Notes: generated by a model not told the origin, from the letters alone. A stretch of 64,000 bases of DNA from an uncultured Magnetococcales bacterium (GCA_964344355.1 CAYFNE010000003.1:3068-67067); one strand, 5' to 3'; shown: positions 1-64,000, counted from the stretch's first letter. Numbers and translations: made by a program.

Positions 1-3000
1 GATTTTCATTGGAAAAATCCAACACATCGGTCGGATTGCCATCGGCATCCAACCGCCGCAACGCCTTGAAGGCGGCCACCCAGAGTTCTTCCGTCTGCGG
101 CCAATCGGCCACCAGGTCCATGATTTGACCCTGGTTGCTGGTAAAAGGGTCGGATCTCCAGCGCATGGTCCCCGTTTCATCCAGGCGCACCACCTCCTTT
201 TTGCTGATGAACCAGGCACCGCCGGCGGCGTCGGGGATCAACCGTTTGATGGCATCGGTGCCATCGAAAGACCATTGATGGTGCAGCATGCCATCCCCGT
301 CATAAATTCGTACCTGCCGGGTTTTCAAGGCCAGCCATAAACGGTCCCGATCCGCGTCGAAAGCGATGTCGATGAGACGCTCCTTGCCGCCAAGGGCAAT
401 GCTGGCCGTTTCTTGACCCTGGAGATCGAATGCCGCAACCCGTTTGTGGGTGGCCACCCAGATCCGGGAACGGGATTCATCCCAGGCCGCCGCCAATACC
501 TTTTGCGCCAGGTCGAGGGCGTCCACCAGGTTTCCCTGGCGGTCGAACCGATGCAAAACGGCCCCGGAAACCAGCCAGACCCCGCCATCGTCCGGCTTGA
601 CCAGCAAACGGGGTTGATCATCGGCCAGTTCCGCTATCTCCTCATCCACCGTCAGATCGCGGGTGAAACGTACTGTTCCGGAAAAATCGACGGCGGACAG
701 GTTGCCACCGCCAAAACTCCAGACGGTTGCCCGCCGATCATCCACCGCTACCGTCTTGATGGCGGGGATCGTCTCATTTTCCAACAGGATCGAACCATCG
801 ACGGTGGACAGTTTCAACAAACCTTGCGTACCGCCCACCCAGAGCGATTTCCAGGCGTCATCGGCATGGGTGACCATTGCTTCCGTGGCCGGGGATTGCC
901 GTTCCCCGGTCGGTACCACCTCCAGATGAACGGTTGCCACCTCCGACACGGATTGACCGTCGTCGACCTGGAAATGGAACCGGTCGGCGCCACGGCTGTT
1001 TTCGTGCGGCGTGTAGCGAAAAGCGCCCGTGGCCGCATCGGTGATTTCCACCGTGCCCTTGGCGGCCCCTCCCCGCAGATGGAAAACCAGGGTGTCGCCG
1101 TCGGCATCGCTGGCATTCAGGGTGCCGAAAAAATCGGCCCGATCGGCAACGATGAAGGCGGTCTCCGGCCGATCGCGATACAAACCGTCGATTTCCGCCG
1201 CCGACAGGGCGCGGTCGTACAGACGCACCTCATCCAGGGCGCCATGAAAAGGGCTGGCCAGTCCGGGATCCCGGAGATCCGTCCCCAGCAGGGGCAGATG
1301 ATCGGGATCGATGACGGAAATGGCATCGGTTTCGTGCGCTACCCGCATGCCATTGATATAAAGGGAACGATATCGATCCGCCGACAGAACGGCGGCGACA
1401 TGATACCAATGGCCGGGACGCAGTGGACTGGACCCCGGGTCCGCGTTCGTTTCCCCGGACAATCCCAGTAGAGAACAATCGGGGCCGGATTCAAGGTGGA
1501 GCCGGTTGTTGTTCAAACCCAGCACCACCCCACCAGTGGCATCGGTATCACAGGTGGTGGCGTAGATCACCTGGTCACGCATGGATTGAAACGTCAGCCA
1601 AAAAGCCACCGTTGCATCCCCGCCACCGGTGGATGGACTCGGCAGGGCGATATGATCATCCCGTCCATCGAACTGATACGCTTCGTTGTCGATATTTTCC
1701 CGATCGGCAGCCGGGGAAGCACCCTGGATGGTGCCGTGATAGTCGTTGCCGCTGATATCCCGCGCATGGCCGGAAAAGGGATAGTGGGCGATCAAACCAT
1801 CCCGCAAACGGTGAAGGGTGGTGGATACCGCCGGGTCGGCGATCTCCGGGACATCGTTCACCCCCTCGATGGTGACGGTCATCGTCGCCGGTTCGGACGT
1901 CACGGTGCCATCACTGACCCGCCAGGTGAATGAATCGTTGCCACTGGCGCCCGGCGCCGGGGTGTAGCGGAATGTACCGCGGTTTTCATCGATGATTTCC
2001 ACATCGCCCAGGGTACCACCGCTGACGATGGCATAGGTCAGTCGATCCCCATCCACATCCTGGCCGGGGAGGGAGCCGACATGGGCCTGCCCCTCCAGGG
2101 TGGTGGCGTCGCCGTCGGTTGCCACCGGTGGATCGTTTACCGGCGCGATTGATAAGAACACCGTTGCCGGCGGCTCCTCACCCGGTTCATCGCCGATGTT
2201 ATAGGTAAAATGGTCCATGCCGAAGGCGTCGGCCTCCGGGGTATAGGTGAACGTGCCCGCGTCGGCATCCCGCAGCGTGACCCGGCCTTTGAACCCATTT
2301 TGGAGGATATGAAATTGTTGACCGTCGGGCAGAGGCGTTGAGACCGGCAACGTCCCTTCGATCGACTCGCCTTCGGTGGTCTTGAAATCGGTTTGAACGA
2401 CGACCGTAACCTTGGCGATGTTGGAAAGGGCGGCGCCGTCGCTGACCTGAAATGTGAACTGGTCCACCGCCGTGGATTCCAGATCATCGGCCCGATAGAC
2501 GAACCAACCGGAATGGGGATCCCGCAGGGTCACCTGGCCCTTGGAACCTTGCTCGACGATGTTGAAGGTCAATTCATCGCCGTCCACATCCAGCGCCATC
2601 AACATCCCCTCGGTCTCTCTGCCGACGTTGGCATGGACTGTTTTATCCCGGGCCACGGGTGGATCATTGTCCGGTTCGACGGTGAGTTCCAACCGTTGGA
2701 CCGGTTTTTCGAGCGCCGCCTTTCCGCCCCGGGCCAGGAGGTCCACGCCGGTCTCTCCCGGTTCGCCAAAACGGCGATCCCACTCCCGAACATGGAGTGC
2801 AACCGTGCCAAAAAAATGGGTGTCGGGAATGAATCGAATCCGGGTTCCGGGCGTGGTGGCCAGCAGCGTGGCCGAATAACCGGACAGGTTGGTCAGGGTG
2901 CGCCAGCTCGGCTCCTCCTCCGTCCGGTATTCCCAGGTTCCATGGTCCGACTCCTGACCGACGATGGCCATACCTCGGGCGGTGCCCGTCAGTAAGGTGG

Positions 3001-5092
3001 CGATCGATGTACCCTCGTTGTCGGTTTCATCTTCGACGATGCGGGTGAGGGTCTGGGTGGTACCGCTGTTGTCCAGGGGGGTGGTACCATCGTCGTCCAG
3101 GGGGGTGGTACCATCGTCGTCCAGGGGGGTGGTACCATCGTCGTCCAAGGGGGTGGTACCGCCGTTGTCCTGGGGCGGTGGATCGCCAGCATCGACATCA
3201 CACAGATCGCCACTGCCATCCCCATCGTCATCGGCCTGATCCGGATTGGCCAGGGCGGGACAGTTGTCCAGGTTGTCGGAAATGCCATCGCCATCCCTGT
3301 CAATGAACCGGATCGACAGATGGACGGTGGCGGCTTCGGAGGTTTTATCCCCGTCGTTGACGGTATAGGTGAATGAATCGGCACCGGTGGTGTCTTGCCG
3401 GGTGGTGTATTCAAACAGACCCTTGCCGGCGTCGGTGAGGATCACCGTGCCCAGGGTGGGCTCGTCACCGAGGGCGTAGGTGAGGGGGGCGTCTTCCGGA
3501 TCCGTAGCCGCCAGCCGACCGCTGATGGTCTCACCGTTTAACATTTCGAATGAAAGATCGTTGGCCACCGGGGCCAGGTTTTCCGTACCGTCGGCGGCGA
3601 TGATGATGGTCACCTTGGCAGCATTGGAATCGGTGGAGCCATCGTTGGCCCGATAGAGGAAAAAATCCGTGCCGCTGGCATCGGTGGCGGGGGTGTAGGT
3701 GAAAGAGCCATCGCCATGGATGACCACGCTCCCCTTGTCCAGCCCACCCTGTCCGTTCTGTTGGGCGAAGGTCAGGGTGTCGCCGTTGAAATCGGTACCG
3801 GCCAGAGTGCCGCTGACCGCCTGGTTAACCGTGGTGTGGAACTGGGCCGCCTCCACCATGGGTGGCCGATTGTTGGCGGCCTGAATCGACTCATCGCTGA
3901 TGGCGCCCTTTTTGAGGCTACCGACCAGGATATCGACATGATCGGCCTGCTGGATGACCACACCCTCACTCAACTGTCCGGCGGCCACCTCGCCGGGCGC
4001 CAGATTGTTGAAAGAGATCATCAGCGCGTTGAGGGGGGAGTCGGTGCCGGTGGGGTTTTCGAGACCGAGACTGGCCTCGACCATGGCTACCGCCTGTTTT
4101 TTCAAGGTTTCGGAAACCCGGGTATTGGCCAGTTCGTCGGCCGCCGCCTGGTTGTCAAGGATCGGTACCACCCGGTTGATGGAATCCCCGAGACCACTCT
4201 TGACCGCATCGGCGGTCATCCTGTCGCCGTTGTTTTTGGTCACCCGCAAGGTGTTGTTGATGACCTCCGCCACCACCACGGCATTTTGCAGGTTGATGGT
4301 CGCCAACAGGGTGTTGGCGCTCTGTCCGTCGGGCATGGCGCCGGTCAGATCACTCCCGTTGGCCTTGCCGTCCAGGTTGCCATCGGCCAAATCCTCACCG
4401 ATCAGGTTGAACACCCGGGTTTGGTCACGGCTGTCGGTACCCGCCACCCGCCGCACCACCTCACCGACGGCCTCGGATGATTTGGTGTAGGAGGCGATAT
4501 TGTCGGCGGTGAGAGGGGAGGTGATGGGATCGATGGCGGTATCCTCCCCATCGATGCCGAAGCCGAAGTTCAACAATACCGTCTCGCGAATGGCATCGAC
4601 ATCACTCCCGACCACTTGGTCCAGACGACCGCCGGCCTTGCTCTTGGCGGCGCCGGTTATCAGGGTGGTGATGGTGGAAATATTGGCCGTGGTCCGGCTG
4701 TCGTCGGTCAATATCGACGAAAGGGTGACCGCCAGAGTCTCCCCGGTCACCCGATCGGTGCCGCCGGAGGCGTGAATTTCAATGGGAAAAACAGTTCCAG
4801 TCGGGATTTCAAGGCGGTAGGAGGCGTCATCACCGGATCGACCGCTGGCGACGGTATCGCCGTCGGCATCGAACACGGTGATCGCGGTCCCGGTCACCGC
4901 CCCTTCGATCACCGAGCCGCCGATGCTGATTCCGGAGGTGGCGTCTTGATCACTGTTATCGGTGCTGGAACTTCCGTCCGTGCTGGTGGTGGAAACGGTG
5001 CCGTCACCGCCCCCACCACCCCCGCCACCACAACCGATGAGGGTAACCAGGGTCAGGGTCAAAATCAGGTTCAGGAGGCCTCTTCGGGTCAT
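1..5092 (-). CDS. Very large secreted lipoprotein, adhesin-like (at least 1697 aa; C-terminus lies beyond the left edge). Contains a lipobox, a Gly-run linker, cadherin/VCBS-type Ig-like repeats, a thrombospondin type-3 Ca-binding motif, a LamG-like domain and a propeller-like C-terminal part
   Basis: Absent from the ORF track because it has no stop inside the window. Hand translation of the minus strand from the ATG at 5092-5090 gives MTRRGLLNLILTLTLVTLIGCGGGGGGGGDGTVS (lipobox LIGC). The same frame was checked at 3310 (RFIDRDGDGISDNLDNCPALANPDQADDDGDGSGDLCD, a TSP3 motif), at 1261 (GALDEVRLYDRALSAAEIDGLY, a LamG_3-type signature) and at 181 down to 2 (still open: ...DETGTMRWRSDPFTSNQGQIMDLVADWPQTEELWVAAFKALRRLDADGNPTDVLDFSNEN). 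FTYTP..D..G.DSFTY..DG and VNDPPVA motifs recur. No listed minus-strand ORF uses this frame. The plus-strand ORFs 413..1471, 2393..2995, 3716..4480 and 4616..5122 are antisense shadows. Confidence 0.85.
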   Translation of the reverse strand, partial: MTRRGLLNLILTLTLVTLIGCGGGGGGGGDGTVSTTSTDGSSSTDNSDQDATSGISIGGSVIEGAVTGTAITVFDADGDTVASGRSGDDASYRLEIPTGTVFPIEIHASGGTDRVTGETLAVTLSSILTDDSRTTANISTITTLITGAAKSKAGGRLDQVVGSDVDAIRETVLLNFGFGIDGEDTAIDPITSPLTADNIASYTKSSEAVGEVVRRVAGTDSRDQTRVFNLIGEDLADGNLDGKANGSDLTGAMPDGQSANTLLATINLQNAVVVAEVINNTLRVTKNNGDRMTADAVKSGLGDSINRVVPILDNQAAADELANTRVSETLKKQAVAMVEASLGLENPTGTDSPLNALMISFNNLAPGEVAAGQLSEGVVIQQADHVDILVGSLKKGAISDESIQAANNRPPMVEAAQFHTTVNQAVSGTLAGTDFNGDTLTFAQQNGQGGLDKGSVVIHGDGSFTYTPATDASGTDFFLYRANDGSTDSNAAKVTIIIAADGTENLAPVANDLSFEMLNGETISGRLAATDPEDAPLTYALGDEPTLGTVILTDAGKGLFEYTTRQDTTGADSFTYTVNDGDKTSEAATVHLSIRFIDRDGDGISDNLDNCPALANPDQADDDGDGSGDLCDVDAGDPPPQDNGGTTPLDDDGTTPLDDDGTTPLDDDGTTPLDNSGTTQTLTRIVEDETDNEGTSIATLLTGTARGMAIVGQESDHGTWEYRTEEEPSWRTLTNLSGYSATLLATTPGTRIRFIPDTHFFGTVALHVREWDRRFGEPGETGVDLLARGGKAALEKPVQRLELTVEPDNDPPVARDKTVHANVGRETEGMLMALDVDGDELTFNIVEQGSKGQVTLRDPHSGWFVYRADDLESTAVDQFTFQVSDGAALSNIAKVTVVVQTDFKTTEGESIEGTLPVSTPLPDGQQFHILQNGFKGRVTLRDADAGTFTYTPEADAFGMDHFTYNIGDEPGEEPPATVFLSIAPVNDPPVATDGDATTLEGQAHVGSLPGQDVDGDRLTYAIVSGGTLGDVEIIDENRGTFRYTPAPGASGNDSFTWRVSDGTVTSEPATMTVTIEGVNDVPEIADPAVSTTLHRLRDGLIAHYPFSGHARDISGNDYHGTIQGASPAADRENIDNEAYQFDGRDDHIALPSPSTGGGDATVAFWLTFQSMRDQVIYATTCDTDATGGVVLGLNNNRLHLESGPDCSLLGLSGETNADPGSSPLRPGHWYHVAAVLSADRYRSLYINGMRVAHETDAISVIDPDHLPLLGTDLRDPGLASPFHGALDEVRLYDRALSAAEIDGLYRDRPETAFIVADRADFFGTLNASDADGDTLVFHLRGGAAKGTVEITDAATGAFRYTPHENSRGADRFHFQVDDGQSVSEVATVHLEVVPTGERQSPATEAMVTHADDAWKSLWVGGTQGLLKLSTVDGSILLENETIPAIKTVAVDDRRATVWSFGGGNLSAVDFSGTVRFTRDLTVDEEIAELADDQPRLLVKPDDGGVWLVSGAVLHRFDRQGNLVDALDLAQKVLAAAWDESRSRIWVATHKRVAAFDLQGQETASIALGGKERLIDIAFDADRDRLWLALKTRQVRIYDGDGMLHHQWSFDGTDAIKRLIPDAAGGAWFISKKEVVRLDETGTMRWRSDPFTSNQGQIMDLVADWPQTEELWVAAFKALRRLDADGNPTDVLDFSNEN
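3072..3167 (-). repeat. In-frame 24-bp tandem repeat x4 inside the giant lipoprotein, encoding (TTPLDDDG)x4
   Basis: On the plus strand the unit tccaggggggtggtaccatcgtcg starts at 3072, 3096 and 3120; a variant copy starts at 3144. It lies directly C-terminal to the TSP3-like motif. Confidence 0.9.
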
Positions 5093-5428
5093 GCACCCCC
5101 CGGGGGAGATATGGACAGTTGAAAAGTTTTAAAATTGAAGACTATCCGTTATCAGCAAAACCTGCAAGGCAACTTTTCAAAACTCATAATTTATCCTGTC
5201 GACATGGATGGGTTTGCAGCCCGACCGTTCCCGGATTCGGTACACATTGGCGATTTTGAATTGGCGGATGTCTTGGGGTGGGGGCCGGGGTAGGGAACAT
5301 GGGTGAAATTTCAATAGTCAAGTCAATTCCTACGGGGGAATGGCATATAGAAACCCGCCCTCAGGGTGGCAACCGGGCTCGTCGAACTCAACGAAGTCGA
5401 CATTACATTCGAGAACCATTCAGCACAG

Positions 5429-6886
5429 TCATGCTACCAACGAAAACAACGCCATCCGTTCCGTGACGCCTTTCAACGCCACATCGTCCAACTCTTTGAC
5501 CGGATAGCGTTTCTGAACCCGGGCAGCGACTTCTCCACTGAAAAGAATCGCCGGATTCGGCGCCTTGCAGTGGTTTTCGATCCGTGCCGCCACGTTGACG
5601 GTGTGGCCGATGACGGTGAATTCCAGACGGTTGGGGGCGCCGATGTAACCGGCTACCACCTCGCCGTAGTGGATGCCGATGCCGTTATCCAGGGGAGGCT
5701 CTCCCCGCGCCATTCGGGTTTGGTTCAAGGTCGCCAACCGTTGGCGCATGGCCAGGGCGGCGGTTACGGCGTCGGCGGCGGGGTTTTTTCGGTCGTCGGA
5801 CAGGCCGAAAACCGCCATGATGGCGTCGCCGATAAATTTATCGACCATGCCGCCATGCTGTTGGATGGCGGTCACCATCTCCTGGAAATAGGCGTTCAGC
5901 AGATCGGTCAACGCTTCCGGGGGCATGGTTTCCGACAGCGGGGTAAAGTTGCGCAGATCGGCGATCAATACCGCCACCTCGCGGCGTTGGCCGCCCATTT
6001 TGATCGTTTGTTGGCCATCGCCATAGGATCGAATGAACGAATCGGCCACCTCGGGGTTGACGAACCGGCCGAAGGCGTCGCGGATGCGTTCCCGTTGCGC
6101 CAACCCCTGGATCATGCCGTTGATGCCGCCGGCCACCCGGCCCAGTTCATCGCCACGGCTGGCATCCACCGACCGTTGAAAATCCCCTTCGCCGACCCGC
6201 TCCACCGTTTCCAGGAGACGATCACAATCCTTTTTCAGGGAGAGACCATACCGGCGCGACACCAGCAAGCTGGCCACCAGGAAACAAACCCCCAGGAACA
6301 ACACCTCGAAGGCGGCGGCCCGATCGGTGAATCCCTCGTAGACGAAGCGAAAACTCATCAACGACATCATCATCACCGGGATCAGGGTGAACAGGAAAAA
6401 TCCCTCCATCAGGCGACTGGCGATCCGTTCCAGGACCGGGCCGGCGCCGGTTTTTTGCAGTTGGCGAACTTTTTCCTCCAGCAACACATATTCCAGCTGG
6501 GAAAGAATGCCGGCCCCCAGTCCCCAATAACCGGACAACAGTTTCAAATGGCTCGACCAGTGAAAATCAGGGTAGAAAACCCCATGCAGGATCGACCCGG
6601 CCACCCCGGCCAACAGCCAGGAGAGCACCGAGAGAAAAAAACCGTGCCGGGCCAGGGTGACCGGTCGCACCGGTGCGGGAAACCGCTGATAGAGCCACTC
6701 CCGGACGCCGACCTGAACAATCCACACCGCCGTCAACCCGGCGATGATGCGTGGCAGGGAGAGGGTGTCGATGAACGGACAGACCACCTTGCCGTAAAAG
6801 CCGAGAAAAAAAACCGCCGTCGCCGTCAACAGGTGCAGGCGAACACGGGTGGATGTATCGATGTCGGCCAGGGTGATGGGGGTCAT
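5429..6886 (-). CDS. Membrane-bound class III adenylate/guanylate cyclase with multi-TM N-terminus and HAMP-like linker
   Basis: 485-aa ORF. Hydrophobic N-terminal half. Cyclase core: EVAVLIADLRNFTPLSE...MVDKFIGDAIMAVFG...GIHYGEVVAGYIGAPNRLEFTVIGHTVNVAARIE. Confidence 0.85.
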   Translation of the reverse strand: MTPITLADIDTSTRVRLHLLTATAVFFLGFYGKVVCPFIDTLSLPRIIAGLTAVWIVQVGVREWLYQRFPAPVRPVTLARHGFFLSVLSWLLAGVAGSILHGVFYPDFHWSSHLKLLSGYWGLGAGILSQLEYVLLEEKVRQLQKTGAGPVLERIASRLMEGFFLFTLIPVMMMSLMSFRFVYEGFTDRAAAFEVLFLGVCFLVASLLVSRRYGLSLKKDCDRLLETVERVGEGDFQRSVDASRGDELGRVAGGINGMIQGLAQRERIRDAFGRFVNPEVADSFIRSYGDGQQTIKMGGQRREVAVLIADLRNFTPLSETMPPEALTDLLNAYFQEMVTAIQQHGGMVDKFIGDAIMAVFGLSDDRKNPAADAVTAALAMRQRLATLNQTRMARGEPPLDNGIGIHYGEVVAGYIGAPNRLEFTVIGHTVNVAARIENHCKAPNPAILFSGEVAARVQKRYPVKELDDVALKGVTERMALFSLVA

Positions 6887-7086
6887 GGGGCGGCGCCTGT
6901 CGCGTCGAACGTTGTGGGAGTCTGCCAGGATACGTGAAGACTTATGGCCGGGGAACCGTGTTCAGCCGATCGAATTCCCGTGCTGGCGACCAAATGAATT
7001 ATTTTCCGGGAATTTCATCTCTGTTAAGATGTCTATCCCTGCATATCGATTTTCAGTTTGGGATTGGAAGAAAAAGGAGGAATACG

Positions 7087-7524
7087 ATGAAAAAAAGAGT
7101 GGGCTTGATAATGATCCTGGGCCTGTTCATGGCCGTCAGCGCCCGGGCGCATGAAAAACCGACCCATCAAATCCCCGATGCGCCGCCGGACTATCTGGCG
7201 TTGAAAAATCCCTTGTCCCTGGAAGAGTTGGACAAACGCTCGGTGCGGCGGGCGGCGCGACTCTACAAGAGCAAATGCAAAAAGTGCCACGGTGTCGACG
7301 GCGACGGCCACGGTCCGCGTGTCGATGAGCTGACCACCCATCCGGCCGCCTTCAGCAAACCCGGTTATCTCAAAACCCGCACCGATGGCCAACTGTTCTG
7401 GATCATCGAAAACGGCAGTCCCGGCACCGAAATGCCGGCCCACGGTCCGGGTACCCGCTTCAACCTCAGCCATGATGAAATCTGGAAATTGATCCTGCAC
7501 CTGCGGGCCAATTTTACCAAATGA
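7087..7524 (+). CDS. Periplasmic class I c-type cytochrome
   Basis: ATG at 7087 preceded by aaaaggagg. Signal peptide MKKRVGLIMILGLFMAVSARA. Single haem motif CKKCH and a distal GTEMPA Met ligand. The longer track ORF from 6934 is probably an over-extension. Confidence 0.8.
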   Translation: MKKRVGLIMILGLFMAVSARAHEKPTHQIPDAPPDYLALKNPLSLEELDKRSVRRAARLYKSKCKKCHGVDGDGHGPRVDELTTHPAAFSKPGYLKTRTDGQLFWIIENGSPGTEMPAHGPGTRFNLSHDEIWKLILHLRANFTK

Positions 7525-7691
7525 TCGATCGGCGGGCCGTTTTCGGCGAAACGAACGGCCCGCCGATGAAAACCGGCCCCTCTTTCCCCGATTACCGAAA
7601 ATCAGGGCAAAAAACCTGTTTTCCCAAACCTTTTTTCTGTGTATCCTCCGCAGGGACGCGCCTCCCATTTCCCCGATTTCAATCCTGATCC

Positions 7692-9248
7692 ATGGCCGAC
7701 GAAACCCTTCATATTTTGATCGTCGATGACAATCCCGTTGAGCGGATGCTGTTGGCGCGGTTGTTGGAGAAAGTGCGCCGCTGGCGCATCACCACCATGG
7801 CCTGCGCCACCGGTGAGGAGGCGATGGAGAAAAATTTTCAGTGTGGACCCGCCGGGCCGGATGTGATTTTCGTCGATTATCGTCTGCGCGGTGAAACCGG
7901 TACCGATCTCATCGGCCGGTTGCGCGGGGCCGGCTGTGAGGCCGGATTCATTCTGTTCACCGGCACCACCGGCGATGAAGCCCTGTTGGAGGCGTTGCGC
8001 ACCGGCGCCGATGACTATCTGCACAAAAACGACCTCAACCTCGACAACATCAACCGCGTGTTGCGCAACACCCTGGAAAAACGGCTCACCGCCCGCGCCC
8101 TGCGCGAGGCCATGATGGCCCTGCAGGAGGCCAAGGAGGGGTTGGAGGATCGGGTACGCGAACGCACCGACGAACTGCGCCGGGCCAAGGAGGAGGCGGA
8201 ACGGGCCACCCAGTTGAAGGACAAGTTCGTCTCCCTGGTGGCCCACGACCTGCGCGGTCCCTTCACCACCATCCTCGGTTTTCTGGAGCTGCTGGGCAAC
8301 GACAAAAAAAATCCGCTGAACAAAAAGCAGAAACAGTTTTTGGACTGGGTGGTGGAAACCTCCCAGCGCATGGTGCGGATGATCGATGAAATTCTCGATA
8401 TCAGCCGTATCAAAACCGGTAAGATCAGCCCCAAAAGCCGTTTCGTCAACGCCCGTTTTTTAACGGAGCAGATCATCGACAACATCACCCCCCTGGCGGT
8501 CAAAAAGGGCATCCGCATCGAAAACCGGGTGCCGGAAACCGCCCGGCTCTACGCCGATCCCGGTTTGATCGGCGAGGTGTTGCAAAATCTGCTCTCCAAC
8601 GCCATCAAGTTTTGCCACAAAGGCGGTCGGGTGACCCTGTATCAGCCCGACGATGAACCGGCCACCCTGGCGGTGGCCGATACCGGCATCGGCATCCGAA
8701 AAAAATACCAGGAAAAAATTTTTTTACTGGAGGAAAAGACCAGCATCGTCGGCACCGCCGGTGAACGGGGCACCGGTTTCGGCCTGCCTTTCAGCCTGGA
8801 GTTGATGAAGGCCCACGGCGGCAGCCTCACCATGACGTCGGGGGAGGGCAAGGGCAGTACCTTCTACGCCCGCCTGCCGGTGACCTTTCCCCGCGTGTTG
8901 CTGGTGGATGATGATCCGGTCTTTCGCGATCTGCTGCGAATCCACCTGCGCAAGGAGCAGGTTTCGGTCTGCGAGGCCCCCGACGGTCCCACCGCCCTGG
9001 CCATGTTGCGGGAACAGGAGCACCATCTGGTGATCTGCGATGTGAAAATGCCGGTCATGGACGGTTTCGACCTGTTGAAAAATTTGCGCGAAGACCCCGC
9101 CACCCGAGATATTCCCACCATCCTCGTCACCGGTGACGAAACCATCGCCACCCGCGAAAAGGCCTTTCAGATGGGGGCCAACGATTTTGTCACCAAACCC
9201 TTCACCCGCTATGATTTCATGCCGCGGGTCAAACGGTTCCTGGGATAG
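7692..9248 (+). CDS. Hybrid two-component protein: receiver, coiled coil, HisKA, HATPase_c, receiver
   Basis: ILIVDDNPVERMLL (REC), FVSLVAHDLRGPFTTILGF (H-box), ADTGIGI...GTGFGLPFS (N/G boxes), VLLVDDDPVFRDLL...DVKMPVMDGFDLL (second REC). Confidence 0.9.
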   Translation: MADETLHILIVDDNPVERMLLARLLEKVRRWRITTMACATGEEAMEKNFQCGPAGPDVIFVDYRLRGETGTDLIGRLRGAGCEAGFILFTGTTGDEALLEALRTGADDYLHKNDLNLDNINRVLRNTLEKRLTARALREAMMALQEAKEGLEDRVRERTDELRRAKEEAERATQLKDKFVSLVAHDLRGPFTTILGFLELLGNDKKNPLNKKQKQFLDWVVETSQRMVRMIDEILDISRIKTGKISPKSRFVNARFLTEQIIDNITPLAVKKGIRIENRVPETARLYADPGLIGEVLQNLLSNAIKFCHKGGRVTLYQPDDEPATLAVADTGIGIRKKYQEKIFLLEEKTSIVGTAGERGTGFGLPFSLELMKAHGGSLTMTSGEGKGSTFYARLPVTFPRVLLVDDDPVFRDLLRIHLRKEQVSVCEAPDGPTALAMLREQEHHLVICDVKMPVMDGFDLLKNLREDPATRDIPTILVTGDETIATREKAFQMGANDFVTKPFTRYDFMPRVKRFLG

Positions 9249-9303
9249 GGTGGTTGTTGAATGGGCCGGATCGGTGATCGAAGTGGTTACCTGTTGAAAA
9301 AAA

Positions 9304-10053
9304 TCAGGGCCGAACGGTCATGACGCCCCGGTGCAACCACTCGGAAAACATTTTGTTGGCGATATGGCTGCGGGTGGCTTCGTTCAGTTCACCCCGGATG
9401 ATTTCAGCTACCCGATAGATGGCCCAATAACCATTTTGCGAGTAGGGACCGGTGATTTCACCGGTCTGGGCGGCGAAGAGATCCTGTTCCACCTCCGGTG
9501 GCAGCATGCCGCGCTTGAAACAACCCAAATGGCCGCCCGCGATACGGCTGCTGTGTTCCAGGGAGTGTTTGCGGGCATAAAAGGAAAAATCCCCTTCGCC
9601 ATTGCGGATTTGCTTCAGGATCTGTTCGGCCAGTTCCCGTTCCTTGCAGACGATGCGGCCGAGACAAAGCATGCGCAGGGCCTCGCAATTTTTTTCGAAA
9701 TAATCTTTCACCGCCGCATCGGTACAGAGCGCCTCCTTGAGTTTGTTGCGCAACAGTTCATCGCGGATCGCCTCTTTCCACTGATCGAGGGTGATGCCGT
9801 GACGGCGGCAATGGTCGCTCATGTTGCGGGCGCCACTCAATCCCAGATAGCGCCTTCGTTCTTCGACGGTGGTCTCCAGTTCCTCCTCGGAAACCGTCAC
9901 GCCCATCTCCCGGCACTGGATGTGAATGACTTCGATTTCAATGAGGCGATAGATGGTGTTCCTGAAAACGCCGCTGACCTTCAGATGGTCCACCACCGCG
10001 TTGACGGTGATCTTCTTGCCCTGCACATAGGTCAGAATGTCCTGCATTTCCAT
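9304..10053 (-). CDS. Parvulin-type (PpiC) peptidyl-prolyl isomerase, apparently cytoplasmic (NifM/PrsA-like layout)
   Basis: C-terminal rotamase motif ARKHSLEHSSRIAGGHLGCFKRGMLPPEVEQDLFAAQTGEITGPYSQNGYWAIYRV. I prefer the start at the ATG at 10053 (MEMQDIL, G-rich SD upstream). The track start at 10095 adds 14 aa. No signal peptide seen. Confidence 0.7.
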   Translation of the reverse strand: MEMQDILTYVQGKKITVNAVVDHLKVSGVFRNTIYRLIEIEVIHIQCREMGVTVSEEELETTVEERRRYLGLSGARNMSDHCRRHGITLDQWKEAIRDELLRNKLKEALCTDAAVKDYFEKNCEALRMLCLGRIVCKERELAEQILKQIRNGEGDFSFYARKHSLEHSSRIAGGHLGCFKRGMLPPEVEQDLFAAQTGEITGPYSQNGYWAIYRVAEIIRGELNEATRSHIANKMFSEWLHRGVMTVRP

Positions 10054-10140
10054 TGGGATTCCCCCCCAAAAAAACCAGCGCGTTGACTGTTTCACCGTTC
10101 ATCGCCCCCCATGGGTCGAGGGCGATTACAAGCGACCGAC

Positions 10141-11421
10141 CTATCTGAAATCGCGTGGTTTCAGATCGAACTGTTTCAACAATTGGTACACCCGCGCCCG
10201 GGAAAGGCCGGTTTCGGCGCTGACCTTGCCGACACTGCCTTCATGTTTTTCCAGGGAACGGATCAACAATTCCCGCTCCACACCCTGGCGGGCCGAGGAC
10301 CAGGTAGCCGCCGGGGGCGCCTCCTCCGGGCCGTTTTCCGGTGCCGATTCAATGGCGGTCCGATTTTTCATGCGTCGATGATATCGGTCCGGCAGGTCCT
10401 CCAGGACCAGGGGTTCATGGCCGGCGATGCTGGCGATATATTGGGCGATATTTTTCAACTCCCTGATATTTCCGGGGTAATCATATTCCTTCAGCAGGAA
10501 GGTACGCAAGGAGGAGTCCAACTTCGGCTTGGGACGGCCGATCCCTTCGGACATCTCCTCGAAAAAAAGCTCCAGCAAAAATTCAATTTCATCCCGGCGT
10601 TCGCGCAAGGGGGGGATGAACAGGGGGCAGACCCCCAGGCGATAGATCAGATCTTCCCGGAAACGGCCGTTGGCGACCATCTCTTCGAGGTTGCGGTTGG
10701 TGGCGGCGATGACACGGATGTTGACCCGTTGAAACACATCCGATCCGACCCGTTGCAGTTCACCCTGTTCCAGAACGCGCAACAGCTTGACCTGGGCCAA
10801 CAGCTCCAGGTCGCCGATTTCATCGAGAAAAATGGTGCCGCCGTTGGCCTCCTCGAACTTGCCCTTGCGGTCGGAGGTGGCGCCGGTGAAGGCCCCTTTG
10901 ACATGACCGAACAACTCCGATTCGATCAAACCCGACGGCACGGCGCCGCAGTTGACGGCGACAAATTTTTTCCGTCCGCTGTTCAGATGGATGATGCGGG
11001 CGAACAACTCCTTGCCGCTGCCGGTTTCGCCCTCCAGCAAAACCGTCATCGGCGTGGCGGCGACTCTGGAGATGATTTTCAGCAGTCGGTTGATTTTTTT
11101 GCTTTTTCCAAGGATACCTTCCAAAATCAACGGCGAGGAGCCCGACAGATCCCCCATCCAGTCCATACCGCCGCCGGTCTCCTGCCGGCCCTGACGGCCG
11201 GAGACCTCCAGAAAGGCGCCGCGCAATATGTCCAACTCCTGGAGGATGCCCTGTTTTTCGCCATAGTCGATCCGTTCGTTTTCCAGGATGCGAATTTTCA
11301 GGGCTTCGATGCGGGCGACATTTTCATTGAGCAGATCCACCATGCCGGAAACGGGGGAGAGGGGGGGCGTTTCCGGTTGACGCGGCGGTTGGCTGAAATC
11401 CAGATCCGGCAGACTGCTCAT
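10141..11421 (-). CDS. Sigma-54-dependent transcriptional activator (bEBP) without a recognisable N-terminal sensor or receiver domain
   Basis: AAA+ core: [34 protein letters not shown] (GAFTGA loop), [11 protein letters not shown]-terminal Fis-type HTH: [22 protein letters not shown]. The N-terminus is only about 95 aa and coiled-coil-like. ATG at 11421. Confidence 0.85.
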
Positions 11422-11599
11422 GGTTTTTCCCACCGGTCGGTCAACGCCGGGACCGGTTCCATCCCCGCTGGTGGGGTCGTTGGAGTCGTCGATGAGACAA
11501 ATAGGTTCCGGTTCATGCTGTCCCCGCCTTGATACCCCGCATCGATCTTGCTACTTTTCACCATCCCGAGTTCAATTCACAACAGGCGTACCCCCGATC

Positions 11600-11887
11600 A
11601 TGTCCATTCAGGCCGATACCGTCAAGCATGTCGCTCAACTGGCCCGTCTCGAAATCGATGAAACCGAGCTGTCCACCCTCACCGGACAACTGTCGAATAT
11701 CCTCGATCTCATGGCCCAACTCAACCGGTTGCCCACCGATGAAGTGAAACCGATGACCCATGCCGTCGATATCAAAATTCCCCTGCGTCCCGATCGGGTG
11801 GTCAACGAAAACCGGCGGGATGCCCTGCTGGCCGGTGCGCCGGATACCGAGCAAGGCCATTTTCGCGTTCCCAAAATCATCGAATAA
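11600..11887 (+). CDS. gatC: Asp/Glu-tRNA(Asn/Gln) amidotransferase subunit C
   Basis: MSIQADTVKHVAQLARLEIDETELSTLTGQLSNILDLMAQL... (95 aa), directly upstream of gatA and gatB. ATG at 11600 lies inside the longer track ORF. Confidence 0.9.
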   Translation: MSIQADTVKHVAQLARLEIDETELSTLTGQLSNILDLMAQLNRLPTDEVKPMTHAVDIKIPLRPDRVVNENRRDALLAGAPDTEQGHFRVPKIIE

Positions 11888-11917
11888 AGGGAGTCCGGTT
11901 CCTTGGAACTTTCCCAA

Positions 11918-13366
11918 ATGACCATCGCCCGGGCCCTGGCGGGTCTGGAACGAAAAACCTTTTCCGCCGTCGAGCTGACCCGGGCCTGTCTGCAACGGAT
12001 CGAAACCCTCAATCCGCGGATCAACGCCTATCTGCATGTTGACGCCGAAGGGGCCCTGGCCGCCGCCGCCGAGGCCGATACCGTCCGCGCCCGGGGCGCG
12101 GCTGGACCGTTGACCGGCGTTCCGTTGGGCATCAAGGACCTGTTTTGCGTGCAAAACATGCCCGCCACCTGCGGTTCACGCATGTTGGCCAATTTCGTTC
12201 CGCCCTACGAATCGACGGTCAGCGCCCGGCTCAAGGCCGCCGGGGCGGTGATCCTCGGCAAATGCAACATGGATGAGTTCGCCATGGGCTCGTCCAATGA
12301 AACCTCCTGGTTCGGGGCGGTGAAAAATCCCTGGGATTATGAACGGACGCCCGGTGGTTCCTCCGGGGGTTCCGCCGCCGCCACCGCCGCCGGTCTGGGC
12401 TGCGCCACCATCGGCACCGATACCGGCGGCTCCATCCGCCAACCGGCGGCCCTGACCGGCACCACCGGCCTGAAACCGACCTACGGTCGCATCTCCCGGT
12501 TCGGCATGATCGCCTTCGCCTCCTCCCTGGACCAGGCCGGTCCCATCACCCGCACGGTCGAGGATGCCGCCCTGTTGCTGCGGGTGATGGCCGGGCACGA
12601 TCCCATGGATGCCACCTCCATCGATGCGCCGGTACCCGACTACCCGGCCGTACTCGACGGGGATATCCGCGGTCTGCGCATCGGTCTGCCCCGGGAATAT
12701 TTTACCGACGGGCTCACCGACGGCGTGCGCCGGGCCGTGGAAGCGGGCAAAAAGGTGTTCCAGGAGTTGGGCGCCGAGTTGGTTCCGCTCTCCCTGCCCC
12801 ATACCGAATATGCCATCCCGACCTACTATATCATCGCCCCGGCCGAGGCCTCCTCCAATCTGGCCCGATATGATGGCGTCCGTTTCGGACACCGTTGCGA
12901 ACAACCGCGGGACCTGGCCGATCTCTATTTCCGCACCCGGGCCGAAGGGTTCGGCATCGAGGTCAAACGGCGCATCATGCTCGGCACCTATGTGCTCTCG
13001 GCCGGCTATTATGACGCCTATTACCGCAAGGCCCAAAAGGTCCGGCGTTTGATCGCCGATGATTTCAACCGGGCCTTCGCCGACGTCGATCTGATCCTCA
13101 CCCCGACCAGCCCGGATACCGCGTTCAAACTCGGTGAGCGTACCGAGGATCCGATCCGCATGTTCCTGTCGGATATTTTTACCATCAACGCCAATCTGGC
13201 CGGACTGCCGGGCATCTCCCTGCCCTGCGGTTTCGACGAGGCGGGATTGCCCATCGGCCTGCAACTCATCGCCCGCCCCCTGGACGAGTCCGGCCTGTTG
13301 CGGGCCGGTCATGCCTATCAACGCGCCACCGACTGGCACAACCGCTCCCCGGAGCTTGGATCATGA
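11918..13366 (+). CDS. gatA: Asp/Glu-tRNA amidotransferase subunit A
   Basis: Amidase signature [15 protein letters not shown]; [11 protein letters not shown] at 11918 (the track uses a TTG at 11903). Confidence 0.95.
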
Positions 13367-14823
13367 ACGGCGATCCCCATTACGAAACCGTCATCGGCCT
13401 GGAAGTGCATGCGCAACTGCGCACCGATTCGAAAATTTTTTGCGGCTGCTCCACCCGTTTCGGGGCCGGGGCCAACACCCAGATCTGTCCGGTCTGTTCC
13501 GGCTTTCCCGGTGTGCTGCCGATCCTCAACCAACGGGTGGTGGACATGTCCATCAAGACCGGGTTGGCCATCCAGGGCCAAATCCGACGGTTCAGCGAGT
13601 TCGCGCGCAAAAATTATTTCTACCCCGACCTGCCGGCCGGTTATCAGATTTCCCAGTACGAATTTCCCATTGTTGAGCATGGGCAACTCTTCATCGATCC
13701 CGCCGCTGGAAAACGCAAACGCATCGGCATCACCCGCATCCACATCGAGGTGGACGCCGGGAAAAGTTTGCACGAGGGAATCGCCGGCGCCTCCTGGGTC
13801 GATCTGAACCGCACCGGTACGCCGTTGCTGGAAATCGTCTCGGAACCGGACCTGCGGTCGGCGGAGGAGGCGGGGGAGTATTTGAAAAAACTCCGGGCCA
13901 TCGTCCGCTATCTGGAGGTATGCGACGGCAACATGGAGCAGGGTTCCTTCCGGTGCGATGCCAACGTGTCGGTGCGCCCCCGTGGCCAGAAGGCGTTCGG
14001 CACCCGTTGTGAACTGAAAAATCTCAATTCCATCCGCAACGTCATGCGCGCCATCGACTATGAGGTGGAGCGGCAGATCGATCTCATCGAGGGTGGCGGC
14101 CAGGTGGTGCAGGAGACCCGGTTGTTCAATGCCGACACCGGGGTGTCCCGTTCCATGCGCGGCAAGGAGGAGGCCCACGACTACCGGTATTTTCCAGAAC
14201 CGGACCTGCCGCCGCTGGTCTTGAGCGAAGAGTGGATTGAAAAGGTGGCCGCCACCATGCCGGAGTTGCCCGACGAAAAGGCCGATCGGTTCAAAAAACA
14301 GTACGGGCTGAACGATTATGACGCCGGCGTGCTGACCGCCAGCCTGGAGTTGGCCGGTTATTTCGAACGGGTCGCCGACACCATCGCCAAGGCTGGCAAG
14401 GCCAATGCCAAGGCGGCGGCCAACTGGGTGACCGTGGAGCTCCTCGGCCGGCTCAACAAACAGGGGCTGGAGATCGCCGATGCCCCGGTGTCGGCGGAAA
14501 ATCTCGGTAAACTGGTGGCGATGATTCAAACCGGCGCCATCTCCGGCAAGATCGCCAAACAGGTATTCGGCATTTTGTTCGAAGAGGGGGGCGATCCGGA
14601 AGAGATCGTCGAGACCCGGGGTTTGAAACAGGTCACCGACACCGGCGCCATCGAGGGCGAGGTGGATAAAATTCTCGCCGCCAACGCCGACAAGGTGGCG
14701 GAATATCGGGGCGGCAAAACCAAGCTGTTGGGCTTTTTCGTCGGACAGGTCATGAAGGCCACCCGGGGCAAGGCCAATCCGGCCATGGTCAACCAACTGC
14801 TCAAAACCAAGCTGGACGGATGA
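13363..14823 (+). CDS. gatB: Asp/Glu-tRNA amidotransferase subunit B
   Basis: [13 protein letters not shown]...KIFCGCS...[20 protein letters not shown] overlap with the gatA stop. Confidence 0.95.
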
Positions 14824-17800
14824 CCCTTGGCCGCGCATCCCTGATCGGCGTCGCCGGGGTCCTGCTGGCCCTGGTTCTCTATCCCCTGTTGATCGGGATG
14901 GTGGACCTGGAGCAATACCGTCCGCGGATCATCCACATCCTGGAGACCGTCACCGAACATCCGGTCTCCTTCGGTGCCATGGATTTCACCCCCAGCGGTG
15001 GATTTCTCGCCATCGAAATCAAGGACCTGGAGGTGCATGCCCTGGATACGGCGGAACCGCCACTGCTGCTGGTCAAAAAAATTCGCGTACGCATCGCCCT
15101 GCTGCCCCTGTTGCGCTCGCGGCTTAAAATTTCCTCCATCACCCTGGTCACCCCCCAGATCAACATCGTCCAGCGCAGCGGCACCAAACTGTTGGCCCGG
15201 GCCAAGGATACCGCACTGTTGAGCGACAAAAAGATGGAACGGGAGCTCGGCCTGGGCCTGACCGATCTGACTTTGGGACGCATCGCCATCCAGGGGGGCA
15301 TCCTCACCATTCTCGACTGGGAACATCCCGAAGGCCGCACGCTGATCTTTGACCGTATCCAGGGCGGGATCCACGCCCTGTCGCCCAATCGGGCCTCACC
15401 GGTGTCGGCATCGGCCCGTTTCCAGTCGGTACCGTTCACGGTCACCGGTCAGGTGGGACCATTGCCCGACTCCCTGGACCCCTTGGACATGCCGGTGTTG
15501 TTGAGCCTGGAAGCCAAATCCATGCGTCTGGCCCATCTGGCCTCGACCCTGCCCAGTTTTTTCCCCAGGCTCGATGCCGACCGGGGATATTTTTCAACAC
15601 TGTTCCATGGGGTTTTGAGCACGGGGCTGCAAACCACCTCCCGTCTGGAACTGGACAAGTTGGCCATGTCCGGTGAAAACAACGGTCCGACCATGGATGT
15701 GGCCCTGCGGCAAAAATCGATCCTGCGTTTCCAGGATCGCAAACCCTCCCTGGATATCAAGGAGTTTTTCTTGTATCAGGATGGCACCCCGGTCCTGGAT
15801 ATCAAGGGTGCCCTGGGGCGTGATGGTGAACGGTCGGTCCGCCTGACCCTGGAAACCCTGGCCAACATCGATTTGCAACGGCTGCCCCTGCCGAAAAATT
15901 TTCCCCTGTCCGGTGGCATTCCCCGGGGAAACCTCCTTTTGGCCGGCCACTGGCCCCGCGGATTGACCCTGAACGGCCGCCTCGATCTGACTCCCAGCGC
16001 CATCCTGTTGCCACCTTTCGCCAAAAAGGCCGGCATTCCCCTGACCTTTCGGGTCAAGACCACCTTTACCGACGAGGAGGTCATCCTGGAGGATGTCCAA
16101 CTCAGCCATCCCAATGTACCGGGCCACCACCTGCACATGTTGGGAAGCCTCCATCCCGAGTTGGATTTGCAAACCAGCGGTGAGTGGGACATGGCGTTGC
16201 TCAACAACTATCTGCCCATCGTCGAACCGTGGCGGGCCTCCGGTTTGACGCGCATCAAGTTGAACCTCAAGGGCGCCGGAAAAATGGATCGGATCAAGGC
16301 CAACGGTGAACTGTACCTGGACTCCGGGCGAATCGATGGGGCACCGGTCGAGGAGTTGACCCTGCCGTTCCACTATGACCGCCAGCAGTTGCACCTCGAT
16401 CATATCGCCAGCCGCCTCGGCAACGGTTATCTGCATGCCATTCTGCGCGCCGACTTTTCCCGGGAACCGCCCCTCTATCAAACCCTGTTCGCCATCGCCG
16501 GGGTGGAGTTGGAGCAGATCGTCGAGAGCGACGACAAGGACCGTTTTGAAATGCGCGGATTGATCTCCGGCCAGGGCGGTTTCCGTGGGGTATTGAATGA
16601 TCATCTGCTGCCGGACCGGCCCTATACCGGCAATGCCCATCTGTTGGTGGAGCCCGGCAGCATCACCGGCATCGACGAAAAGGCCCTCAACGAACCGCCC
16701 GAGGATGGCGAGACCCTGGAAACCGGCAGCCGTCCCTTCTTCTGGAGCCGGGCCGAGTCGGACCTGCTGTTCGAAAACGGTTTGATCCGCTTTGAAAACA
16801 TGCGGTTGGAGGCCGGGCGGCTCTCTCTCACCGGTTCCGGCCAGCGTCATGTCGACACCGGTCGGCAACAGTTCGGCCTGGCGATTCAAACAGAATGGGA
16901 AAAAGGGGAAAAGGGTACCTTTCCGTTGCGGGTGGAGACCAGCGGCAAAAAGATGGTCCTGCGTATCCCCAAACCACAGGTGACGGTACCGCCGCCACCA
17001 CCGCCAGGGGTGACGGCCAAGCCGGCGACCAAACTGGAGCTGGTTGAAAAGAAGGAGAAAAAACCCATTCCCAAGGCCGAGGTGGTCACCAAGGCGGTCA
17101 CCAAGGCGGTCACCAAGGCGGTCACCGGAACCAAAGCGGTGATCCAGGCCGTGGCCAAGGCGGTCAGCGAAGTGGTCAGCGAGGCGGTGGCCAAAAAAGA
17201 GCCGCCCACGGTTGAAAAAGCCAAACCGGCCACTGGCGGGGTAGCGGCCAAACCGGCTGCCGACCAAACCACCCCGGAGGCGGCAAAGGAGGAAAAAACC
17301 GAAAAAAAAGCGGAACAACCGACCGTTGCCGAAGAAAAACGAATCCGGGAAACGAATTCCGGACCGGCCTCGCTGAAAACGCCCGAAGGGGCCGAAAAGA
17401 CTGAACCGGAAAAAGGGCCGCAAGCGGACCCGACCGCCAAAGGGGAAACGGCGGCCTCCCCGGAACCGGCCGAAAAAAAACCAACGATCGAAACGCCAAC
17501 GCCGCTGAAAAAGGTCGAGCCGGAAAAAACGGTCACGACCGATGAAAAACCGGCGGTTGCGGAAGGGAACGATCAGCCGCTGGAAAATGGTGGTGGAACG
17601 GAGGAGGGGGAGGAAGATGATGGCGAGTTGGCCGATTCCCCCCCATCCCCCTGCCCGAACCGATGCCGGTTCCCGCCCCCCGTCTCAAACCGGTGTCTAT
17701 TGACACGGGTTCGGCGACCACCGGGGTCAAACCGGAGCGACCGGTCGCTCCGGCGCCTTGAGGGAAAGCGGCTTTCCGCCTCCACGAACACCGCCCCTCT

Positions 17801-18011
17801 CTTCGACGGATCGGGGACATTGGAACCATCCGGTCCATTCAATCATCCGGACAGTCGCCGCATCCGGTTGACGGCCGCCGCCAATTCGTGCAGGCGGGGC
17901 AGGGCCAGACCACCCATGATCCAAGGGGTCAGCAGGTCCAGGCCCTTTTGTTCCACCTCCTCCAGGGCCTGGGCCAGACCAGCCTCCAGGGTCGGGCAGC
18001 GATCCCGGTAG
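14820..18011 (+). CDS. AsmA-family envelope protein with a long Pro/Glu/Lys/Thr-rich disordered tail. The last ~125 codons of the track ORF are probably out of frame (see findings); the corrected end is about 17761
   Basis: N-terminal TM anchor [26 protein letters not shown], followed by a beta-rich AsmA-like body. ATGA overlap with the gatB stop. After the C7 run at 17638-17644 the translation becomes Arg/Cys/Ser nonsense and overlaps the convergent gene by 169 nt. Confidence 0.7.
17085..17120 (+). repeat. 12-bp in-frame tandem repeat x3 (gtcaccaaggcg, encoding VTKA) in the AsmA-like tail
   Basis: Read directly: copies at 17085, 17097 and 17109, then a diverged copy gtcaccggaacc. Confidence 0.9.
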
Positions 18012-19546
18012 TGGCGGGCGTAGTGGTGGAGCAGATACCCCACCGCCAGGGTTTGGCCCCGGTCCAGCAACTGTTCCACCCGTGCCAGGTCGATCTCCCA
18101 ACGGCCATAGGAGAGACGGCCCGGTTCCGAAGATTTGATGGACAGGCCACGTTTGCCACGGGCGGGATCCAGATGTTGAGGTGGGGGAGGGACCTTGCCG
18201 GTGATCTTGAACGGGGGGGAGGCATCAGCGACGCCGGCCATCAACTCCGCCAATGGCGCGGCCAGGGTTTTGGCCCGGGTCGTCACATCCCGGGGCCGGT
18301 AGGCGTCCATCATCAAAACGGTATCGGCAACGGAAAAATAATCCCCGGAGCCACCGGTGACCACGATCGTTGAAACATCCAATTTTTCATGGAGTTCCCG
18401 CACCCGGTGCAGCAGGGGGGTGATCGGTTCCCGCTCCCTTTCCACCAGGGCCGCCATCCGTCGATCCCGGATCATGAAGTTGGTCGCCGAGGTGTCCTCG
18501 TCCAGCAACAACAGGGTGCAGCCACAGGCCAGGGCCTCCATGATGTTGGCCGCCTGGGAGGTACTGCCGCTGGCATTTTCAGTGGTGAAGGAGCGGGTGT
18601 CGATTCCGGTTGGCAAGTTATTGATGAAAGGGGAAATATCGGTGACGGAGACCGGCCGGCCGTCTTCGGCGCGAATTTTCACCGCCGATTCCGGGCAGAC
18701 CACCCGCTCGCGACCATCTCCGGGTATATGATCATAAACACCCCGTTCCAGGGCCTGCAGCAGGGTCGATTTGCCATGGAAGCCGCCACCGACGATCAGG
18801 GTGATCCCCCGGGGCAGGGCCAAACCACGGATGCGACCGGCATTGGGCAGGGTCACCTCTCGCGCCAGGCTTTCCGGGGCGTTGAAGGGCAACACGTCGT
18901 TTTCCAACGGCCGGTCATCGACCCCACTGCGGCGGGGCAAATGGGAACCATCGGCGATGAACGCCACCAGATGGTTCTCTTCGATCCAATGTCGCAAAAA
19001 ATGTTGATCCTCGACCGAGTGGAGATGGCGGGTCAGCCCGGCCGTCATTTCCGGTTTGAAATGACAGGCATCGGCCACCACCTGTGGCAACTCCCGGAAA
19101 AAAATGTCCCTGGCTTCCCCGGCGGCGATGCGCCGGCCATGGGCGGGGAGTCCCACCGACAACCGGGCCTCGATACCGCCCTCCCCATCGACCAACAGGG
19201 CGTTGCGGCGCAAAACACGCTGACCACTGGTGGTGATGCGCATCTCGCCACCGCGTCCCGAACCGCGATGGCCGCGGACCCGTTTTTGAATGGCCCGGGC
19301 CACTCCCCGGGCGGCAAAGTCCTCCAAAGCCAAGCGCCTGATGGCATTTTTTCGAGCAAAATCAGGAATGGCCGCTTTTTCCGGGGCCACGAACAGGCGA
19401 ATGCGCGATGGTTCGGCGAATGGATCGCCCTGAACATGGTCGATGTGCAGATCAAATCCGGGATAGCTATATTTCCCTTCAATATCCTTATAGGCCTTGT
19501 ACCCCCGACCATCCATATTTTTCAATAGTATGCGCAATCGCTCCAT
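17843..19546 (-). CDS. ABC-ATPase domain protein of the poorly characterised COG3044 type
   Basis: N-terminus MERLRILLKNMDGRGYKAYKDIEGKYSYPGFDLHIDHVQGDPFAEPSRIRLFV; Walker A-like GGFHGKSTLLQALERG. I prefer the ATG at 19546 (gggag SD, 6-nt spacing) over the TTG at 19594. Confidence 0.75.
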   Translation of the reverse strand: MERLRILLKNMDGRGYKAYKDIEGKYSYPGFDLHIDHVQGDPFAEPSRIRLFVAPEKAAIPDFARKNAIRRLALEDFAARGVARAIQKRVRGHRGSGRGGEMRITTSGQRVLRRNALLVDGEGGIEARLSVGLPAHGRRIAAGEARDIFFRELPQVVADACHFKPEMTAGLTRHLHSVEDQHFLRHWIEENHLVAFIADGSHLPRRSGVDDRPLENDVLPFNAPESLAREVTLPNAGRIRGLALPRGITLIVGGGFHGKSTLLQALERGVYDHIPGDGRERVVCPESAVKIRAEDGRPVSVTDISPFINNLPTGIDTRSFTTENASGSTSQAANIMEALACGCTLLLLDEDTSATNFMIRDRRMAALVEREREPITPLLHRVRELHEKLDVSTIVVTGGSGDYFSVADTVLMMDAYRPRDVTTRAKTLAAPLAELMAGVADASPPFKITGKVPPPPQHLDPARGKRGLSIKSSEPGRLSYGRWEIDLARVEQLLDRGQTLAVGYLLHHYARHYRDRCPTLEAGLAQALEEVEQKGLDLLTPWIMGGLALPRLHELAAAVNRMRRLSG

Positions 19547-19749
19547 GCCCATCTCCCGGGGCCGTGACAGACCCGGCTCATAAAGATTTTTCAAGCAAAC
19601 AAAGAATTCTCTTGATTATTTACCGAATATCGCCGTACCCTTGGCGGCAGAGGGGATCGAATGTCGGTGTGGTTCTGAAAGGTTCTGAAATCCCACGTTC
19701 CGTCCTAAGGTTTGAATAGAGCAGGTTTTTTTGATTCAGGAGTGGAAGA

Positions 19750-19962
19750 ATGTCGCAAAGTGTAACAGGTACCGTCAAATGGTTCAACAATTCAAAGGGG
19801 TTCGGTTTCATCGCCCCGGATGATGGCAGCGAAGATGTTTTCGTGCATTTTTCCGCCATCCAAACGGAAGGCTTCAAATCCTTGGACGAGGGGCAAAAAG
19901 TCACTTTCGAGGTTGTCAGGGGGTTGAAAGGACTGCAAGCCGCGAATGTCGTGCCGGCCTGA
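19750..19962 (+). CDS. cspA: Cold-shock protein, CspA family
   Basis: [37 protein letters not shown] contains the RNP1 and RNP2 motifs. SD caggag is upstream. Confidence 0.95.
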
Positions 19963-20000
19963 GCCCGGTCGAAATTCGAAATTCTTGTCGCTTATTCCAA

Positions 20001-20032
20001 ACGCCCGGAACCCGGTTCCGGGCGTTTTTTTA
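20001..20032 (+). terminator. Rho-independent terminator downstream of cspA
   Basis: acgcccggaac-ccg-gttccgggcgt (11-bp perfect stem) followed by a run of seven T. Confidence 0.85.
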
Positions 20033-20120
20033 TCTTTCGCCCAATAAGTCCGTCAACACTGTTTATTACGGATCAGTAATCAATGACCATTATTTCGTAA
20101 CCATACGGATTTGTTCAGGG

Positions 20121-21314
20121 GTGGTCGAGAAATCGATTGACAACCACTCGTGGATACAATCATTCGTGAACCATCAGGCCGGTCTTTTTGTTGGCAATAT
20201 GATTGACAGTTCGGAAAAATCGTTTTACCTCAAAGCGTTCCACGGAATCACCCTCACCTTTGTCCTCTCCACCGCTTCCGACATGGACCAGTCGGCCGTG
20301 CACAGGTTCGCCGCCATTATCGGGGAACTGCAACAACATGGCGGGCGGGTGCTGATTCTCCATCAGGAAAGCCCGGCCATGCGGTCGGCATTGACATCAT
20401 TGTGGTCGGCCTTCGGGGATGGTCCCGGAGAGGAGATCCACTATCCCGGCCTGCCACGGGGTTTGAAAGCCCGGCAGTGGCGGTCCGGGGCCGCCCTGGT
20501 CAGTGTCGCCCTGGAAACGGCGACGATGGCCGATTTTTATGAGCGCATCATGCGGTTGGGATTGGCGTTGCGCATGATGCGATTGATTTTCTTGCATGCC
20601 GCCGGGGGGATCCACGATGGGAACGATCGATTGGTGGCCTTTGCCAATCTGATGGATATCAATCGGTTGTTGACGCATATGGACCGGAATGCCGCCGGTG
20701 GCGATCGGTTCGACCTGTTGAAAACCGTCAAACCGCTGTTGGCCGGCGGTGTCGGCTCCATATCCCTCTGCCGGTTGCGCGATCTGCATCAGGAGCTGTT
20801 CACCTATGCGGGACGGGGCTCTTTTTTTTCGCGGCGGCACTATTGCCAGGTCCGGCCGTTGGGACTGGATGATTTCGATCAGGTCATCGGCATGATCCTC
20901 CGGGCCGAAGGGGAGGGGGTGTTGCTGCCGCGGTCGCCGCAGGCGGTGTCGGCGGTGTTGAACGGTGGTTTCGGCGGTTTCGTCTCCGAACACCACCTGG
21001 CCGGATTTTGCGGTTTGATCACCGAACCCTACCGGGCTGAAAATATCGGAGAGGTGGTGGCCCTCTACGCCCTGACCCGTTTTCAGGGGAGTGGCGTCGG
21101 TGGTCGTTTGATCCGTTATTTGAAACGGGAGGCACGACGAAAAAAACTCGCCGGTCTGTTCGCCTGCACCGGCCAGGAACGGGCGGTGGCCTTTTTTTTA
21201 CACCATGGTTTCGTCCGTTCGGAACCGGCAAGGGTTCCCGCCGCCAAGTGGCTCGGTTATGATCCGGCGCGGAGGGAATCGGTCGTTTGCCTGTGTTGGG
21301 AGTTGGATCACTGA
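20121..21314 (+). CDS. ArgA-like protein: divergent amino-acid-kinase-fold domain plus C-terminal GNAT acetyltransferase
   Basis: GNAT core ALYALTRFQGSGVGGRLIRYLKREARRKKLAGLFACTGQERAVAFFLHHGF. The N-terminal ~250 aa resemble the kinase-like domain of N-acetylglutamate synthase. The GTG start is uncertain. Confidence 0.6.
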   Translation: MVEKSIDNHSWIQSFVNHQAGLFVGNMIDSSEKSFYLKAFHGITLTFVLSTASDMDQSAVHRFAAIIGELQQHGGRVLILHQESPAMRSALTSLWSAFGDGPGEEIHYPGLPRGLKARQWRSGAALVSVALETATMADFYERIMRLGLALRMMRLIFLHAAGGIHDGNDRLVAFANLMDINRLLTHMDRNAAGGDRFDLLKTVKPLLAGGVGSISLCRLRDLHQELFTYAGRGSFFSRRHYCQVRPLGLDDFDQVIGMILRAEGEGVLLPRSPQAVSAVLNGGFGGFVSEHHLAGFCGLITEPYRAENIGEVVALYALTRFQGSGVGGRLIRYLKREARRKKLAGLFACTGQERAVAFFLHHGFVRSEPARVPAAKWLGYDPARRESVVCLCWELDH

Positions 21315-21315
21315 C

Positions 21316-22407
21316 ATGTCGGAAAAGATCATCATCATCGGCGCCGGGGTCATGGGCTGCGCCTGCGGTTTCCACCTGTTGCGGGCCGGCTTCCGGGTCA
21401 CCCTGCTGGAGCGGGCCCTGCCGGGGGCGGAATCCTCGGCGGCGGCGGCGGGTATTCTCGGCGCCCAGTCGGAAGTCTCTGAAACCGGGCCATTTTTTGA
21501 ACTGTGTCTGGCCAGCCGTGAGCTGTTTCCCGACTTCATCCGCGAACTGGAGTCGATCAGCGGCGTCGATGTCGGGTATGAGACCTCCGGCGTCCTGGAG
21601 GTGGCCCGGGATCCGTCTGAGGGCCATATCGTCGCCGGCCGGGCCGAATGGATGTTGGACCGGGGGTTGCGGGTGGAGGTGTTGGATCGGGAAGATGCCC
21701 GCCGCCTGGAACCGGCCCTGAGCGAAAAGATCGTCGGCGCCAACTATTATGCCGATGATCATCAACTGGACCCGCCGCAACTGGCCCGGGCCCTGGCCGC
21801 CGCCGTGCATCGTCTGGGGGGAACCTTTCAATCCGGTGTGCAGGTGACCGGGTTGGTTCGGGATGGCGGACGGGTGGCCGGGGTGCGGACCGACGGCGGG
21901 CCGATGTATGCCGACCGGGTGGTGGTGGCCGGGGGCGCCTGGAGCACCCGTCTGGCCGACCTGCCGGCCTTGCGCACCCCGATCAAACCGATGGCCGGGC
22001 AGATCGTTCAGGTTGAAAGCCGACCGCCGCTGTTTCGGCACGTCCTGTATGGCCTGAACGGCTATCTGGTGCCACGGGCCGATGGCCGGGTCCTGATGGG
22101 ATCGACCCTGGAGGAGCGCGGGTTCGACAAGGCGGTCACCACCGCTGGTTTGCAGCGCATCACCTCGATGGCCCTGGAGTTGGCCCCGGGGTTGGCCGAG
22201 TCACGCCTCATGGACAGTTGGTCCGGTTTGCGTCCGGCCCCGGAGGATGGTCTGCCCCTGCTCGGCGCCGCTTCCCTGCCAGGGCTCTATTTCGCTGCCG
22301 GGCATTATCGAAATGGCATCCTGTTGACGCCGGTCACCGGCCACATCATCGTCGACCTGATATCGGGCCGGCCACCGGTGGTCGATATTTCCCCGTTCGC
22401 CCCCTGA
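21316..22407 (+). CDS. thiO: FAD-dependent glycine oxidase-like oxidoreductase
   Basis: MSEKIIIIGAGVMGCACGFHLL (GxGxxG motif), C-terminal GLRPAPEDGLPLLG...AAGHYRNGILLTPVTG. ATG at 21316 is 2 nt after the preceding stop. Confidence 0.7.
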   Translation: MSEKIIIIGAGVMGCACGFHLLRAGFRVTLLERALPGAESSAAAAGILGAQSEVSETGPFFELCLASRELFPDFIRELESISGVDVGYETSGVLEVARDPSEGHIVAGRAEWMLDRGLRVEVLDREDARRLEPALSEKIVGANYYADDHQLDPPQLARALAAAVHRLGGTFQSGVQVTGLVRDGGRVAGVRTDGGPMYADRVVVAGGAWSTRLADLPALRTPIKPMAGQIVQVESRPPLFRHVLYGLNGYLVPRADGRVLMGSTLEERGFDKAVTTAGLQRITSMALELAPGLAESRLMDSWSGLRPAPEDGLPLLGAASLPGLYFAAGHYRNGILLTPVTGHIIVDLISGRPPVVDISPFAP

Positions 22408-22440
22408 TTCGGCAAGGAACCATGCAACGAGGTGAACCCC

Positions 22441-23535
22441 ATGGTTGAGTCGCGGCGGCGGGTAGCCGTGGCCCTTTCCGGGGGGGTCGATTCCGCCACC
22501 GCCGCCGCCGTTCTTCTCGAACGGGGTTATGAGGTCATCGGCTTGACCATGCGCCTTTGGGAGGAGGGGGGAGACGTACCCGTGACCGGTCAGCGCACCT
22601 GTTGCGCCCCGGAAGATTTGCACGATGCCCGCCGTGCCGCCCAAACCCTGGACATTCCTTTCTATGTGGTGGATCTCCAGGAAACCTTTCGGCGGGAGGT
22701 GGTGGAGGACTGTCTCGGCGCCTATGTCGCCGGTCGCACGCCCAATCCCTGCGTGCGTTGCAATGAATCCATGAAATTCAAGTATTTGCTCGGCAAGGCC
22801 CTGGCCCTGGGGGCCGATTGGCTGGCCACCGGCCATTATGTCGTCCGGCGGGAGGACGATGCCGGCCGGCCCCAACTGTGGCGGGCCGCCGACCGCCGCA
22901 AGGATCAGAGCTATTTCCTGTTTTCAACCCCCTATGAACAGCTCCGGCATGTTCGTTTTCCCCTGGGTGAGATCACCAAGGGGGAGACCCGGGAGTTGGC
23001 CGGCCGGTACGGATTGCATCTCGCTGAAAAACGAGAGAGCCAGGACCTCTGTTTCGTGCCGGATGGGAACCTGGCCGCCTTTCTGGCCCGGCAGGGGGCC
23101 CCCCTGACGGCCGGCGCCATCGTCGATGAAACCGGTAACCGGCTGGGAGACCATCGGGGGTTGGGACGATATACCATCGGTCAACGCAAGGGGCTGGGCA
23201 TTGCCGCCTCCCAACCGCTCTATGTCCTGGCCATCGATGCCGTTCACAATCGTCTGTTGGTGGGGCCGGAAGAGTCCCTGTATCGCCGCGACCTGGAGGT
23301 GGAAACGGTGAACTGGTTGTTGCCAACGCCACCCGGGGAGCCATTTTCCTGTCAGGCCCGCCTCCGTTATGCCGCCGAACCGCAGGCGGCGTGGATCGAA
23401 CCCCTGTCCGGCCAACGGGCACGGGTGGTATTCGATGAACCCCAACGGGCCATCACCCCGGGTCAGGCCTGTGTCTTTTATCAGGGAGGCCAGTTGTTGG
23501 GAGGTGGCTGGATCCGCCAGGGACTTGCCGGGTGA
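22441..23535 (+). CDS. mnmA: tRNA-specific 2-thiouridylase
   Basis: RVAVALSGGVDSATAAAVL (PP-loop), CCAPEDLHDARRAAQTLDIPFYV, NPCVRCN. ATG at 22441 has the gaggtg SD 6 nt upstream. Confidence 0.9.
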   Translation: MVESRRRVAVALSGGVDSATAAAVLLERGYEVIGLTMRLWEEGGDVPVTGQRTCCAPEDLHDARRAAQTLDIPFYVVDLQETFRREVVEDCLGAYVAGRTPNPCVRCNESMKFKYLLGKALALGADWLATGHYVVRREDDAGRPQLWRAADRRKDQSYFLFSTPYEQLRHVRFPLGEITKGETRELAGRYGLHLAEKRESQDLCFVPDGNLAAFLARQGAPLTAGAIVDETGNRLGDHRGLGRYTIGQRKGLGIAASQPLYVLAIDAVHNRLLVGPEESLYRRDLEVETVNWLLPTPPGEPFSCQARLRYAAEPQAAWIEPLSGQRARVVFDEPQRAITPGQACVFYQGGQLLGGGWIRQGLAG

Positions 23536-23579
23536 GGTGGCGAGGTTGTTTTGTTTTCACTCCAATTTTCCGTTTTTTT

Positions 23580-23588
23580 TGGTATGAT
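23580..23588 (+). promoter_or_regulatory. Candidate extended -10 promoter element (TGgTATGAT) upstream of the cNMP-binding gene
   Basis: tggtatgat lies at 23580-23588 in a T-rich intergenic stretch, 85 nt upstream of the ATG at 23673. No good -35 element. Confidence 0.3.
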
Positions 23589-23672
23589 CCTTTTTCATCG
23601 GGGTGGGGAGGCCGCTCTGATACGGGCCGTTTCGTGAGACAGGTCCATTTTCCTGAACCGGGAGTCGAGTGG

Positions 23673-24116
23673 ATGGTCGTTGCCAAGTTGCTGAATGATA
23701 TTGAATTTTTCAAAGCCATGACCGACCGGGAAAAGGTTCGGATCATCGAGGGACAAAGCTTTTTCGAAGGTTTTGAGGCCGGGGAGTTCATTATCCGTGA
23801 AGGGCAGCGCAATGATTCGCTCTATGTGGTCATCAAGGGTACCGCCCTGGTGACCAAAAACAGCCATCCGGAACATGTGATCGCCACCCTGCGCCCCGGG
23901 GCCATCTTCGGTGAACTGTCCTTTTTGACCGGTCGGCCGCGTTCGACCAACGTCGTCACCAGTGAAAAGGTGATCTGTTTCGTCATGAACAGCGCCAGCT
24001 TCAACCGCATGGACATCGCTTTTCAACTCAAGGTGAAAAATGAGTTGATCAAGATATTGGTGGCGCGGTTGGATGACATGAATGCCGCTTTGTTGGAAAG
24101 CATGGTGCGCCAATAG
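23673..24116 (+). CDS. Stand-alone cyclic-nucleotide-binding (CAP/Crp effector-type) domain protein, 147 aa, no DNA-binding domain
   Basis: FFKAMTDREKVRIIEGQSFFEGFEAGEFIIREGQRNDSLYVVIKG...GAIFGELSFLTGRPRSTNVV. ggag SD is 8 nt upstream of the ATG at 23673. Confidence 0.8.
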   Translation: MVVAKLLNDIEFFKAMTDREKVRIIEGQSFFEGFEAGEFIIREGQRNDSLYVVIKGTALVTKNSHPEHVIATLRPGAIFGELSFLTGRPRSTNVVTSEKVICFVMNSASFNRMDIAFQLKVKNELIKILVARLDDMNAALLESMVRQ

Positions 24117-24145
24117 GGGATCCTTCGGGCGGGTGGAACTGTCCC

Positions 24146-24799
24146 CTATCGCAAACTGATGATTTCCCACCCTCTCTTTTCGGCATGACGGCGCAGCCGT
24201 TCATCGGGATCCACCGCCACCGGTCGTTCGACCATCTCCAACAGTGGCAGATCGTTGTGTGAATCGCTGTAAAAACAGCTTTTTCCCAGGGTTTGACCAT
24301 TGGCCGCCAGCCAGGCGTTCAAACGGGTCACCTTGCCTTCCCGAAAACAGGGCACCCCTTCCGGCTGGCCGGAATAGCGGCCATTGCGGATCTCCGCCTC
24401 CGTCGCCAACAGGTGGGGCACCTCGAGCAGTTCGGCGATGGGGGCGGTGACGAAACGGTTGGTGGCGGTGATGATCAGCAGGGTGTCCCCGCGCCTCCGA
24501 TGCTCCGCCAACAGATTCGGCGTGCCGGGGGCAATGATGGGCCTGACCTTTTCCGCCACGAAGTCCGACCGCCACCGGTGCAGGTCCGGCAGATCATGGC
24601 GGGCCAGAATACCGAGCTGAAAGGTGAGATAGGCGCCGATGTCCAGAATACCCTTTTTATAATCCTGGAAAAATTTTTCGTTTTCCCGTTCATAGGTCTT
24701 TCCATCCACCAATCCCCGCTCCACCAGAAAGCAGCCCCACAGATAATCGCTGTCATCGCTGAGGAGGGTGTTGTCCAAATCGAACAGCGCCAATCCCAT
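24146..24799 (-). CDS. HAD-IB family hydrolase (SerB-like phosphatase)
   Basis: LALFDLDNTLL (motif I), LLIITATNRF, CFYSDSHNDLPLLE (motif III). Start at 24799, 24808 or 24814. Confidence 0.8.
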   Translation of the reverse strand: MGLALFDLDNTLLSDDSDYLWGCFLVERGLVDGKTYERENEKFFQDYKKGILDIGAYLTFQLGILARHDLPDLHRWRSDFVAEKVRPIIAPGTPNLLAEHRRRGDTLLIITATNRFVTAPIAELLEVPHLLATEAEIRNGRYSGQPEGVPCFREGKVTRLNAWLAANGQTLGKSCFYSDSHNDLPLLEMVERPVAVDPDERLRRHAEKRGWEIISLR

Positions 24800-24991
24800 G
24801 GCCGTCATCTCCAAAAAAAATTTTTAACGATTCCTTGTTTTTTAGTCGATTTATCAATAGATTGAAAGGGTTCCTCGCGGTGTCGGCCAAATTTGACGAA
24901 AAATATTGAAATTTCTTGAAAAAAATATTCAAGCCGGTTGAGAAGACGGCCGATGAGAACAACAGGTACGGAACCAATTGGAGATGGTCTC

Positions 24992-25405
24992 ATGTTAAAC
25001 GCCCTGCCAGCCGTCAATGTATACGGACCCTCCAATCCGCTTCAGGAGCAAACCGCTCAAAGCCGGATATCGGAGGAGATCCGTACCAACAACAACGAAC
25101 GCGTGGATGTGCGCAGCGTCGAAAATCTGGATGAGGACGCCGGTGCGGCCGAATCCCACAGCCGGGAAGGGGACGCCGGACGCGCACCCCCGCAACAGTT
25201 GCCGCCGCAACCCCATCCGAGAAATGCCTTTTTCGATGAGGAAGGGGAGTTCGCCCAGCGGGTCAATGAGGATCGTGAGGGTGAAACCAGGAGCCGGCGG
25301 GCCCTCGATTCGTTTTTGAAAAACGCCGAGGCCGGCCGGGAAACCGCCCGTGCCGGTCAGGGCAATGCCGAAACCATGCGGCCATCGGTCGATACGGTCG
25401 CCTGA
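24992..25405 (+). CDS. Hypothetical acidic low-complexity protein (137 aa)
   Basis: ggag SD upstream of the ATG at 24992. MLNALPAVNVYGPSNPLQEQ... No recognisable domain; coding status is uncertain. Confidence 0.4.
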   Translation: MLNALPAVNVYGPSNPLQEQTAQSRISEEIRTNNNERVDVRSVENLDEDAGAAESHSREGDAGRAPPQQLPPQPHPRNAFFDEEGEFAQRVNEDREGETRSRRALDSFLKNAEAGRETARAGQGNAETMRPSVDTVA

Positions 25406-25451
25406 TGGTTCCACCCTTCGAGGTCCGATTCTGAAAAACTATCTGCAAAAA

Positions 25452-25970
25452 ATGCGCGGGACGGGCAACGGTCCGCCCCGCGTGGCCGTTTCTGAAATTT
25501 TCTGGTCCTGGCTGGGCTCCTTTCTGGGGATCGGCCTGGTGGGTTCCCTGCACTATTTTTTATTGGCCCCCAACGATCTGGCCCTGATCATCGGATCCTT
25601 CGGCGCTTCTGCGGTCCTGATCTATGGCGCCATCGGCAGTCCCCTGGCCCAACCGCGTAATCTGCTCGGGGGCCATCTGCTCTCCGCCGTCGTCGGTGTG
25701 GCGGTTTTTCAACTGTTGCAGCCCCATCTCTGGTTGGCCGCGGCCCTGGCGGTCTCCCTGGCCATCGCCCTCATGCAGGCGACCAACACCCTTCACCCCC
25801 CCGGCGGCGCCACGGCCCTGATCGCGGTCATCGGTTCGGATCAATTGCACGATCTGGGTTTTCTTTATGTCTGGATGCCGGTGGGATTGGGGGCCCTGCT
25901 CATGTTGGCAGTGGCTTTGCTAGTCAATAATATCTCCCGGCGACGTCGCTATCCGCTCTATTGGTGGTGA
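25452..25970 (+). CDS. HPP-family integral membrane protein
   Basis: LHPPGGATALIAV motif and 4-5 TM segments. The true start may lie upstream of the ATG at 25452, because ILKNYLQKMRG resembles conserved HPP N-termini. Confidence 0.75.
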   Translation: MRGTGNGPPRVAVSEIFWSWLGSFLGIGLVGSLHYFLLAPNDLALIIGSFGASAVLIYGAIGSPLAQPRNLLGGHLLSAVVGVAVFQLLQPHLWLAAALAVSLAIALMQATNTLHPPGGATALIAVIGSDQLHDLGFLYVWMPVGLGALLMLAVALLVNNISRRRRYPLYWW

Positions 25971-26101
25971 GCGGACGCTCACCATGCCGATTGAAATGAA
26001 CAAGCGGTCGAACCAAGTGACGATTATTCAATGAACCGGTTGATTTCACTCGATAAAAAACCTTTTCCGCACCTCCCGGTGAACCTCGTTTTCGAACGGA
26101 T

Positions 26102-29100
26102 ATGACCCGAACCGAACCCCCGGAAACCAAACCGGTTCCCAAGGTCCAGTCAAACGGGCGTGGTGGATTCGGTCTGGTGAAAAAAATTGTCCGTTTCTTT
26201 GGCGCCTTTCTATTGCTGTTGGTTTCGGGTTGGTTGGCGATTTCGGTCTGGATCATCCATTTCCCCCCCAAACTCGATCGACATGCCCCGGAACTGGCCC
26301 GTTTTTTGTCCAGCCACAGCGATTTCCAGGTAACCTTGCGGGGGTTGTCCCTGAAAGCGGGAGTGGCCCTGACCGTATCCGGCCAGGGATTGACCATCGC
26401 TCGAAAGGGGGGGGCGGTACCTTTTCTGAGTGCGGATCGGGTTCAACTGCGTTTTTCACCCTTGAACTGGTTTCAGGGATGGCACTCCATCGGCCTGATC
26501 GTGAAGGGCGTGAAAACCGAGATACGACGAAAGGTCGACGGTACGATCTGGATCGGCGACTGGTTGTCGGACACATCGTTCAACCACACCGGGCGTCACT
26601 TTTCAACGGACGAATGGTATCTGCCCGCTCGTCTGCCCATTTCCCACCTTTCCCTGCGCGATGCCCGTGTCACCTGGTTGGATGAACAGTGGAACGGTCC
26701 CGATCGGGTACCGGAGGTCGTTCTCGAACGGGTCAATTTTTCCATCTTTTCCCGGGAGAACGGTCGTATCCATCTGAGCGGGGATGGAATATTGCCGGTT
26801 GCCGGGAAACCGGTCCAGGCGCGTTGGAAGATGGAGGGGGAGGTGATGACCGATCAACGTTGGAGTGCCGGTGTCACCATCGAAAGCCTGGACCTGAAGG
26901 CCCTCAAACCCTGGTTTGACGAAGAGATCGCCCATATCGATCTGTCCAGCCTTTTTTTGCTGGAGTTGTCCGCCAATGGCGGCGTTCATGACGATGATAC
27001 CCGTATTCTCTGGCGGCTCACCGGGAAAAAGGGTCAACTGACCATGCCGGAGCTGTTTCGACATTCCTTGCCGATACGAAAAGTGACGGCAAAGGGCATG
27101 CTCTTTGAGCGGCCCGACACCTGGGACCTGGAGGTGGAACGGTTCGATCTGGTCAATGCCCATGCCACCGCCAAAGGGGGGTTCAAGCTGTTGGGATTGG
27201 GTGCGGACACCCCCGCCACCATCGATATGACCACCACCATTGCGGGGATGTCGATCGAAGGCGCCAAACAGTACTTTCCGGTCAGCCTCATGAATCCAAC
27301 CCTGGTGCGCTGGTTGGACACCTCCTTGAACCAGGGACGCCTGACCCCGGTGGAGGCACGTATCAAGGGGCCGCTCTCGGAGGCGATGTTCGAGCCGGCG
27401 AAAAAAAAACGCCGGAAAAAAACCGATGCCCCCGTGTTCCATGTCGAAGGGGACGTCACCGGGCTCAACCTGGGCTATTTCCCCGGTTTGCCACCGCTGA
27501 AAAACATCAAAAGCCACCTGGTCTTCGATGGTATCTCCATGTCGGCACGGATTTCATCGGCCCGTTTGGGGAAAACGAAAAAAATCTCCGGCAACATCGC
27601 CATCCCCGATATGGTGGACAATCCTTTGTTGAGCGTCTCCGCCAGGGTGCCACGGGTAGAGTTGGGAACATTGTGGAGCGAACTGATCATCCATCCAAAA
27701 TTGCGCTGGGACCGGGCGGTGGGCCTGGAAAACGGCGGTATCCGGGGAGAAGGGGCCGGCAACCTGAAAATCAGGATTCCCTTGTTGAGTCCCCGGTCGG
27801 CCCACTACAGCGGTCGCCTGGATATTCGCAACGGCGAGTTGTCCCTGCCCTTTTTGGAAAGCCCATTGCAAGGTTTGGGCGGCTGGCTCAACTTTGACCG
27901 CAAACAGCTGACGCTGACCATCTCCAAGGGTTCCTTCAATGATCTGCCGCTTTCGGGTCGGTTCAAGGTTCGCAACTATCGGAACCGAAAAAAAATTCAT
28001 TTCACCACCCGGATCGACAGCATCCTGGAGGAAAAACGGCTTTCCGGTTGGTTTTCCCCCCTGTTGGGAGACCGGGGCCGGTTTATCGGCAAGGTGCCCC
28101 TGAAATTGACCATTTCCAACAATCCCGGAAAACCCCGCTTCAATGTCAAGGGGGAGGTGGATGCGAAAAATCTGCATATCAAAGGGGTGATGAACTGGGA
28201 AAAGACCGCTGGAAAAAAAGGGGCCATCCTGATCAAGGGGGTCTTGAACCGGAAGGGACGGTTCAAGATCGACCGCGCCAAGGTGGAACTCGGCAACCTC
28301 GGACTGCGGGGCAACGGCGCCTGGGACATGGTCAAGAACAAGGGCACCGTGCATCTGGCCTCCGCCCACCTGGGGGACAGCAAAGGCAAGGCGACGATCA
28401 CCCAGAACAACACCCTGCCGTCCGGGCTCGGGGATTGGGATATCAATGCCGACCTGGAATGGTTGGACCTGTCGGGATTGTGGGAAAATCCCAAGGTGCC
28501 CGCCATCCCGCCCCCCAAACCCAAATCCCAACAAAAGTGGCCGCGTCCCCGGGTCAATCTGGATATGACCGCCGATTTCGTCATTTTGGCCAATGGCGAG
28601 GAGGGGAGGGAGTTACGGGCCAAAATGTTGATGGAAAAACATGGCGTGCGGGTCAAGTCCATGAAATGGCGGCTTGGCAAGGGCGAGGTTCGCCTGGACG
28701 GGGAGTTGATGTGGCCCTTTGAGTTCGGCTCCGGTTTTTACTCCGGGCGGATGTACATGGAAAACGGCGATGTCGGCCGCCTGTTGCGCAGCCTCGATTT
28801 TCATGACGGGTTGATCGGCGGGGAGGGTGAAATGGTCCTCAATCTGGATGGTTTCGTACCACCGGGCGGACGGTTTCAGGATCATCTGACCGGTGACGGC
28901 GAGTTCGAATTACGTGGCGGAACCATCCGCCGGCTCGGTCTGCTGTCGACGATTCTCGGGCTGTTCTCCCTGCGGGACCTGCCCAATCTGGTGGTTGGCG
29001 ATCGTCCCGACCTGGCGGCCAAGGGATTTCGTTTCGACCGTTTCCGAGGACTTTTCAAACTGCGGGAAAGCATTTTGACCATCGACGATCGTTGGGAGAT

Positions 29101-29443
29101 GAGCGGTCCATCGATGAAAATCGTCACCTCCGGAACCATGAACTTTCCCGAAGAGCGGCTCAAACTGCTGGTGGGGATCCGTCCCCTGCAAACCCTGGAC
29201 AAGTTCATCGCCGAGGTACCGCTGTTGGGCAAACTGGTGGCCGGCAGCCGGGATGCCGTTCTGGAAACCCAGTTCGATGTCACCGGCTCCATGGCCAAAC
29301 CGACCGTCACCATCCGGCCGGTGGCCAGCCTGGTACCGGGGCTGGTACGGGATCTGTTGAGCTCCCAAAGCCATGTTCCTGAAAAGAAAAACGGGAAGAA
29401 GGACAAAAAGCGGGAAAAAAGGCCCGATCCGGTTCCCAGGTGA
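26102..29443 (+). CDS. YhdP-like AsmA-family protein (DUF3971 plus AsmA_2-type C-terminus), 1113 aa
   Basis: N-terminal TM FFGAFLLLLVSGWLAISVWII. C-terminal FRFDRFRGLFKLRESILTIDDRWEMSGPSMKIVTSGTMNFPEERLKLLVGIRPLQTLDKFIAEVPLLGKLV...FDVTGSMAKPTV. Confidence 0.8.
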   Translation: MTRTEPPETKPVPKVQSNGRGGFGLVKKIVRFFGAFLLLLVSGWLAISVWIIHFPPKLDRHAPELARFLSSHSDFQVTLRGLSLKAGVALTVSGQGLTIARKGGAVPFLSADRVQLRFSPLNWFQGWHSIGLIVKGVKTEIRRKVDGTIWIGDWLSDTSFNHTGRHFSTDEWYLPARLPISHLSLRDARVTWLDEQWNGPDRVPEVVLERVNFSIFSRENGRIHLSGDGILPVAGKPVQARWKMEGEVMTDQRWSAGVTIESLDLKALKPWFDEEIAHIDLSSLFLLELSANGGVHDDDTRILWRLTGKKGQLTMPELFRHSLPIRKVTAKGMLFERPDTWDLEVERFDLVNAHATAKGGFKLLGLGADTPATIDMTTTIAGMSIEGAKQYFPVSLMNPTLVRWLDTSLNQGRLTPVEARIKGPLSEAMFEPAKKKRRKKTDAPVFHVEGDVTGLNLGYFPGLPPLKNIKSHLVFDGISMSARISSARLGKTKKISGNIAIPDMVDNPLLSVSARVPRVELGTLWSELIIHPKLRWDRAVGLENGGIRGEGAGNLKIRIPLLSPRSAHYSGRLDIRNGELSLPFLESPLQGLGGWLNFDRKQLTLTISKGSFNDLPLSGRFKVRNYRNRKKIHFTTRIDSILEEKRLSGWFSPLLGDRGRFIGKVPLKLTISNNPGKPRFNVKGEVDAKNLHIKGVMNWEKTAGKKGAILIKGVLNRKGRFKIDRAKVELGNLGLRGNGAWDMVKNKGTVHLASAHLGDSKGKATITQNNTLPSGLGDWDINADLEWLDLSGLWENPKVPAIPPPKPKSQQKWPRPRVNLDMTADFVILANGEEGRELRAKMLMEKHGVRVKSMKWRLGKGEVRLDGELMWPFEFGSGFYSGRMYMENGDVGRLLRSLDFHDGLIGGEGEMVLNLDGFVPPGGRFQDHLTGDGEFELRGGTIRRLGLLSTILGLFSLRDLPNLVVGDRPDLAAKGFRFDRFRGLFKLRESILTIDDRWEMSGPSMKIVTSGTMNFPEERLKLLVGIRPLQTLDKFIAEVPLLGKLVAGSRDAVLETQFDVTGSMAKPTVTIRPVASLVPGLVRDLLSSQSHVPEKKNGKKDKKREKRPDPVPR

Positions 29444-29447
29444 TGCT

Positions 29448-31685
29448 CTATTTTTGCATATGGGTGAACACGCCGTCCCAGTCGGCGGGTGGTGGATTGG
29501 ACTTGAAATGTTGAATGCGGGACAGATAGATGTCGTAGATCATCCGTTCCGGATCCCGTTGTTGCAGATTGCGGAACATTTTTTGTGAATCGATCCAACG
29601 CCGCATGCGGTACAGGGCCACCGCCTTGTGGTAGGCGGTCAGCTCCGCACGGCTTTCCTGGTTCACATCGTTGATGTACCCCACCGGTTCGAAGATGGAC
29701 ACGGCGCTGTCCTTGCCTTTGACCCGGACCCGGTCCAATTCACGGAAAATGATGTCGGAAGCGGCCTTCTTGGTCTCCTCGCCGGCGATGATGTCGACGC
29801 CGTACTGTTTGGTCAACCCCTCCAGGCGCGCACCGAGATTGACCGCATCACCCAACACCGTGAAGGCCATGCGAAACTCGGATCCCATGTTGCCGACGTT
29901 CATGATGCCGGTATTCAGGCCGATGCCGATTTTCAGGGGGGGCCAACCGCGGGCCTTGAACTCATCTTTCAGTTCGTTCATGGCCTCGACCATGGCCATG
30001 CTGGCATACAGGGCGTTATGGGCATGGTTCAAATCCACCAGCGGCGCCCCCCAGAAGGCCATCACCGCATCGCCCATATACTTGTCGATGGTGCCCCGGT
30101 GATCGTGGATCACCCGGGTGATGGGGGTCAAAAAGGCATTCATCAGCCGGGTCAGCTCTTCTGGTGACAACCCCTCGGAAATGGTCGTGAATCCCCGCAC
30201 GTCGGAAAACAGGACCGTCATCTCCCGGCTCTCACCGCCCAGGGAAAAGTTTTCACCACTGCGATTCATCTCTTCCACCAGTTCCGACGGGATATATTGG
30301 CCGAACTGACGGGTGATGCGCCGTTTTCCGCGTGATTCCACGAAAAAACCGACCGACATGTGCAGAATGAACAGGGTCAGAACCAGGGCCAGGATGGCGG
30401 CAATGGGCAACACCATATCGATCCGAATCCAGAAGAAGGCATTGAACCAGATCAGGACCAGGACCAGAATGCCGGTCAGGTAGACCCCCCAGGCCGGGGA
30501 GAGACGGGGCATCATCAGCGACATCAGCGCGCCGATGACCAGCATGGTGAACAGTTCCAGACCGGTAACGAAGGCCGGGGCATGTTTGATGGTTCCGTCC
30601 AACATGCCGCTGATGATGTTGGCGTGAACCTCCACCCCGGGATAGACCCGTTGCACGGGGGTGGTTCTCAGGTCCATCAAACCCGGGGAGGTGGTTCCCA
30701 CCAGGACGATGGCCCCTTTCAGGATCTCGGGATTGGCCTGGCGCTCGAGGACATCGACGGCGGATACATAGGGAAAGCTGCCCTGGCGTCCGCGAAACGG
30801 CACCAGTACCGCCCCCCGTTCATCGACGGGGATGTGATGGGGGCCCAATCCCACCCATTCCAGGCCGTTTTCGATCTCTTGTGGGGATTGGGCGGTGGCG
30901 TTGATGCCGAGGGTGATGGGGGGATCCCCCAACAGGGCCCGTACCATGCCCAGGGCCAATGATTGATAGATGCCGCCCTGAAACTCCTGCAACAGGGGCA
31001 CCCGGCGAAAAACCCCGTCGCCGTCCACCAGCGGATTGTCGAAAAAACCGGCGCTCAGGGCCGATTTCTGCAGTTGCGGCAGATTGGCCCCGTACCCCAT
31101 GGCCCGGACGAAGGGAATGTTGGAGCGACCCATCTCCTCGGTGGTGATGACCGGTTCCGGCAGTTTTCCGACGGTGGTCGATTCGGCGCCGGGGTCGACA
31201 TGGGTCTTGAAATAGTACCCGAGGATGACCAGCCGTTCACGCAGGCTTTCAGCCATGATCCGGTCCCGTTGCAGTTGCGGCCGATATTTTTTCAACTGCT
31301 CCTGAAACCGTCGATCCTCCTTGAGCGCCCCCTTGCCGAGCGCTTCCATCAGTTCCAATCCGGAACTGGTATCCGGTTCGGCGAACACCACGTCGAAGCC
31401 CATGATGCGAATTTGATAATGGTCGAACAGGGTGTCGATCATCTCTGCCACCGTGTGGCGGCCCCAGGGCCAGCGACCGACGGCGTTGACGCTTTTTTCG
31501 TCCAGATCGAGGATGACGATACGTTGGTCGACCCGGTTCGGCAGGGTCCAGCGCAGGCGCATGTCGTAGGTGATGTTCTCCAGCCGGTCCAAAAAGGTGA
31601 TGGGGATGAATCCCAGGACATGGAGAAAGAAAAGGGCGACCGTTCCCAGACTCAGCAGATGGCGGAGAATTTGATGATGAGACAC
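29448..31685 (-). CDS. CHASE2-sensor class III adenylate/guanylate cyclase
   Basis: CHASE2 hallmark VGRWPWGRHTVAEMID. TM cluster. Cyclase core MTVLFSDVRGFTTISE...IDKYMGDAVMAFWGAP...AFTVLGDAVNLGARLE. Confidence 0.9.
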   Translation of the reverse strand: MSHHQILRHLLSLGTVALFFLHVLGFIPITFLDRLENITYDMRLRWTLPNRVDQRIVILDLDEKSVNAVGRWPWGRHTVAEMIDTLFDHYQIRIMGFDVVFAEPDTSSGLELMEALGKGALKEDRRFQEQLKKYRPQLQRDRIMAESLRERLVILGYYFKTHVDPGAESTTVGKLPEPVITTEEMGRSNIPFVRAMGYGANLPQLQKSALSAGFFDNPLVDGDGVFRRVPLLQEFQGGIYQSLALGMVRALLGDPPITLGINATAQSPQEIENGLEWVGLGPHHIPVDERGAVLVPFRGRQGSFPYVSAVDVLERQANPEILKGAIVLVGTTSPGLMDLRTTPVQRVYPGVEVHANIISGMLDGTIKHAPAFVTGLELFTMLVIGALMSLMMPRLSPAWGVYLTGILVLVLIWFNAFFWIRIDMVLPIAAILALVLTLFILHMSVGFFVESRGKRRITRQFGQYIPSELVEEMNRSGENFSLGGESREMTVLFSDVRGFTTISEGLSPEELTRLMNAFLTPITRVIHDHRGTIDKYMGDAVMAFWGAPLVDLNHAHNALYASMAMVEAMNELKDEFKARGWPPLKIGIGLNTGIMNVGNMGSEFRMAFTVLGDAVNLGARLEGLTKQYGVDIIAGEETKKAASDIIFRELDRVRVKGKDSAVSIFEPVGYINDVNQESRAELTAYHKAVALYRMRRWIDSQKMFRNLQQRDPERMIYDIYLSRIQHFKSNPPPADWDGVFTHMQK

Positions 31686-31806
31686 AAAAACCTCTCGTCA
31701 GTCGCTACCACTGCGGATCGAAAAAACCAAAAGTGCCCCGAAATGGTGTCCGGCGGCTGGGAAACCGGGTAGAGGGGGTCACCCCTCCGGATAGAAAAGG
31801 GTTGAA

Positions 31807-34095
31807 TCAGGGAACATACCCTGGAATTTTCGATTCGTCCACCTCATCGATTTGTTCGGGATCCAGGTACTGTTTCGCATACTCCAGATAAACCTTGCTT
31901 TTGATGAACACATGGAACAGTTCCGAATCAATGTGTTGATCCTTGTTCATGAAGCCGAGAATCTTCAGCGAACTGGACAGGGTTTTGGCCTGTTTGTAGG
32001 GGCGGTCGCTGGCGGTCAGGGCTTCGAACACATCGGCGATGGCCATGATCCGCGCTGGAACGGACATCTGTTCCCGTGTCAAACCATTGGGATAGCCGGT
32101 GCCGATCATGGTTTCATGATGGTTGCCGGCCATCTCCGGCACCCGTTTCAAATTGCTGGGGAAGGGGAGGGTATCCAACATTTTCCGCGTTGCCACCACG
32201 TGATGGTTGATGACCTCCCGTTCCTCCTTGGTCAGGGTACCCTTGGGGATATTGAGGTTGTACACCTCGTTTTCCGTCAGGAACGGCTCTTTCTCGCCAT
32301 TGGCATTGGTCCAGACATATTGGCCGATCTTACGGATGCGGTTCTGGCGTTCGTCGGACATGAACTCGCCGCCGATGTTGGACTCCTCGACGAATTTTTT
32401 GTCTTCCTCCAACTGTTGCAGATGGGCTTCGAGCCCTTTTTCCAGATCGGCGACACCCGAGGTGTCGCCCGCTTCCATGGCGGCGATCTTTTTGTGCAGG
32501 AATTCGATCTGCGCCTCCCGTTTCAACACCTCGAAACGGGTGTTGACGGTGTGGATACGGTCATGGATGGTCTCCAGCTTGGTGGCTTTGTCCACCACAT
32601 ATTCCGGGGTCACCACCTTGCCACAGTCGTGCATCCAGGCGGCGATGCGGATTTCATACATCTCCTCGGGGGTCGGGTGGAAATCCTTGAGATCGCCCAT
32701 ATCCGACTCGCCAGCCGCCTTGGCCAACATTTCCGCCAGCACCGGCACCCGATGACAATGGCCGCCGGTGTAGGGGGATTTGTCATCGATGGCGTTGGCG
32801 ATGGTTTTGATGAACGCCTCGAACAGTTCCCTGAGGTTGGCGATCAATTTTTGATTGGTCAGGGCGATGGCCGCCTGGGAGGCGAGGGATTCGGTCAGCG
32901 ATTCATCTTCCTTGCTGAACCGTTTGATCTCTCTGGTGACCGGATTGGTGGCGTTGATCAGCTGAATGACGCCAATAATTTCATTTTCATGGTTTTTCAG
33001 AGGAACCGTCAAAAATGATTTGGATCGATAGCCCGACTTTTTGTCAAAGGCCCGGGTGCCGGAAAAGTCGAATCCCTCGGCCTCGTAGGCATCGGGAATA
33101 TTGATCATCTTGTCATTCAGGACCGAATAGGCCGCCACCATTTGCAGGTTCGGTTTTCCTCCCTTGTAGAGGGGCAATTCCGGGAAATTGATCGGGATAC
33201 CGGTGGTTCCACCCATGGCGATGTCCAGGGAGTCGGTGCGCAGGATTTCAAACTTGAGGGTATTGTTTTCCGTAATGCTGTAAAGGGTTCCGGCATCGGC
33301 ATGGGTCAAATCCTTTACCCCCAGCAGGATGGTTTCCAGCAGGCGGTTGGAATCCCGTTCCGAGGAGAGGGCGATTCCGATCTCATTGAGTTTTCTGACC
33401 AATTTCAGGTTGGTCATGGCGGTGGCGCCCTGGTTGGCCAGGGAGCTGATGACGGTTTCATCGATAATGGAAAAGGGAATGACTTCCCCCGTTTCCGGGT
33501 CTTTGGAGTTCAAAAGCTGCAACACGCCAACGATGTCGTCATTATGGTTCCGCATCGGTACGCCGAGGAAGGATTTCGAACGGTATCCGGTCCGCTCGTC
33601 GAAACGGCGAACTCCCGTGAATCCATGCTCTTTGTCTTCATAAGCGTCGGCAACGTTGATGATTTGATCGTGCAGGGCGACACAGACGGCCACATACTCC
33701 CGGCCCGGTTCGCCGTTTTCCTTGTAGAGGGGCAACTCGGGCAGGTCGATCTCTTTTCCATAGACCTTGCCCTGGCGGATGTTCAGCGAGGTGTTGAGAA
33801 GCATTTCGAACCGGAGGGTTTTGTGCTTCGTCACACTGTAGATGGTGCCACCATCGGCGCGGGAAATGGCCATGGCGGCGAGGAGAATTTTTTCCAGGAG
33901 TTTGTCCGGATCCTTTTCGGCGGAAAAGGAGACCGTAAACGCTTCCATGGCCTCAATTTTACTCAAGCAGGCGCTTTCATTGGAATTGGGCGCTTCGTTT
34001 TGACAGGACGTATTCCGTCCATCGGGTTCGATTCCGTGGAGAGAGTCGGGAAGGTGAATTTTTTTTAACTTTTTGAACGAAGTCTTGTTGGCCAT
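31807..34095 (-). CDS. GAF-GAF-HD-GYP protein (predicted c-di-GMP phosphodiesterase)
   Basis: Two GAF-like repeats (GTIYSV...FLGVPMRNHNDDIVGVLQLLN and GTLYSI...FLTVPLKNHENEIIGVIQLIN). HD-GYP motifs AAWMHDCGKV and HHETMIGTGYPNGL. Confidence 0.9.
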   Translation of the reverse strand: MANKTSFKKLKKIHLPDSLHGIEPDGRNTSCQNEAPNSNESACLSKIEAMEAFTVSFSAEKDPDKLLEKILLAAMAISRADGGTIYSVTKHKTLRFEMLLNTSLNIRQGKVYGKEIDLPELPLYKENGEPGREYVAVCVALHDQIINVADAYEDKEHGFTGVRRFDERTGYRSKSFLGVPMRNHNDDIVGVLQLLNSKDPETGEVIPFSIIDETVISSLANQGATAMTNLKLVRKLNEIGIALSSERDSNRLLETILLGVKDLTHADAGTLYSITENNTLKFEILRTDSLDIAMGGTTGIPINFPELPLYKGGKPNLQMVAAYSVLNDKMINIPDAYEAEGFDFSGTRAFDKKSGYRSKSFLTVPLKNHENEIIGVIQLINATNPVTREIKRFSKEDESLTESLASQAAIALTNQKLIANLRELFEAFIKTIANAIDDKSPYTGGHCHRVPVLAEMLAKAAGESDMGDLKDFHPTPEEMYEIRIAAWMHDCGKVVTPEYVVDKATKLETIHDRIHTVNTRFEVLKREAQIEFLHKKIAAMEAGDTSGVADLEKGLEAHLQQLEEDKKFVEESNIGGEFMSDERQNRIRKIGQYVWTNANGEKEPFLTENEVYNLNIPKGTLTKEEREVINHHVVATRKMLDTLPFPSNLKRVPEMAGNHHETMIGTGYPNGLTREQMSVPARIMAIADVFEALTASDRPYKQAKTLSSSLKILGFMNKDQHIDSELFHVFIKSKVYLEYAKQYLDPEQIDEVDESKIPGYVP

Positions 34096-34300
34096 ATCCG
34101 AGCGGCTCCAAATGACATCTGGCGGTCGATCTGCCTGATTTGCTTAAGTATATATCCAAAATGACTCATTTCCAATCGATTTTTTCGAGTTCGTTTCCCG
34201 TGGCGAAATCGACTGATATTAACAAGTTGCAGTCTAGAATGGGAGTATTTTCAAGCATTTTTCGTACCGAAAATTTACGCTGGAACCGAAATGCGGGGAA

Positions 34301-34600
34301 AGTCCCGGATCAAGAGCGTCGGTTGAATGAATCTGAATGAGAATGAAGGGAAAGTTCAATTCAAAAGCGCCGACCGAAAGAACGGAAAATCCAGAAGAGC
34401 GGTTACGATGGAGGCTGATGGAGGCTGAAGAGGCTGAAGAATCGTCAAAAAGTCCCGGATCAAGAGCGTCGGCTGAATGAATCTGAATGAGAATGAAGGG
34501 AAAGTTCAATTCAAAAGCGCCGACCGAAAGAACGGAAAATCCAGGAGAGCGGTTACGATGGAGGCTGACGGAGACTGAAGAGGCTGAAGAATCGTCAAAG
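34301..34600. repeat. 150-bp direct tandem repeat x2 (5 mismatches in 150 by my alignment)
   Basis: Copy 1 is 34301-34450 and copy 2 is 34451-34600. Both start agtcccggatcaagagcgtcgg and end gaagaatcgtcaaa. A diverged partial third copy lies near 34757-34800. Confidence 0.95.
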
Positions 34601-34710
34601 TGGCTGAGGCTATGGAGGCTGGAGAATCGTCAAAGTGGCTGAGGCTATGGAGGCTGGAGAATCGTCAAAGTGGCTGAGGCTATGGAGGCTGGAGAATCGT
34701 CAAAGAGGCT
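34591..34710. repeat. 35-bp perfect tandem repeat x3 plus a partial copy, sharing its first 10 nt with the end of the 150-bp units
   Basis: atcgtcaaagtggctgaggctatggaggctggaga starts at 34591, 34626 and 34661; a partial copy starts at 34696. There are no spacers, so this is not a CRISPR array. Confidence 0.95.
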
Positions 34711-35187
34711 GAAGGGTTTCTTATCGACAATGAGATCGGCAATGCCAAAATATTTTCGATGGAACCGGAATGAATGGAAAATCCGGATCGAGGGCGTTGG
34801 TCGAAATCGATCAGGCCAAAATTTGACATAACGTAGATTATGCGTGAAATGTTCGGTTTGGTCACTATTTCATCGTCAGGCCAGGGGCCCGGTTTCATGG
34901 TCGCATAAGATGTATTATGTTAAATTTTCAATGGAGAGGTCCCAAACCGGGGTCCGCCGTTTTGTCGGGCCGGTTGGTTTTTCCGTTCTTGCTTGATAAT
35001 CCGGTGTTTTTTTGGATGGATCACGATCGGTTCCGTCGCCGTACCGCAGCGGAACTTGCCGGATCGGCGCTTCCCCCGTAAAATCCCGCTGCACCTTTTT
35101 CAACCTCCGGACCGACCGCCCTTTTTTTCCGAGTGGCCCGGACCGGCCAATGCCGCACTCGACAAACTTTTCCGAAAGCGATTCGCC

Positions 35188-37197
35188 ATGCGCCGTATCC
35201 TCGTTACCAGTGCCCTCCCCTATGCCAACGGTCACATCCATCTCGGGCACCTGGTGGAATATGTTCAGACCGATATCTGGGTCCGTTTTCAAAAATTGCG
35301 GGGAAACGATTGTGTCTATTTTTGCGCCGACGATACCCACGGCACACCGGTGATGATCCGCGCCCGCAGCGAGGGCATCACCCCGGAAGAGCTGGTGGAA
35401 CGCATGCACACGGAACATCAGGCGGATTTCAGCGGTTTCCATATCGCGTTCGACAATTATCACAGCACCCACTCCGAAGAGAACCGGGAACTGTCCGAGG
35501 AAGTCTATCGCAACAATTTCAAGAAGGGACACATCGATACCGCCGTCGTGCGCCAGGCCTTCTGCATCCATGATGACATGTTCCTGCCGGACCGGTTCAT
35601 CCGCGGTACCTGTCCCAGCTGCGAAGCGGCCGATCAATATGGCGATGCCTGTGAAGTCTGCTCGGCCACCTATTCCCCCCTGGACCTGAAGGACGCCGGC
35701 TGCGCGCTCTGCGGCAAAAAACCGGTAGAGAGGGACTCGGAACACTTTTTTTTCAAATTACGCGACTTCGAATCGTTCCTGAAAACCTGGACCCGTTCCG
35801 GCACCCTGCAGGCGGAGATGAGCAACAAACTGGAAGAGTGGTTCGAGGCGGGGCTGAAAAATTGGGACATCTCCCGCGATGGTCCCTATTTCGGATTTGA
35901 AATCCCCAACGCCCCGGGCAAATATTTTTATGTTTGGCTGGACGCCCCCATCGGCTACATGGCCTCGACCAAAAACTGGTGCCACCGTCACGGCAAGGAT
36001 TTCGACGCCTATTGGCGGCGGGACGATCAAGCCGAGGTGTACCATTTCATCGGCAAGGATATCCTCTATTTTCACACCCTCTTCTGGCCGGCCATGCTCA
36101 AAGGGGCCGGTTTCCGCACGCCGACGGCGGTGTTCGCGCACGGATTTCTCACCGTCAACGGGCAGAAGATGTCCAAATCCCGGGGGACCTTCATCAACGC
36201 CCGCAACTACCTGAAATATTTGGATCCGGAATATTTGCGCTATTATTACGCCGGCAAGTTGACCAGCCGGGTCGACGACATCGATCTGAACCTGGAGGAT
36301 TTCGTCCTGCGGGTGAACAGCGATCTGGTCGGCAAGGTGGTCAATCTCGCCTCGCGCACCGCCGGGTTCGTACGTAAACGGTTCGATGGCCACCTGACCG
36401 CGGCCTATCCGGACGATGGCGGACTGCACGACCGGTTCATCCGGACCGGCGCCGAGATCGCCGACCTTTATGAAAAACGCGAGTTCGCCAAGGCCATGCG
36501 CACCATCATGGCCCTGGCCGATGCCGCCAACCGTTACGTGGAGGAAAAGGCCCCCTGGAACCTGGCCAAGCAGGGGCGGGATGAAGCGTTGCAGGTCGCC
36601 TGTACCGTCGCCCTCAACCTGTTCCGCATCCTGATGACCTATCTGCAACCGGTGTTGCCGGCCATGGCCGAACGGGCCCGGACCTTTCTCGATCTGCCGG
36701 CCTGGAACTGGGAGGGTTGCCGGGAACCGTTGCATGGCAAGCAGATCAAAAAATTCAAGCATCTGATGGCACGGGTGGAGAAAAAACAGGTGGAGGCCCT
36801 GATTCACGCCTCCCAGGAGACCACCCCGGCCCCCTCCCCGGCCAAAAAGGAAAAAACCGACGGCGCCGAAGAGATTGAAATCGACGCCTTCGCCCGGGTC
36901 GACCTGAGGGTGGCGCGCATCATCGAGGCGGCGCCGGTCGAAGGGGCGGACAAGCTCTTGCAATTGCGGTTGGATTTGGGCCAACTGGGACAACGCACGG
37001 TGTTCGCCGGCATCAAATCGGCCTATGCGCCGGAAAAACTGGTCGGCCGCCTGACGGTGGCGGTGGCCAACCTGAAACCGCGGCAGATGAAATTCGGCCT
37101 GTCCGAGGGCATGGTCCTGGCGGCGGGGGCCGGCGGCAAGGAGCTGTTCCTGCTCAGCCCGGATGCCGGCGCCGAACCGGGGATGAAGATCAAATGA
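35188..37197 (+). CDS. metG: Methionyl-tRNA synthetase with C-terminal tRNA-binding (Trbp111/EMAP-like) domain
   Basis: [25 protein letters not shown] (HIGH motif), KMSKSRG (KMSKS motif), Zn knuckle [18 protein letters not shown]-terminal [31 protein letters not shown] at 35188 lies inside the longer track ORF. Confidence 0.95.
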
Positions 37198-37374
37198 CGA
37201 CAGGCCCGGCCATCCCCCGTTCATCCCGGTCGATGCATCCGAAAACGGTTTTCCGTCCCCATATTGCGCCCAACGACCGCGAATGTTAGCGAGCTTGACC
37301 GAACAATCTGGGAATAAGGGAATAAGGGAAACCGTTCCGTATTTGCGATCCATTCCTGGGTTTCAATAATTTAA

Positions 37375-40068
37375 ATGAACGAAAACCTGGGACCGACGAT
37401 CATGGCCGATACCCCCTTTCAGAGCAAACATCTCAAGGATTACACCGTAGCCGATTTTTTGGTGGAAACGGTGGCGTTGACTTTTTTTCTGGATGCCGAT
37501 GAAACCCGGGTCCACTCCCGGCTGCGGGTGCGGCGCAATCCGGAAGCGACCGATCCCCGGGCGCCCCTGCATCTGGACGGTCAGGAATTGCACCTGAACC
37601 GCCTGCGTCTGGATGGTGATGAACCAGCCGCTGAACGGTACCGGGTGACGGCGGAGGCGTTGATCATCGCCGACATGCCGGACAGCGCCACCCTGGAACT
37701 GGAGACCACCATCCATCCGGCCGCCAACACCGCCCTGGAAGGGCTCTATCAATCGGGTGGCCTGCTCTGCACCCAGTGTGAAGCGGAAGGGTTCCGAAAA
37801 ATCACCTACTATCCGGACCGGCCCGATGTCATGGCCCGTTTCACCACCACCCTGATCGCCGATCCACAGCGCTATCCGCAACTGTTGTCCAACGGCAACC
37901 GGGTGGATGAACGGACCCTGCCGGATGGCCGACGGTCGGTCACCTGGGAGGATCCGTTCAAAAAACCGGCCTATCTTTTCGCCCTGGTGGCCGGTGATCT
38001 GGTCTGGAAAGGGGATCGGTTCACCACCGTTTCCGGGCGGACGGTCGATCTGCGTCTGTATGTCGAACGGGAAAATATCGAAAAGTGCGACCACGCCCTG
38101 GCCTCGCTGAAAAAGGCCATGGCCTGGGATGAATCCCGGTTCGGCCGGGAGTATGACCTGGACATCTACATGATCGTCGCCGTCAACGATTTCAACATGG
38201 GGGCGATGGAGAACAAGGGGCTCAACCTGTTCAACGCCAAATATGTCCTCGCCCATCCAGAGACCGCCACCGACGACGACTATCATCAGATCGAGGCGGT
38301 GATCGCCCATGAATATTTTCACAACTGGACCGGCAACCGCATCACCTGCCGCGACTGGTTCCAGTTGAGCCTCAAGGAGGGATTGACGGTCTTTCGCGAT
38401 CATCTTTTTTCGGCCGATACCACCACCCCGGCGGTGCAGCGTATTCGCGAAGTGCGCTTGTTGCGCAACCATCAATTTCCCGAGGACGCCGGTCCCACTG
38501 CCCATCCGGTGCAACCGGATACCTATGTGGAAATCAACAATTTTTACACCTTGACCATCTACGAAAAAGGCGCCGAGGTGGTGCGCATGCTGCACATCCT
38601 GCTCGGCGATGATGGATTTCGCGCCGGGATGGACCTCTATTTCGAGCGTCATGATGGTCAGGCGGTGACGGTGGAGGCCTTCGTTCGGGCCATGGAGGCG
38701 GCCAACGGCGTCGACCTGCAACAGTTCCGGCTATGGTATCGGCAGGCGGGAACCCCGCGCCTCCATGTGACCTGGCAACATGATGCCGGGGCAAAGACAG
38801 TGACCCTGGTGGTACGCCAAAGCTGTCCCGCCACGCCCGGTCAACTGGAGAAAAAACCGTTTCACATCCCCCTGGCCCTAGGTCTGCTGGATCGGGACCA
38901 TGGCACCCCCCTCCCCCTGCGCCTGGCCGGCGAGCCGGCATCGTCACCGGCCGCCACCAACCGGGTCCTGGAGTTGCGCAACAGTGAAGAGCGGTTTGTT
39001 TTCCAGGGGATGGCCAAACCACCGATTCCCTCCCTTTTGCGGGGCTTTTCCGCGCCGGTCATCGTCGACAGTGCGCTTCGGGATGAGGAGTTGGCCTTTC
39101 TTTGGAGCCGGGATGAGGATCCCTTCAACCGTTGGGACGCCGGGCAAACCTTTGCCACCCGCACCCTGCTGACATCGATTGGCGAGGTACGCAAAGGGGC
39201 CGGTTTGCGATTGAATGCCGGTTTTACCACCGCCTTTTCCGCCATCTTGAACGATACCGCCCTGGCCCCGGACCTGGCGGCCCTGGCCTTGACCCTGCCG
39301 GCGGAAAAATTTCTCCTGGAACGGATGGCCCCGGCCGATCCCCAGGCGGTCCACAGCGCCCGGGAGTTCGTGCGCCGGGGATTGGCCGATGCCCTGCATG
39401 ATGATTTTCTCAAGTGTTTTCAAAAATATGAACTATCGGAACCCGACCGCTATGATCCAAAACTCAGCGGCGTGCGGGCCTTGAAAAATACCTGTCTGGC
39501 CTACCTGTTGACCCGGGAAACCGGGAATATGCGCCAGTTGGCCCTGGAGCGGTTTCGAAACAGCGACAACATGACCGATCGTTTGGGGGCATTGGTGCCG
39601 CTGGTTCACAACGACTGTCCCGAAGGACGCACCGCCCTGGCGGAGTTTCAGGAAAGATGGCGTGCGGACCCCCTGGTCATGGACAAATGGTTTTCCATCC
39701 AGGCCACCCAACCCCGGGAAGATGCCCTGGAGCGGGTCGTCGAGTTGATGTCACACCCCTTGTTCACCATCCACAATCCCAACCGGGTACGGGCCCTGAT
39801 CGGTGCTTTTTGCAGCGGCAACAGTGTCGCCTTTCATCACCCTTCCGGCAGCGGTTACCGGTTTTTGGTCGATCGGGTGTTGGCCCTGGATGCCCTCAAC
39901 CCCCAGATCGCCGCCCGTTTGTTGACCAACCTGAGCCCCTGGCGGCGTTTTGAGGAGTCGCGTCAACGGTTGATGAAACAGGCCCTGGAGCAGGTGGTGA
40001 ACGCCCCTTCCCTCTCCCGGGATGTGTATGAAATCGCCCACAAAAGCCTTGGGGATCGGGAGGTTTGA
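37375..40068 (+). CDS. pepN: Aminopeptidase N (M1 family)
   Basis: GAMENKGLNLF, HEYFHNWTGNRITCRDWFQLSLKEGLTVF (HEXXH-18-E). Confidence 0.95.
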   Translation: MNENLGPTIMADTPFQSKHLKDYTVADFLVETVALTFFLDADETRVHSRLRVRRNPEATDPRAPLHLDGQELHLNRLRLDGDEPAAERYRVTAEALIIADMPDSATLELETTIHPAANTALEGLYQSGGLLCTQCEAEGFRKITYYPDRPDVMARFTTTLIADPQRYPQLLSNGNRVDERTLPDGRRSVTWEDPFKKPAYLFALVAGDLVWKGDRFTTVSGRTVDLRLYVERENIEKCDHALASLKKAMAWDESRFGREYDLDIYMIVAVNDFNMGAMENKGLNLFNAKYVLAHPETATDDDYHQIEAVIAHEYFHNWTGNRITCRDWFQLSLKEGLTVFRDHLFSADTTTPAVQRIREVRLLRNHQFPEDAGPTAHPVQPDTYVEINNFYTLTIYEKGAEVVRMLHILLGDDGFRAGMDLYFERHDGQAVTVEAFVRAMEAANGVDLQQFRLWYRQAGTPRLHVTWQHDAGAKTVTLVVRQSCPATPGQLEKKPFHIPLALGLLDRDHGTPLPLRLAGEPASSPAATNRVLELRNSEERFVFQGMAKPPIPSLLRGFSAPVIVDSALRDEELAFLWSRDEDPFNRWDAGQTFATRTLLTSIGEVRKGAGLRLNAGFTTAFSAILNDTALAPDLAALALTLPAEKFLLERMAPADPQAVHSAREFVRRGLADALHDDFLKCFQKYELSEPDRYDPKLSGVRALKNTCLAYLLTRETGNMRQLALERFRNSDNMTDRLGALVPLVHNDCPEGRTALAEFQERWRADPLVMDKWFSIQATQPREDALERVVELMSHPLFTIHNPNRVRALIGAFCSGNSVAFHHPSGSGYRFLVDRVLALDALNPQIAARLLTNLSPWRRFEESRQRLMKQALEQVVNAPSLSRDVYEIAHKSLGDREV

Positions 40069-40138
40069 CGAGGGGTTCCCGAGACGGTGGATCTATTTTT
40101 CGTATTTGAGCCGGTTCAATTTTCAAAAGGAGTCGAGC

Positions 40139-41077
40139 ATGGGCAAAATTGCCTTTCTTTTTCCCGGACAGGGTTCCCAGGCCGTGGGCATGGGGCAGGT
40201 GTTGGCGGACTGTGGCGATGAATTCAAACGCCTTTTCACCGAACTGGATGAGGTGGTCGGCCACCCGCTTTCCGAACGGATGTTCCAGGGGCCGTTGACC
40301 GAACTGACCCTGACCGAAAATACCCAACCGGCGCTGGTGGCGACGGCCCTGGCGGCCTATCGCCTGCTGGAAACCCGGATCGGTCTGCGGCCGGATTATG
40401 TGGCCGGTCATTCTCTGGGCGAATATGCGGCCATCAGCGTCGCCGGTGGTTTTTCCTTTGCCGAAGCGGTGCGTCTGGTGCGGTTGCGTGGTCTGGCCAT
40501 GCGCGAGGCGGTACCACCCGGAGAGGGGGGCATGGCGGCGATGCTCAACATGAAACCGGAGCTGGTGACCGAGGTTTGCCGGTTGGCGGCGGAAGAGACC
40601 GGTGGCATCTGTGTGCCGGCCAATTACAACACCTCCGCGCAGGTGGTCATTTCCGGCCATAAGGGGGCCGTGGACCGGGCGGTGGCCCTGGCCAAGGAGC
40701 GTGGCGCCAAACGGTGCATTCCCCTGGCCGTCTCCGCCCCCTTTCACTGCTCCCTGATGCAACCGGCGGCGGATCGGATGGCCGATGCCCTGGAAAAAAC
40801 CACCATTCACGACCTGACCGTTCCCCTGATCGCCAACGTCACCGCCCGGGAGGTACGGGAGGGGAAAACCATCCGCCGCCTGTTGGTCGAACAGATCACC
40901 GGCGCCGTACTGTGGGAAAACTCGATACGCCGCCTGTTGGACCTGGGGGTGGATACCTTCATCGAACTGGGCACCGGCCGGGTCCTGACCGGCATGATGA
41001 AACGGATCGACAAAAAAGCCCGGGCCCTGGCCGTCAATGGTCCGGAGGATTTGGAGCGGGTACGCGAACTGGTCTGA
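40139..41077 (+). CDS. fabD: Malonyl-CoA:ACP transacylase
   Basis: MGKIAFLFPGQGSQAVGMG, GHSLGEYAA, VSAPFHCSLM. aaaaggag SD upstream of the ATG at 40139. Confidence 0.95.
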   Translation: MGKIAFLFPGQGSQAVGMGQVLADCGDEFKRLFTELDEVVGHPLSERMFQGPLTELTLTENTQPALVATALAAYRLLETRIGLRPDYVAGHSLGEYAAISVAGGFSFAEAVRLVRLRGLAMREAVPPGEGGMAAMLNMKPELVTEVCRLAAEETGGICVPANYNTSAQVVISGHKGAVDRAVALAKERGAKRCIPLAVSAPFHCSLMQPAADRMADALEKTTIHDLTVPLIANVTAREVREGKTIRRLLVEQITGAVLWENSIRRLLDLGVDTFIELGTGRVLTGMMKRIDKKARALAVNGPEDLERVRELV

Positions 41078-41334
41078 CCCTCTCCACCGGCCATTCCGTT
41101 CAGCAACCGGGAAGAGGAAAATCCATCCCGGGCCGGGGAGTGCGGGTTTCCCTCTTCCCGGTCCGGGCTCGCGAAAAGCTCCGCTTTTTGGCGATCCATT
41201 CAGGGACCGCACGAGACCGTCGAAAGGTTTTTCGCTGGCCGCCAAGAAACTCAGCCTTTACGCCGGAGCCACCCCGATCAAACGCATCCTCCCGGAAGTC
41301 GGCATCCACCCCATCGCCCCCGCTGGGCTGGCAT

Positions 41335-42819
41335 TCAATCATCCAACCAGCCATAATCTGAAAGAACCCCCGAGCCCGGTTTGATTATCCTGTCCAAAAG
41401 TCGTTTACGCTCAACCGACAATGTTCCTTCATCTCGCCATAGATTCTCAATCTGCTTACCTATCACAACGAGACCAACTTTAAATTGACCAGCCAATAAC
41501 TTCATACACTTTTCAAGTGAGGTTTTGTTGATCTTATCTGGAATGGTGAGTTGTATCTCTCTGCGTGGTGCAAGAAACTCAGCGGCAAAGGCATTGGCTC
41601 GTTTTTCGACAAGTGCGGGCATTTTCCCCCCAAGAATATCCATATGTGGAACCGCATGGTCTGTATCAACCAGCAAATGGGCCATCTCGTGTGCCAGTGT
41701 TGTCCGTTCCCCCCAGCTTTTTTGGGCATGGGTGCCTGTCTTGTTGACCAGAACGCCGCTCTTTTCGGAGTCCCAGCACGCTATGGCATCAATCGTTGTA
41801 GGAAGTTTTTTCGTATTGACGACCGATACCCCCCAACCAGCCAAAATTTCTTTTGGTTTCACTTGTTGGTCATTCTGGATATTCAATTTTCTTCTCAACC
41901 AACGGGCCAGTAGATATCCTTGTTTATAGTGCTTTATGTTGGGCTCATGCGCCAAGATGCGTTCAAGCTCCTTTTCCGCTTTTTTTCGGAGCATGAGGAA
42001 TGATTTAAAAAAAGGCTCCATTTTTATTCTGTTAATGCGACCTATGACTTGCAGAATCTCCTCATTATCCAGACAGTGCTGAGTCATTCGAGCGGCTATC
42101 AATGGTCGTGTTGGTTCTTCCAATGAGATGGGGCCAAACATGGTTTCAAGTTCTTCATCATTGACCGCAATTGCCCGCAATCTTTCAATCGAAACACCGA
42201 TTGAAAGAGCATACCCTTCGGCACCGGTAGGAATGGCATTGCGATTTTGCCAATTTTCCAGAATGATCTTTCCCCGTGCTGAATTCGGGTGGACGGCATC
42301 GGCAATTTTTTCTCCAATGTGTTCCAGCACCGCCATTGCTTGGGAGTGTTCCATGCGCACATCCATATTTTCCGCCACGATCCGCATATCCCTGCCTTCG
42401 CGTAGTAAAAATACGGGAGAAAGCAGAATATCCGGCATGGCGGCGGCCAAATTGTGCCGTTCCCAAAACGCAATGACTTTGTACTCCTCCACATTGAACT
42501 CATTTTCCCCAAGTTCCATTCTTCCAAGCTCTTGCATGGCCTCGGTCATGAACTCAGCTGGAGATTTCGGATTGCAAAAAAATGGATATGGATCTTCGAT
42601 CCGCAGAAAGTGCCAGCTTTTTGCCAGATGATCCAAGAGAGCATCCCAGTAGTCTTCGATTCCTTCGACGGAATCGCTCTCCTCATCACTCCAGATCTCC
42701 CGATCATTCACCCTAAGAGTCAACTTGCCATGCCCGGAAAACATGGGAATTTTCCCATTGTCAGTCGACTTTACGGGTGAAAATTCAAATTTCATTATAT
42801 TGCTCATGAAATCAACCAT
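41335..42819 (-). CDS. 494-aa protein: unknown acidic N-terminal ~300 aa fused to a C-terminal ImmA/IrrE-type (COG2856, M78-like) zinc metallopeptidase
   Basis: TTLAHEMAHLLVDTDHAVPHMD...KRANAFAAEFLAPRRE; HEMAH is encoded at 41677-41691. Counted lines are low GC (33-52%). Candidate starts are ATG at 42819, 42807 or 42795, overlapping or abutting the upstream stop. Confidence 0.8.
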   Translation of the reverse strand: MVDFMSNIMKFEFSPVKSTDNGKIPMFSGHGKLTLRVNDREIWSDEESDSVEGIEDYWDALLDHLAKSWHFLRIEDPYPFFCNPKSPAEFMTEAMQELGRMELGENEFNVEEYKVIAFWERHNLAAAMPDILLSPVFLLREGRDMRIVAENMDVRMEHSQAMAVLEHIGEKIADAVHPNSARGKIILENWQNRNAIPTGAEGYALSIGVSIERLRAIAVNDEELETMFGPISLEEPTRPLIAARMTQHCLDNEEILQVIGRINRIKMEPFFKSFLMLRKKAEKELERILAHEPNIKHYKQGYLLARWLRRKLNIQNDQQVKPKEILAGWGVSVVNTKKLPTTIDAIACWDSEKSGVLVNKTGTHAQKSWGERTTLAHEMAHLLVDTDHAVPHMDILGGKMPALVEKRANAFAAEFLAPRREIQLTIPDKINKTSLEKCMKLLAGQFKVGLVVIGKQIENLWRDEGTLSVERKRLLDRIIKPGSGVLSDYGWLDD

Positions 42820-43252
42820 TCCGAGGTTTGTATCTCAGGTTGTTCCATCCTTCGGGAAGACGACTCTTGGCCCATTTTTTAAACAGACGAAACTCCCCTT
42901 TTTTATCGGCACGATCGGCCAGTTCCTCCAACACATAGCCCGGAACTTTTCCTCCGGTAGCTTCGCTTTCCGGAAATCCGTGATAGGATTTTCCCGGTTC
43001 GGTGATTTCGGCTCGATAGACGACGCCCTGATGCACGTTATAAATCCTGTCGGGGGGCTCCGTGTTGGGGGGATAGGATATGCCATTCCGAAGAATCTGT
43101 CTGGCCAACCCAGTTGTATTGGTAATGGAAGTCGGGCATTGTCCCCGACCGTTCTTTCCCTCGGGCTGGAATCCAGCTTCGTCTCGATTCCATTTATGTT
43201 TAAACCGCTTTTCTCCAGGTTCGTACTCATAATCAAGAGGCATGGCAATCAC
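42812..43252 (-). CDS. 146-aa basic protein, toxin-like (possible RNase-type toxin domain); family not identified
   Basis: MIAMPLDYEYEPGEKRFKHKWNRDEAGFQPEGKNGRGQCPTSITNTTGLARQILRNGISYPPNTEPPDRIYNVHQGVVYRAEITEPGKSYHGFPES...VPGYVLEELADRADKKGEFRLFKKW. Low GC. Overlaps the downstream ORF by 8 nt. No signal peptide. Confidence 0.6.
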   Translation of the reverse strand: MIAMPLDYEYEPGEKRFKHKWNRDEAGFQPEGKNGRGQCPTSITNTTGLARQILRNGISYPPNTEPPDRIYNVHQGVVYRAEITEPGKSYHGFPESEATGGKVPGYVLEELADRADKKGEFRLFKKWAKSRLPEGWNNLRYKPRNG

Positions 43253-43398
43253 ATTTGGTTAAAGCTGAAAATACTACTTTTCATTGCAGAGCCCCCATCC
43301 TCCACAACCGCGCGCCAGTTGGCTGAAAGATTTATCAGCGCGGCGTGTTCTCCCGGGCTGGTGGCAGCAAACCGGGAAGCGTCCTATCGCAGCCATTC

Positions 43399-43472
43399 GG
43401 CGGGGAGGTAGCCCCGCCTTACCGGCGGGGACGCAAACCCCGCCCTACCGTAGCGGCTCGCTCCTTAGCGAG
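43399..43472. repeat. Cluster of three GC-rich hairpins, REP/BIME-like: two tandem GGCGGGG-N6/7-CCCCGCC units plus ctcgct-cctt-agcgag
   Basis: GGCGGGG at 43399-43405 and 43424-43430; CCCCGCC at 43412-43418 and 43438-43444; each unit is followed by (t/c)tacc. The third hairpin is at 43457-43472. Confidence 0.7.
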
Positions 43473-43537
43473 TGGATGCCGCAGAAACCACGAATCTAAA
43501 AATGGGCACGATTCAGCTCGAATGGATAGGGTCGAAC

Positions 43538-43882
43538 TCAGCGTTTGCCGCTTCGCGCCAGTTCGGACTGGAGGTTGCTCTGTTTGCGTTCCGCCAGCCG
43601 CCGGCGGGCACTCCGGGTATATTCCTGCCGCTGCTGCTCGGAATGCATCTGTTTCATGAGTTCCTTTTTCTCGGCGATATTGACGAAATACATCATGCCG
43701 CTGCCGATGATCACCAGGAAGGCGAAGATCCCCCCCCAGACCAGCATGAATTTTTTCGCTTCATCGACATCCTTCCTGGCGACCGTCGCCCGGTTCCGGG
43801 GACGTTCATAGTCCCTGTCCCGTCGGTCTCTTTCCTTGGGTTCATCGATATCATCAAAGTCTTTGTCATCAATATCCATCAT
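43538..43882 (-). CDS. Small single-pass membrane protein with highly charged flanks (114 aa), hypothetical
   Basis: MMDIDDKDFDDIDEPKERDRRDRDYERPRNR...FMLVWGGIFAFLVIIGSGMMYFV...; one predicted TM helix. No family recognised. Confidence 0.5.
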   Translation of the reverse strand: MMDIDDKDFDDIDEPKERDRRDRDYERPRNRATVARKDVDEAKKFMLVWGGIFAFLVIIGSGMMYFVNIAEKKELMKQMHSEQQRQEYTRSARRRLAERKQSNLQSELARSGKR

Positions 43883-44115
43883 TCAATGGCCGTTTCCGCA
43901 AACAGAGTAGGAGGGGAAGGCATGTCGTCGATGCCCGGATGGTCCCGGAAGCAGACAGGGGCTCAGGGGGGTGGCCCCTCCGCCCTTCTGATTTCCCGGC
44001 TGAAACCAATGGATTGAAAAACCTGGTCGGTCATTTCCCGCAGAGTGTAAAGTAACCTACACTTTGTTGAACCATTTTTCAAGAGGCCCGTCCGACAACC
44101 CTCTCCCGATGGTCC

Positions 44116-45021
<906 letters not shown>

Positions 45022-45022
45022 T

Positions 45023-48000
45023 TCATCCATGGTCATCATTCCTACCAGGGGCAAGGCCCAGGGCCTCCCGTAGTGTGATCAACTGTTTCCCGGCCTCTTC
45101 GAATTCGAACTGGTCCAATCGGTCGGCCACCAGCGTGGCAATTTTCCGGAGTTGGCCGTTTTCCACCTCCATGGCGATCTTACGGGCCACGGTCAAGGCC
45201 TCGGAATCGAAGGCCCGGAGCAGTTCGTCCAGCTTGATCAGGTCCCGTTTCAGGATATCCGTGGCCATCGGCGCCGCTTCAACCGTTTTTGGCTTTGTTT
45301 CCTCAGGCAAATGTTCCTTCAACAGATCGATGATATCCGCCAATGGTTCCGCCAAGGCGGCCAACAACGGTTCCGGAGCCTGGCTCATCCCCTCCTTGAA
45401 GGCCTGTTCCAGCCGTTCCGCCGCCCGCTGTACCGCCGTCATGCCCAGGGCGCCGGATACCCCTTTCAGGCCATGGGCCAATCGCTGTCCCTCCTCCAGG
45501 TCCCCTGTCGCCAGGGTTTGGCGGATTCGCCGTACATCGTCGCCGTGGTCCGTCAGAAACATCTGCAGCAGACGGCGGAACAGTTCCCGGTTACCTTCGA
45601 TACGGGACAGGGCCCCGGCGACATCGATGCCGGGCAAGGGTCCGATCTCCACCGATGTATCTTCGAGGTCCGTCTCGCCGGTTTCCTCCTGGCGGGGCGG
45701 ATCATATTCACCCGGGGCCACCCATTCGAGGAGGGCGGAAAACAGCTCCCGGGGCTGGATCGGTTTGCCGACATGACCGTTCATACCGGCCGCCAGGGAC
45801 CGGTGACGATCCTCCGGCATGGTGTTGGCGGTCATGGCCAGGATCGGCGGAACGGTCACTCCCTCCATGCCGTGCAGCCGTTGTACCGTTTCATAACCGT
45901 CCATGCCCGGCATCTGGATGTCCATCAGGATACAGTGATAGATATTTTTTTCCACCATCCGCACCGCCGTTTCGCCATCTTCGGCCTCTTCCACCACCAA
46001 TTGGGCCCGTTCCAGCAGTTCTCTGGCCATCTGCCGGTTGATGGCATTGTCCTCCACCAGCAGGATACGCGCCCAGCGGATGGGGGCCAGGGCCGCCAGG
46101 ACGGTGTTCATGCCCTTTTGCCGCCGGCGATGACGTTCGGGGACCTCGCGGCCGAAGGCCTCCATGATGACGTTGAACAAAAACGAAGGGTTGACCGGTT
46201 TGCTCAATACGTTGTCCAGTGGCCGCACCCCTTTTTCACCGGCCAGCCGTTCCCGGTCCATGTCGGAAACGAGAATGACCCGCGATCGGCGACCATCACC
46301 CACCGCCGCCCGCAGCCGGGCGATACCCGCCGGCCCCTCCCCCAGACCGGGAATCGGCCAATCGAGCAGGAACAGGTCGAACGGTTCCGGCTCCCGGGCG
46401 AGAATGGTGGCCGCCTGGGGCCAGTCGGCGGCCACATGGGCCTTGAAACCGAAGGATTGAAGGTAGGTACCCATGATCTGCCGCGAAGAGTCGTTGTCGT
46501 CCAGCATCAAAACCCGCAGGCCCCGCAGATCGGGATTGGGCAGGAAAGCCGAGGTCTCCTCTTCGGCGGCCAGGCCGAGGTTGACGGTGAATCGAAAGGT
46601 GCTGCCGACGTTCAACCGGCTCTTGACACGGATATGCCCCCCCATCTGTTCCACCAGACATTTGCTGATGGCCAGCCCCAGACCGGTTCCGCCGAATTTG
46701 CGCGAGATGGATTGATCCACCTGCCGAAAGGATTCGAACAGGTGATCACATTGGGCCGGTGTCAGGCCGATGCCGGTATCCTTGACCGTAAACGCCAGGA
46801 CGATGCCCGTTTCATCCCGGCTCACCTCACTGATGGAAAGCAGTATTTCCCCGCGCTCGGTAAATTTGACGGCATTGCCCACCAGATTGACCAATATCTG
46901 TCCCAGGCGGGTGGGGTCCCCCCGCAGGTGCATGGGAATGGCCGGTTGCCGGGAAAAAAGCAGTTCCAGCCCCTTTTCCCGCGCCTTGACGGTGGTGACG
47001 CTGGCGACATGATCCAACACTTCGTCCAACTCGAAGGGGATGGACTCCAAGCGCATCATGCCGGCGTCGATTTTGGAAAAATCGAGGATGTCATTGATGA
47101 TGCCGAGCAGATTTTCGCCCGAGGCCCGTATCTTGATCAGGTGGTCCCGTTGCCGGGCGTTGAGGTCGGTGTGCAGGGCGAGACGGGTCAGGCCGATGAT
47201 GGCGTTGAGGGGGGTCCGGATTTCATGGCTGACCCGGGCCAGAAAGGTGCTGCGCGCCGCCACCAGCCGCCGTTGCCGCTCCCCTTCCAGGTAGCGGGCC
47301 ATCATCAGGATCGAGGCCAAACCCGCCACCACCGCCAATGGATAGAGCGCATCGACCAGCAAACGGTCCGCGACGAACCATCGCCAGGAAAAAAAGACGA
47401 AAACCGCCGACATCGGCAACCCTCGGACAAAACTGAAGCCGGCATTGCCCGTCCACAACATCGGCAACAGCCCCAACCAGGTGAGGATCAAAAACAGCAC
47501 CGTCACGGCATGATCCCAGTCGGGCCGCAACAGATAGGTGCCGTCGAGGATCTGTTCGGTCAGTTGCAGGTGGAATTCGATGCCCGGTACCTGATCCTCC
47601 AGGGGGGTGTCGATCCGGTTGTCCAATCCCGGGATGGTGCTGCCGATGAAGACGATATGACCGTCGATCCGCTGCCGCTCGATGCGGTTTTGCATCAAGT
47701 CCGGCAGTGAAATGTAGCGGTCGGGGTTGAATGGTCGAAAATGGGACCAGACCCGTCCACGGGATGAGAGGGGCCGGAAAAGGGGTCCGATCCGCAACCC
47801 ACCGATACCGGAAGCGGCCTCTCCCTGTTTTCGGGGCCGGGAAAGCACGGTGATCGCTTCCTGTCCATGGAACAGACGCACCGCCTCCAGGGGCAGGCCG
47901 GGGAACAGGGTGCCATCCACCTTGAACAACAGGCTGAGGCGACGTATGGAACCATCCTCTTCCCGGGTGTTCTGACTCATGACCCCCACCCCTCGGGCCT

Positions 48001-48742
48001 TTGATTCGAACAGATTCATGCCGGCCACCGCCCCCCGGTAGGGGGGCAAAAAGGGTGCGATCGGTCCATCCGGTTGTAAAAAATGGACTTTGGCCGCCGG
48101 TGGCGGTGGTCCGTCACCATCCGGATCGATGGCGAAACCGGTCACTGTCACCCCTTTGGCCATCGTTTCGGCCAGCAGATGGTCGGAATCCGGCATCTGT
48201 TCGATCACTGTTTCCAGGTCCGGTGATACGACCGACCGGTTCAACAGCCATTCCATGGCGGTACGATCCGGTTCCGCGAACACCACGTCGAAAACGACGA
48301 CGGCGGCCCCCGACTCGAACAACCGCTCCAGGACCTCGGCGATTCGTTTCCGTGGCCAGGGCCAGGGGCCCCAGGCCTTGAGACCGGCATGGTCGATGGT
48401 GGCCACCCGCAGCGGCAAATGGACCGGATCGGCCCGGGGTCGCCACCGTTGAAACCGATCGACGGCGGCATGGCGGATCGTTTGGCGAAACGGCGGGTCG
48501 GCGATCTGAATGGAGATGGCCAGCAACAAAAAAAGAGCGGAAAACCAGAACAACGGTTGCCGGGGCAATCCGGTCATTCCATCCAGGAGCCGCTGCAACG
48601 CGATGGTTGTCCGGGTCGACCAGCCGCTGCTGAAAAAGGGCGTGCCATTGGTCATGAGGGTGACCCGAGGGAGGTTGAACCGTTTGCGGTTTTCAACGGC
48701 AGGAGCATCAAGGACCTGCCATTGCCTTCGAAAACGGATCAA
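45023..48742 (-). CDS. CHASE2-sensor hybrid histidine kinase (CHASE2, TM, HisKA, HATPase, REC, REC, Hpt)
   Basis: GPWPWPRKRIAEVLERL (CHASE2), FLARVSHEIRTPLNAIIGL (H-box), DTGIGL...GGTGLGLAISK, two D-containing receivers (LLDWPIPG; LMDIQMPGMDGYE), C-terminal Hpt HGLKGVSGALG. TTG start at 48742; an alternative ATG is at 48655. Confidence 0.9.
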   Translation of the reverse strand: MIRFRRQWQVLDAPAVENRKRFNLPRVTLMTNGTPFFSSGWSTRTTIALQRLLDGMTGLPRQPLFWFSALFLLLAISIQIADPPFRQTIRHAAVDRFQRWRPRADPVHLPLRVATIDHAGLKAWGPWPWPRKRIAEVLERLFESGAAVVVFDVVFAEPDRTAMEWLLNRSVVSPDLETVIEQMPDSDHLLAETMAKGVTVTGFAIDPDGDGPPPPAAKVHFLQPDGPIAPFLPPYRGAVAGMNLFESKARGVGVMSQNTREEDGSIRRLSLLFKVDGTLFPGLPLEAVRLFHGQEAITVLSRPRKQGEAASGIGGLRIGPLFRPLSSRGRVWSHFRPFNPDRYISLPDLMQNRIERQRIDGHIVFIGSTIPGLDNRIDTPLEDQVPGIEFHLQLTEQILDGTYLLRPDWDHAVTVLFLILTWLGLLPMLWTGNAGFSFVRGLPMSAVFVFFSWRWFVADRLLVDALYPLAVVAGLASILMMARYLEGERQRRLVAARSTFLARVSHEIRTPLNAIIGLTRLALHTDLNARQRDHLIKIRASGENLLGIINDILDFSKIDAGMMRLESIPFELDEVLDHVASVTTVKAREKGLELLFSRQPAIPMHLRGDPTRLGQILVNLVGNAVKFTERGEILLSISEVSRDETGIVLAFTVKDTGIGLTPAQCDHLFESFRQVDQSISRKFGGTGLGLAISKCLVEQMGGHIRVKSRLNVGSTFRFTVNLGLAAEEETSAFLPNPDLRGLRVLMLDDNDSSRQIMGTYLQSFGFKAHVAADWPQAATILAREPEPFDLFLLDWPIPGLGEGPAGIARLRAAVGDGRRSRVILVSDMDRERLAGEKGVRPLDNVLSKPVNPSFLFNVIMEAFGREVPERHRRRQKGMNTVLAALAPIRWARILLVEDNAINRQMARELLERAQLVVEEAEDGETAVRMVEKNIYHCILMDIQMPGMDGYETVQRLHGMEGVTVPPILAMTANTMPEDRHRSLAAGMNGHVGKPIQPRELFSALLEWVAPGEYDPPRQEETGETDLEDTSVEIGPLPGIDVAGALSRIEGNRELFRRLLQMFLTDHGDDVRRIRQTLATGDLEEGQRLAHGLKGVSGALGMTAVQRAAERLEQAFKEGMSQAPEPLLAALAEPLADIIDLLKEHLPEETKPKTVEAAPMATDILKRDLIKLDELLRAFDSEALTVARKIAMEVENGQLRKIATLVADRLDQFEFEEAGKQLITLREALGLAPGRNDDHG

Positions 48743-48745
48743 CCG

Positions 48746-49882
48746 TTATTCGATGACCGAAAAAGGCTGACGAACACCGACCGTGGCATCGATGTGGGCC
48801 AGGAACTCCAGAACCGGCTGGGTGATGGACAAACCTTTTTCCAGTACCACCTGATTGTCGCCGTTGTGAACATTCTCCGCCAAAACCATACCCACGGTCA
48901 GTTCGGAGATGCTGCGTTTGCTCACCGTCTCCACCTGGTTGATGCTTTTGCCCAAAATATCCAGCAGGAAGGGATCATAAGAACGGATCATCATCTGGAA
49001 CGCCTCTTCCGGCGCCGCACCCAGGGTGAGCTGCCGTTCGAAGTAGACCGCTATTTTCAACAGTTGTCCACCCAACGACACGGCATCGCGTTCATTGGGG
49101 TGTTCCGTGAACGGGCCTTTGGATATTTTGTTCTGCCGGGCGATCATCTCCGCCACATCTTCCAACTGGGGTATTTTTTGCACCAGCCTCGCCCCCAACT
49201 CGGGATGCCGGTCCAGCACTTTTTCCTCCTGGGCCGAAATCGACTCGCCACGGGCATGTTTGGCCAACACCTGGTTGGGGATGGTCACGCAGCCGATCTG
49301 CGACAGGGAGGCGGCCAGTTCGAACTTCCAGGTGTCGGACCGATCCAGTTCCCTGGTGATGGTATGGACGATTTTTTTCAGTCTCGACGCCTTGCTGAAA
49401 GCGGTGGGATTGGCCAGGGACAACACTTCCGACATGGCGCTGATACTGCCCAGCAGGGTCTCCTTGAGCAGTTGTTGGATGGTTTTTTCCGATTCGCGAA
49501 CCGACAGTTGCGTATTGACCCGGGCCAGGACCAGGGGCGGCGAGACCGGCTTGGTGATATAGTCCACAGCCCCCAGGCGGAATCCCATGCCCTCGTCGGA
49601 ATTTTTATCGAGGGAGGTGACGAAAATGACCGGAATGTCCCGGGTACGCGGATCGGCCTTGAGTTGGCGGCAGGTTTCATGGCCATCCATCACCGGCATT
49701 TGAATGTCCAACAGGATGATGTCGGGTTTTTGCGACGATTGGGCGATCTCCAGGGCCTTCTTGCCGTTGAGCGCCACCAGAAGATCATATTTCCTTTTCA
49801 GGACCCCGCCCATGATGTCGATGTTTTCCGGCGCATCATCGACGATGAGCACTTTTTTCCGGCCCGTTTTTTCCTCCAACAT
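48746..49882 (-). CDS. Response regulator with a degenerate HD/HD-GYP-related output domain
   Basis: KVLIVDDAPENIDIM...LLDIQMPVMDGHETC (REC). The C-terminal ~230 aa resemble HD-GYP-like domains, but I cannot see intact HD or GYP motifs. aggaga SD is 6 nt upstream of the ATG at 49882. Confidence 0.75.
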   Translation of the reverse strand: MLEEKTGRKKVLIVDDAPENIDIMGGVLKRKYDLLVALNGKKALEIAQSSQKPDIILLDIQMPVMDGHETCRQLKADPRTRDIPVIFVTSLDKNSDEGMGFRLGAVDYITKPVSPPLVLARVNTQLSVRESEKTIQQLLKETLLGSISAMSEVLSLANPTAFSKASRLKKIVHTITRELDRSDTWKFELAASLSQIGCVTIPNQVLAKHARGESISAQEEKVLDRHPELGARLVQKIPQLEDVAEMIARQNKISKGPFTEHPNERDAVSLGGQLLKIAVYFERQLTLGAAPEEAFQMMIRSYDPFLLDILGKSINQVETVSKRSISELTVGMVLAENVHNGDNQVVLEKGLSITQPVLEFLAHIDATVGVRQPFSVIE

Positions 49883-49976
49883 GTGGTTTCTCCTGAAAGA
49901 TGGTGCCAACGATGATGGGAGTCCTTGGAAAACTCTTCAACGACCTCCGAGAGGAGCGATCCCCATCCTTCGTGAT

Positions 49977-52900
49977 TCAGGAATCATCCAATACCACATT
50001 CAGGGATGTGGTAATCCGGTCCAATATGATCAAGGCCCGATCGAAATCATAATTGGAAACGGCCGCCCTCAAATCATTCATATCGGCCCGTCGTTCAGCA
50101 TCCTTGAGGCTTTCAGCCAGGGCCTCCATGGCGTCAGCGGTATCGAAACTGTTGGCTTCGAGTACCGTTTTCAAGTTGCGCAACAACGGTTTGATGGTTT
50201 CTCCGTCGATGACCGTGGAAACCGTCACCGGTTCCGGAGGATGTTCCCGCAATTCATCGATACCCGCAAGGACCGAATCGAGGCCGCCGTTGATCCGCGC
50301 GACCAGCGCCGCCACCTTGTCGGTATCGCCGCCCTCCTTGAGCAACGATTCCAGCTGTTTCGCCGTTTGATGGAGCGTCTCGGCGCCGATGTTGCCGGAC
50401 ACCCCCTTCAAGGTATGTACCAGCTTGATGGTTTTGTCGATGTCACCGCTCTCCAGGGCCGAGCGGATGTCGGCGCCGGCCCGGGATTGATTGTCGTAAA
50501 ACTTCAACAACAGCCGTTTGTACCCCTTGAGGTTGCCGCCGAGCCGGTTCAGGCCGGCCCGGCGATCGATTCCCGGCAGGTCCGGCAGCGGTGGTTCATC
50601 GCTCGGGGCCGTTTCGGCCGCTTCCGTGGCCACGGTTGCCGGTTGCCGATCCCCGGGGACGATCCAGCGGGTCAGGACCCGGTAGAGCGATTGGGGATCG
50701 ATGGGTTTGGACACATGGTCATCGATGCCCACCTGCCGGTATTTGTCACGGTTGTCGGCCATGGCATTGGCGGTCATGGCGATGATGGGCAGATCCTTGA
50801 ACCGGCTCTCCCGGCGGATGATCCGCGTCGCCTCATACCCATCCAGGATCGGCATCTGCACATCCATGAGCACACAGTCGAACGGTTGCGTGAAAACCCG
50901 GTCCACCGCCTCCCGGCCATTGCCGGCGATCGTCACCGACAACCGCGCCTGGCCCAGCAGTTCGGCGGCGACCTGCTGGTTGATCTCATTGTCATCGACG
51001 ATGAGAACCCGGGCGCCGCGAATGTCGTCGAGTTCCTCTTTGCCGGGGGTCGGCGCCGCCGGGCCGGCCTCCCGTTCCAATCCACAGGCCTTCAGGATCA
51101 CCGCCGACAACTGGGTACCGGTGACCGGTTTCGACAGGATGTCATCCGGTTTCAAACCTTGAACGTCATTCTGGACCGACTCCCGCCCCCGGGCGGTCAC
51201 CAGGATGATTTTCGGCGTCGGTTCGATTTGCGGATGCCTGCGGATACGGCGAAGGGTTTCCCGGGCCGCGGCATCGGTATTTTTCCACTCCAGGAACAGG
51301 AGATCGAATGGTTGGCCGCTGCCGGCGGCATCGATCAACCGTTGCAGGCCATCATCGGCGTTGTCCAACGTCTCGACCGGCAGCCCCCGGTCACGTAAAA
51401 GATCGTCGAGGATTTCCCGGGCGGTGGCGCCCCCCTCCACCACCAGCGCCCGTTTGTTCGTCACCGTTTCCGGCCAGGGCATCGGATCGGCATCCGCCTC
51501 ATAGCCGTCAAAACGAACGGTGAAATGGAAGGTGCTGCCGATGCCCGGTTGGCTGTCGACGCCGATTTCACCATTCATCATCTCCACCAGCTGTTTGCTG
51601 ATGGTCAAGCCCAGGCCGGTGCCGCCGAACTTGCGGGTGGTGGTGTCATCGGCCTGGGAAAAGGCCTTGAACAGCCGGCCCATCTGTTCGGGGGTCATGC
51701 CGATGCCGCTGTCGCGGATGGAAAATTCCAGGATGATGTGATCCTCCTGGCGGGCCCGTTCTCGAATGGAGAGGAGGATCTCCCCGACCTCGGTAAATTT
51801 GACGGCGTTGCCGAGCAGATTGATCAATATCTGTCCCAGGCGCAGGGGATCCCCCACCAACCGCCCCGGAATTCCCCCCGGCCGGGAAAACAGCAACTCC
51901 AACCCTTTTTCCCGGGTTTTCACCGCGGTGACCACCGCCACGTGGTCCAACATTTCATCCAAGGGAAAGGAGATGGACTCCAGGCTCATCATGCCGGCAT
52001 CCATTTTGGAGAAATCGAGGATATCGTTGATGATACCGAGCAGATTTTCCCCGGAGGCCTCGATCTTGACCAGATAGTCCCGTTGACGGTCATTGAGAAC
52101 GGTCCCCAGGCAGAGCCGGGTCAGACCGAGTACCGCGTTCAGCGGCGTGCGGATTTCATGGCTGACATGGGCCAGGAAGGAGCTGCGCGCCGCCACCAAC
52201 CGCCGCTCCCGTTCCCCTTCCAGGTAACGGGCGATGATCAGGGTCAAAAAGAGCAGCGTCACCACCAGTATCGGATAGAGTGGATCCAGAAACAGGTGGG
52301 CATCCAGGAACAGACGCCAGCAAAAGAGGGAAATGGCCGATGTAACCAACAACGCCCACAGGGAACTGAAACGGGGATGGCCCATCCACAACATCGGCAG
52401 CAGCCCTGACCAGGCTAAGATCAAAAACAGGGAGATGAAACCGTTTTCCCAGGCGGGACGCAACAGATAATTGCCCTCGATCAGTTGTTCGGCCAGTTGC
52501 AGATGCAGCTCGACATTGGGTACCTGTTCACCCAGCGGGGTGCCGATATGACTCTCCAGCCCCTGGGCGGTGGTGCCGATGAAGACGATGTGACCGTCGA
52601 CCAGCTCGGGAGGGACCTCATTGTTCAACAGACTGAGCACCGACAGGTATCGACCTTCCTGAAAAGGCCGGAAATGGGACCAGACCCGTCCCTGCGGGGA
52701 AAGGGGACGGAACACCGGTCCGAGATCGATGCCGCGAATGCCGGTGTCGGCGAACCGGGAATCCCGGTTCGCCCCGGGATGGAGATGGATCGGCACCGTC
52801 TCCTGTTTGAAAAACAGCCGCACCGCCTCCAGGGAGAGCGCGGGGAAAAGGCCGCTCTCCAGATGGAACAGAACGCCGAGACGGCGCAACAGACCGTCGG

Positions 52901-53602
52901 CTTCCCGGGCATCCTGGCTGGTGACCCCCAATCCCCGGGCGGCCTCGTCCAGCAGGGTCAACCCGGCCACCGCGCCCCGATAGGGGGGCAAAAACCGGCC
53001 GGCCGGACCATCCGGTTGCACAAATACCACCTTGGCCCCGGTCGGGGGGGGCCATCCCCGACCGGATCGAGGGAAAAACCGGTCACCGTCACCCCCCTGG
53101 CGATGGCCCGGGCCAACAGCGTGTCATGATCGGGCATACCGCTCAACATCTCTTCCAGGCCCGGGTATTCCGGCCACAGGTCCAACAACCAGGATGGCGA
53201 GGTTCGGTCCACCTCGGAGAAAACGACATTGAAGACCACCACCGCCGCTCCCAGTTCGAACAGACGGTCGAGGACCTCGGCGAGGAGGAATCGTGGCCAG
53301 GGCCATTGCCCCACCTGCACCAGGCTGGCTTCATCGATGGCCACGACCCTTAACGGCAGGTGTGATGGATTGGATCGGGGTTGCCAGCGTTGGAAGTGAT
53401 CAAAGGAGAGATTGCGAATCGATTGCCGGAAAGGGGGATCCTGAATCTGCGCCAGGATTGCAAGCGACAACAGCAGGGCGGAGAGCCAGAATAAAGGTTG
53501 TCGGTAGAGAGTGGCAGCGCCGACCAACAATCGGCGGGACCGTGGCAGGAGGTATCCTTTCACGGCCCGCCAGATCAAAAAACCATCAACGCCCATTCCC
53601 AT
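49977..53602 (-). pseudogene. Second CHASE2 hybrid histidine kinase, paralogous to 45023..48742. It is split into two ORFs (52958..53602 and 49977..53030) by an apparent one-base deficit in a homopolymer; this is either a true frameshift or an assembly error
   Basis: The N-terminal ORF ends ...DPVGDGPPRPGPRWYLCN. The C-terminal ORF begins VVFVQPDGPAGRFLPPYRGAVAG. The paralogue reads DPDGDGPPPPAAKVHFLQPDGPIAPFLPPYRGAVAG. Adding one C to the C8 run on the coding strand (plus-strand G8 at 53044-53051) restores DGPPPTGAKVVFVQPDGPAG. Confidence 0.8.
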
Positions 53603-53645
53603 CGTCCGCTGTCAGTGGGCCCGAATCGAGCCATCCGCCGAGGGG

Positions 53646-54599
53646 TTACGGCCCCGGCAAGGGTAATCCCGGCGCAGCCGTCCCCTGGGGAGGAGGAGGT
53701 GGTGGCTGGCGAGGAGGCCTGTTTTCGGGTCCCGCTCCCCCGGCGGGTCCTCCGAGTTGATTGTGTGAACCCGACTTTTCCCCGCCACGGGGAACCGCTC
53801 CTGCCAATGGTGGCGGCGGTACTGGAAGGGCTGCCTCATTACCATTCCTGCCGCCATCGCCCGGTCGTTGCCGGTCATCCCTTCCACCGCCGTCGTCCCG
53901 GCGATCACCCCGTCGATCCCCACCTCCCGGTCCATCCCCCTTTTCCTGATCCGACGCCCGTACCGGACCACCTTCCCGAAAACTGTTCATATTGATGCGA
54001 TGGCGGGTCAGCACCGGCGCCAGGCCGACGGCGTTGACAAAAGCGTTCTGCCCGGTCCCGACCAACAGGGTGCCGGCGTCGTTGCTCAGACTGACCGTTC
54101 CATCCAGGACGCTGACATGCAGTTTTTGCCGGGATTGGGTCATGAAATCGGTGCCCCGGACGCCAAGAATGGCGAAGGAGGTGCGCATCTTGAATTTTTT
54201 CGGCGTCCTCTTGCCGATCTGGCCGGTCAGGGCGTGGATCGAACCCCGTTTCAGGGTAAAATTGGCCCTTTGTCCGGGACGACCCGGTTTTTTGTCGGAA
54301 AATTGATAATCATCGATGGCGAACCGGCTGTTTTTGTAAATGGTGAGCAACATGCGATCGCGAAAACGGAGTTGAACCTGGCCGTTTTTGGTGATGATGG
54401 TTTCACCGCTGTAAAGGAGTGAACCCCGTTTCAACGATCGTTGCCGTTTTTCCACGTCCACCCCCAGGACCACCCCCTTGGCCACCAGCACCCGGGCGGC
54501 ATGGCCGGCGGCCCGGGCCTCGTTCAAGGACGGGGCCAACAGGAGCAACAACAGCAGGATTGACCAGACGATACCGGAATGGTCCACGTTGCGAATCAT
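53646..54599 (-). CDS. FecR-domain periplasmic protein with signal/anchor sequence and a Gly/Arg/Asp/Pro-rich tail
   Basis: IVWSILLLLLLLAPSLNEARA; FecR-like core GSLLYSGETIITKNGQVQLRFRDRMLLTIYKNSRFAI...FAILGVRGTDFM...VLDGTVSLSN. ATGA overlap (54596-54599) with the upstream OMP gene. Confidence 0.75.
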   Translation of the reverse strand: MIRNVDHSGIVWSILLLLLLLAPSLNEARAAGHAARVLVAKGVVLGVDVEKRQRSLKRGSLLYSGETIITKNGQVQLRFRDRMLLTIYKNSRFAIDDYQFSDKKPGRPGQRANFTLKRGSIHALTGQIGKRTPKKFKMRTSFAILGVRGTDFMTQSRQKLHVSVLDGTVSLSNDAGTLLVGTGQNAFVNAVGLAPVLTRHRINMNSFREGGPVRASDQEKGDGPGGGDRRGDRRDDGGGRDDRQRPGDGGRNGNEAALPVPPPPLAGAVPRGGEKSGSHNQLGGPAGGAGPENRPPRQPPPPPPQGTAAPGLPLPGP

Positions 54600-55966
54600 T
54601 GACCGAACTCCCATTTGCTGGTGACGCCGGCGACCAGGCGATCATATTCGTAGAGATCGAGATTGGAGTCGTTGCGGGTGTAGTGGATCGAGGGGATGAA
54701 GTGCCAGTTTTCGGCGAAACCGTAATCCAGGCTGAGGTTGAAACTGCTCTGAATATCGCGCCGGGTTTCATAATAGAGGTTTTCGTCACTGTTGTGCCGA
54801 CGTCCTTCGACACCGATGCCGGCCAGCAGGTCGAGATCGGTCGAAAGGGGGTGGATCATCTCCCACGTGCCACCGGTGAAATGATAGCCGACGAAATCAT
54901 AACCGGCGCTGCGTTCCTCTTCCAGACCGCCGTACAGGCCGAACTGGAAACGGGTTGGATTTTTTTTCGGTCCGACCGCCTGGCTGAGGGTCAGCCCGCC
55001 GGCGACCCGATCGGCGTTGTCTTCCGGATCGTCGGGATAGGTGTAGCGGAGGAAATGAACATAACCGTTCCACCAACCGTTCGAAGCGGCCGTGGGGTGC
55101 TGCCAGTTGATCTGCGCCCCCCAATGGTGACGGTAGATGGTATCATCCACCCCGTAGAGCTGACCGAGCGCGGTGAGGGTGAAAACATGTTTTCCCACAT
55201 TCCGGTACAGACCCAGGTGGAGATTGCCATAACCTTCATCGACATCGTTGCGTTGACGATGGAGGTTGTGGGACAGGCTGATGCCGCCCTGGAACCCGGC
55301 ATCATTGGCCAGGGGGCGGCGAAAGGTGACCCCGGCCGACAACAGCGCCAGGGCATCATCGTCCTCCGAGGCATCGCCCAGGCTGGTGACGGTGGTGGTC
55401 GAATAGCCGGGAATCAACAACGAATCGGCATCCGGACCATAGGTGACATTGCTGTCGTGCCCCAGGGAGAGTTGTACGAACCCGTTGATCCGCGTCCTTT
55501 GTTCCCCTCCGGACGACGGTCGTTGCCGAAGCAACCACTCTTCCAGGGCCGCCATCTCCCGGCGCTCCCCGGGAGTGAGTTCCTGCCGGGAGAGGATGGC
55601 CAGTTCCCGTTCGACCAGGTCCGTCGCCTGGCGGTGCATGAATAGTGTCGCCATCGCCAGGCGGGCGGTCCGGTTGGACTCCTCGACGATCAATACCCGC
55701 TCAAAGCTGAACTGGGCCCGGCTCCAATCCCCGGTTTTGAAAAAGGCCCGTCCCAACAACAGATCGAAGGCGGGCTCCCCGGCCCGATGTTCTTCCATGG
55801 CCAGCAGTTTTTCCAGGGCGATGCCGGTATCGTCTTTTTCCAGCAACCGTTGCACCTCGTCCAGGGTTTCATCGGTATTGGCCCACAGGGGCGCCGCCAG
55901 GAACAGCAGGCCGGTCAAGGCGGCCACAAGGGTGGTGAACGGTTGGTTTGCCGGCAACGGATTCAT
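54596..55966 (-). CDS. Outer-membrane protein: N-terminal TPR region plus C-terminal beta-barrel resembling DUF560 (surface lipoprotein assembly modifier-like)
   Basis: Signal peptide MNPLPANQPFTTLVAALTGLLFLAAPLWA. TPR-like LLGRAFFKTGDWSRAQFSFERVL. Barrel motifs LSLGHDSNV and C-terminal HYTRNDSNLDLYEYDRLVAGVTSKWEF. The family call is from remembered motifs only. Confidence 0.6.
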   Translation of the reverse strand: MNPLPANQPFTTLVAALTGLLFLAAPLWANTDETLDEVQRLLEKDDTGIALEKLLAMEEHRAGEPAFDLLLGRAFFKTGDWSRAQFSFERVLIVEESNRTARLAMATLFMHRQATDLVERELAILSRQELTPGERREMAALEEWLLRQRPSSGGEQRTRINGFVQLSLGHDSNVTYGPDADSLLIPGYSTTTVTSLGDASEDDDALALLSAGVTFRRPLANDAGFQGGISLSHNLHRQRNDVDEGYGNLHLGLYRNVGKHVFTLTALGQLYGVDDTIYRHHWGAQINWQHPTAASNGWWNGYVHFLRYTYPDDPEDNADRVAGGLTLSQAVGPKKNPTRFQFGLYGGLEEERSAGYDFVGYHFTGGTWEMIHPLSTDLDLLAGIGVEGRRHNSDENLYYETRRDIQSSFNLSLDYGFAENWHFIPSIHYTRNDSNLDLYEYDRLVAGVTSKWEFGQ

Positions 55967-56249
55967 CGTCTCTCCCAGGGGTTCGGTGATGGATTTTGCG
56001 CGGTCCTGCTGATTGAAACGTCTCTTGCGTCGATGGATTCGGCCATTGGCGGATAACGCCGGCCTCTTCTGGACAACTCACCATTTCCTGACGGGGAGCG
56101 TTCTGCATGTTGGCTGTTTCGGAAAAACCGTTGAATCCCTTGAGGGAAACATGACCAAATGGCACCGGCGTGTCAAGTTCGAATACCGGAAATAGAGGAT
56201 CGACGATGGTGGGAGAGAAGAGTCGGGGGGTGGAAACGGTTGCTTTCGA

Positions 56250-56798
56250 TCATTCTTTGGGCAGGGGCGCCGGGGTCCACCAGGAGTGGATGGCGGCCAG
56301 CCCGCGATACCGTTGATCCTCATCCAGGCCATATCCGACCAGACGCATGTCCGGGACTTCGAACCCCAGATAGTCCACCTTGATCGGTTCCGGGTCACTG
56401 ACGGTCTTATGCAACAAAACGGCCAGCCGGATCGATTTTGGGGAAAAATCGGCCAGCCACTCCCGCAAACGCTGCAAACTGCGACCGGTATCCATCAGGG
56501 TGTCGGCGATCACCAGGTGACGGTTGCGGATCAGTTCCCGGTCCCCGGGGCTCATGTGGATTCCGGCCTCGGTCCGGCAACCACTGACGAAAGCGATGGG
56601 AATGGGCCGTTTCAGGGCCCGCAACAGGTCGGTACCGAACAGCAGCCCCCCTTTGAGCACCACCACCAGGACCGGCTCCCCGTCGCTGATTTCCGTTTCC
56701 GCCAGGTCTTCTTCGATACTTTGGGCGATCTCCGCCACCCGCAGTTGCAGATGCTCGGCATCGATCAGGACCGTCAAATTGTTCAAGGGATCACGCAC
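56250..56798 (-). CDS. hpt: Hypoxanthine/guanine phosphoribosyltransferase-like protein
   Basis: PVLVVVLKGGLLFGTDLLRAL, PRPP loop HLVIADTLMDTGRSL, VDYLGFEVPDMRLVGYGLDEDQRYRGL. Confidence 0.75.
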   Translation of the reverse strand: MRDPLNNLTVLIDAEHLQLRVAEIAQSIEEDLAETEISDGEPVLVVVLKGGLLFGTDLLRALKRPIPIAFVSGCRTEAGIHMSPGDRELIRNRHLVIADTLMDTGRSLQRLREWLADFSPKSIRLAVLLHKTVSDPEPIKVDYLGFEVPDMRLVGYGLDEDQRYRGLAAIHSWWTPAPLPKE

Positions 56799-56801
56799 CG
56801 G

Positions 56802-58148
56802 TCATTGGCCTTTTTTCAAAAAACTTTCCAGGAAGGTCAAATCATAGTTGCCGTTGCAAAAATTGCCATCGCGCAAAATGCGTTGGTGCAGCGGAATGGT
56901 CGTTGATATCCCGCCGATGATATATTCATCCAACGCCCGCCGCATGCGCGCCAGGGCCTCTTCCCGGTTGGCGCCGTGGGCGACCAGTTTGGCGATCATG
57001 GAATCATAATGGGGGGAGACCCGATAACCGGCATAAGCCGCCGAGTCCACCCGCACGCCACCACCGCCGGGGGCGTGATATTCACTGATGACCCCCGGGC
57101 AGGGGGTGAACCGTTCCGGGTCCTCGGCATTGATGCGGCATTCGAGGGCATGTCCCTGGATCTTGACATCCTCCTGTTTCATGGAGAGCGGCAAGCCCGC
57201 CGCCACCCGGATCTGCTCCTTGACCAGATCGGTGGCGGTGATCATCTCCGTCACCGGGTGTTCCACCTGAATGCGGGTGTTCACCTCGATGAAGTAGAAC
57301 CGGTTGTCCTGGTACAAAAACTCGAAGGTGCCGGCGCCCACATAACCCACCGCCAAGGCCGCCTTGGCCGCCAGACGTCCCAACTCGTCGCGTTCCTGGT
57401 CGGATACCGCCGGCGAGGGGGCCTCTTCGAGAATTTTTTGATGGCGGCGTTGCAGCGAACAGTCCCGATCCCACAGATGGATGGCATTGCCATGGCGATC
57501 GGCCATGACCTGGATCTCCACATGGCGCGGAGAGCGTAAATATTTTTCGATGTAGATTTGATCGTTCTTGAAAAATTGCCGGGCTTCGTTGCGGGTCACC
57601 GAAAAGGCATTGATGAGGGCCGCATCGGTGTGGACCACCTTCATGCCGCGTCCCCCTCCCCCGCCGGCGGCCTTGATGATCACCGGAAAACCGATGCGAC
57701 GGGCCATGCGCAGGGCCATCTCCTCGGTGGGCACGGCGCCATCGGAACCGGGAACCACCGGCACGCCGGCCTCGATCATCGCCGCCCGGGCGCGCACCTT
57801 GTCGCCCAGCAGACGGATGACATCGGGATCCGGGCCGATGAAGGTCAGGCCGGAGGCCTTGACGATTTCCGCGAACTCCGGGTGTTCCGAAAGAAATCCA
57901 TACCCGGGGTGGATGGCCTCGGTATCGGTGATCTCCGCCGCCGCCATGATGCCGGAAATGTTCAGGTAGGATTCCGCAGTCGGCGCCGGCCCGATGCAGA
58001 CCGACTCATCGGCCAGCTTGACGTGCATGGCATCGGCATCCGCCGCCGAATGCACGGCGACGGTCTGGATGCCCAGTTCCCGGCAGGCGCGATGGACGCG
58101 CAACGCGATCTCACCGCGATTGGCGATCAATATTTTATTGAAAAGCAT
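56802..58148 (-). CDS. accC: Acetyl-CoA carboxylase biotin carboxylase subunit
   Basis: [34 protein letters not shown]...[10 protein letters not shown]...[18 protein letters not shown] at 58148 lies inside the longer track ORF. Confidence 0.95.
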
Positions 58149-58152
58149 GGGA

Positions 58153-58641
58153 TTAAACCGGTTCGAGAACGAAGAGGGTTTCGCCATATTCCACCGGGCT
58201 GGCGTTCTCCTTGGCGATACGCACCACACGGCCGGAAAACTCCGACTCGATCTCATTCATCAGTTTCATCGCCTCGACGATGCAGACCACCTGTCCCTTG
58301 CGGATGATATCCCCTTTGGCGACGAAGGCGGGCGCTTCCGGCGAGGCGGCCTGATAATAGGTGCCGACCATCGGCGAGCGGATGATCATGGTTTCACCGC
58401 CGGTCTCTTCGGAGCCGCCGGCCGACCGGACCGGTTTTTCCGGTGACGGTGCGGCGGCCGGTACCGGCGCGGTGGGTATCGAAACCGGGGCCATGCCGGT
58501 CATCACCGTGGTGGTGGCGGTGGGGGGCTCGTTCAGGGCGCGGCTGATGCGCAGGCTGGTCTCCCCCTCCTGAATTTCAATCTCCTTGACATCCGTGTTG
58601 GAGAGAAATCGGATCAATTGTCGAATCTCTTTGAGATCCAT
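58153..58641 (-). CDS. accB: Biotin carboxyl carrier protein
   Basis: [18 protein letters not shown], Pro/Ala linker, biotinylation motif [13 protein letters not shown]. Confidence 0.95.
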
Positions 58642-58677
58642 GCGAACTTCCTCTTTGCAGTTGGTGTTTCGTTGTTT

Positions 58678-59139
58678 TCACCGATTGTTTCGCAGATGGT
58701 TCAGGCCGGCCTCGACGGCCAGCCGGTATCCTTCCGGCCCGAACCCGACGATTTGTCCCAAGGCGATATCGCTGATGTATGAATGATGTCTGAACGGCTC
58801 CCGTCGGTGAATATTGCTCAGATGAATTTCGATGACCGGCAGGTTGACCGCCAGCAGCGCATCGCGGATGGCCACCGAGGTATGGGTGAAGGCGGCCGGA
58901 TTGATGAGGATCAGGTCCGCCTCTCCGCGCGCCGCCTGGATTCGGTCCACCAACGCCCCTTCGTGGTTGGATTGATAAAAATCCAGGCCCGCCCCCAGTG
59001 TTTCCGCCCGACCGCGGCACATCGCCTCGATGTCGGCCAGGGTGGTGTCGCCGTAGATGCCGGTTTCACGGTCGCCGAGCAGATTGAGGTTGGGACCGTT
59101 GATCACCAACAACCGGAAACGGCCGTTCGCACCGTTCAT
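58678..59139 (-). CDS. aroQ: Type II 3-dehydroquinate dehydratase
   Basis: [21 protein letters not shown]...[16 protein letters not shown]. Confidence 0.95.
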
Positions 59140-59603
59140 GCACGGTCCTCCCCGTTGGCGGTCAGTTGCACCCGAAACCGTTCCAACTTTTCGATAACAT
59201 GGTGCAGGCCGGGATTTTCAGGGGTCATCTCCTCCCTTTCACCGCCGGTCGACCGGGCGTGATCGACTCGCCCCGTCGTCGCCTTTGGGTGGGTTTCCCG
59301 CCGCATTTCACGCACATTGGCGAGAAAGGTTTCCAGTCGTGCCACCTTTTGTGTTGAAAACCGCTTTTCCGTCGTTTCCCGGTTCGACCCGGCCACGGAA
59401 GGTTCCGGTTCCGTATCCTCCGTTTGCCGGAGCCGTTGCTCCCGTTCGGTCCCTTCCATCAACAACCGGGCGAACAGGTACCATTTGGCGGCCCATTCCG
59501 GCTGGTTGCGGATGGTCTCCTTCAGGGTAATTCTCGCCTCCTGGATGCGCCCTTGACGGATCATGCCGACAATGGCGTCTACGCTGCTTTCACCGACCGG
59601 CAT
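59136..59603 (-). CDS. Hypothetical protein with one TPR-like helix pair, translationally coupled to aroQ
   Basis: ATGA overlap with the aroQ start. [48 protein letters not shown]... No family recognised. Confidence 0.5.
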
Positions 59604-59847
59604 GGTGGATCGTTTTCCCTGAATGATGGACGATGGACCTGGTTTCGGGTGTCGGCCACGACCGCTGCGCCCCGTGCGATTGATCCCTTGCCGAAAATGG
59701 TTACGGGGCGGTAACGAAACGAAATAACGATAAACTCCGGGAACCTCTCTCTTTCCGCCGGAATATTGCCAGACAAATGGTCCGACGGCAACTTTCCGAT
59801 AATCAGCCGTTGTGCTTTTTTTTGGGGGAAACAGGCAAAAAGGCGGT

Positions 59848-60516
59848 TCAGCCGGTCGGCTCGGAGGGGAGCAGATCCCGAACCGGGGCGTAGGAGCGCC
59901 GATGGTGTTCGGTGATTCCCAGTTTTTTCAGGGCTTGTCGATGTTCCCGGGTGGGATAACCGCTGTTGCGCGCCCAGCCATAGCCGGGGTGGCGGGCGTC
60001 CAGGTCGGCCATCAATCGGTCGCGGAACAGTTTGGCGACGATGGAGGCGGCGGCGATGGAGGCCGAGAGGGTATCCCCCTTGATGACCGCCAGGGCGGGA
60101 CAGGGCCGGTTTTCCGGCAGGTCCCGTCCGTCGATGAGCAGATGCGTCGGTGGCTGCGGCAGGGCGGCGATGGCGCGGGACATGGCCAGCAGGGTGGCCC
60201 GGCGGATGTTGAGTCGATCGATTTCGCGGGGGTCGGCCCGGCCCAGGGCGATGTCGACGGCGAACCCGCGAATGGCCGCGAGCAGGGTCTGGCGCTGTTG
60301 CCGTTGCAGTTTTTTTGAATCGTCCAATCCGGACAGGCTCTCCGGCAGCGGTCGTCGGGCCGGAAAGATCACCGCTGCCGCCACCACCGGACCGGCCAAC
60401 GGCCCCCGGCCCACCTCATCCACCCCGGCGACCCGGGTATGACCCCGGGACCAGAGGGTGGATTCGAGATGGAGATCGGGTCCGTCGATTCCGGGTCTCC
60501 CGGCGCTCGGCGGCAT
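59848..60516 (-). CDS. rnhB: Ribonuclease HII
   Basis: VAGVDEVGRGPLAGPVVAAAV...DSKKL...LIDG...ASIVAK. Confidence 0.9.
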   Translation of the reverse strand: MPPSAGRPGIDGPDLHLESTLWSRGHTRVAGVDEVGRGPLAGPVVAAAVIFPARRPLPESLSGLDDSKKLQRQQRQTLLAAIRGFAVDIALGRADPREIDRLNIRRATLLAMSRAIAALPQPPTHLLIDGRDLPENRPCPALAVIKGDTLSASIAAASIVAKLFRDRLMADLDARHPGYGWARNSGYPTREHRQALKKLGITEHHRRSYAPVRDLLPSEPTG

Positions 60517-60528
60517 GGTCGTCGCGGA

Positions 60529-60876
60529 CTACCAGTCCCGTTTTTCCCGGATGCGGGTGGCCTTGCCGGAGCGTTCACGCAGATAGTAGAGCTTGGCGCG
60601 GCGCACATCACCCCGGCGCACCACCTCGATTTTTTCCAGGCGCGGTGAATGCAGGGGGAACAACCGTTCCACCCCTTCGCCGAAGGAGACCTTACGCACG
60701 GTGAAGGAGGAGCGGATTCCGGCGTTGCGGCGGCTGATGCATACCCCTTCGAAAATTTGGATACGCTCCCGGGTGCCTTCGGTGACGCGAACATGCACCT
60801 TGAGGGTGTCACCGGGCGAAAACGGCTGCGGTTCACCCTTGATCATCGATTTTTCAAATTGTTGCAAAACATTCAT
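60529..60876 (-). CDS. rplS: 50S ribosomal protein L19
   Basis: [44 protein letters not shown]. Confidence 0.95.
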
Positions 60877-61697
60877 CGGTTCCGTTCCCTTGCTTGATCG
60901 TCATCGGTTCCCGCGGCTGTGGCGTGATCCACGGGATCCAGGTTTTCCAGTTCCAGTGCCAGGGCTTCCAACAGCCGCCGTTCCTGGCGGCTCAATTCGG
61001 CCCGGGGCAACAGGTCCGGCCGCCGCAACAGGGTGCGCAGCAAGGCCTGCCGCCGGCGCCAGTCGGCCACGGCGCCATGGTGCCCGGAGCGCAACACGCC
61101 GGGTACCGTCAATGGGTTTTCCCCCCTTCCGCCCTCGGGCCGCCAGGTGGCGGGCCGGGTGTATTGGGGATGATCCAGCAGGCCGTCATGGAAGGAGTCC
61201 GCCTGGCTGTCGGCGTCCCCCAGCACCCCGGGGCGCAAGCGGGCGACGGCATCGATCAACGCCATGGCGGGAATTTCACCACCGGTGAGGACGAAATCCC
61301 CCAGGGAGACCTCCTCGTCCACCCGTTTTTCGATGAACCGTTCATCCAGCCCTTCGTAGTGACCACAGATCAACAACAGATGATCCCGGGCCGCCAGTTG
61401 TCGGGCCTTCTCCTGGTCGAACGGCCGTCCCTGAGGTGTCAGATGGATGACATGGCCGTCACCCCCTTCCAGGGCCGCCCGCAAGGCCCGATCCAGGATG
61501 TCGGCCCGGAACACCATGCCCGGCCCGCCGCCGAAAGGGGTATCGTCCACCTGCCGGTGCCGCCCCTCCCCGAACTCCCGGATGGGGACCATCCGGGTTT
61601 CGATCAGCTTCCGCTCCCTGGCCCGCCGGAGGATGGAGGTGTTCAACGGACCGCTGAACATCTCCGGGAACAGGGTCAGGACGGTAAACCGGATCAT
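60873..61697 (-). CDS. trmD: tRNA (guanine37-N1)-methyltransferase
   Basis: [26 protein letters not shown]...[12 protein letters not shown]...[14 protein letters not shown] at 61697 is preferred over the GTG at 61742. ATGA overlap with rplS. Confidence 0.9.
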
Positions 61698-61738
61698 CGG
61701 TCGGTGGGGCCGTTCCACTCCGGGGTCATCGATGCCGC

Positions 61739-62269
61739 TCACATGCCGGCCATCAACCGCACGGTGATGATGCCTTTTTCCAGGTCCACGCCGCGCACCA
61801 CCTCATCGATCAAGGGCAGCAACCGTTCGCCGCCTCCGGGTTCACGAACGATGATCACATCATTGGCCCCGGTGGCGATCAGGTTTTCCACGACGCCCAG
61901 GGGTTCCGCCATTTCGGTCACCACCGACAAACCCAGCAGATCGTCCCAATAGTAAACCCCCTCCTCCAACGGCGGCAATTGATCGCGCGGCAGCCAGATG
62001 TCCAACCCGGTCAGGGTTCGAGCCGCTTCCGGCGAATCGATCCCTTCCAGGCGCACCAGCAGCGAATCCTTGTGGGACCGGCCCGAAAGCAACCGGATCC
62101 CCCGGTCGGGCGGGGCCTCCGCTCCCAGCCACAGGGTGGTCCGTTGCAGAAGGTGGTCCGGACCGATGTCCGAGGGACGGACGCGGATTTCGCCGCGCAC
62201 ACCGAACGGTTTCATCAGACGTCCGACGGCGATCCAACGGATCGTATCGGCGGCTCGTTCCCGGTTCAT
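61739..62269 (-). CDS. rimM: 16S rRNA processing protein RimM
   Basis: IAVGRLMKPFGVRGEIRV...VYYWDDLLGLSV. ATG at 62269 lies inside the longer track ORF. Confidence 0.85.
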   Translation of the reverse strand: MNRERAADTIRWIAVGRLMKPFGVRGEIRVRPSDIGPDHLLQRTTLWLGAEAPPDRGIRLLSGRSHKDSLLVRLEGIDSPEAARTLTGLDIWLPRDQLPPLEEGVYYWDDLLGLSVVTEMAEPLGVVENLIATGANDVIIVREPGGGERLLPLIDEVVRGVDLEKGIITVRLMAGM

Positions 62270-62286
62270 CCCTTTTGGGACGACCG

Positions 62287-62553
62287 TCAGGCGCCCGCCT
62301 CTTCGCCGACCGGGACCGCTTCGGCCTTCTTGATCAATCCCGCCACCGTCGTCGAGGGGGTGGCGCCGACACCCAGCCAATGGTTGACCCGCTCCAGGTC
62401 CATCTGGATGGTGCCATCGTTGTTACGGGGATCATAGGTGCCCAGTTTTTCCAGAAAACGACCGTCCCGGGGCATCCGGGAGTCTGCCGCGACGATGGCG
62501 TAGAAGGGGCGTTTCTTGGAACCTCTGCGCTGCATGCGAATGCGAACCGACAT
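62287..62553 (-). CDS. rpsP: 30S ribosomal protein S16
   Basis: [45 protein letters not shown] at 62553. Confidence 0.95.
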
Positions 62554-62669
62554 CAAGCCTACCTTTCCAAATACGTTGAACCGGTTGCCCACTCCCTGGG
62601 AGTGGTTCACCGGATTGTGCGTTTTGCGTTGCAATTCACCATGTGGTCAATACCAAAAATAACCGCATC

Positions 62670-62697
62670 ATCTTATGGGAAATTTTGACCACGTCAA
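62670..62697 (-). promoter_or_regulatory. Candidate sigma-70 promoter of the rpsP-rimM-trmD-rplS operon
   Basis: On the minus strand: TTGACG (62697-62692), a 16-nt spacer, then TAAGAT (62675-62670), about 115 nt upstream of the rpsP ATG. Confidence 0.3.
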
Positions 62698-63347
62698 GTA
62701 TTCAACGCCATGGATGGAGATATTTTTTCCGATGGGGTGACCCGTTTTTCCAAAGGGAGGATGATTCGGTCGTATCGGAGGGGAAGTTGGTCTTTTCCCG
62801 TTCAAGTCCCCTCCGAGGCATAAAGCCTGGAGAGGACCCGAGGGAGAGGAGATAACGCCATGCTCCGGGAATTCCCGCCGCTTCTTTTCCAATCAGGTTG
62901 ACCAGGGTCGATTTATTATCCGTTTGATGGAAAGTACGACCGGGAAAACCGCAGCTGGCTGTTGCAGAAAAACAATGCAAACCGTGGACCAACAGTTTGC
63001 AGATCAGTCGGAACCCCTGACAACCTTTTGTCAAAAAACGGTTTTTTAGGGTTATTGCCATTTTTTGTCTTGGACGGGAACAACATCGATGTCATTGGAA
63101 TCAACCTGACACGGAAAAAACTTCCCACTCCACCATCAAAAAAAACCTCGTCAGCTGGATGCGGTGACGGGCATTTGGCGGGATTGCGACGCATGTGGGA
63201 AAGCATCAAGGAACTGGCTGTCAGCCGATTCCGGGAACCCCCCGTTGAAGAGCGCCAGGAGGAAGATGCCTATGGATGTGGTTGAGATGGGGAAAAAGCC
63301 AAGATAACCCGAAATGAATCCGCGTGGGTACCATGTGGGTACCGGAA

Positions 63348-63373
63348 CGAAAAACGCCACCCCGAAGGATGGC
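63348..63373 (-). terminator. Rho-independent terminator downstream of tRNA-Val
   Basis: On the minus strand: GCCATCC-TTCG-GGGTGGC (7-bp stem with one G-U pair, tetraloop), followed by GTTTTTCG. Confidence 0.6.
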
Positions 63374-63391
63374 GTAAATCATTGAAAAATA

Positions 63392-63466
<75 letters not shown>

Positions 63467-63586
63467 GGATCAACAATGAGCCGCGACTTTAAACCTTTTC
63501 CGGGCCGGCGTCAAGAGTCCGATCCACGTTCGTTTCATCCTCTCGCCGAAAAAACCGTCCCCTGAAAAACGGCTGCGCAATGCCGG

Positions 63587-64000
63587 TTATCTTTTTCGAT
63601 ATCCCGCCATCAATGAGGGCTGTTGGAAACAGTCGATCAGGGTGATGTTTTCAAACCCCGCCGCCAGCATCCAGGCGCGGATCTCGTCGAAGGTGTAACA
63701 GTTGCCGCGTTCGGTGTGTACCAGCATGTTCACGGCGAACAGCGCCCGGTCCGGTGGCCGGGTCCGATCCGGTTCGATGAGCGATTCGTGGATGAGCAAC
63801 AGCCCTCCGGGAACCATGGCGTCGTGTACCCGCTCCAGCAACGTCCGGTTTTCCGTCGCACCCTCCACATGCAGAACGTTGGAGATCAGGGCGGCGTCAT
63901 ACCCCTCTCCCAGGTCCGGTGTTTCCGGGGCGAAAAAGTCGGCTTTTTTGAGTTGGATGCGATCGCCGGCGGGATCCCGGGCGATGAACTCCCGCGCGGT
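63587..64000 (-). CDS. Class I SAM-dependent (O-)methyltransferase; N-terminus lies beyond the right edge
   Basis: The frame is open to the window edge: ...TAREFIARDPAGDRIQLKKADFFAPETPDLGEGYDAALISNVLHVEGATENRTLLERVHDAMVPGGLLLIHESLIEPD... Confidence 0.75.
   Translation of the reverse strand, partial: TAREFIARDPAGDRIQLKKADFFAPETPDLGEGYDAALISNVLHVEGATENRTLLERVHDAMVPGGLLLIHESLIEPDRTRPPDRALFAVNMLVHTERGNCYTFDEIRAWMLAAGFENITLIDCFQQPSLMAGYRKR

Follow-up and report, generated by a model that had tools for sequence, protein, structure and literature searches.

A foreign two-gene cassette of a predicted BECR-Tox2-like RNase and an ImmA/IrrE peptidase fusion looks like a variant of protease-linked toxin-antitoxin modules

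INTRODUCTION

In a stretch of 64,000 nucleotides from an uncultured Magnetococcales bacterium (GCA_964344355.1, CAYFNE010000003.1:3068-67067), here called the window, two adjacent genes on the minus strand encode a small basic protein and a large protein that ends in an ImmA/IrrE-type metallopeptidase. The pair raises the question of what such a peptidase does next to a small, toxin-like partner. An earlier note, made from the DNA alone, took the two genes for a candidate toxin-antitoxin or anti-phage module and considered their layout apparently undescribed. Here, the locus, the two protein families and their similarity to known systems are considered in turn.

RESULTS

The cassette and its reading frames

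The pair occupies an islet of low GC content (41300..43300), which contains only these two genes and lies between a fabD-like gene and GGDEF/histidine-kinase genes. The GC content of the cassette is 0.472, compared to 0.60 in the flanks, and the GC3 of the pair is 0.48-0.49, compared to 0.72-0.77. The cassette of about 2 kb is foreign, horizontally acquired DNA. The flanking genes in the window are pepN, fabD, metG, a GGDEF regulator and histidine kinases. Neither phage or ICE genes nor an integrase were found among the neighbouring genes in the window, no target-site duplication or flanking direct repeat around the islet was convincing, and the sole tRNA of the window, at 63392, is not near the islet. 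The earlier note had allowed that the pair might turn out to be a lysogeny switch inside a prophage; it does not look like one, and its flanks are housekeeping and signalling genes.

The small gene (42812..43252) is a 146-aa ORF when read from the GTG at 43252 to the TGA at 42814-42812, and encodes a predicted BECR-Tox2-like RNase toxin. An in-frame ATG at 43243 would yield a protein of 143 aa (MPLDYEY...). The homologues begin there, and this ATG, rather than the GTG, is probably the start. The large gene (41335..42819, stop codon at 41337-41335) encodes 494 aa and a predicted antitoxin/sensor with a C-terminal M78 peptidase. At the junction (42793..42819), the small-gene stop codon is found together with three possible in-frame starts for the large gene, the ATGs at 42819, 42807 and 42795, which correspond to an 8-nt overlap, a 4-nt gap and a 16-nt gap, respectively. 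A database copy of the large protein (P0017, 100% identical) starts at 42795 and has 486 aa; the alignment of homologues is compatible with all three starts and favours no single one. Since the junction lacks a strong Shine-Dalgarno sequence, translation of the large gene is likely coupled to that of the small gene. In 43 related loci, the distance from the small-gene stop to the projected large-gene start ranges from -34 to +16 nt, and RefSeq annotates 4-nt overlaps of the pair on two plasmids. Upstream of the small gene, no consensus promoter was found on the minus strand, and there were no clear operator-like repeats. The two ORFs, the stop/start junction and the three ATGs are all located where the earlier note had placed them, and the motifs that it had listed (GRGQCP, RIYNV.QGVVYRA, KSYHGFP, VPGYVLEEL, TLAHEMAHLLVD and KRANAFAAEFLAPRRE) are present.

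The two genes belong together

Related loci were collected with the narrower alignment A1 rather than the broad alignment A3. A small-gene homologue is located directly upstream in 43 of the 51 loci with a full-length large gene, and a large gene directly downstream in all 15 loci that were found via the small protein. The co-occurrence, which the earlier note had proposed to check by a survey of gene neighbourhoods, thus holds across many phyla and includes plasmids. Even in a divergent branch (L069), the upstream ORF is a distant homologue of the small family (hhalign probability 97%). Two further database entries (P0118 and P0219) seem to be chimeric or frameshifted calls, and a third (P0105, 2,839 aa, 25 matched stretches) was discarded as a repeat-driven false positive.

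The exceptions are one-sided. A small gene without a large gene occurs in none of the 15 loci found via the small protein. The large gene is found without the small gene in L019, and also in L036 and L048; for the ORF upstream of it in L048, Pfam did not bear out a guess of a GNAT toxin. In L017, the large gene is accompanied by a small-gene remnant (E 9e-7), in which only the C-terminal hairpin is retained, and in L028 by a weaker, non-significant trace. Elsewhere, the large gene follows other toxin-like genes, a RelE gene in L032 (PF06296, E 2e-49) and, in L030 and L051, members of another ORF family. A small gene that is never orphaned, and a large gene that is found alone or beside a remnant, represent the asymmetry that would be expected for a toxin and its antitoxin. 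Among 134 neighbouring ORFs there is no conserved third gene, and the neighbours are heterogeneous.

Plasmid copies of the pair adjoin VapC/Phd and MazEF. In other loci, the pair is adjacent to Wadjet-like, restriction-like or integrase genes, and some loci are near integrase or Bro-N genes. In L087, the pair is followed, after 19 nt, by a Wadjet-like operon in the same orientation. Defence genes near the family loci are scattered among the neighbours, with no background rate for comparison. One IMG/VR contig carries the pair. TBLASTN searches with the N-terminal domain of the large protein and a member of the small family against 50,697 GenBank phage genomes, and with the N-terminal domain against plasmids, gave no match, at a sensitivity that is low for such divergence.

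The large protein combines an acidic domain with an M78 peptidase

Homologues of the large protein (best E 7e-150) are found at full length, about 480 aa, across phyla, and the AF2 model of the protein has a pLDDT of 92.6 and a pTM of 0.90. The C-terminal part is an ImmA/IrrE (M78, COG2856) metallopeptidase domain (41380..41934). The Pfam Peptidase_M78 model PF06114 matches residues 353-456 with 27.3 bits, above the curated cut-off of 22. In a Foldseek search, the model resembled CapP (7t5t, E 6e-3, probability 1.00) and IrrE (3dti, probability 0.97), and a profile search of PDB sequences retrieved IrrE (3e-4). The HEMAH motif, H377-E378-x-x-H381, lies within TLAHEMAHLLVD (codons at 41691-41677), and the third zinc ligand, E405 (41607-41605), just before KRANAFAAEFLAPRRE. 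Of 45 homologues, at least 90% keep each of H377, E378 and H381, and all keep E405. As judged by these residues, the peptidase site is intact, and the ImmA/IrrE module with its HEMAH motif has been recognised correctly in the earlier note. Matches to the RmrA, capP and PD-Lambda-2_B models are confined to the peptidase part of the protein.

The N-terminal domain of about 295 aa (41935..42819) is conserved and acidic. Residues 1-290 comprise 50 D+E and 33 K+R (pI 5.0), and the net charge of the domain is negative in 45 of 45 family members, with a mean of -14. The conserved residues are W43, W69, P79, F118, H122, R140, G142, W190, R193 and the AARM motif at 242-245 (alignment A2). The domain had no match in Pfam, NCBIfam or PHROGs, and none in the PDB by fold or sequence profile. 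Pfam searches with the large protein gave no match to HTH families at E<=1, and a profile of residues 158-300 retrieved no HTH protein from the PDB. A hidden Xre HTH around residues 181-228 was considered, and is unsupported by Pfam and by the PDB profile search. The description of this region as acidic, unlike anything familiar and without a convincing Xre HTH is borne out.

The small protein and its link to nuclease effectors

The small protein contains 24 K+R and 19 D+E (pI 9.3), which agrees with the count in the earlier note. Its homologues (best E 1e-49) form about 300 clusters at 50% identity, almost all of them stand-alone proteins of 125-190 aa, from at least eight phyla and from plasmids, and 81% of the members are net basic. 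Pfam, NCBIfam and PADLOC give the protein no name, and the RefSeq label is 'hypothetical'. Pfam detected no HTH in the protein or its family, and no HigB or RelE match for the protein.

In the AF2 model (pLDDT 81, pTM 0.78), three parts can be distinguished. The N-terminal extension (residues 4-48, 43109..43243) has little predicted structure, with a pLDDT of 59-69 for residues 1-40. It is nevertheless conserved: among 111 sequences, Y10 is kept in 109, K18 in 101, H19 in 108 and C39 in 111 (codons at 43201-43196 for K18-H19 and 43138-43136 for C39). The predicted BECR core (residues 49-94, 42971..43108), which is delimited by the AF2 secondary structure, conservation and the alignment with NsnC models, consists of a helix (49-55) and four strands (58-60, 69-74, 77-85 and 89-94), with a pLDDT of 79-93. 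H91 (codon at 42982-42980), the third residue of the fourth strand, is conserved in 109 of the 111 sequences, and G76, Y79, H91 and P94 are each kept in 106-110. A C-terminal helical hairpin follows (residues 99-140, 42833..42958), with helices 105-117 and 121-131 at a pLDDT above 90. It is basic (pI 10.1) and family-specific, with the pattern P-x6-L-x3-A-x3-G-x7-W, in which P104, A115, G119 and W127 are conserved, and may be where the large protein docks or cleaves.

The assignment of the core is based on relatives of the small protein, which itself has no PADLOC match. Of the 111 small-family members, 24, 9, 5 and 2 match four PADLOC models of NsnC, a Menshen protein, respectively, with a best E of 3.5e-8. 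The matches are located at positions 175-271 of the 274 model positions, and hence at the effector end, in the C-terminal 70-100 positions; the hairpin falls at or past the end of the models. Judged from these alignments, the small-protein core is, at the family level, homologous to the effector end of NsnC. The C-termini of NsnC proteins are polymorphic nuclease effectors (PMC12065111). The BECR-Tox2-like RNases have a core of one helix and four strands, a poorly structured N-terminal extension with a KH motif, and a second histidine near the start of the fourth strand that adjoins the KH histidine; the family also occurs in polymorphic-toxin loci, and one BECR-Tox2 member is toxic in E. coli (bioRxiv 10.64898/2026.08.28.747851). 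The small protein shares with them the one-helix, four-strand core, according to its AF2 secondary structure, and the poorly structured extension with a conserved KH. It is thus predicted to be a BECR-Tox2-like RNase toxin. The RNase-type toxin domain that the earlier note had suspected is supported by the NsnC matches and the BECR-Tox2-like features, with an activity that we infer.

Other searches did not extend the link. In Foldseek comparisons of the small-protein model with the PDB and BFVD, nothing was significant (best E 0.15), and the similarity to RelE1 (9g12_B) reached E 2.8 and a TM score of 0.38. Alignment of the small family by hhalign with a single YafQ sequence and with the RelE of L032 gave probabilities below 1%, and a sequence-profile search with the small family against PDB sequences found no match. 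When long NsnC-like proteins were sought with the 111-sequence profile, only stand-alone small proteins were among the matches listed. A ribbon-helix-helix (RHH) fold at the C-terminus was also considered. Of 52 C-terminal segments, 7, 5 and 4 weakly matched the RHH-clan Pfam models FitA-like_RHH, Arc and RHH_5, respectively, with a best E of 0.0013. The matches cover only the motif of the first helix (profile positions 6-28), none of them passes the curated cut-off, and the PDB profile search returned designed repeats and haemagglutinin, and no RHH protein.

DISCUSSION

Relation to known systems

Plasmids, prophages and islands are known to carry operons in which a RelE or PIN toxin gene is combined with a gene for an Xre-COG2856 zincin protease fusion (Makarova, Wolf and Koonin 2009; PMC2701414). 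The present pair is similar in having a nuclease toxin gene, as predicted, in an operon with a COG2856 protease fusion, but has neither the Xre HTH nor a canonical RelE or PIN toxin. As this general layout was described as early as 2009 (PMC2701414), what is new here amounts to a variant, not a category.

ImmA-protease antitoxins are paired with varied toxins in RosmerTA and in the NetFlax node D25, with the toxin gene first in 58% of cases (PMC10440598). These are two-gene systems, as is the locus studied here, and often toxin-first; a protein with an ImmA/IrrE Zn-peptidase is the antitoxin to a variable toxin, and several members defend against phage. The RmrA models match residues ~282-455 of the large protein from model position ~123 onward (E 1.9e-12), and partner swapping is seen here as well, with RelE in L032 and the other family in L030 and L051. 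However, RmrA has a small N-terminal Xre HTH in place of the acidic non-HTH domain of about 290 aa, and RmrT models match none of the 111 small-family members, the protein of the window included. Moreover, the Rosmer toxin of phage Kita depolarises membranes (PMC10440598), whereas the toxin here is predicted to be an RNase. The comparison with Rosmer in the earlier note is thus apt as an analogy, but standard membership fails, for lack of an HTH and of an RmrT match, and with an RmrA match that is confined to the peptidase.

By architecture, PD-lambda-2 is the closest tested relative. It confers abortive-infection defence (Vassallo et al. 2022), and there, too, a small HigB-like gene of the BECR superfamily precedes the gene for a fusion that ends in an ImmA/IrrE peptidase. 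PD-lambda-2 differs in comprising three genes (HigB-like, Xre-peptidase fusion, P4-antitoxin-like), the third of which is needed for defence and has no conserved counterpart here, and in the Xre HTH of PD-lambda-2B, which the large protein lacks. Toxicity in PD-lambda-2 came from the peptidase fusion and was relieved by the upstream gene (PMC9519451), a precedent for reversed roles; in the present pair, the roles are putative, and their assignment is the main uncertainty.

The small protein also connects the pair to Menshen and BECR-Tox2, through the family-level homology of its core to the effector end of NsnC and a candidate KH-plus-His signature. The locus contains no NsnA (ParB-DUF262), NsnB (ABC ATPase/DUF3696) or inPIN, in contrast to Menshen, and has signalling and housekeeping genes as its neighbours in the window; neither ParB nor DUF262 was among the 25 most frequent families listed for the 134 neighbouring ORFs. 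The small protein has no PIN-like domain, aligns only to the C-terminal part of NsnC, and has the extra C-terminal hairpin. The toxic BECR-Tox2 has a dedicated neutralising partner, the small immunity protein BECR-Imm2, whereas the partner here is a protease fusion of 490 aa. Finally, CapH/CapP, ImmR/ImmA and DdrO/IrrE share the peptidase fold, joined to a regulatory domain and encoded beside the presumed substrate. Their partner is an Xre repressor of other genes, in contrast to a nuclease-like protein without conserved cargo, and their GAF-like C-terminal domains are unrelated to the accessory domain of the large protein, which is N-terminal.

A model for the module, and its alternatives

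On balance, we lean towards reading the cassette as a self-contained, horizontally mobile, toxin-first toxin-antitoxin/abortive-infection module of two genes, an RNase toxin and a neutraliser with a trigger protease. The effector would be the small protein, a BECR-fold RNase of the BECR-Tox2-like kind, with the KH motif in the extension and H91, early in the fourth strand, as its active site. It may be viewed as a free-standing relative of the C-terminal effector of Menshen NsnC, with an extra basic hairpin. The large protein would be produced by translational coupling, and its acidic N-terminal domain would bind and silence the basic RNase, with the hairpin as the probable handle. The two partners are indeed complementary in computed charge. 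ImmA, IrrE and CapP cleave the product of an adjacent gene upon a stress or infection signal; by this analogy, the M78 zinc peptidase would be the switch. Once activated, it would cleave either the neutralising domain or the interface of toxin and antitoxin, so that the RNase is freed and translation stops. We infer in this model the RNase activity and toxicity, the direction of neutralisation, the target of the peptidase, its trigger and the anti-phage role. A bolder version, which has a minor though real chance of being correct, is that the N-terminal domain of about 290 aa is a new combination of sensor and clamp that holds a Menshen-type RNase by its hairpin, and that the M78 protease, cued by phage and without a DNA-binding repressor, cuts the clamp or the hairpin to release the RNase for abortive infection.

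It is rather unlikely that the roles are reversed, as in PD-lambda-2, with a large protein that inhibits growth, for example by cleaving an essential host protein, and a BECR-like small protein that restrains it and uses its RNase-like site for binding or a second activity. The architecture would be that of PD-lambda-2A/B, with an upstream BECR-superfamily (HigB-like) gene and a peptidase fusion; PD-lambda-2 B alone is toxic and is rescued by A (PMC9519451), the PD-Lambda-2_B model matches the peptidase part at 2.5e-7, and COG2856 was first listed as a predicted toxin (Makarova et al. 2009; PMC2701414). The hairpin, as the sole piece of the small gene left in L017, could in this case be a minimal inhibitor. 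Because intact large genes exist without the small gene (L019, L036, L048), an intrinsically toxic large protein is nevertheless hard to reconcile with the data. The small gene is never orphaned in the loci found via the small protein, the 91-98% conservation of the candidate catalytic residues K18, H19 and H91 would be unexpected for a mere inhibitor, and the toxicity of PD-lambda-2B was seen upon over-expression, in a system with a third component that is absent here. A low probability also applies to a small protein that is an inactive or weakly active pro-toxin, held by its own hairpin or extension; the large protein, a sensor-activator and not an antitoxin, would detect infection with its N-terminal domain, and its M78 peptidase would clip the small protein and thereby activate the RNase. 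ImmA, IrrE and CapP each work by cleaving the neighbour's product on a signal (PMC2701414; PMC12828697; PMC13228613), and the neighbour is here the small protein. The hairpin is family-specific and missing from NsnC effectors, the peptidase site is strictly conserved, and the pTM of 0.90 suggests that the N-terminal domain packs on the peptidase like a regulatory domain. Yet the tight coupling and the never-orphaned small gene fit stoichiometric protection, a small gene that decays beside a retained large gene meets the usual fate of a toxin, and a uniformly acidic domain that faces a basic RNase looks like an inhibitor.

A transcriptional switch of the ImmR/ImmA, DdrO/IrrE or CapH/CapP type, with the small protein as an RHH repressor by virtue of its hairpin, cleaved to derepress itself or its neighbours, appears highly improbable. 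It would agree with the weak RHH-clan matches in the C-terminal segments, and with L087, where the pair is closely followed by a Wadjet-like operon in the same orientation. However, these matches are limited to the first helix and stay below the curated cut-offs, no RHH protein emerged from the PDB profile search, and the remainder of the small protein is, at the family level, a homologue of nuclease effector domains. The hairpin appears to be packed on the sheet in one compact domain, as the pTM of the small-protein model is 0.78. Furthermore, there is no conserved cargo gene, the islet in the window contains nothing else, and no operator-like repeat stands out upstream. Least probable of all, and close to negligible, is an ordinary lysogeny or excision switch of a prophage or integrative element. 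Many prophages and ICEs carry ImmA-type peptidases, and the IMG/VR contig and the loci near integrase or Bro-N genes might be taken in this sense; but the flanks in the window lack phage or ICE genes, an Xre repressor partner is missing, the neighbours are heterogeneous, and the 50,697 phage genomes gave no match.

Implications

The pair seems to add a new variant to the known protease-linked modules for toxin-antitoxin function and phage defence. It is widespread and has gone unannotated, neither the small protein nor the N-terminal domain being named by Pfam, NCBIfam or PADLOC, and models of both proteins would enable annotation and defence-finder pipelines to spot it. The N-terminal domain adds a candidate neutralising or sensing domain. 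The pair also bears on what the protease does in modules like Rosmer and PD-lambda-2, which belong to toxin-antitoxin and defence systems. As no HTH is detectable in the large protein, the protease cannot act on a fused repressor here; the pair thus isolates the relationship between protease and toxin, and should make a clean experimental model. In addition, it ties the effectors of Menshen and polymorphic toxins, the BECR-Tox2-like RNases, to protease-linked toxin-antitoxin systems. If the RNase is indeed held by a clamp and released by the protease, the pair would represent a protease-gated RNase effector, a new principle for ImmA-type proteases, and NsnC-type effector domains would move freely among Menshen, polymorphic toxins and protease-gated toxin-antitoxin systems.

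Composition and surroundings of the cassette

Both ORFs of the pair are on the minus strand, as located in the earlier note, the small gene at 42812..43252 (146 aa, GTG start) and the large gene at 41335..42819 (494 aa). The TGA stop codon of the former (42814-42812) is indeed overlapped or closely followed by three in-frame candidate ATG codons of the latter, which result in an 8-nt overlap (42819), a 4-nt gap (42807) or a 16-nt gap (42795). The start at 42795 is the one used in P0017, a database copy of the large protein with 100% identity and a length of 486 aa. A clear Shine-Dalgarno sequence is missing ahead of all three ATG codons, as would suit coupling in which ribosomes terminate and then re-initiate. 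Comparison with homologues suggests that the true start of the small protein is the ATG at 43243 (MPLDYEY...). The motifs quoted in the earlier note are all found in the sequence, and its charge estimates are correct, with 24 K+R versus 19 D+E and a pI of 9.3 for the small protein, and a pI of 5.0 for residues 1-290 of the large one.

The GC content drops from about 0.60 to 0.47 across 41300-43300, and the third-position GC is 0.48-0.49 in both cassette genes, compared to 0.72-0.77 in the adjoining fabD-like, pepN and GGDEF genes. The cassette is thus foreign DNA in its host, a Magnetococcales metagenome-assembled genome, but it is not a prophage. A lysogeny switch inside a prophage, considered earlier as a refuting scenario, is contradicted by the flanks, which in the public data for the same contig consist of signalling and housekeeping genes (CHASE2 histidine kinases, response regulators, fabD, pepN and metG) and contain no phage or ICE genes. 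A search at the cassette in the window did not find an integrase, an adjoining tRNA or a target-site duplication.

Two tandem GC-rich hairpins (43396-43452, stems GGCGGGG/CCCCGCC, 25-26 nt apart) are present upstream of the cassette, near the boundary between high and low GC, and look REP-like or terminator-like. They are located just downstream of a 114-aa ORF (43538-43882, minus strand) of host-like GC, which has no recorded Pfam match in the public contig and is not kept beside the pair in other loci. Its product has a single hydrophobic helix and is highly charged at the N-terminus (MMDIDDKDFDDIDEPKERDRRDRDYERPR...). Past the fabD-like gene, a long inverted repeat at 41103-41190 (AACCGGGAAGAGGAAA ... 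TTTCCCTCTTCCCGGT) is followed by a second terminator-like hairpin, and about 150 nt of host-like GC separate this region from the stop codon of the large gene.

The small protein as a predicted RNase

Pfam, NCBIfam, PADLOC and PHROGs give no match for the small protein by itself. An exhaustive profile search assembled a family of about 300 clusters at 50% identity, nearly all of them stand-alone proteins of 125-190 aa rather than domains at the C-terminus of large polymorphic toxins. When 111 family members were scanned with PADLOC, four NsnC models matched 24, 9, 5 and 2 of them (best E 3.5e-8). The matches are confined to the last 70-100 positions of the roughly 270-position models; residues 13-111 of the database homologue P0113, for example, align with positions 175-271 of 274. 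In the Menshen defence system the effector is NsnC, which combines an N-terminal PIN-like domain with a C-terminal nuclease that is polymorphic and in most cases a BECR RNase (PMC12065111).

A preprint of August 2026 (10.64898/2026.08.28.747851) defines a BECR-Tox2-like group by a canonical core of one helix and four strands, a conserved yet unstructured N-terminal extension with a KH motif, and a second conserved histidine close to the start of beta4. According to this preprint, the group consists mostly of NsnC C-termini and some members are encoded in polymorphic-toxin loci; one was found to be toxic in E. coli, and a small immunity protein neutralises it. The AlphaFold model of our small protein (pLDDT 81, pTM 0.78) has about 40 poorly ordered N-terminal residues, a core consisting of helix 49-55 and strands 58-60, 69-74, 77-85 and 89-94, and a confidently predicted C-terminal helical hairpin (105-131); a Foldseek search with this model against PDB and BFVD gave no significant match. 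Across the 111 sequences, C39 is invariant, and K18, H19 and H91 are conserved in 101, 108 and 109 members, respectively. Judging from the model, the small protein thus displays all three BECR-Tox2-like features. The suggestion of an RNase-type toxin in the earlier note was therefore a good call, supported by these predicted features and by NsnC C-terminal matches that come from relatives, not from the window protein itself.

The database protein P0105, a repeat protein of 2,839 aa rich in cysteine, has 25 stretches that match the small-family profile, almost certainly as an artefact. Two other database entries look chimeric or frameshifted: in P0118, a P-loop-like N-terminal region is joined to the C-terminal half of the small protein, and in P0219 a small-family protein is joined directly to a peptidase domain.

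The large protein

The C-terminal ImmA/IrrE module is confirmed by a Pfam Peptidase_M78 match above the cut-off (residues 353-456). The AlphaFold model, computed with 45 homologues as input, is confident (pLDDT 92.6, pTM 0.90), and in Foldseek its peptidase part, and only this part, matches CapP (7t5t, probability 1.00) and IrrE (3dti, 0.97). Matches to PADLOC RmrA, capP and PD-Lambda-2_B, to the NCBIfam spr1629 antitoxin model and to a PHROG 'transcriptional regulator' family are likewise confined to the protein from about residue 280 on. The first ~290 residues remain as unrecognised as originally stated, without a match in Pfam, NCBIfam, PHROGs, PDB folds or PDB sequences, and no Xre HTH was found; a degenerate one suspected at residues ~181-228 was tested and is unsupported. 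This N-domain is acidic in 45/45 members (mean net charge -14). The full architecture of ~480 aa is kept far outside the Magnetococcales, and invariant or nearly invariant positions fall in both halves, among them H377, E378, H381 and E405. The peptidase part also matches PDB 9vzy_A (E 4.6e-4), a solved 393-aa 'HTH cro/C1-type domain-containing protein', which may represent the structure of an Xre-peptidase (RmrA-like) antitoxin.

Linkage of the two genes

In 43 of the 51 loci that have a full-length large-gene homologue and enough upstream DNA, a small-family gene is found immediately upstream on the same strand, with its stop codon at -34 to +16 nt relative to the projected start of the large gene. 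The neighbourhood survey called for in the earlier note gives the same picture from the other side: all 15 metagenomic or viral loci found from the small-protein motif, and having downstream DNA, carry the peptidase-bearing large gene directly downstream. The pair occurs in Alpha-, Beta- and Gammaproteobacteria, Magnetococcales, Myxococcota, Planctomycetota, Chlorobiota, Acidimicrobiia, Latescibacterota and Hydrogenedentota, among others. It is also present on Agrobacterium and Thiodictyon plasmids, where it adjoins VapC/Phd and MazEF, and where RefSeq labels the products, encoded with a 4-nt overlap, 'hypothetical protein' and 'ImmA/IrrE family metallo-endopeptidase'. Even where the large family has diverged into a separate branch, the upstream partner is remotely homologous to the small family (hhalign probability 97%).

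Eight of the 51 loci lack a standard small gene upstream. On the Ectothiorhodospira shaposhnikovii chromosome (L017), the small gene is reduced to its C-terminal hairpin (about 5760-5860, PLPPRIVRELRRRAELEGYVKEFEKWLNTYG, E 9e-7), which is preceded by a fragmentary sugar-nucleotide enzyme gene and immediately followed by an intact large gene. A weaker, non-significant trace is present in L028, and the large gene is solitary in L019. In Thiohalocapsa sp. ML1 (L032, 5340-7392), the small gene is replaced by a RelE toxin gene (PF06296, E 2e-49), and the open frame of the large protein reaches ~74 aa further upstream. This extension seems to resemble the N-terminus of the COG2944-type antitoxins that pair with this RelE family, and the arrangement could have arisen by fusion, or by insertion into a pre-existing toxin-antitoxin locus. 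In L030 (5010-7374) and L051 (4928-7218), the upstream ORFs belong to another family (~150-165 aa, pairwise E 2e-4), which has no Pfam match. The large-family proteins of these two loci, as well as P0070, carry an extra N-terminal extension of ~150 aa, which suggests that the toxin was swapped together with a matching adaptor. The small gene thus never occurs by itself, whereas the large gene occurs in some loci by itself and in others next to a degraded small gene or behind a different toxin. Such asymmetry is what one expects of a toxin and a hub antitoxin.

There is no conserved third gene beside the pair among 134 neighbouring ORFs from 22 loci. Defence-related matches among the neighbours (mad3, AriA, AbiEi, AbiLi, PtuA, and HEC and PDC candidates) are scattered and uncorrected for background. 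On one JGI metagenome contig (L087, 7591-17440), the pair is 19 nt upstream of DUF2397, DUF2398, SbcC_Walker_B and DUF3323/DUF2399 genes on the same strand. We take these to be a Wadjet-like operon, going by the Wadjet Pfam set reportedly due to Doron et al. in 2018, and they might be co-transcribed with the pair. Elsewhere, individual loci adjoin an integrase, IS21, a helicase/DUF87/methylase cluster and a PIN gene; Bro-N; or, in Pseudomonas graminis, an island of unannotated genes. GenBank phages gave no match to the pair, and one IMG/VR contig carries it. UDP-glucose/GDP-mannose dehydrogenase genes make up 5 of the 134 neighbouring ORFs (L020, L024, L043 and other loci). Polysaccharide-synthesis regions may be a recurrent location of the pair in related Gammaproteobacteria; alternatively, these loci may be copies of one ancestral insertion.

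Proposed mechanism and relation to known systems

The pair is best interpreted as a Rosmer-like module with the toxin gene first, acting as a toxin-antitoxin system or in abortive infection. The acidic N-domain of the large protein would hold the basic BECR RNase, and the M78 peptidase would serve as the trigger, with its own N-domain, the interface or the family-specific hairpin of the toxin as candidate targets. ImmA-protease antitoxins with variable toxins are established for RosmerTA and NetFlax (PMC10440598), and ImmA, IrrE and CapP each cleave the product of the adjacent gene upon a signal (PMC2701414, PMC12828697, PMC13228613). The main caution is that the roles could be reversed, with the large protein as the toxic one. 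PD-lambda-2, in which a HigB-like gene precedes an Xre-peptidase fusion, provides a precedent for such reversed toxicity (PMC9519451). However, large genes exist intact and solitary, and the putative catalytic residues of the small protein are strongly conserved, both of which argue against the reversal.

The pair belongs neither to Rosmer, PD-lambda-2 or Menshen nor to the repressor-protease switches. The large protein has no HTH and the small family no RmrT, which separates the pair from Rosmer; NsnA and NsnB of Menshen are absent, as are the third gene and the HTH of PD-lambda-2, and the Xre partner of repressor-protease switches. The layout, described in the earlier note as apparently undescribed, is in its general form not new: a COG2856 protease fusion encoded behind a nuclease toxin was already pointed out in 2009 (PMC2701414), and Rosmer and PD-lambda-2 are instances of it. 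Our literature searches found no description of this gene pair, 10.64898/2026.08.28.747851 and a second BECR paper do not mention a peptidase partner, and no 'stand-alone' occurrence was found in the Menshen paper (PMC12065111). What is new here is the combination of a predicted BECR-Tox2-like RNase with an HTH-less, N-domain-bearing partner of the ImmA type. It would be of greater interest if the protease proves to be the direct gate of the RNase.
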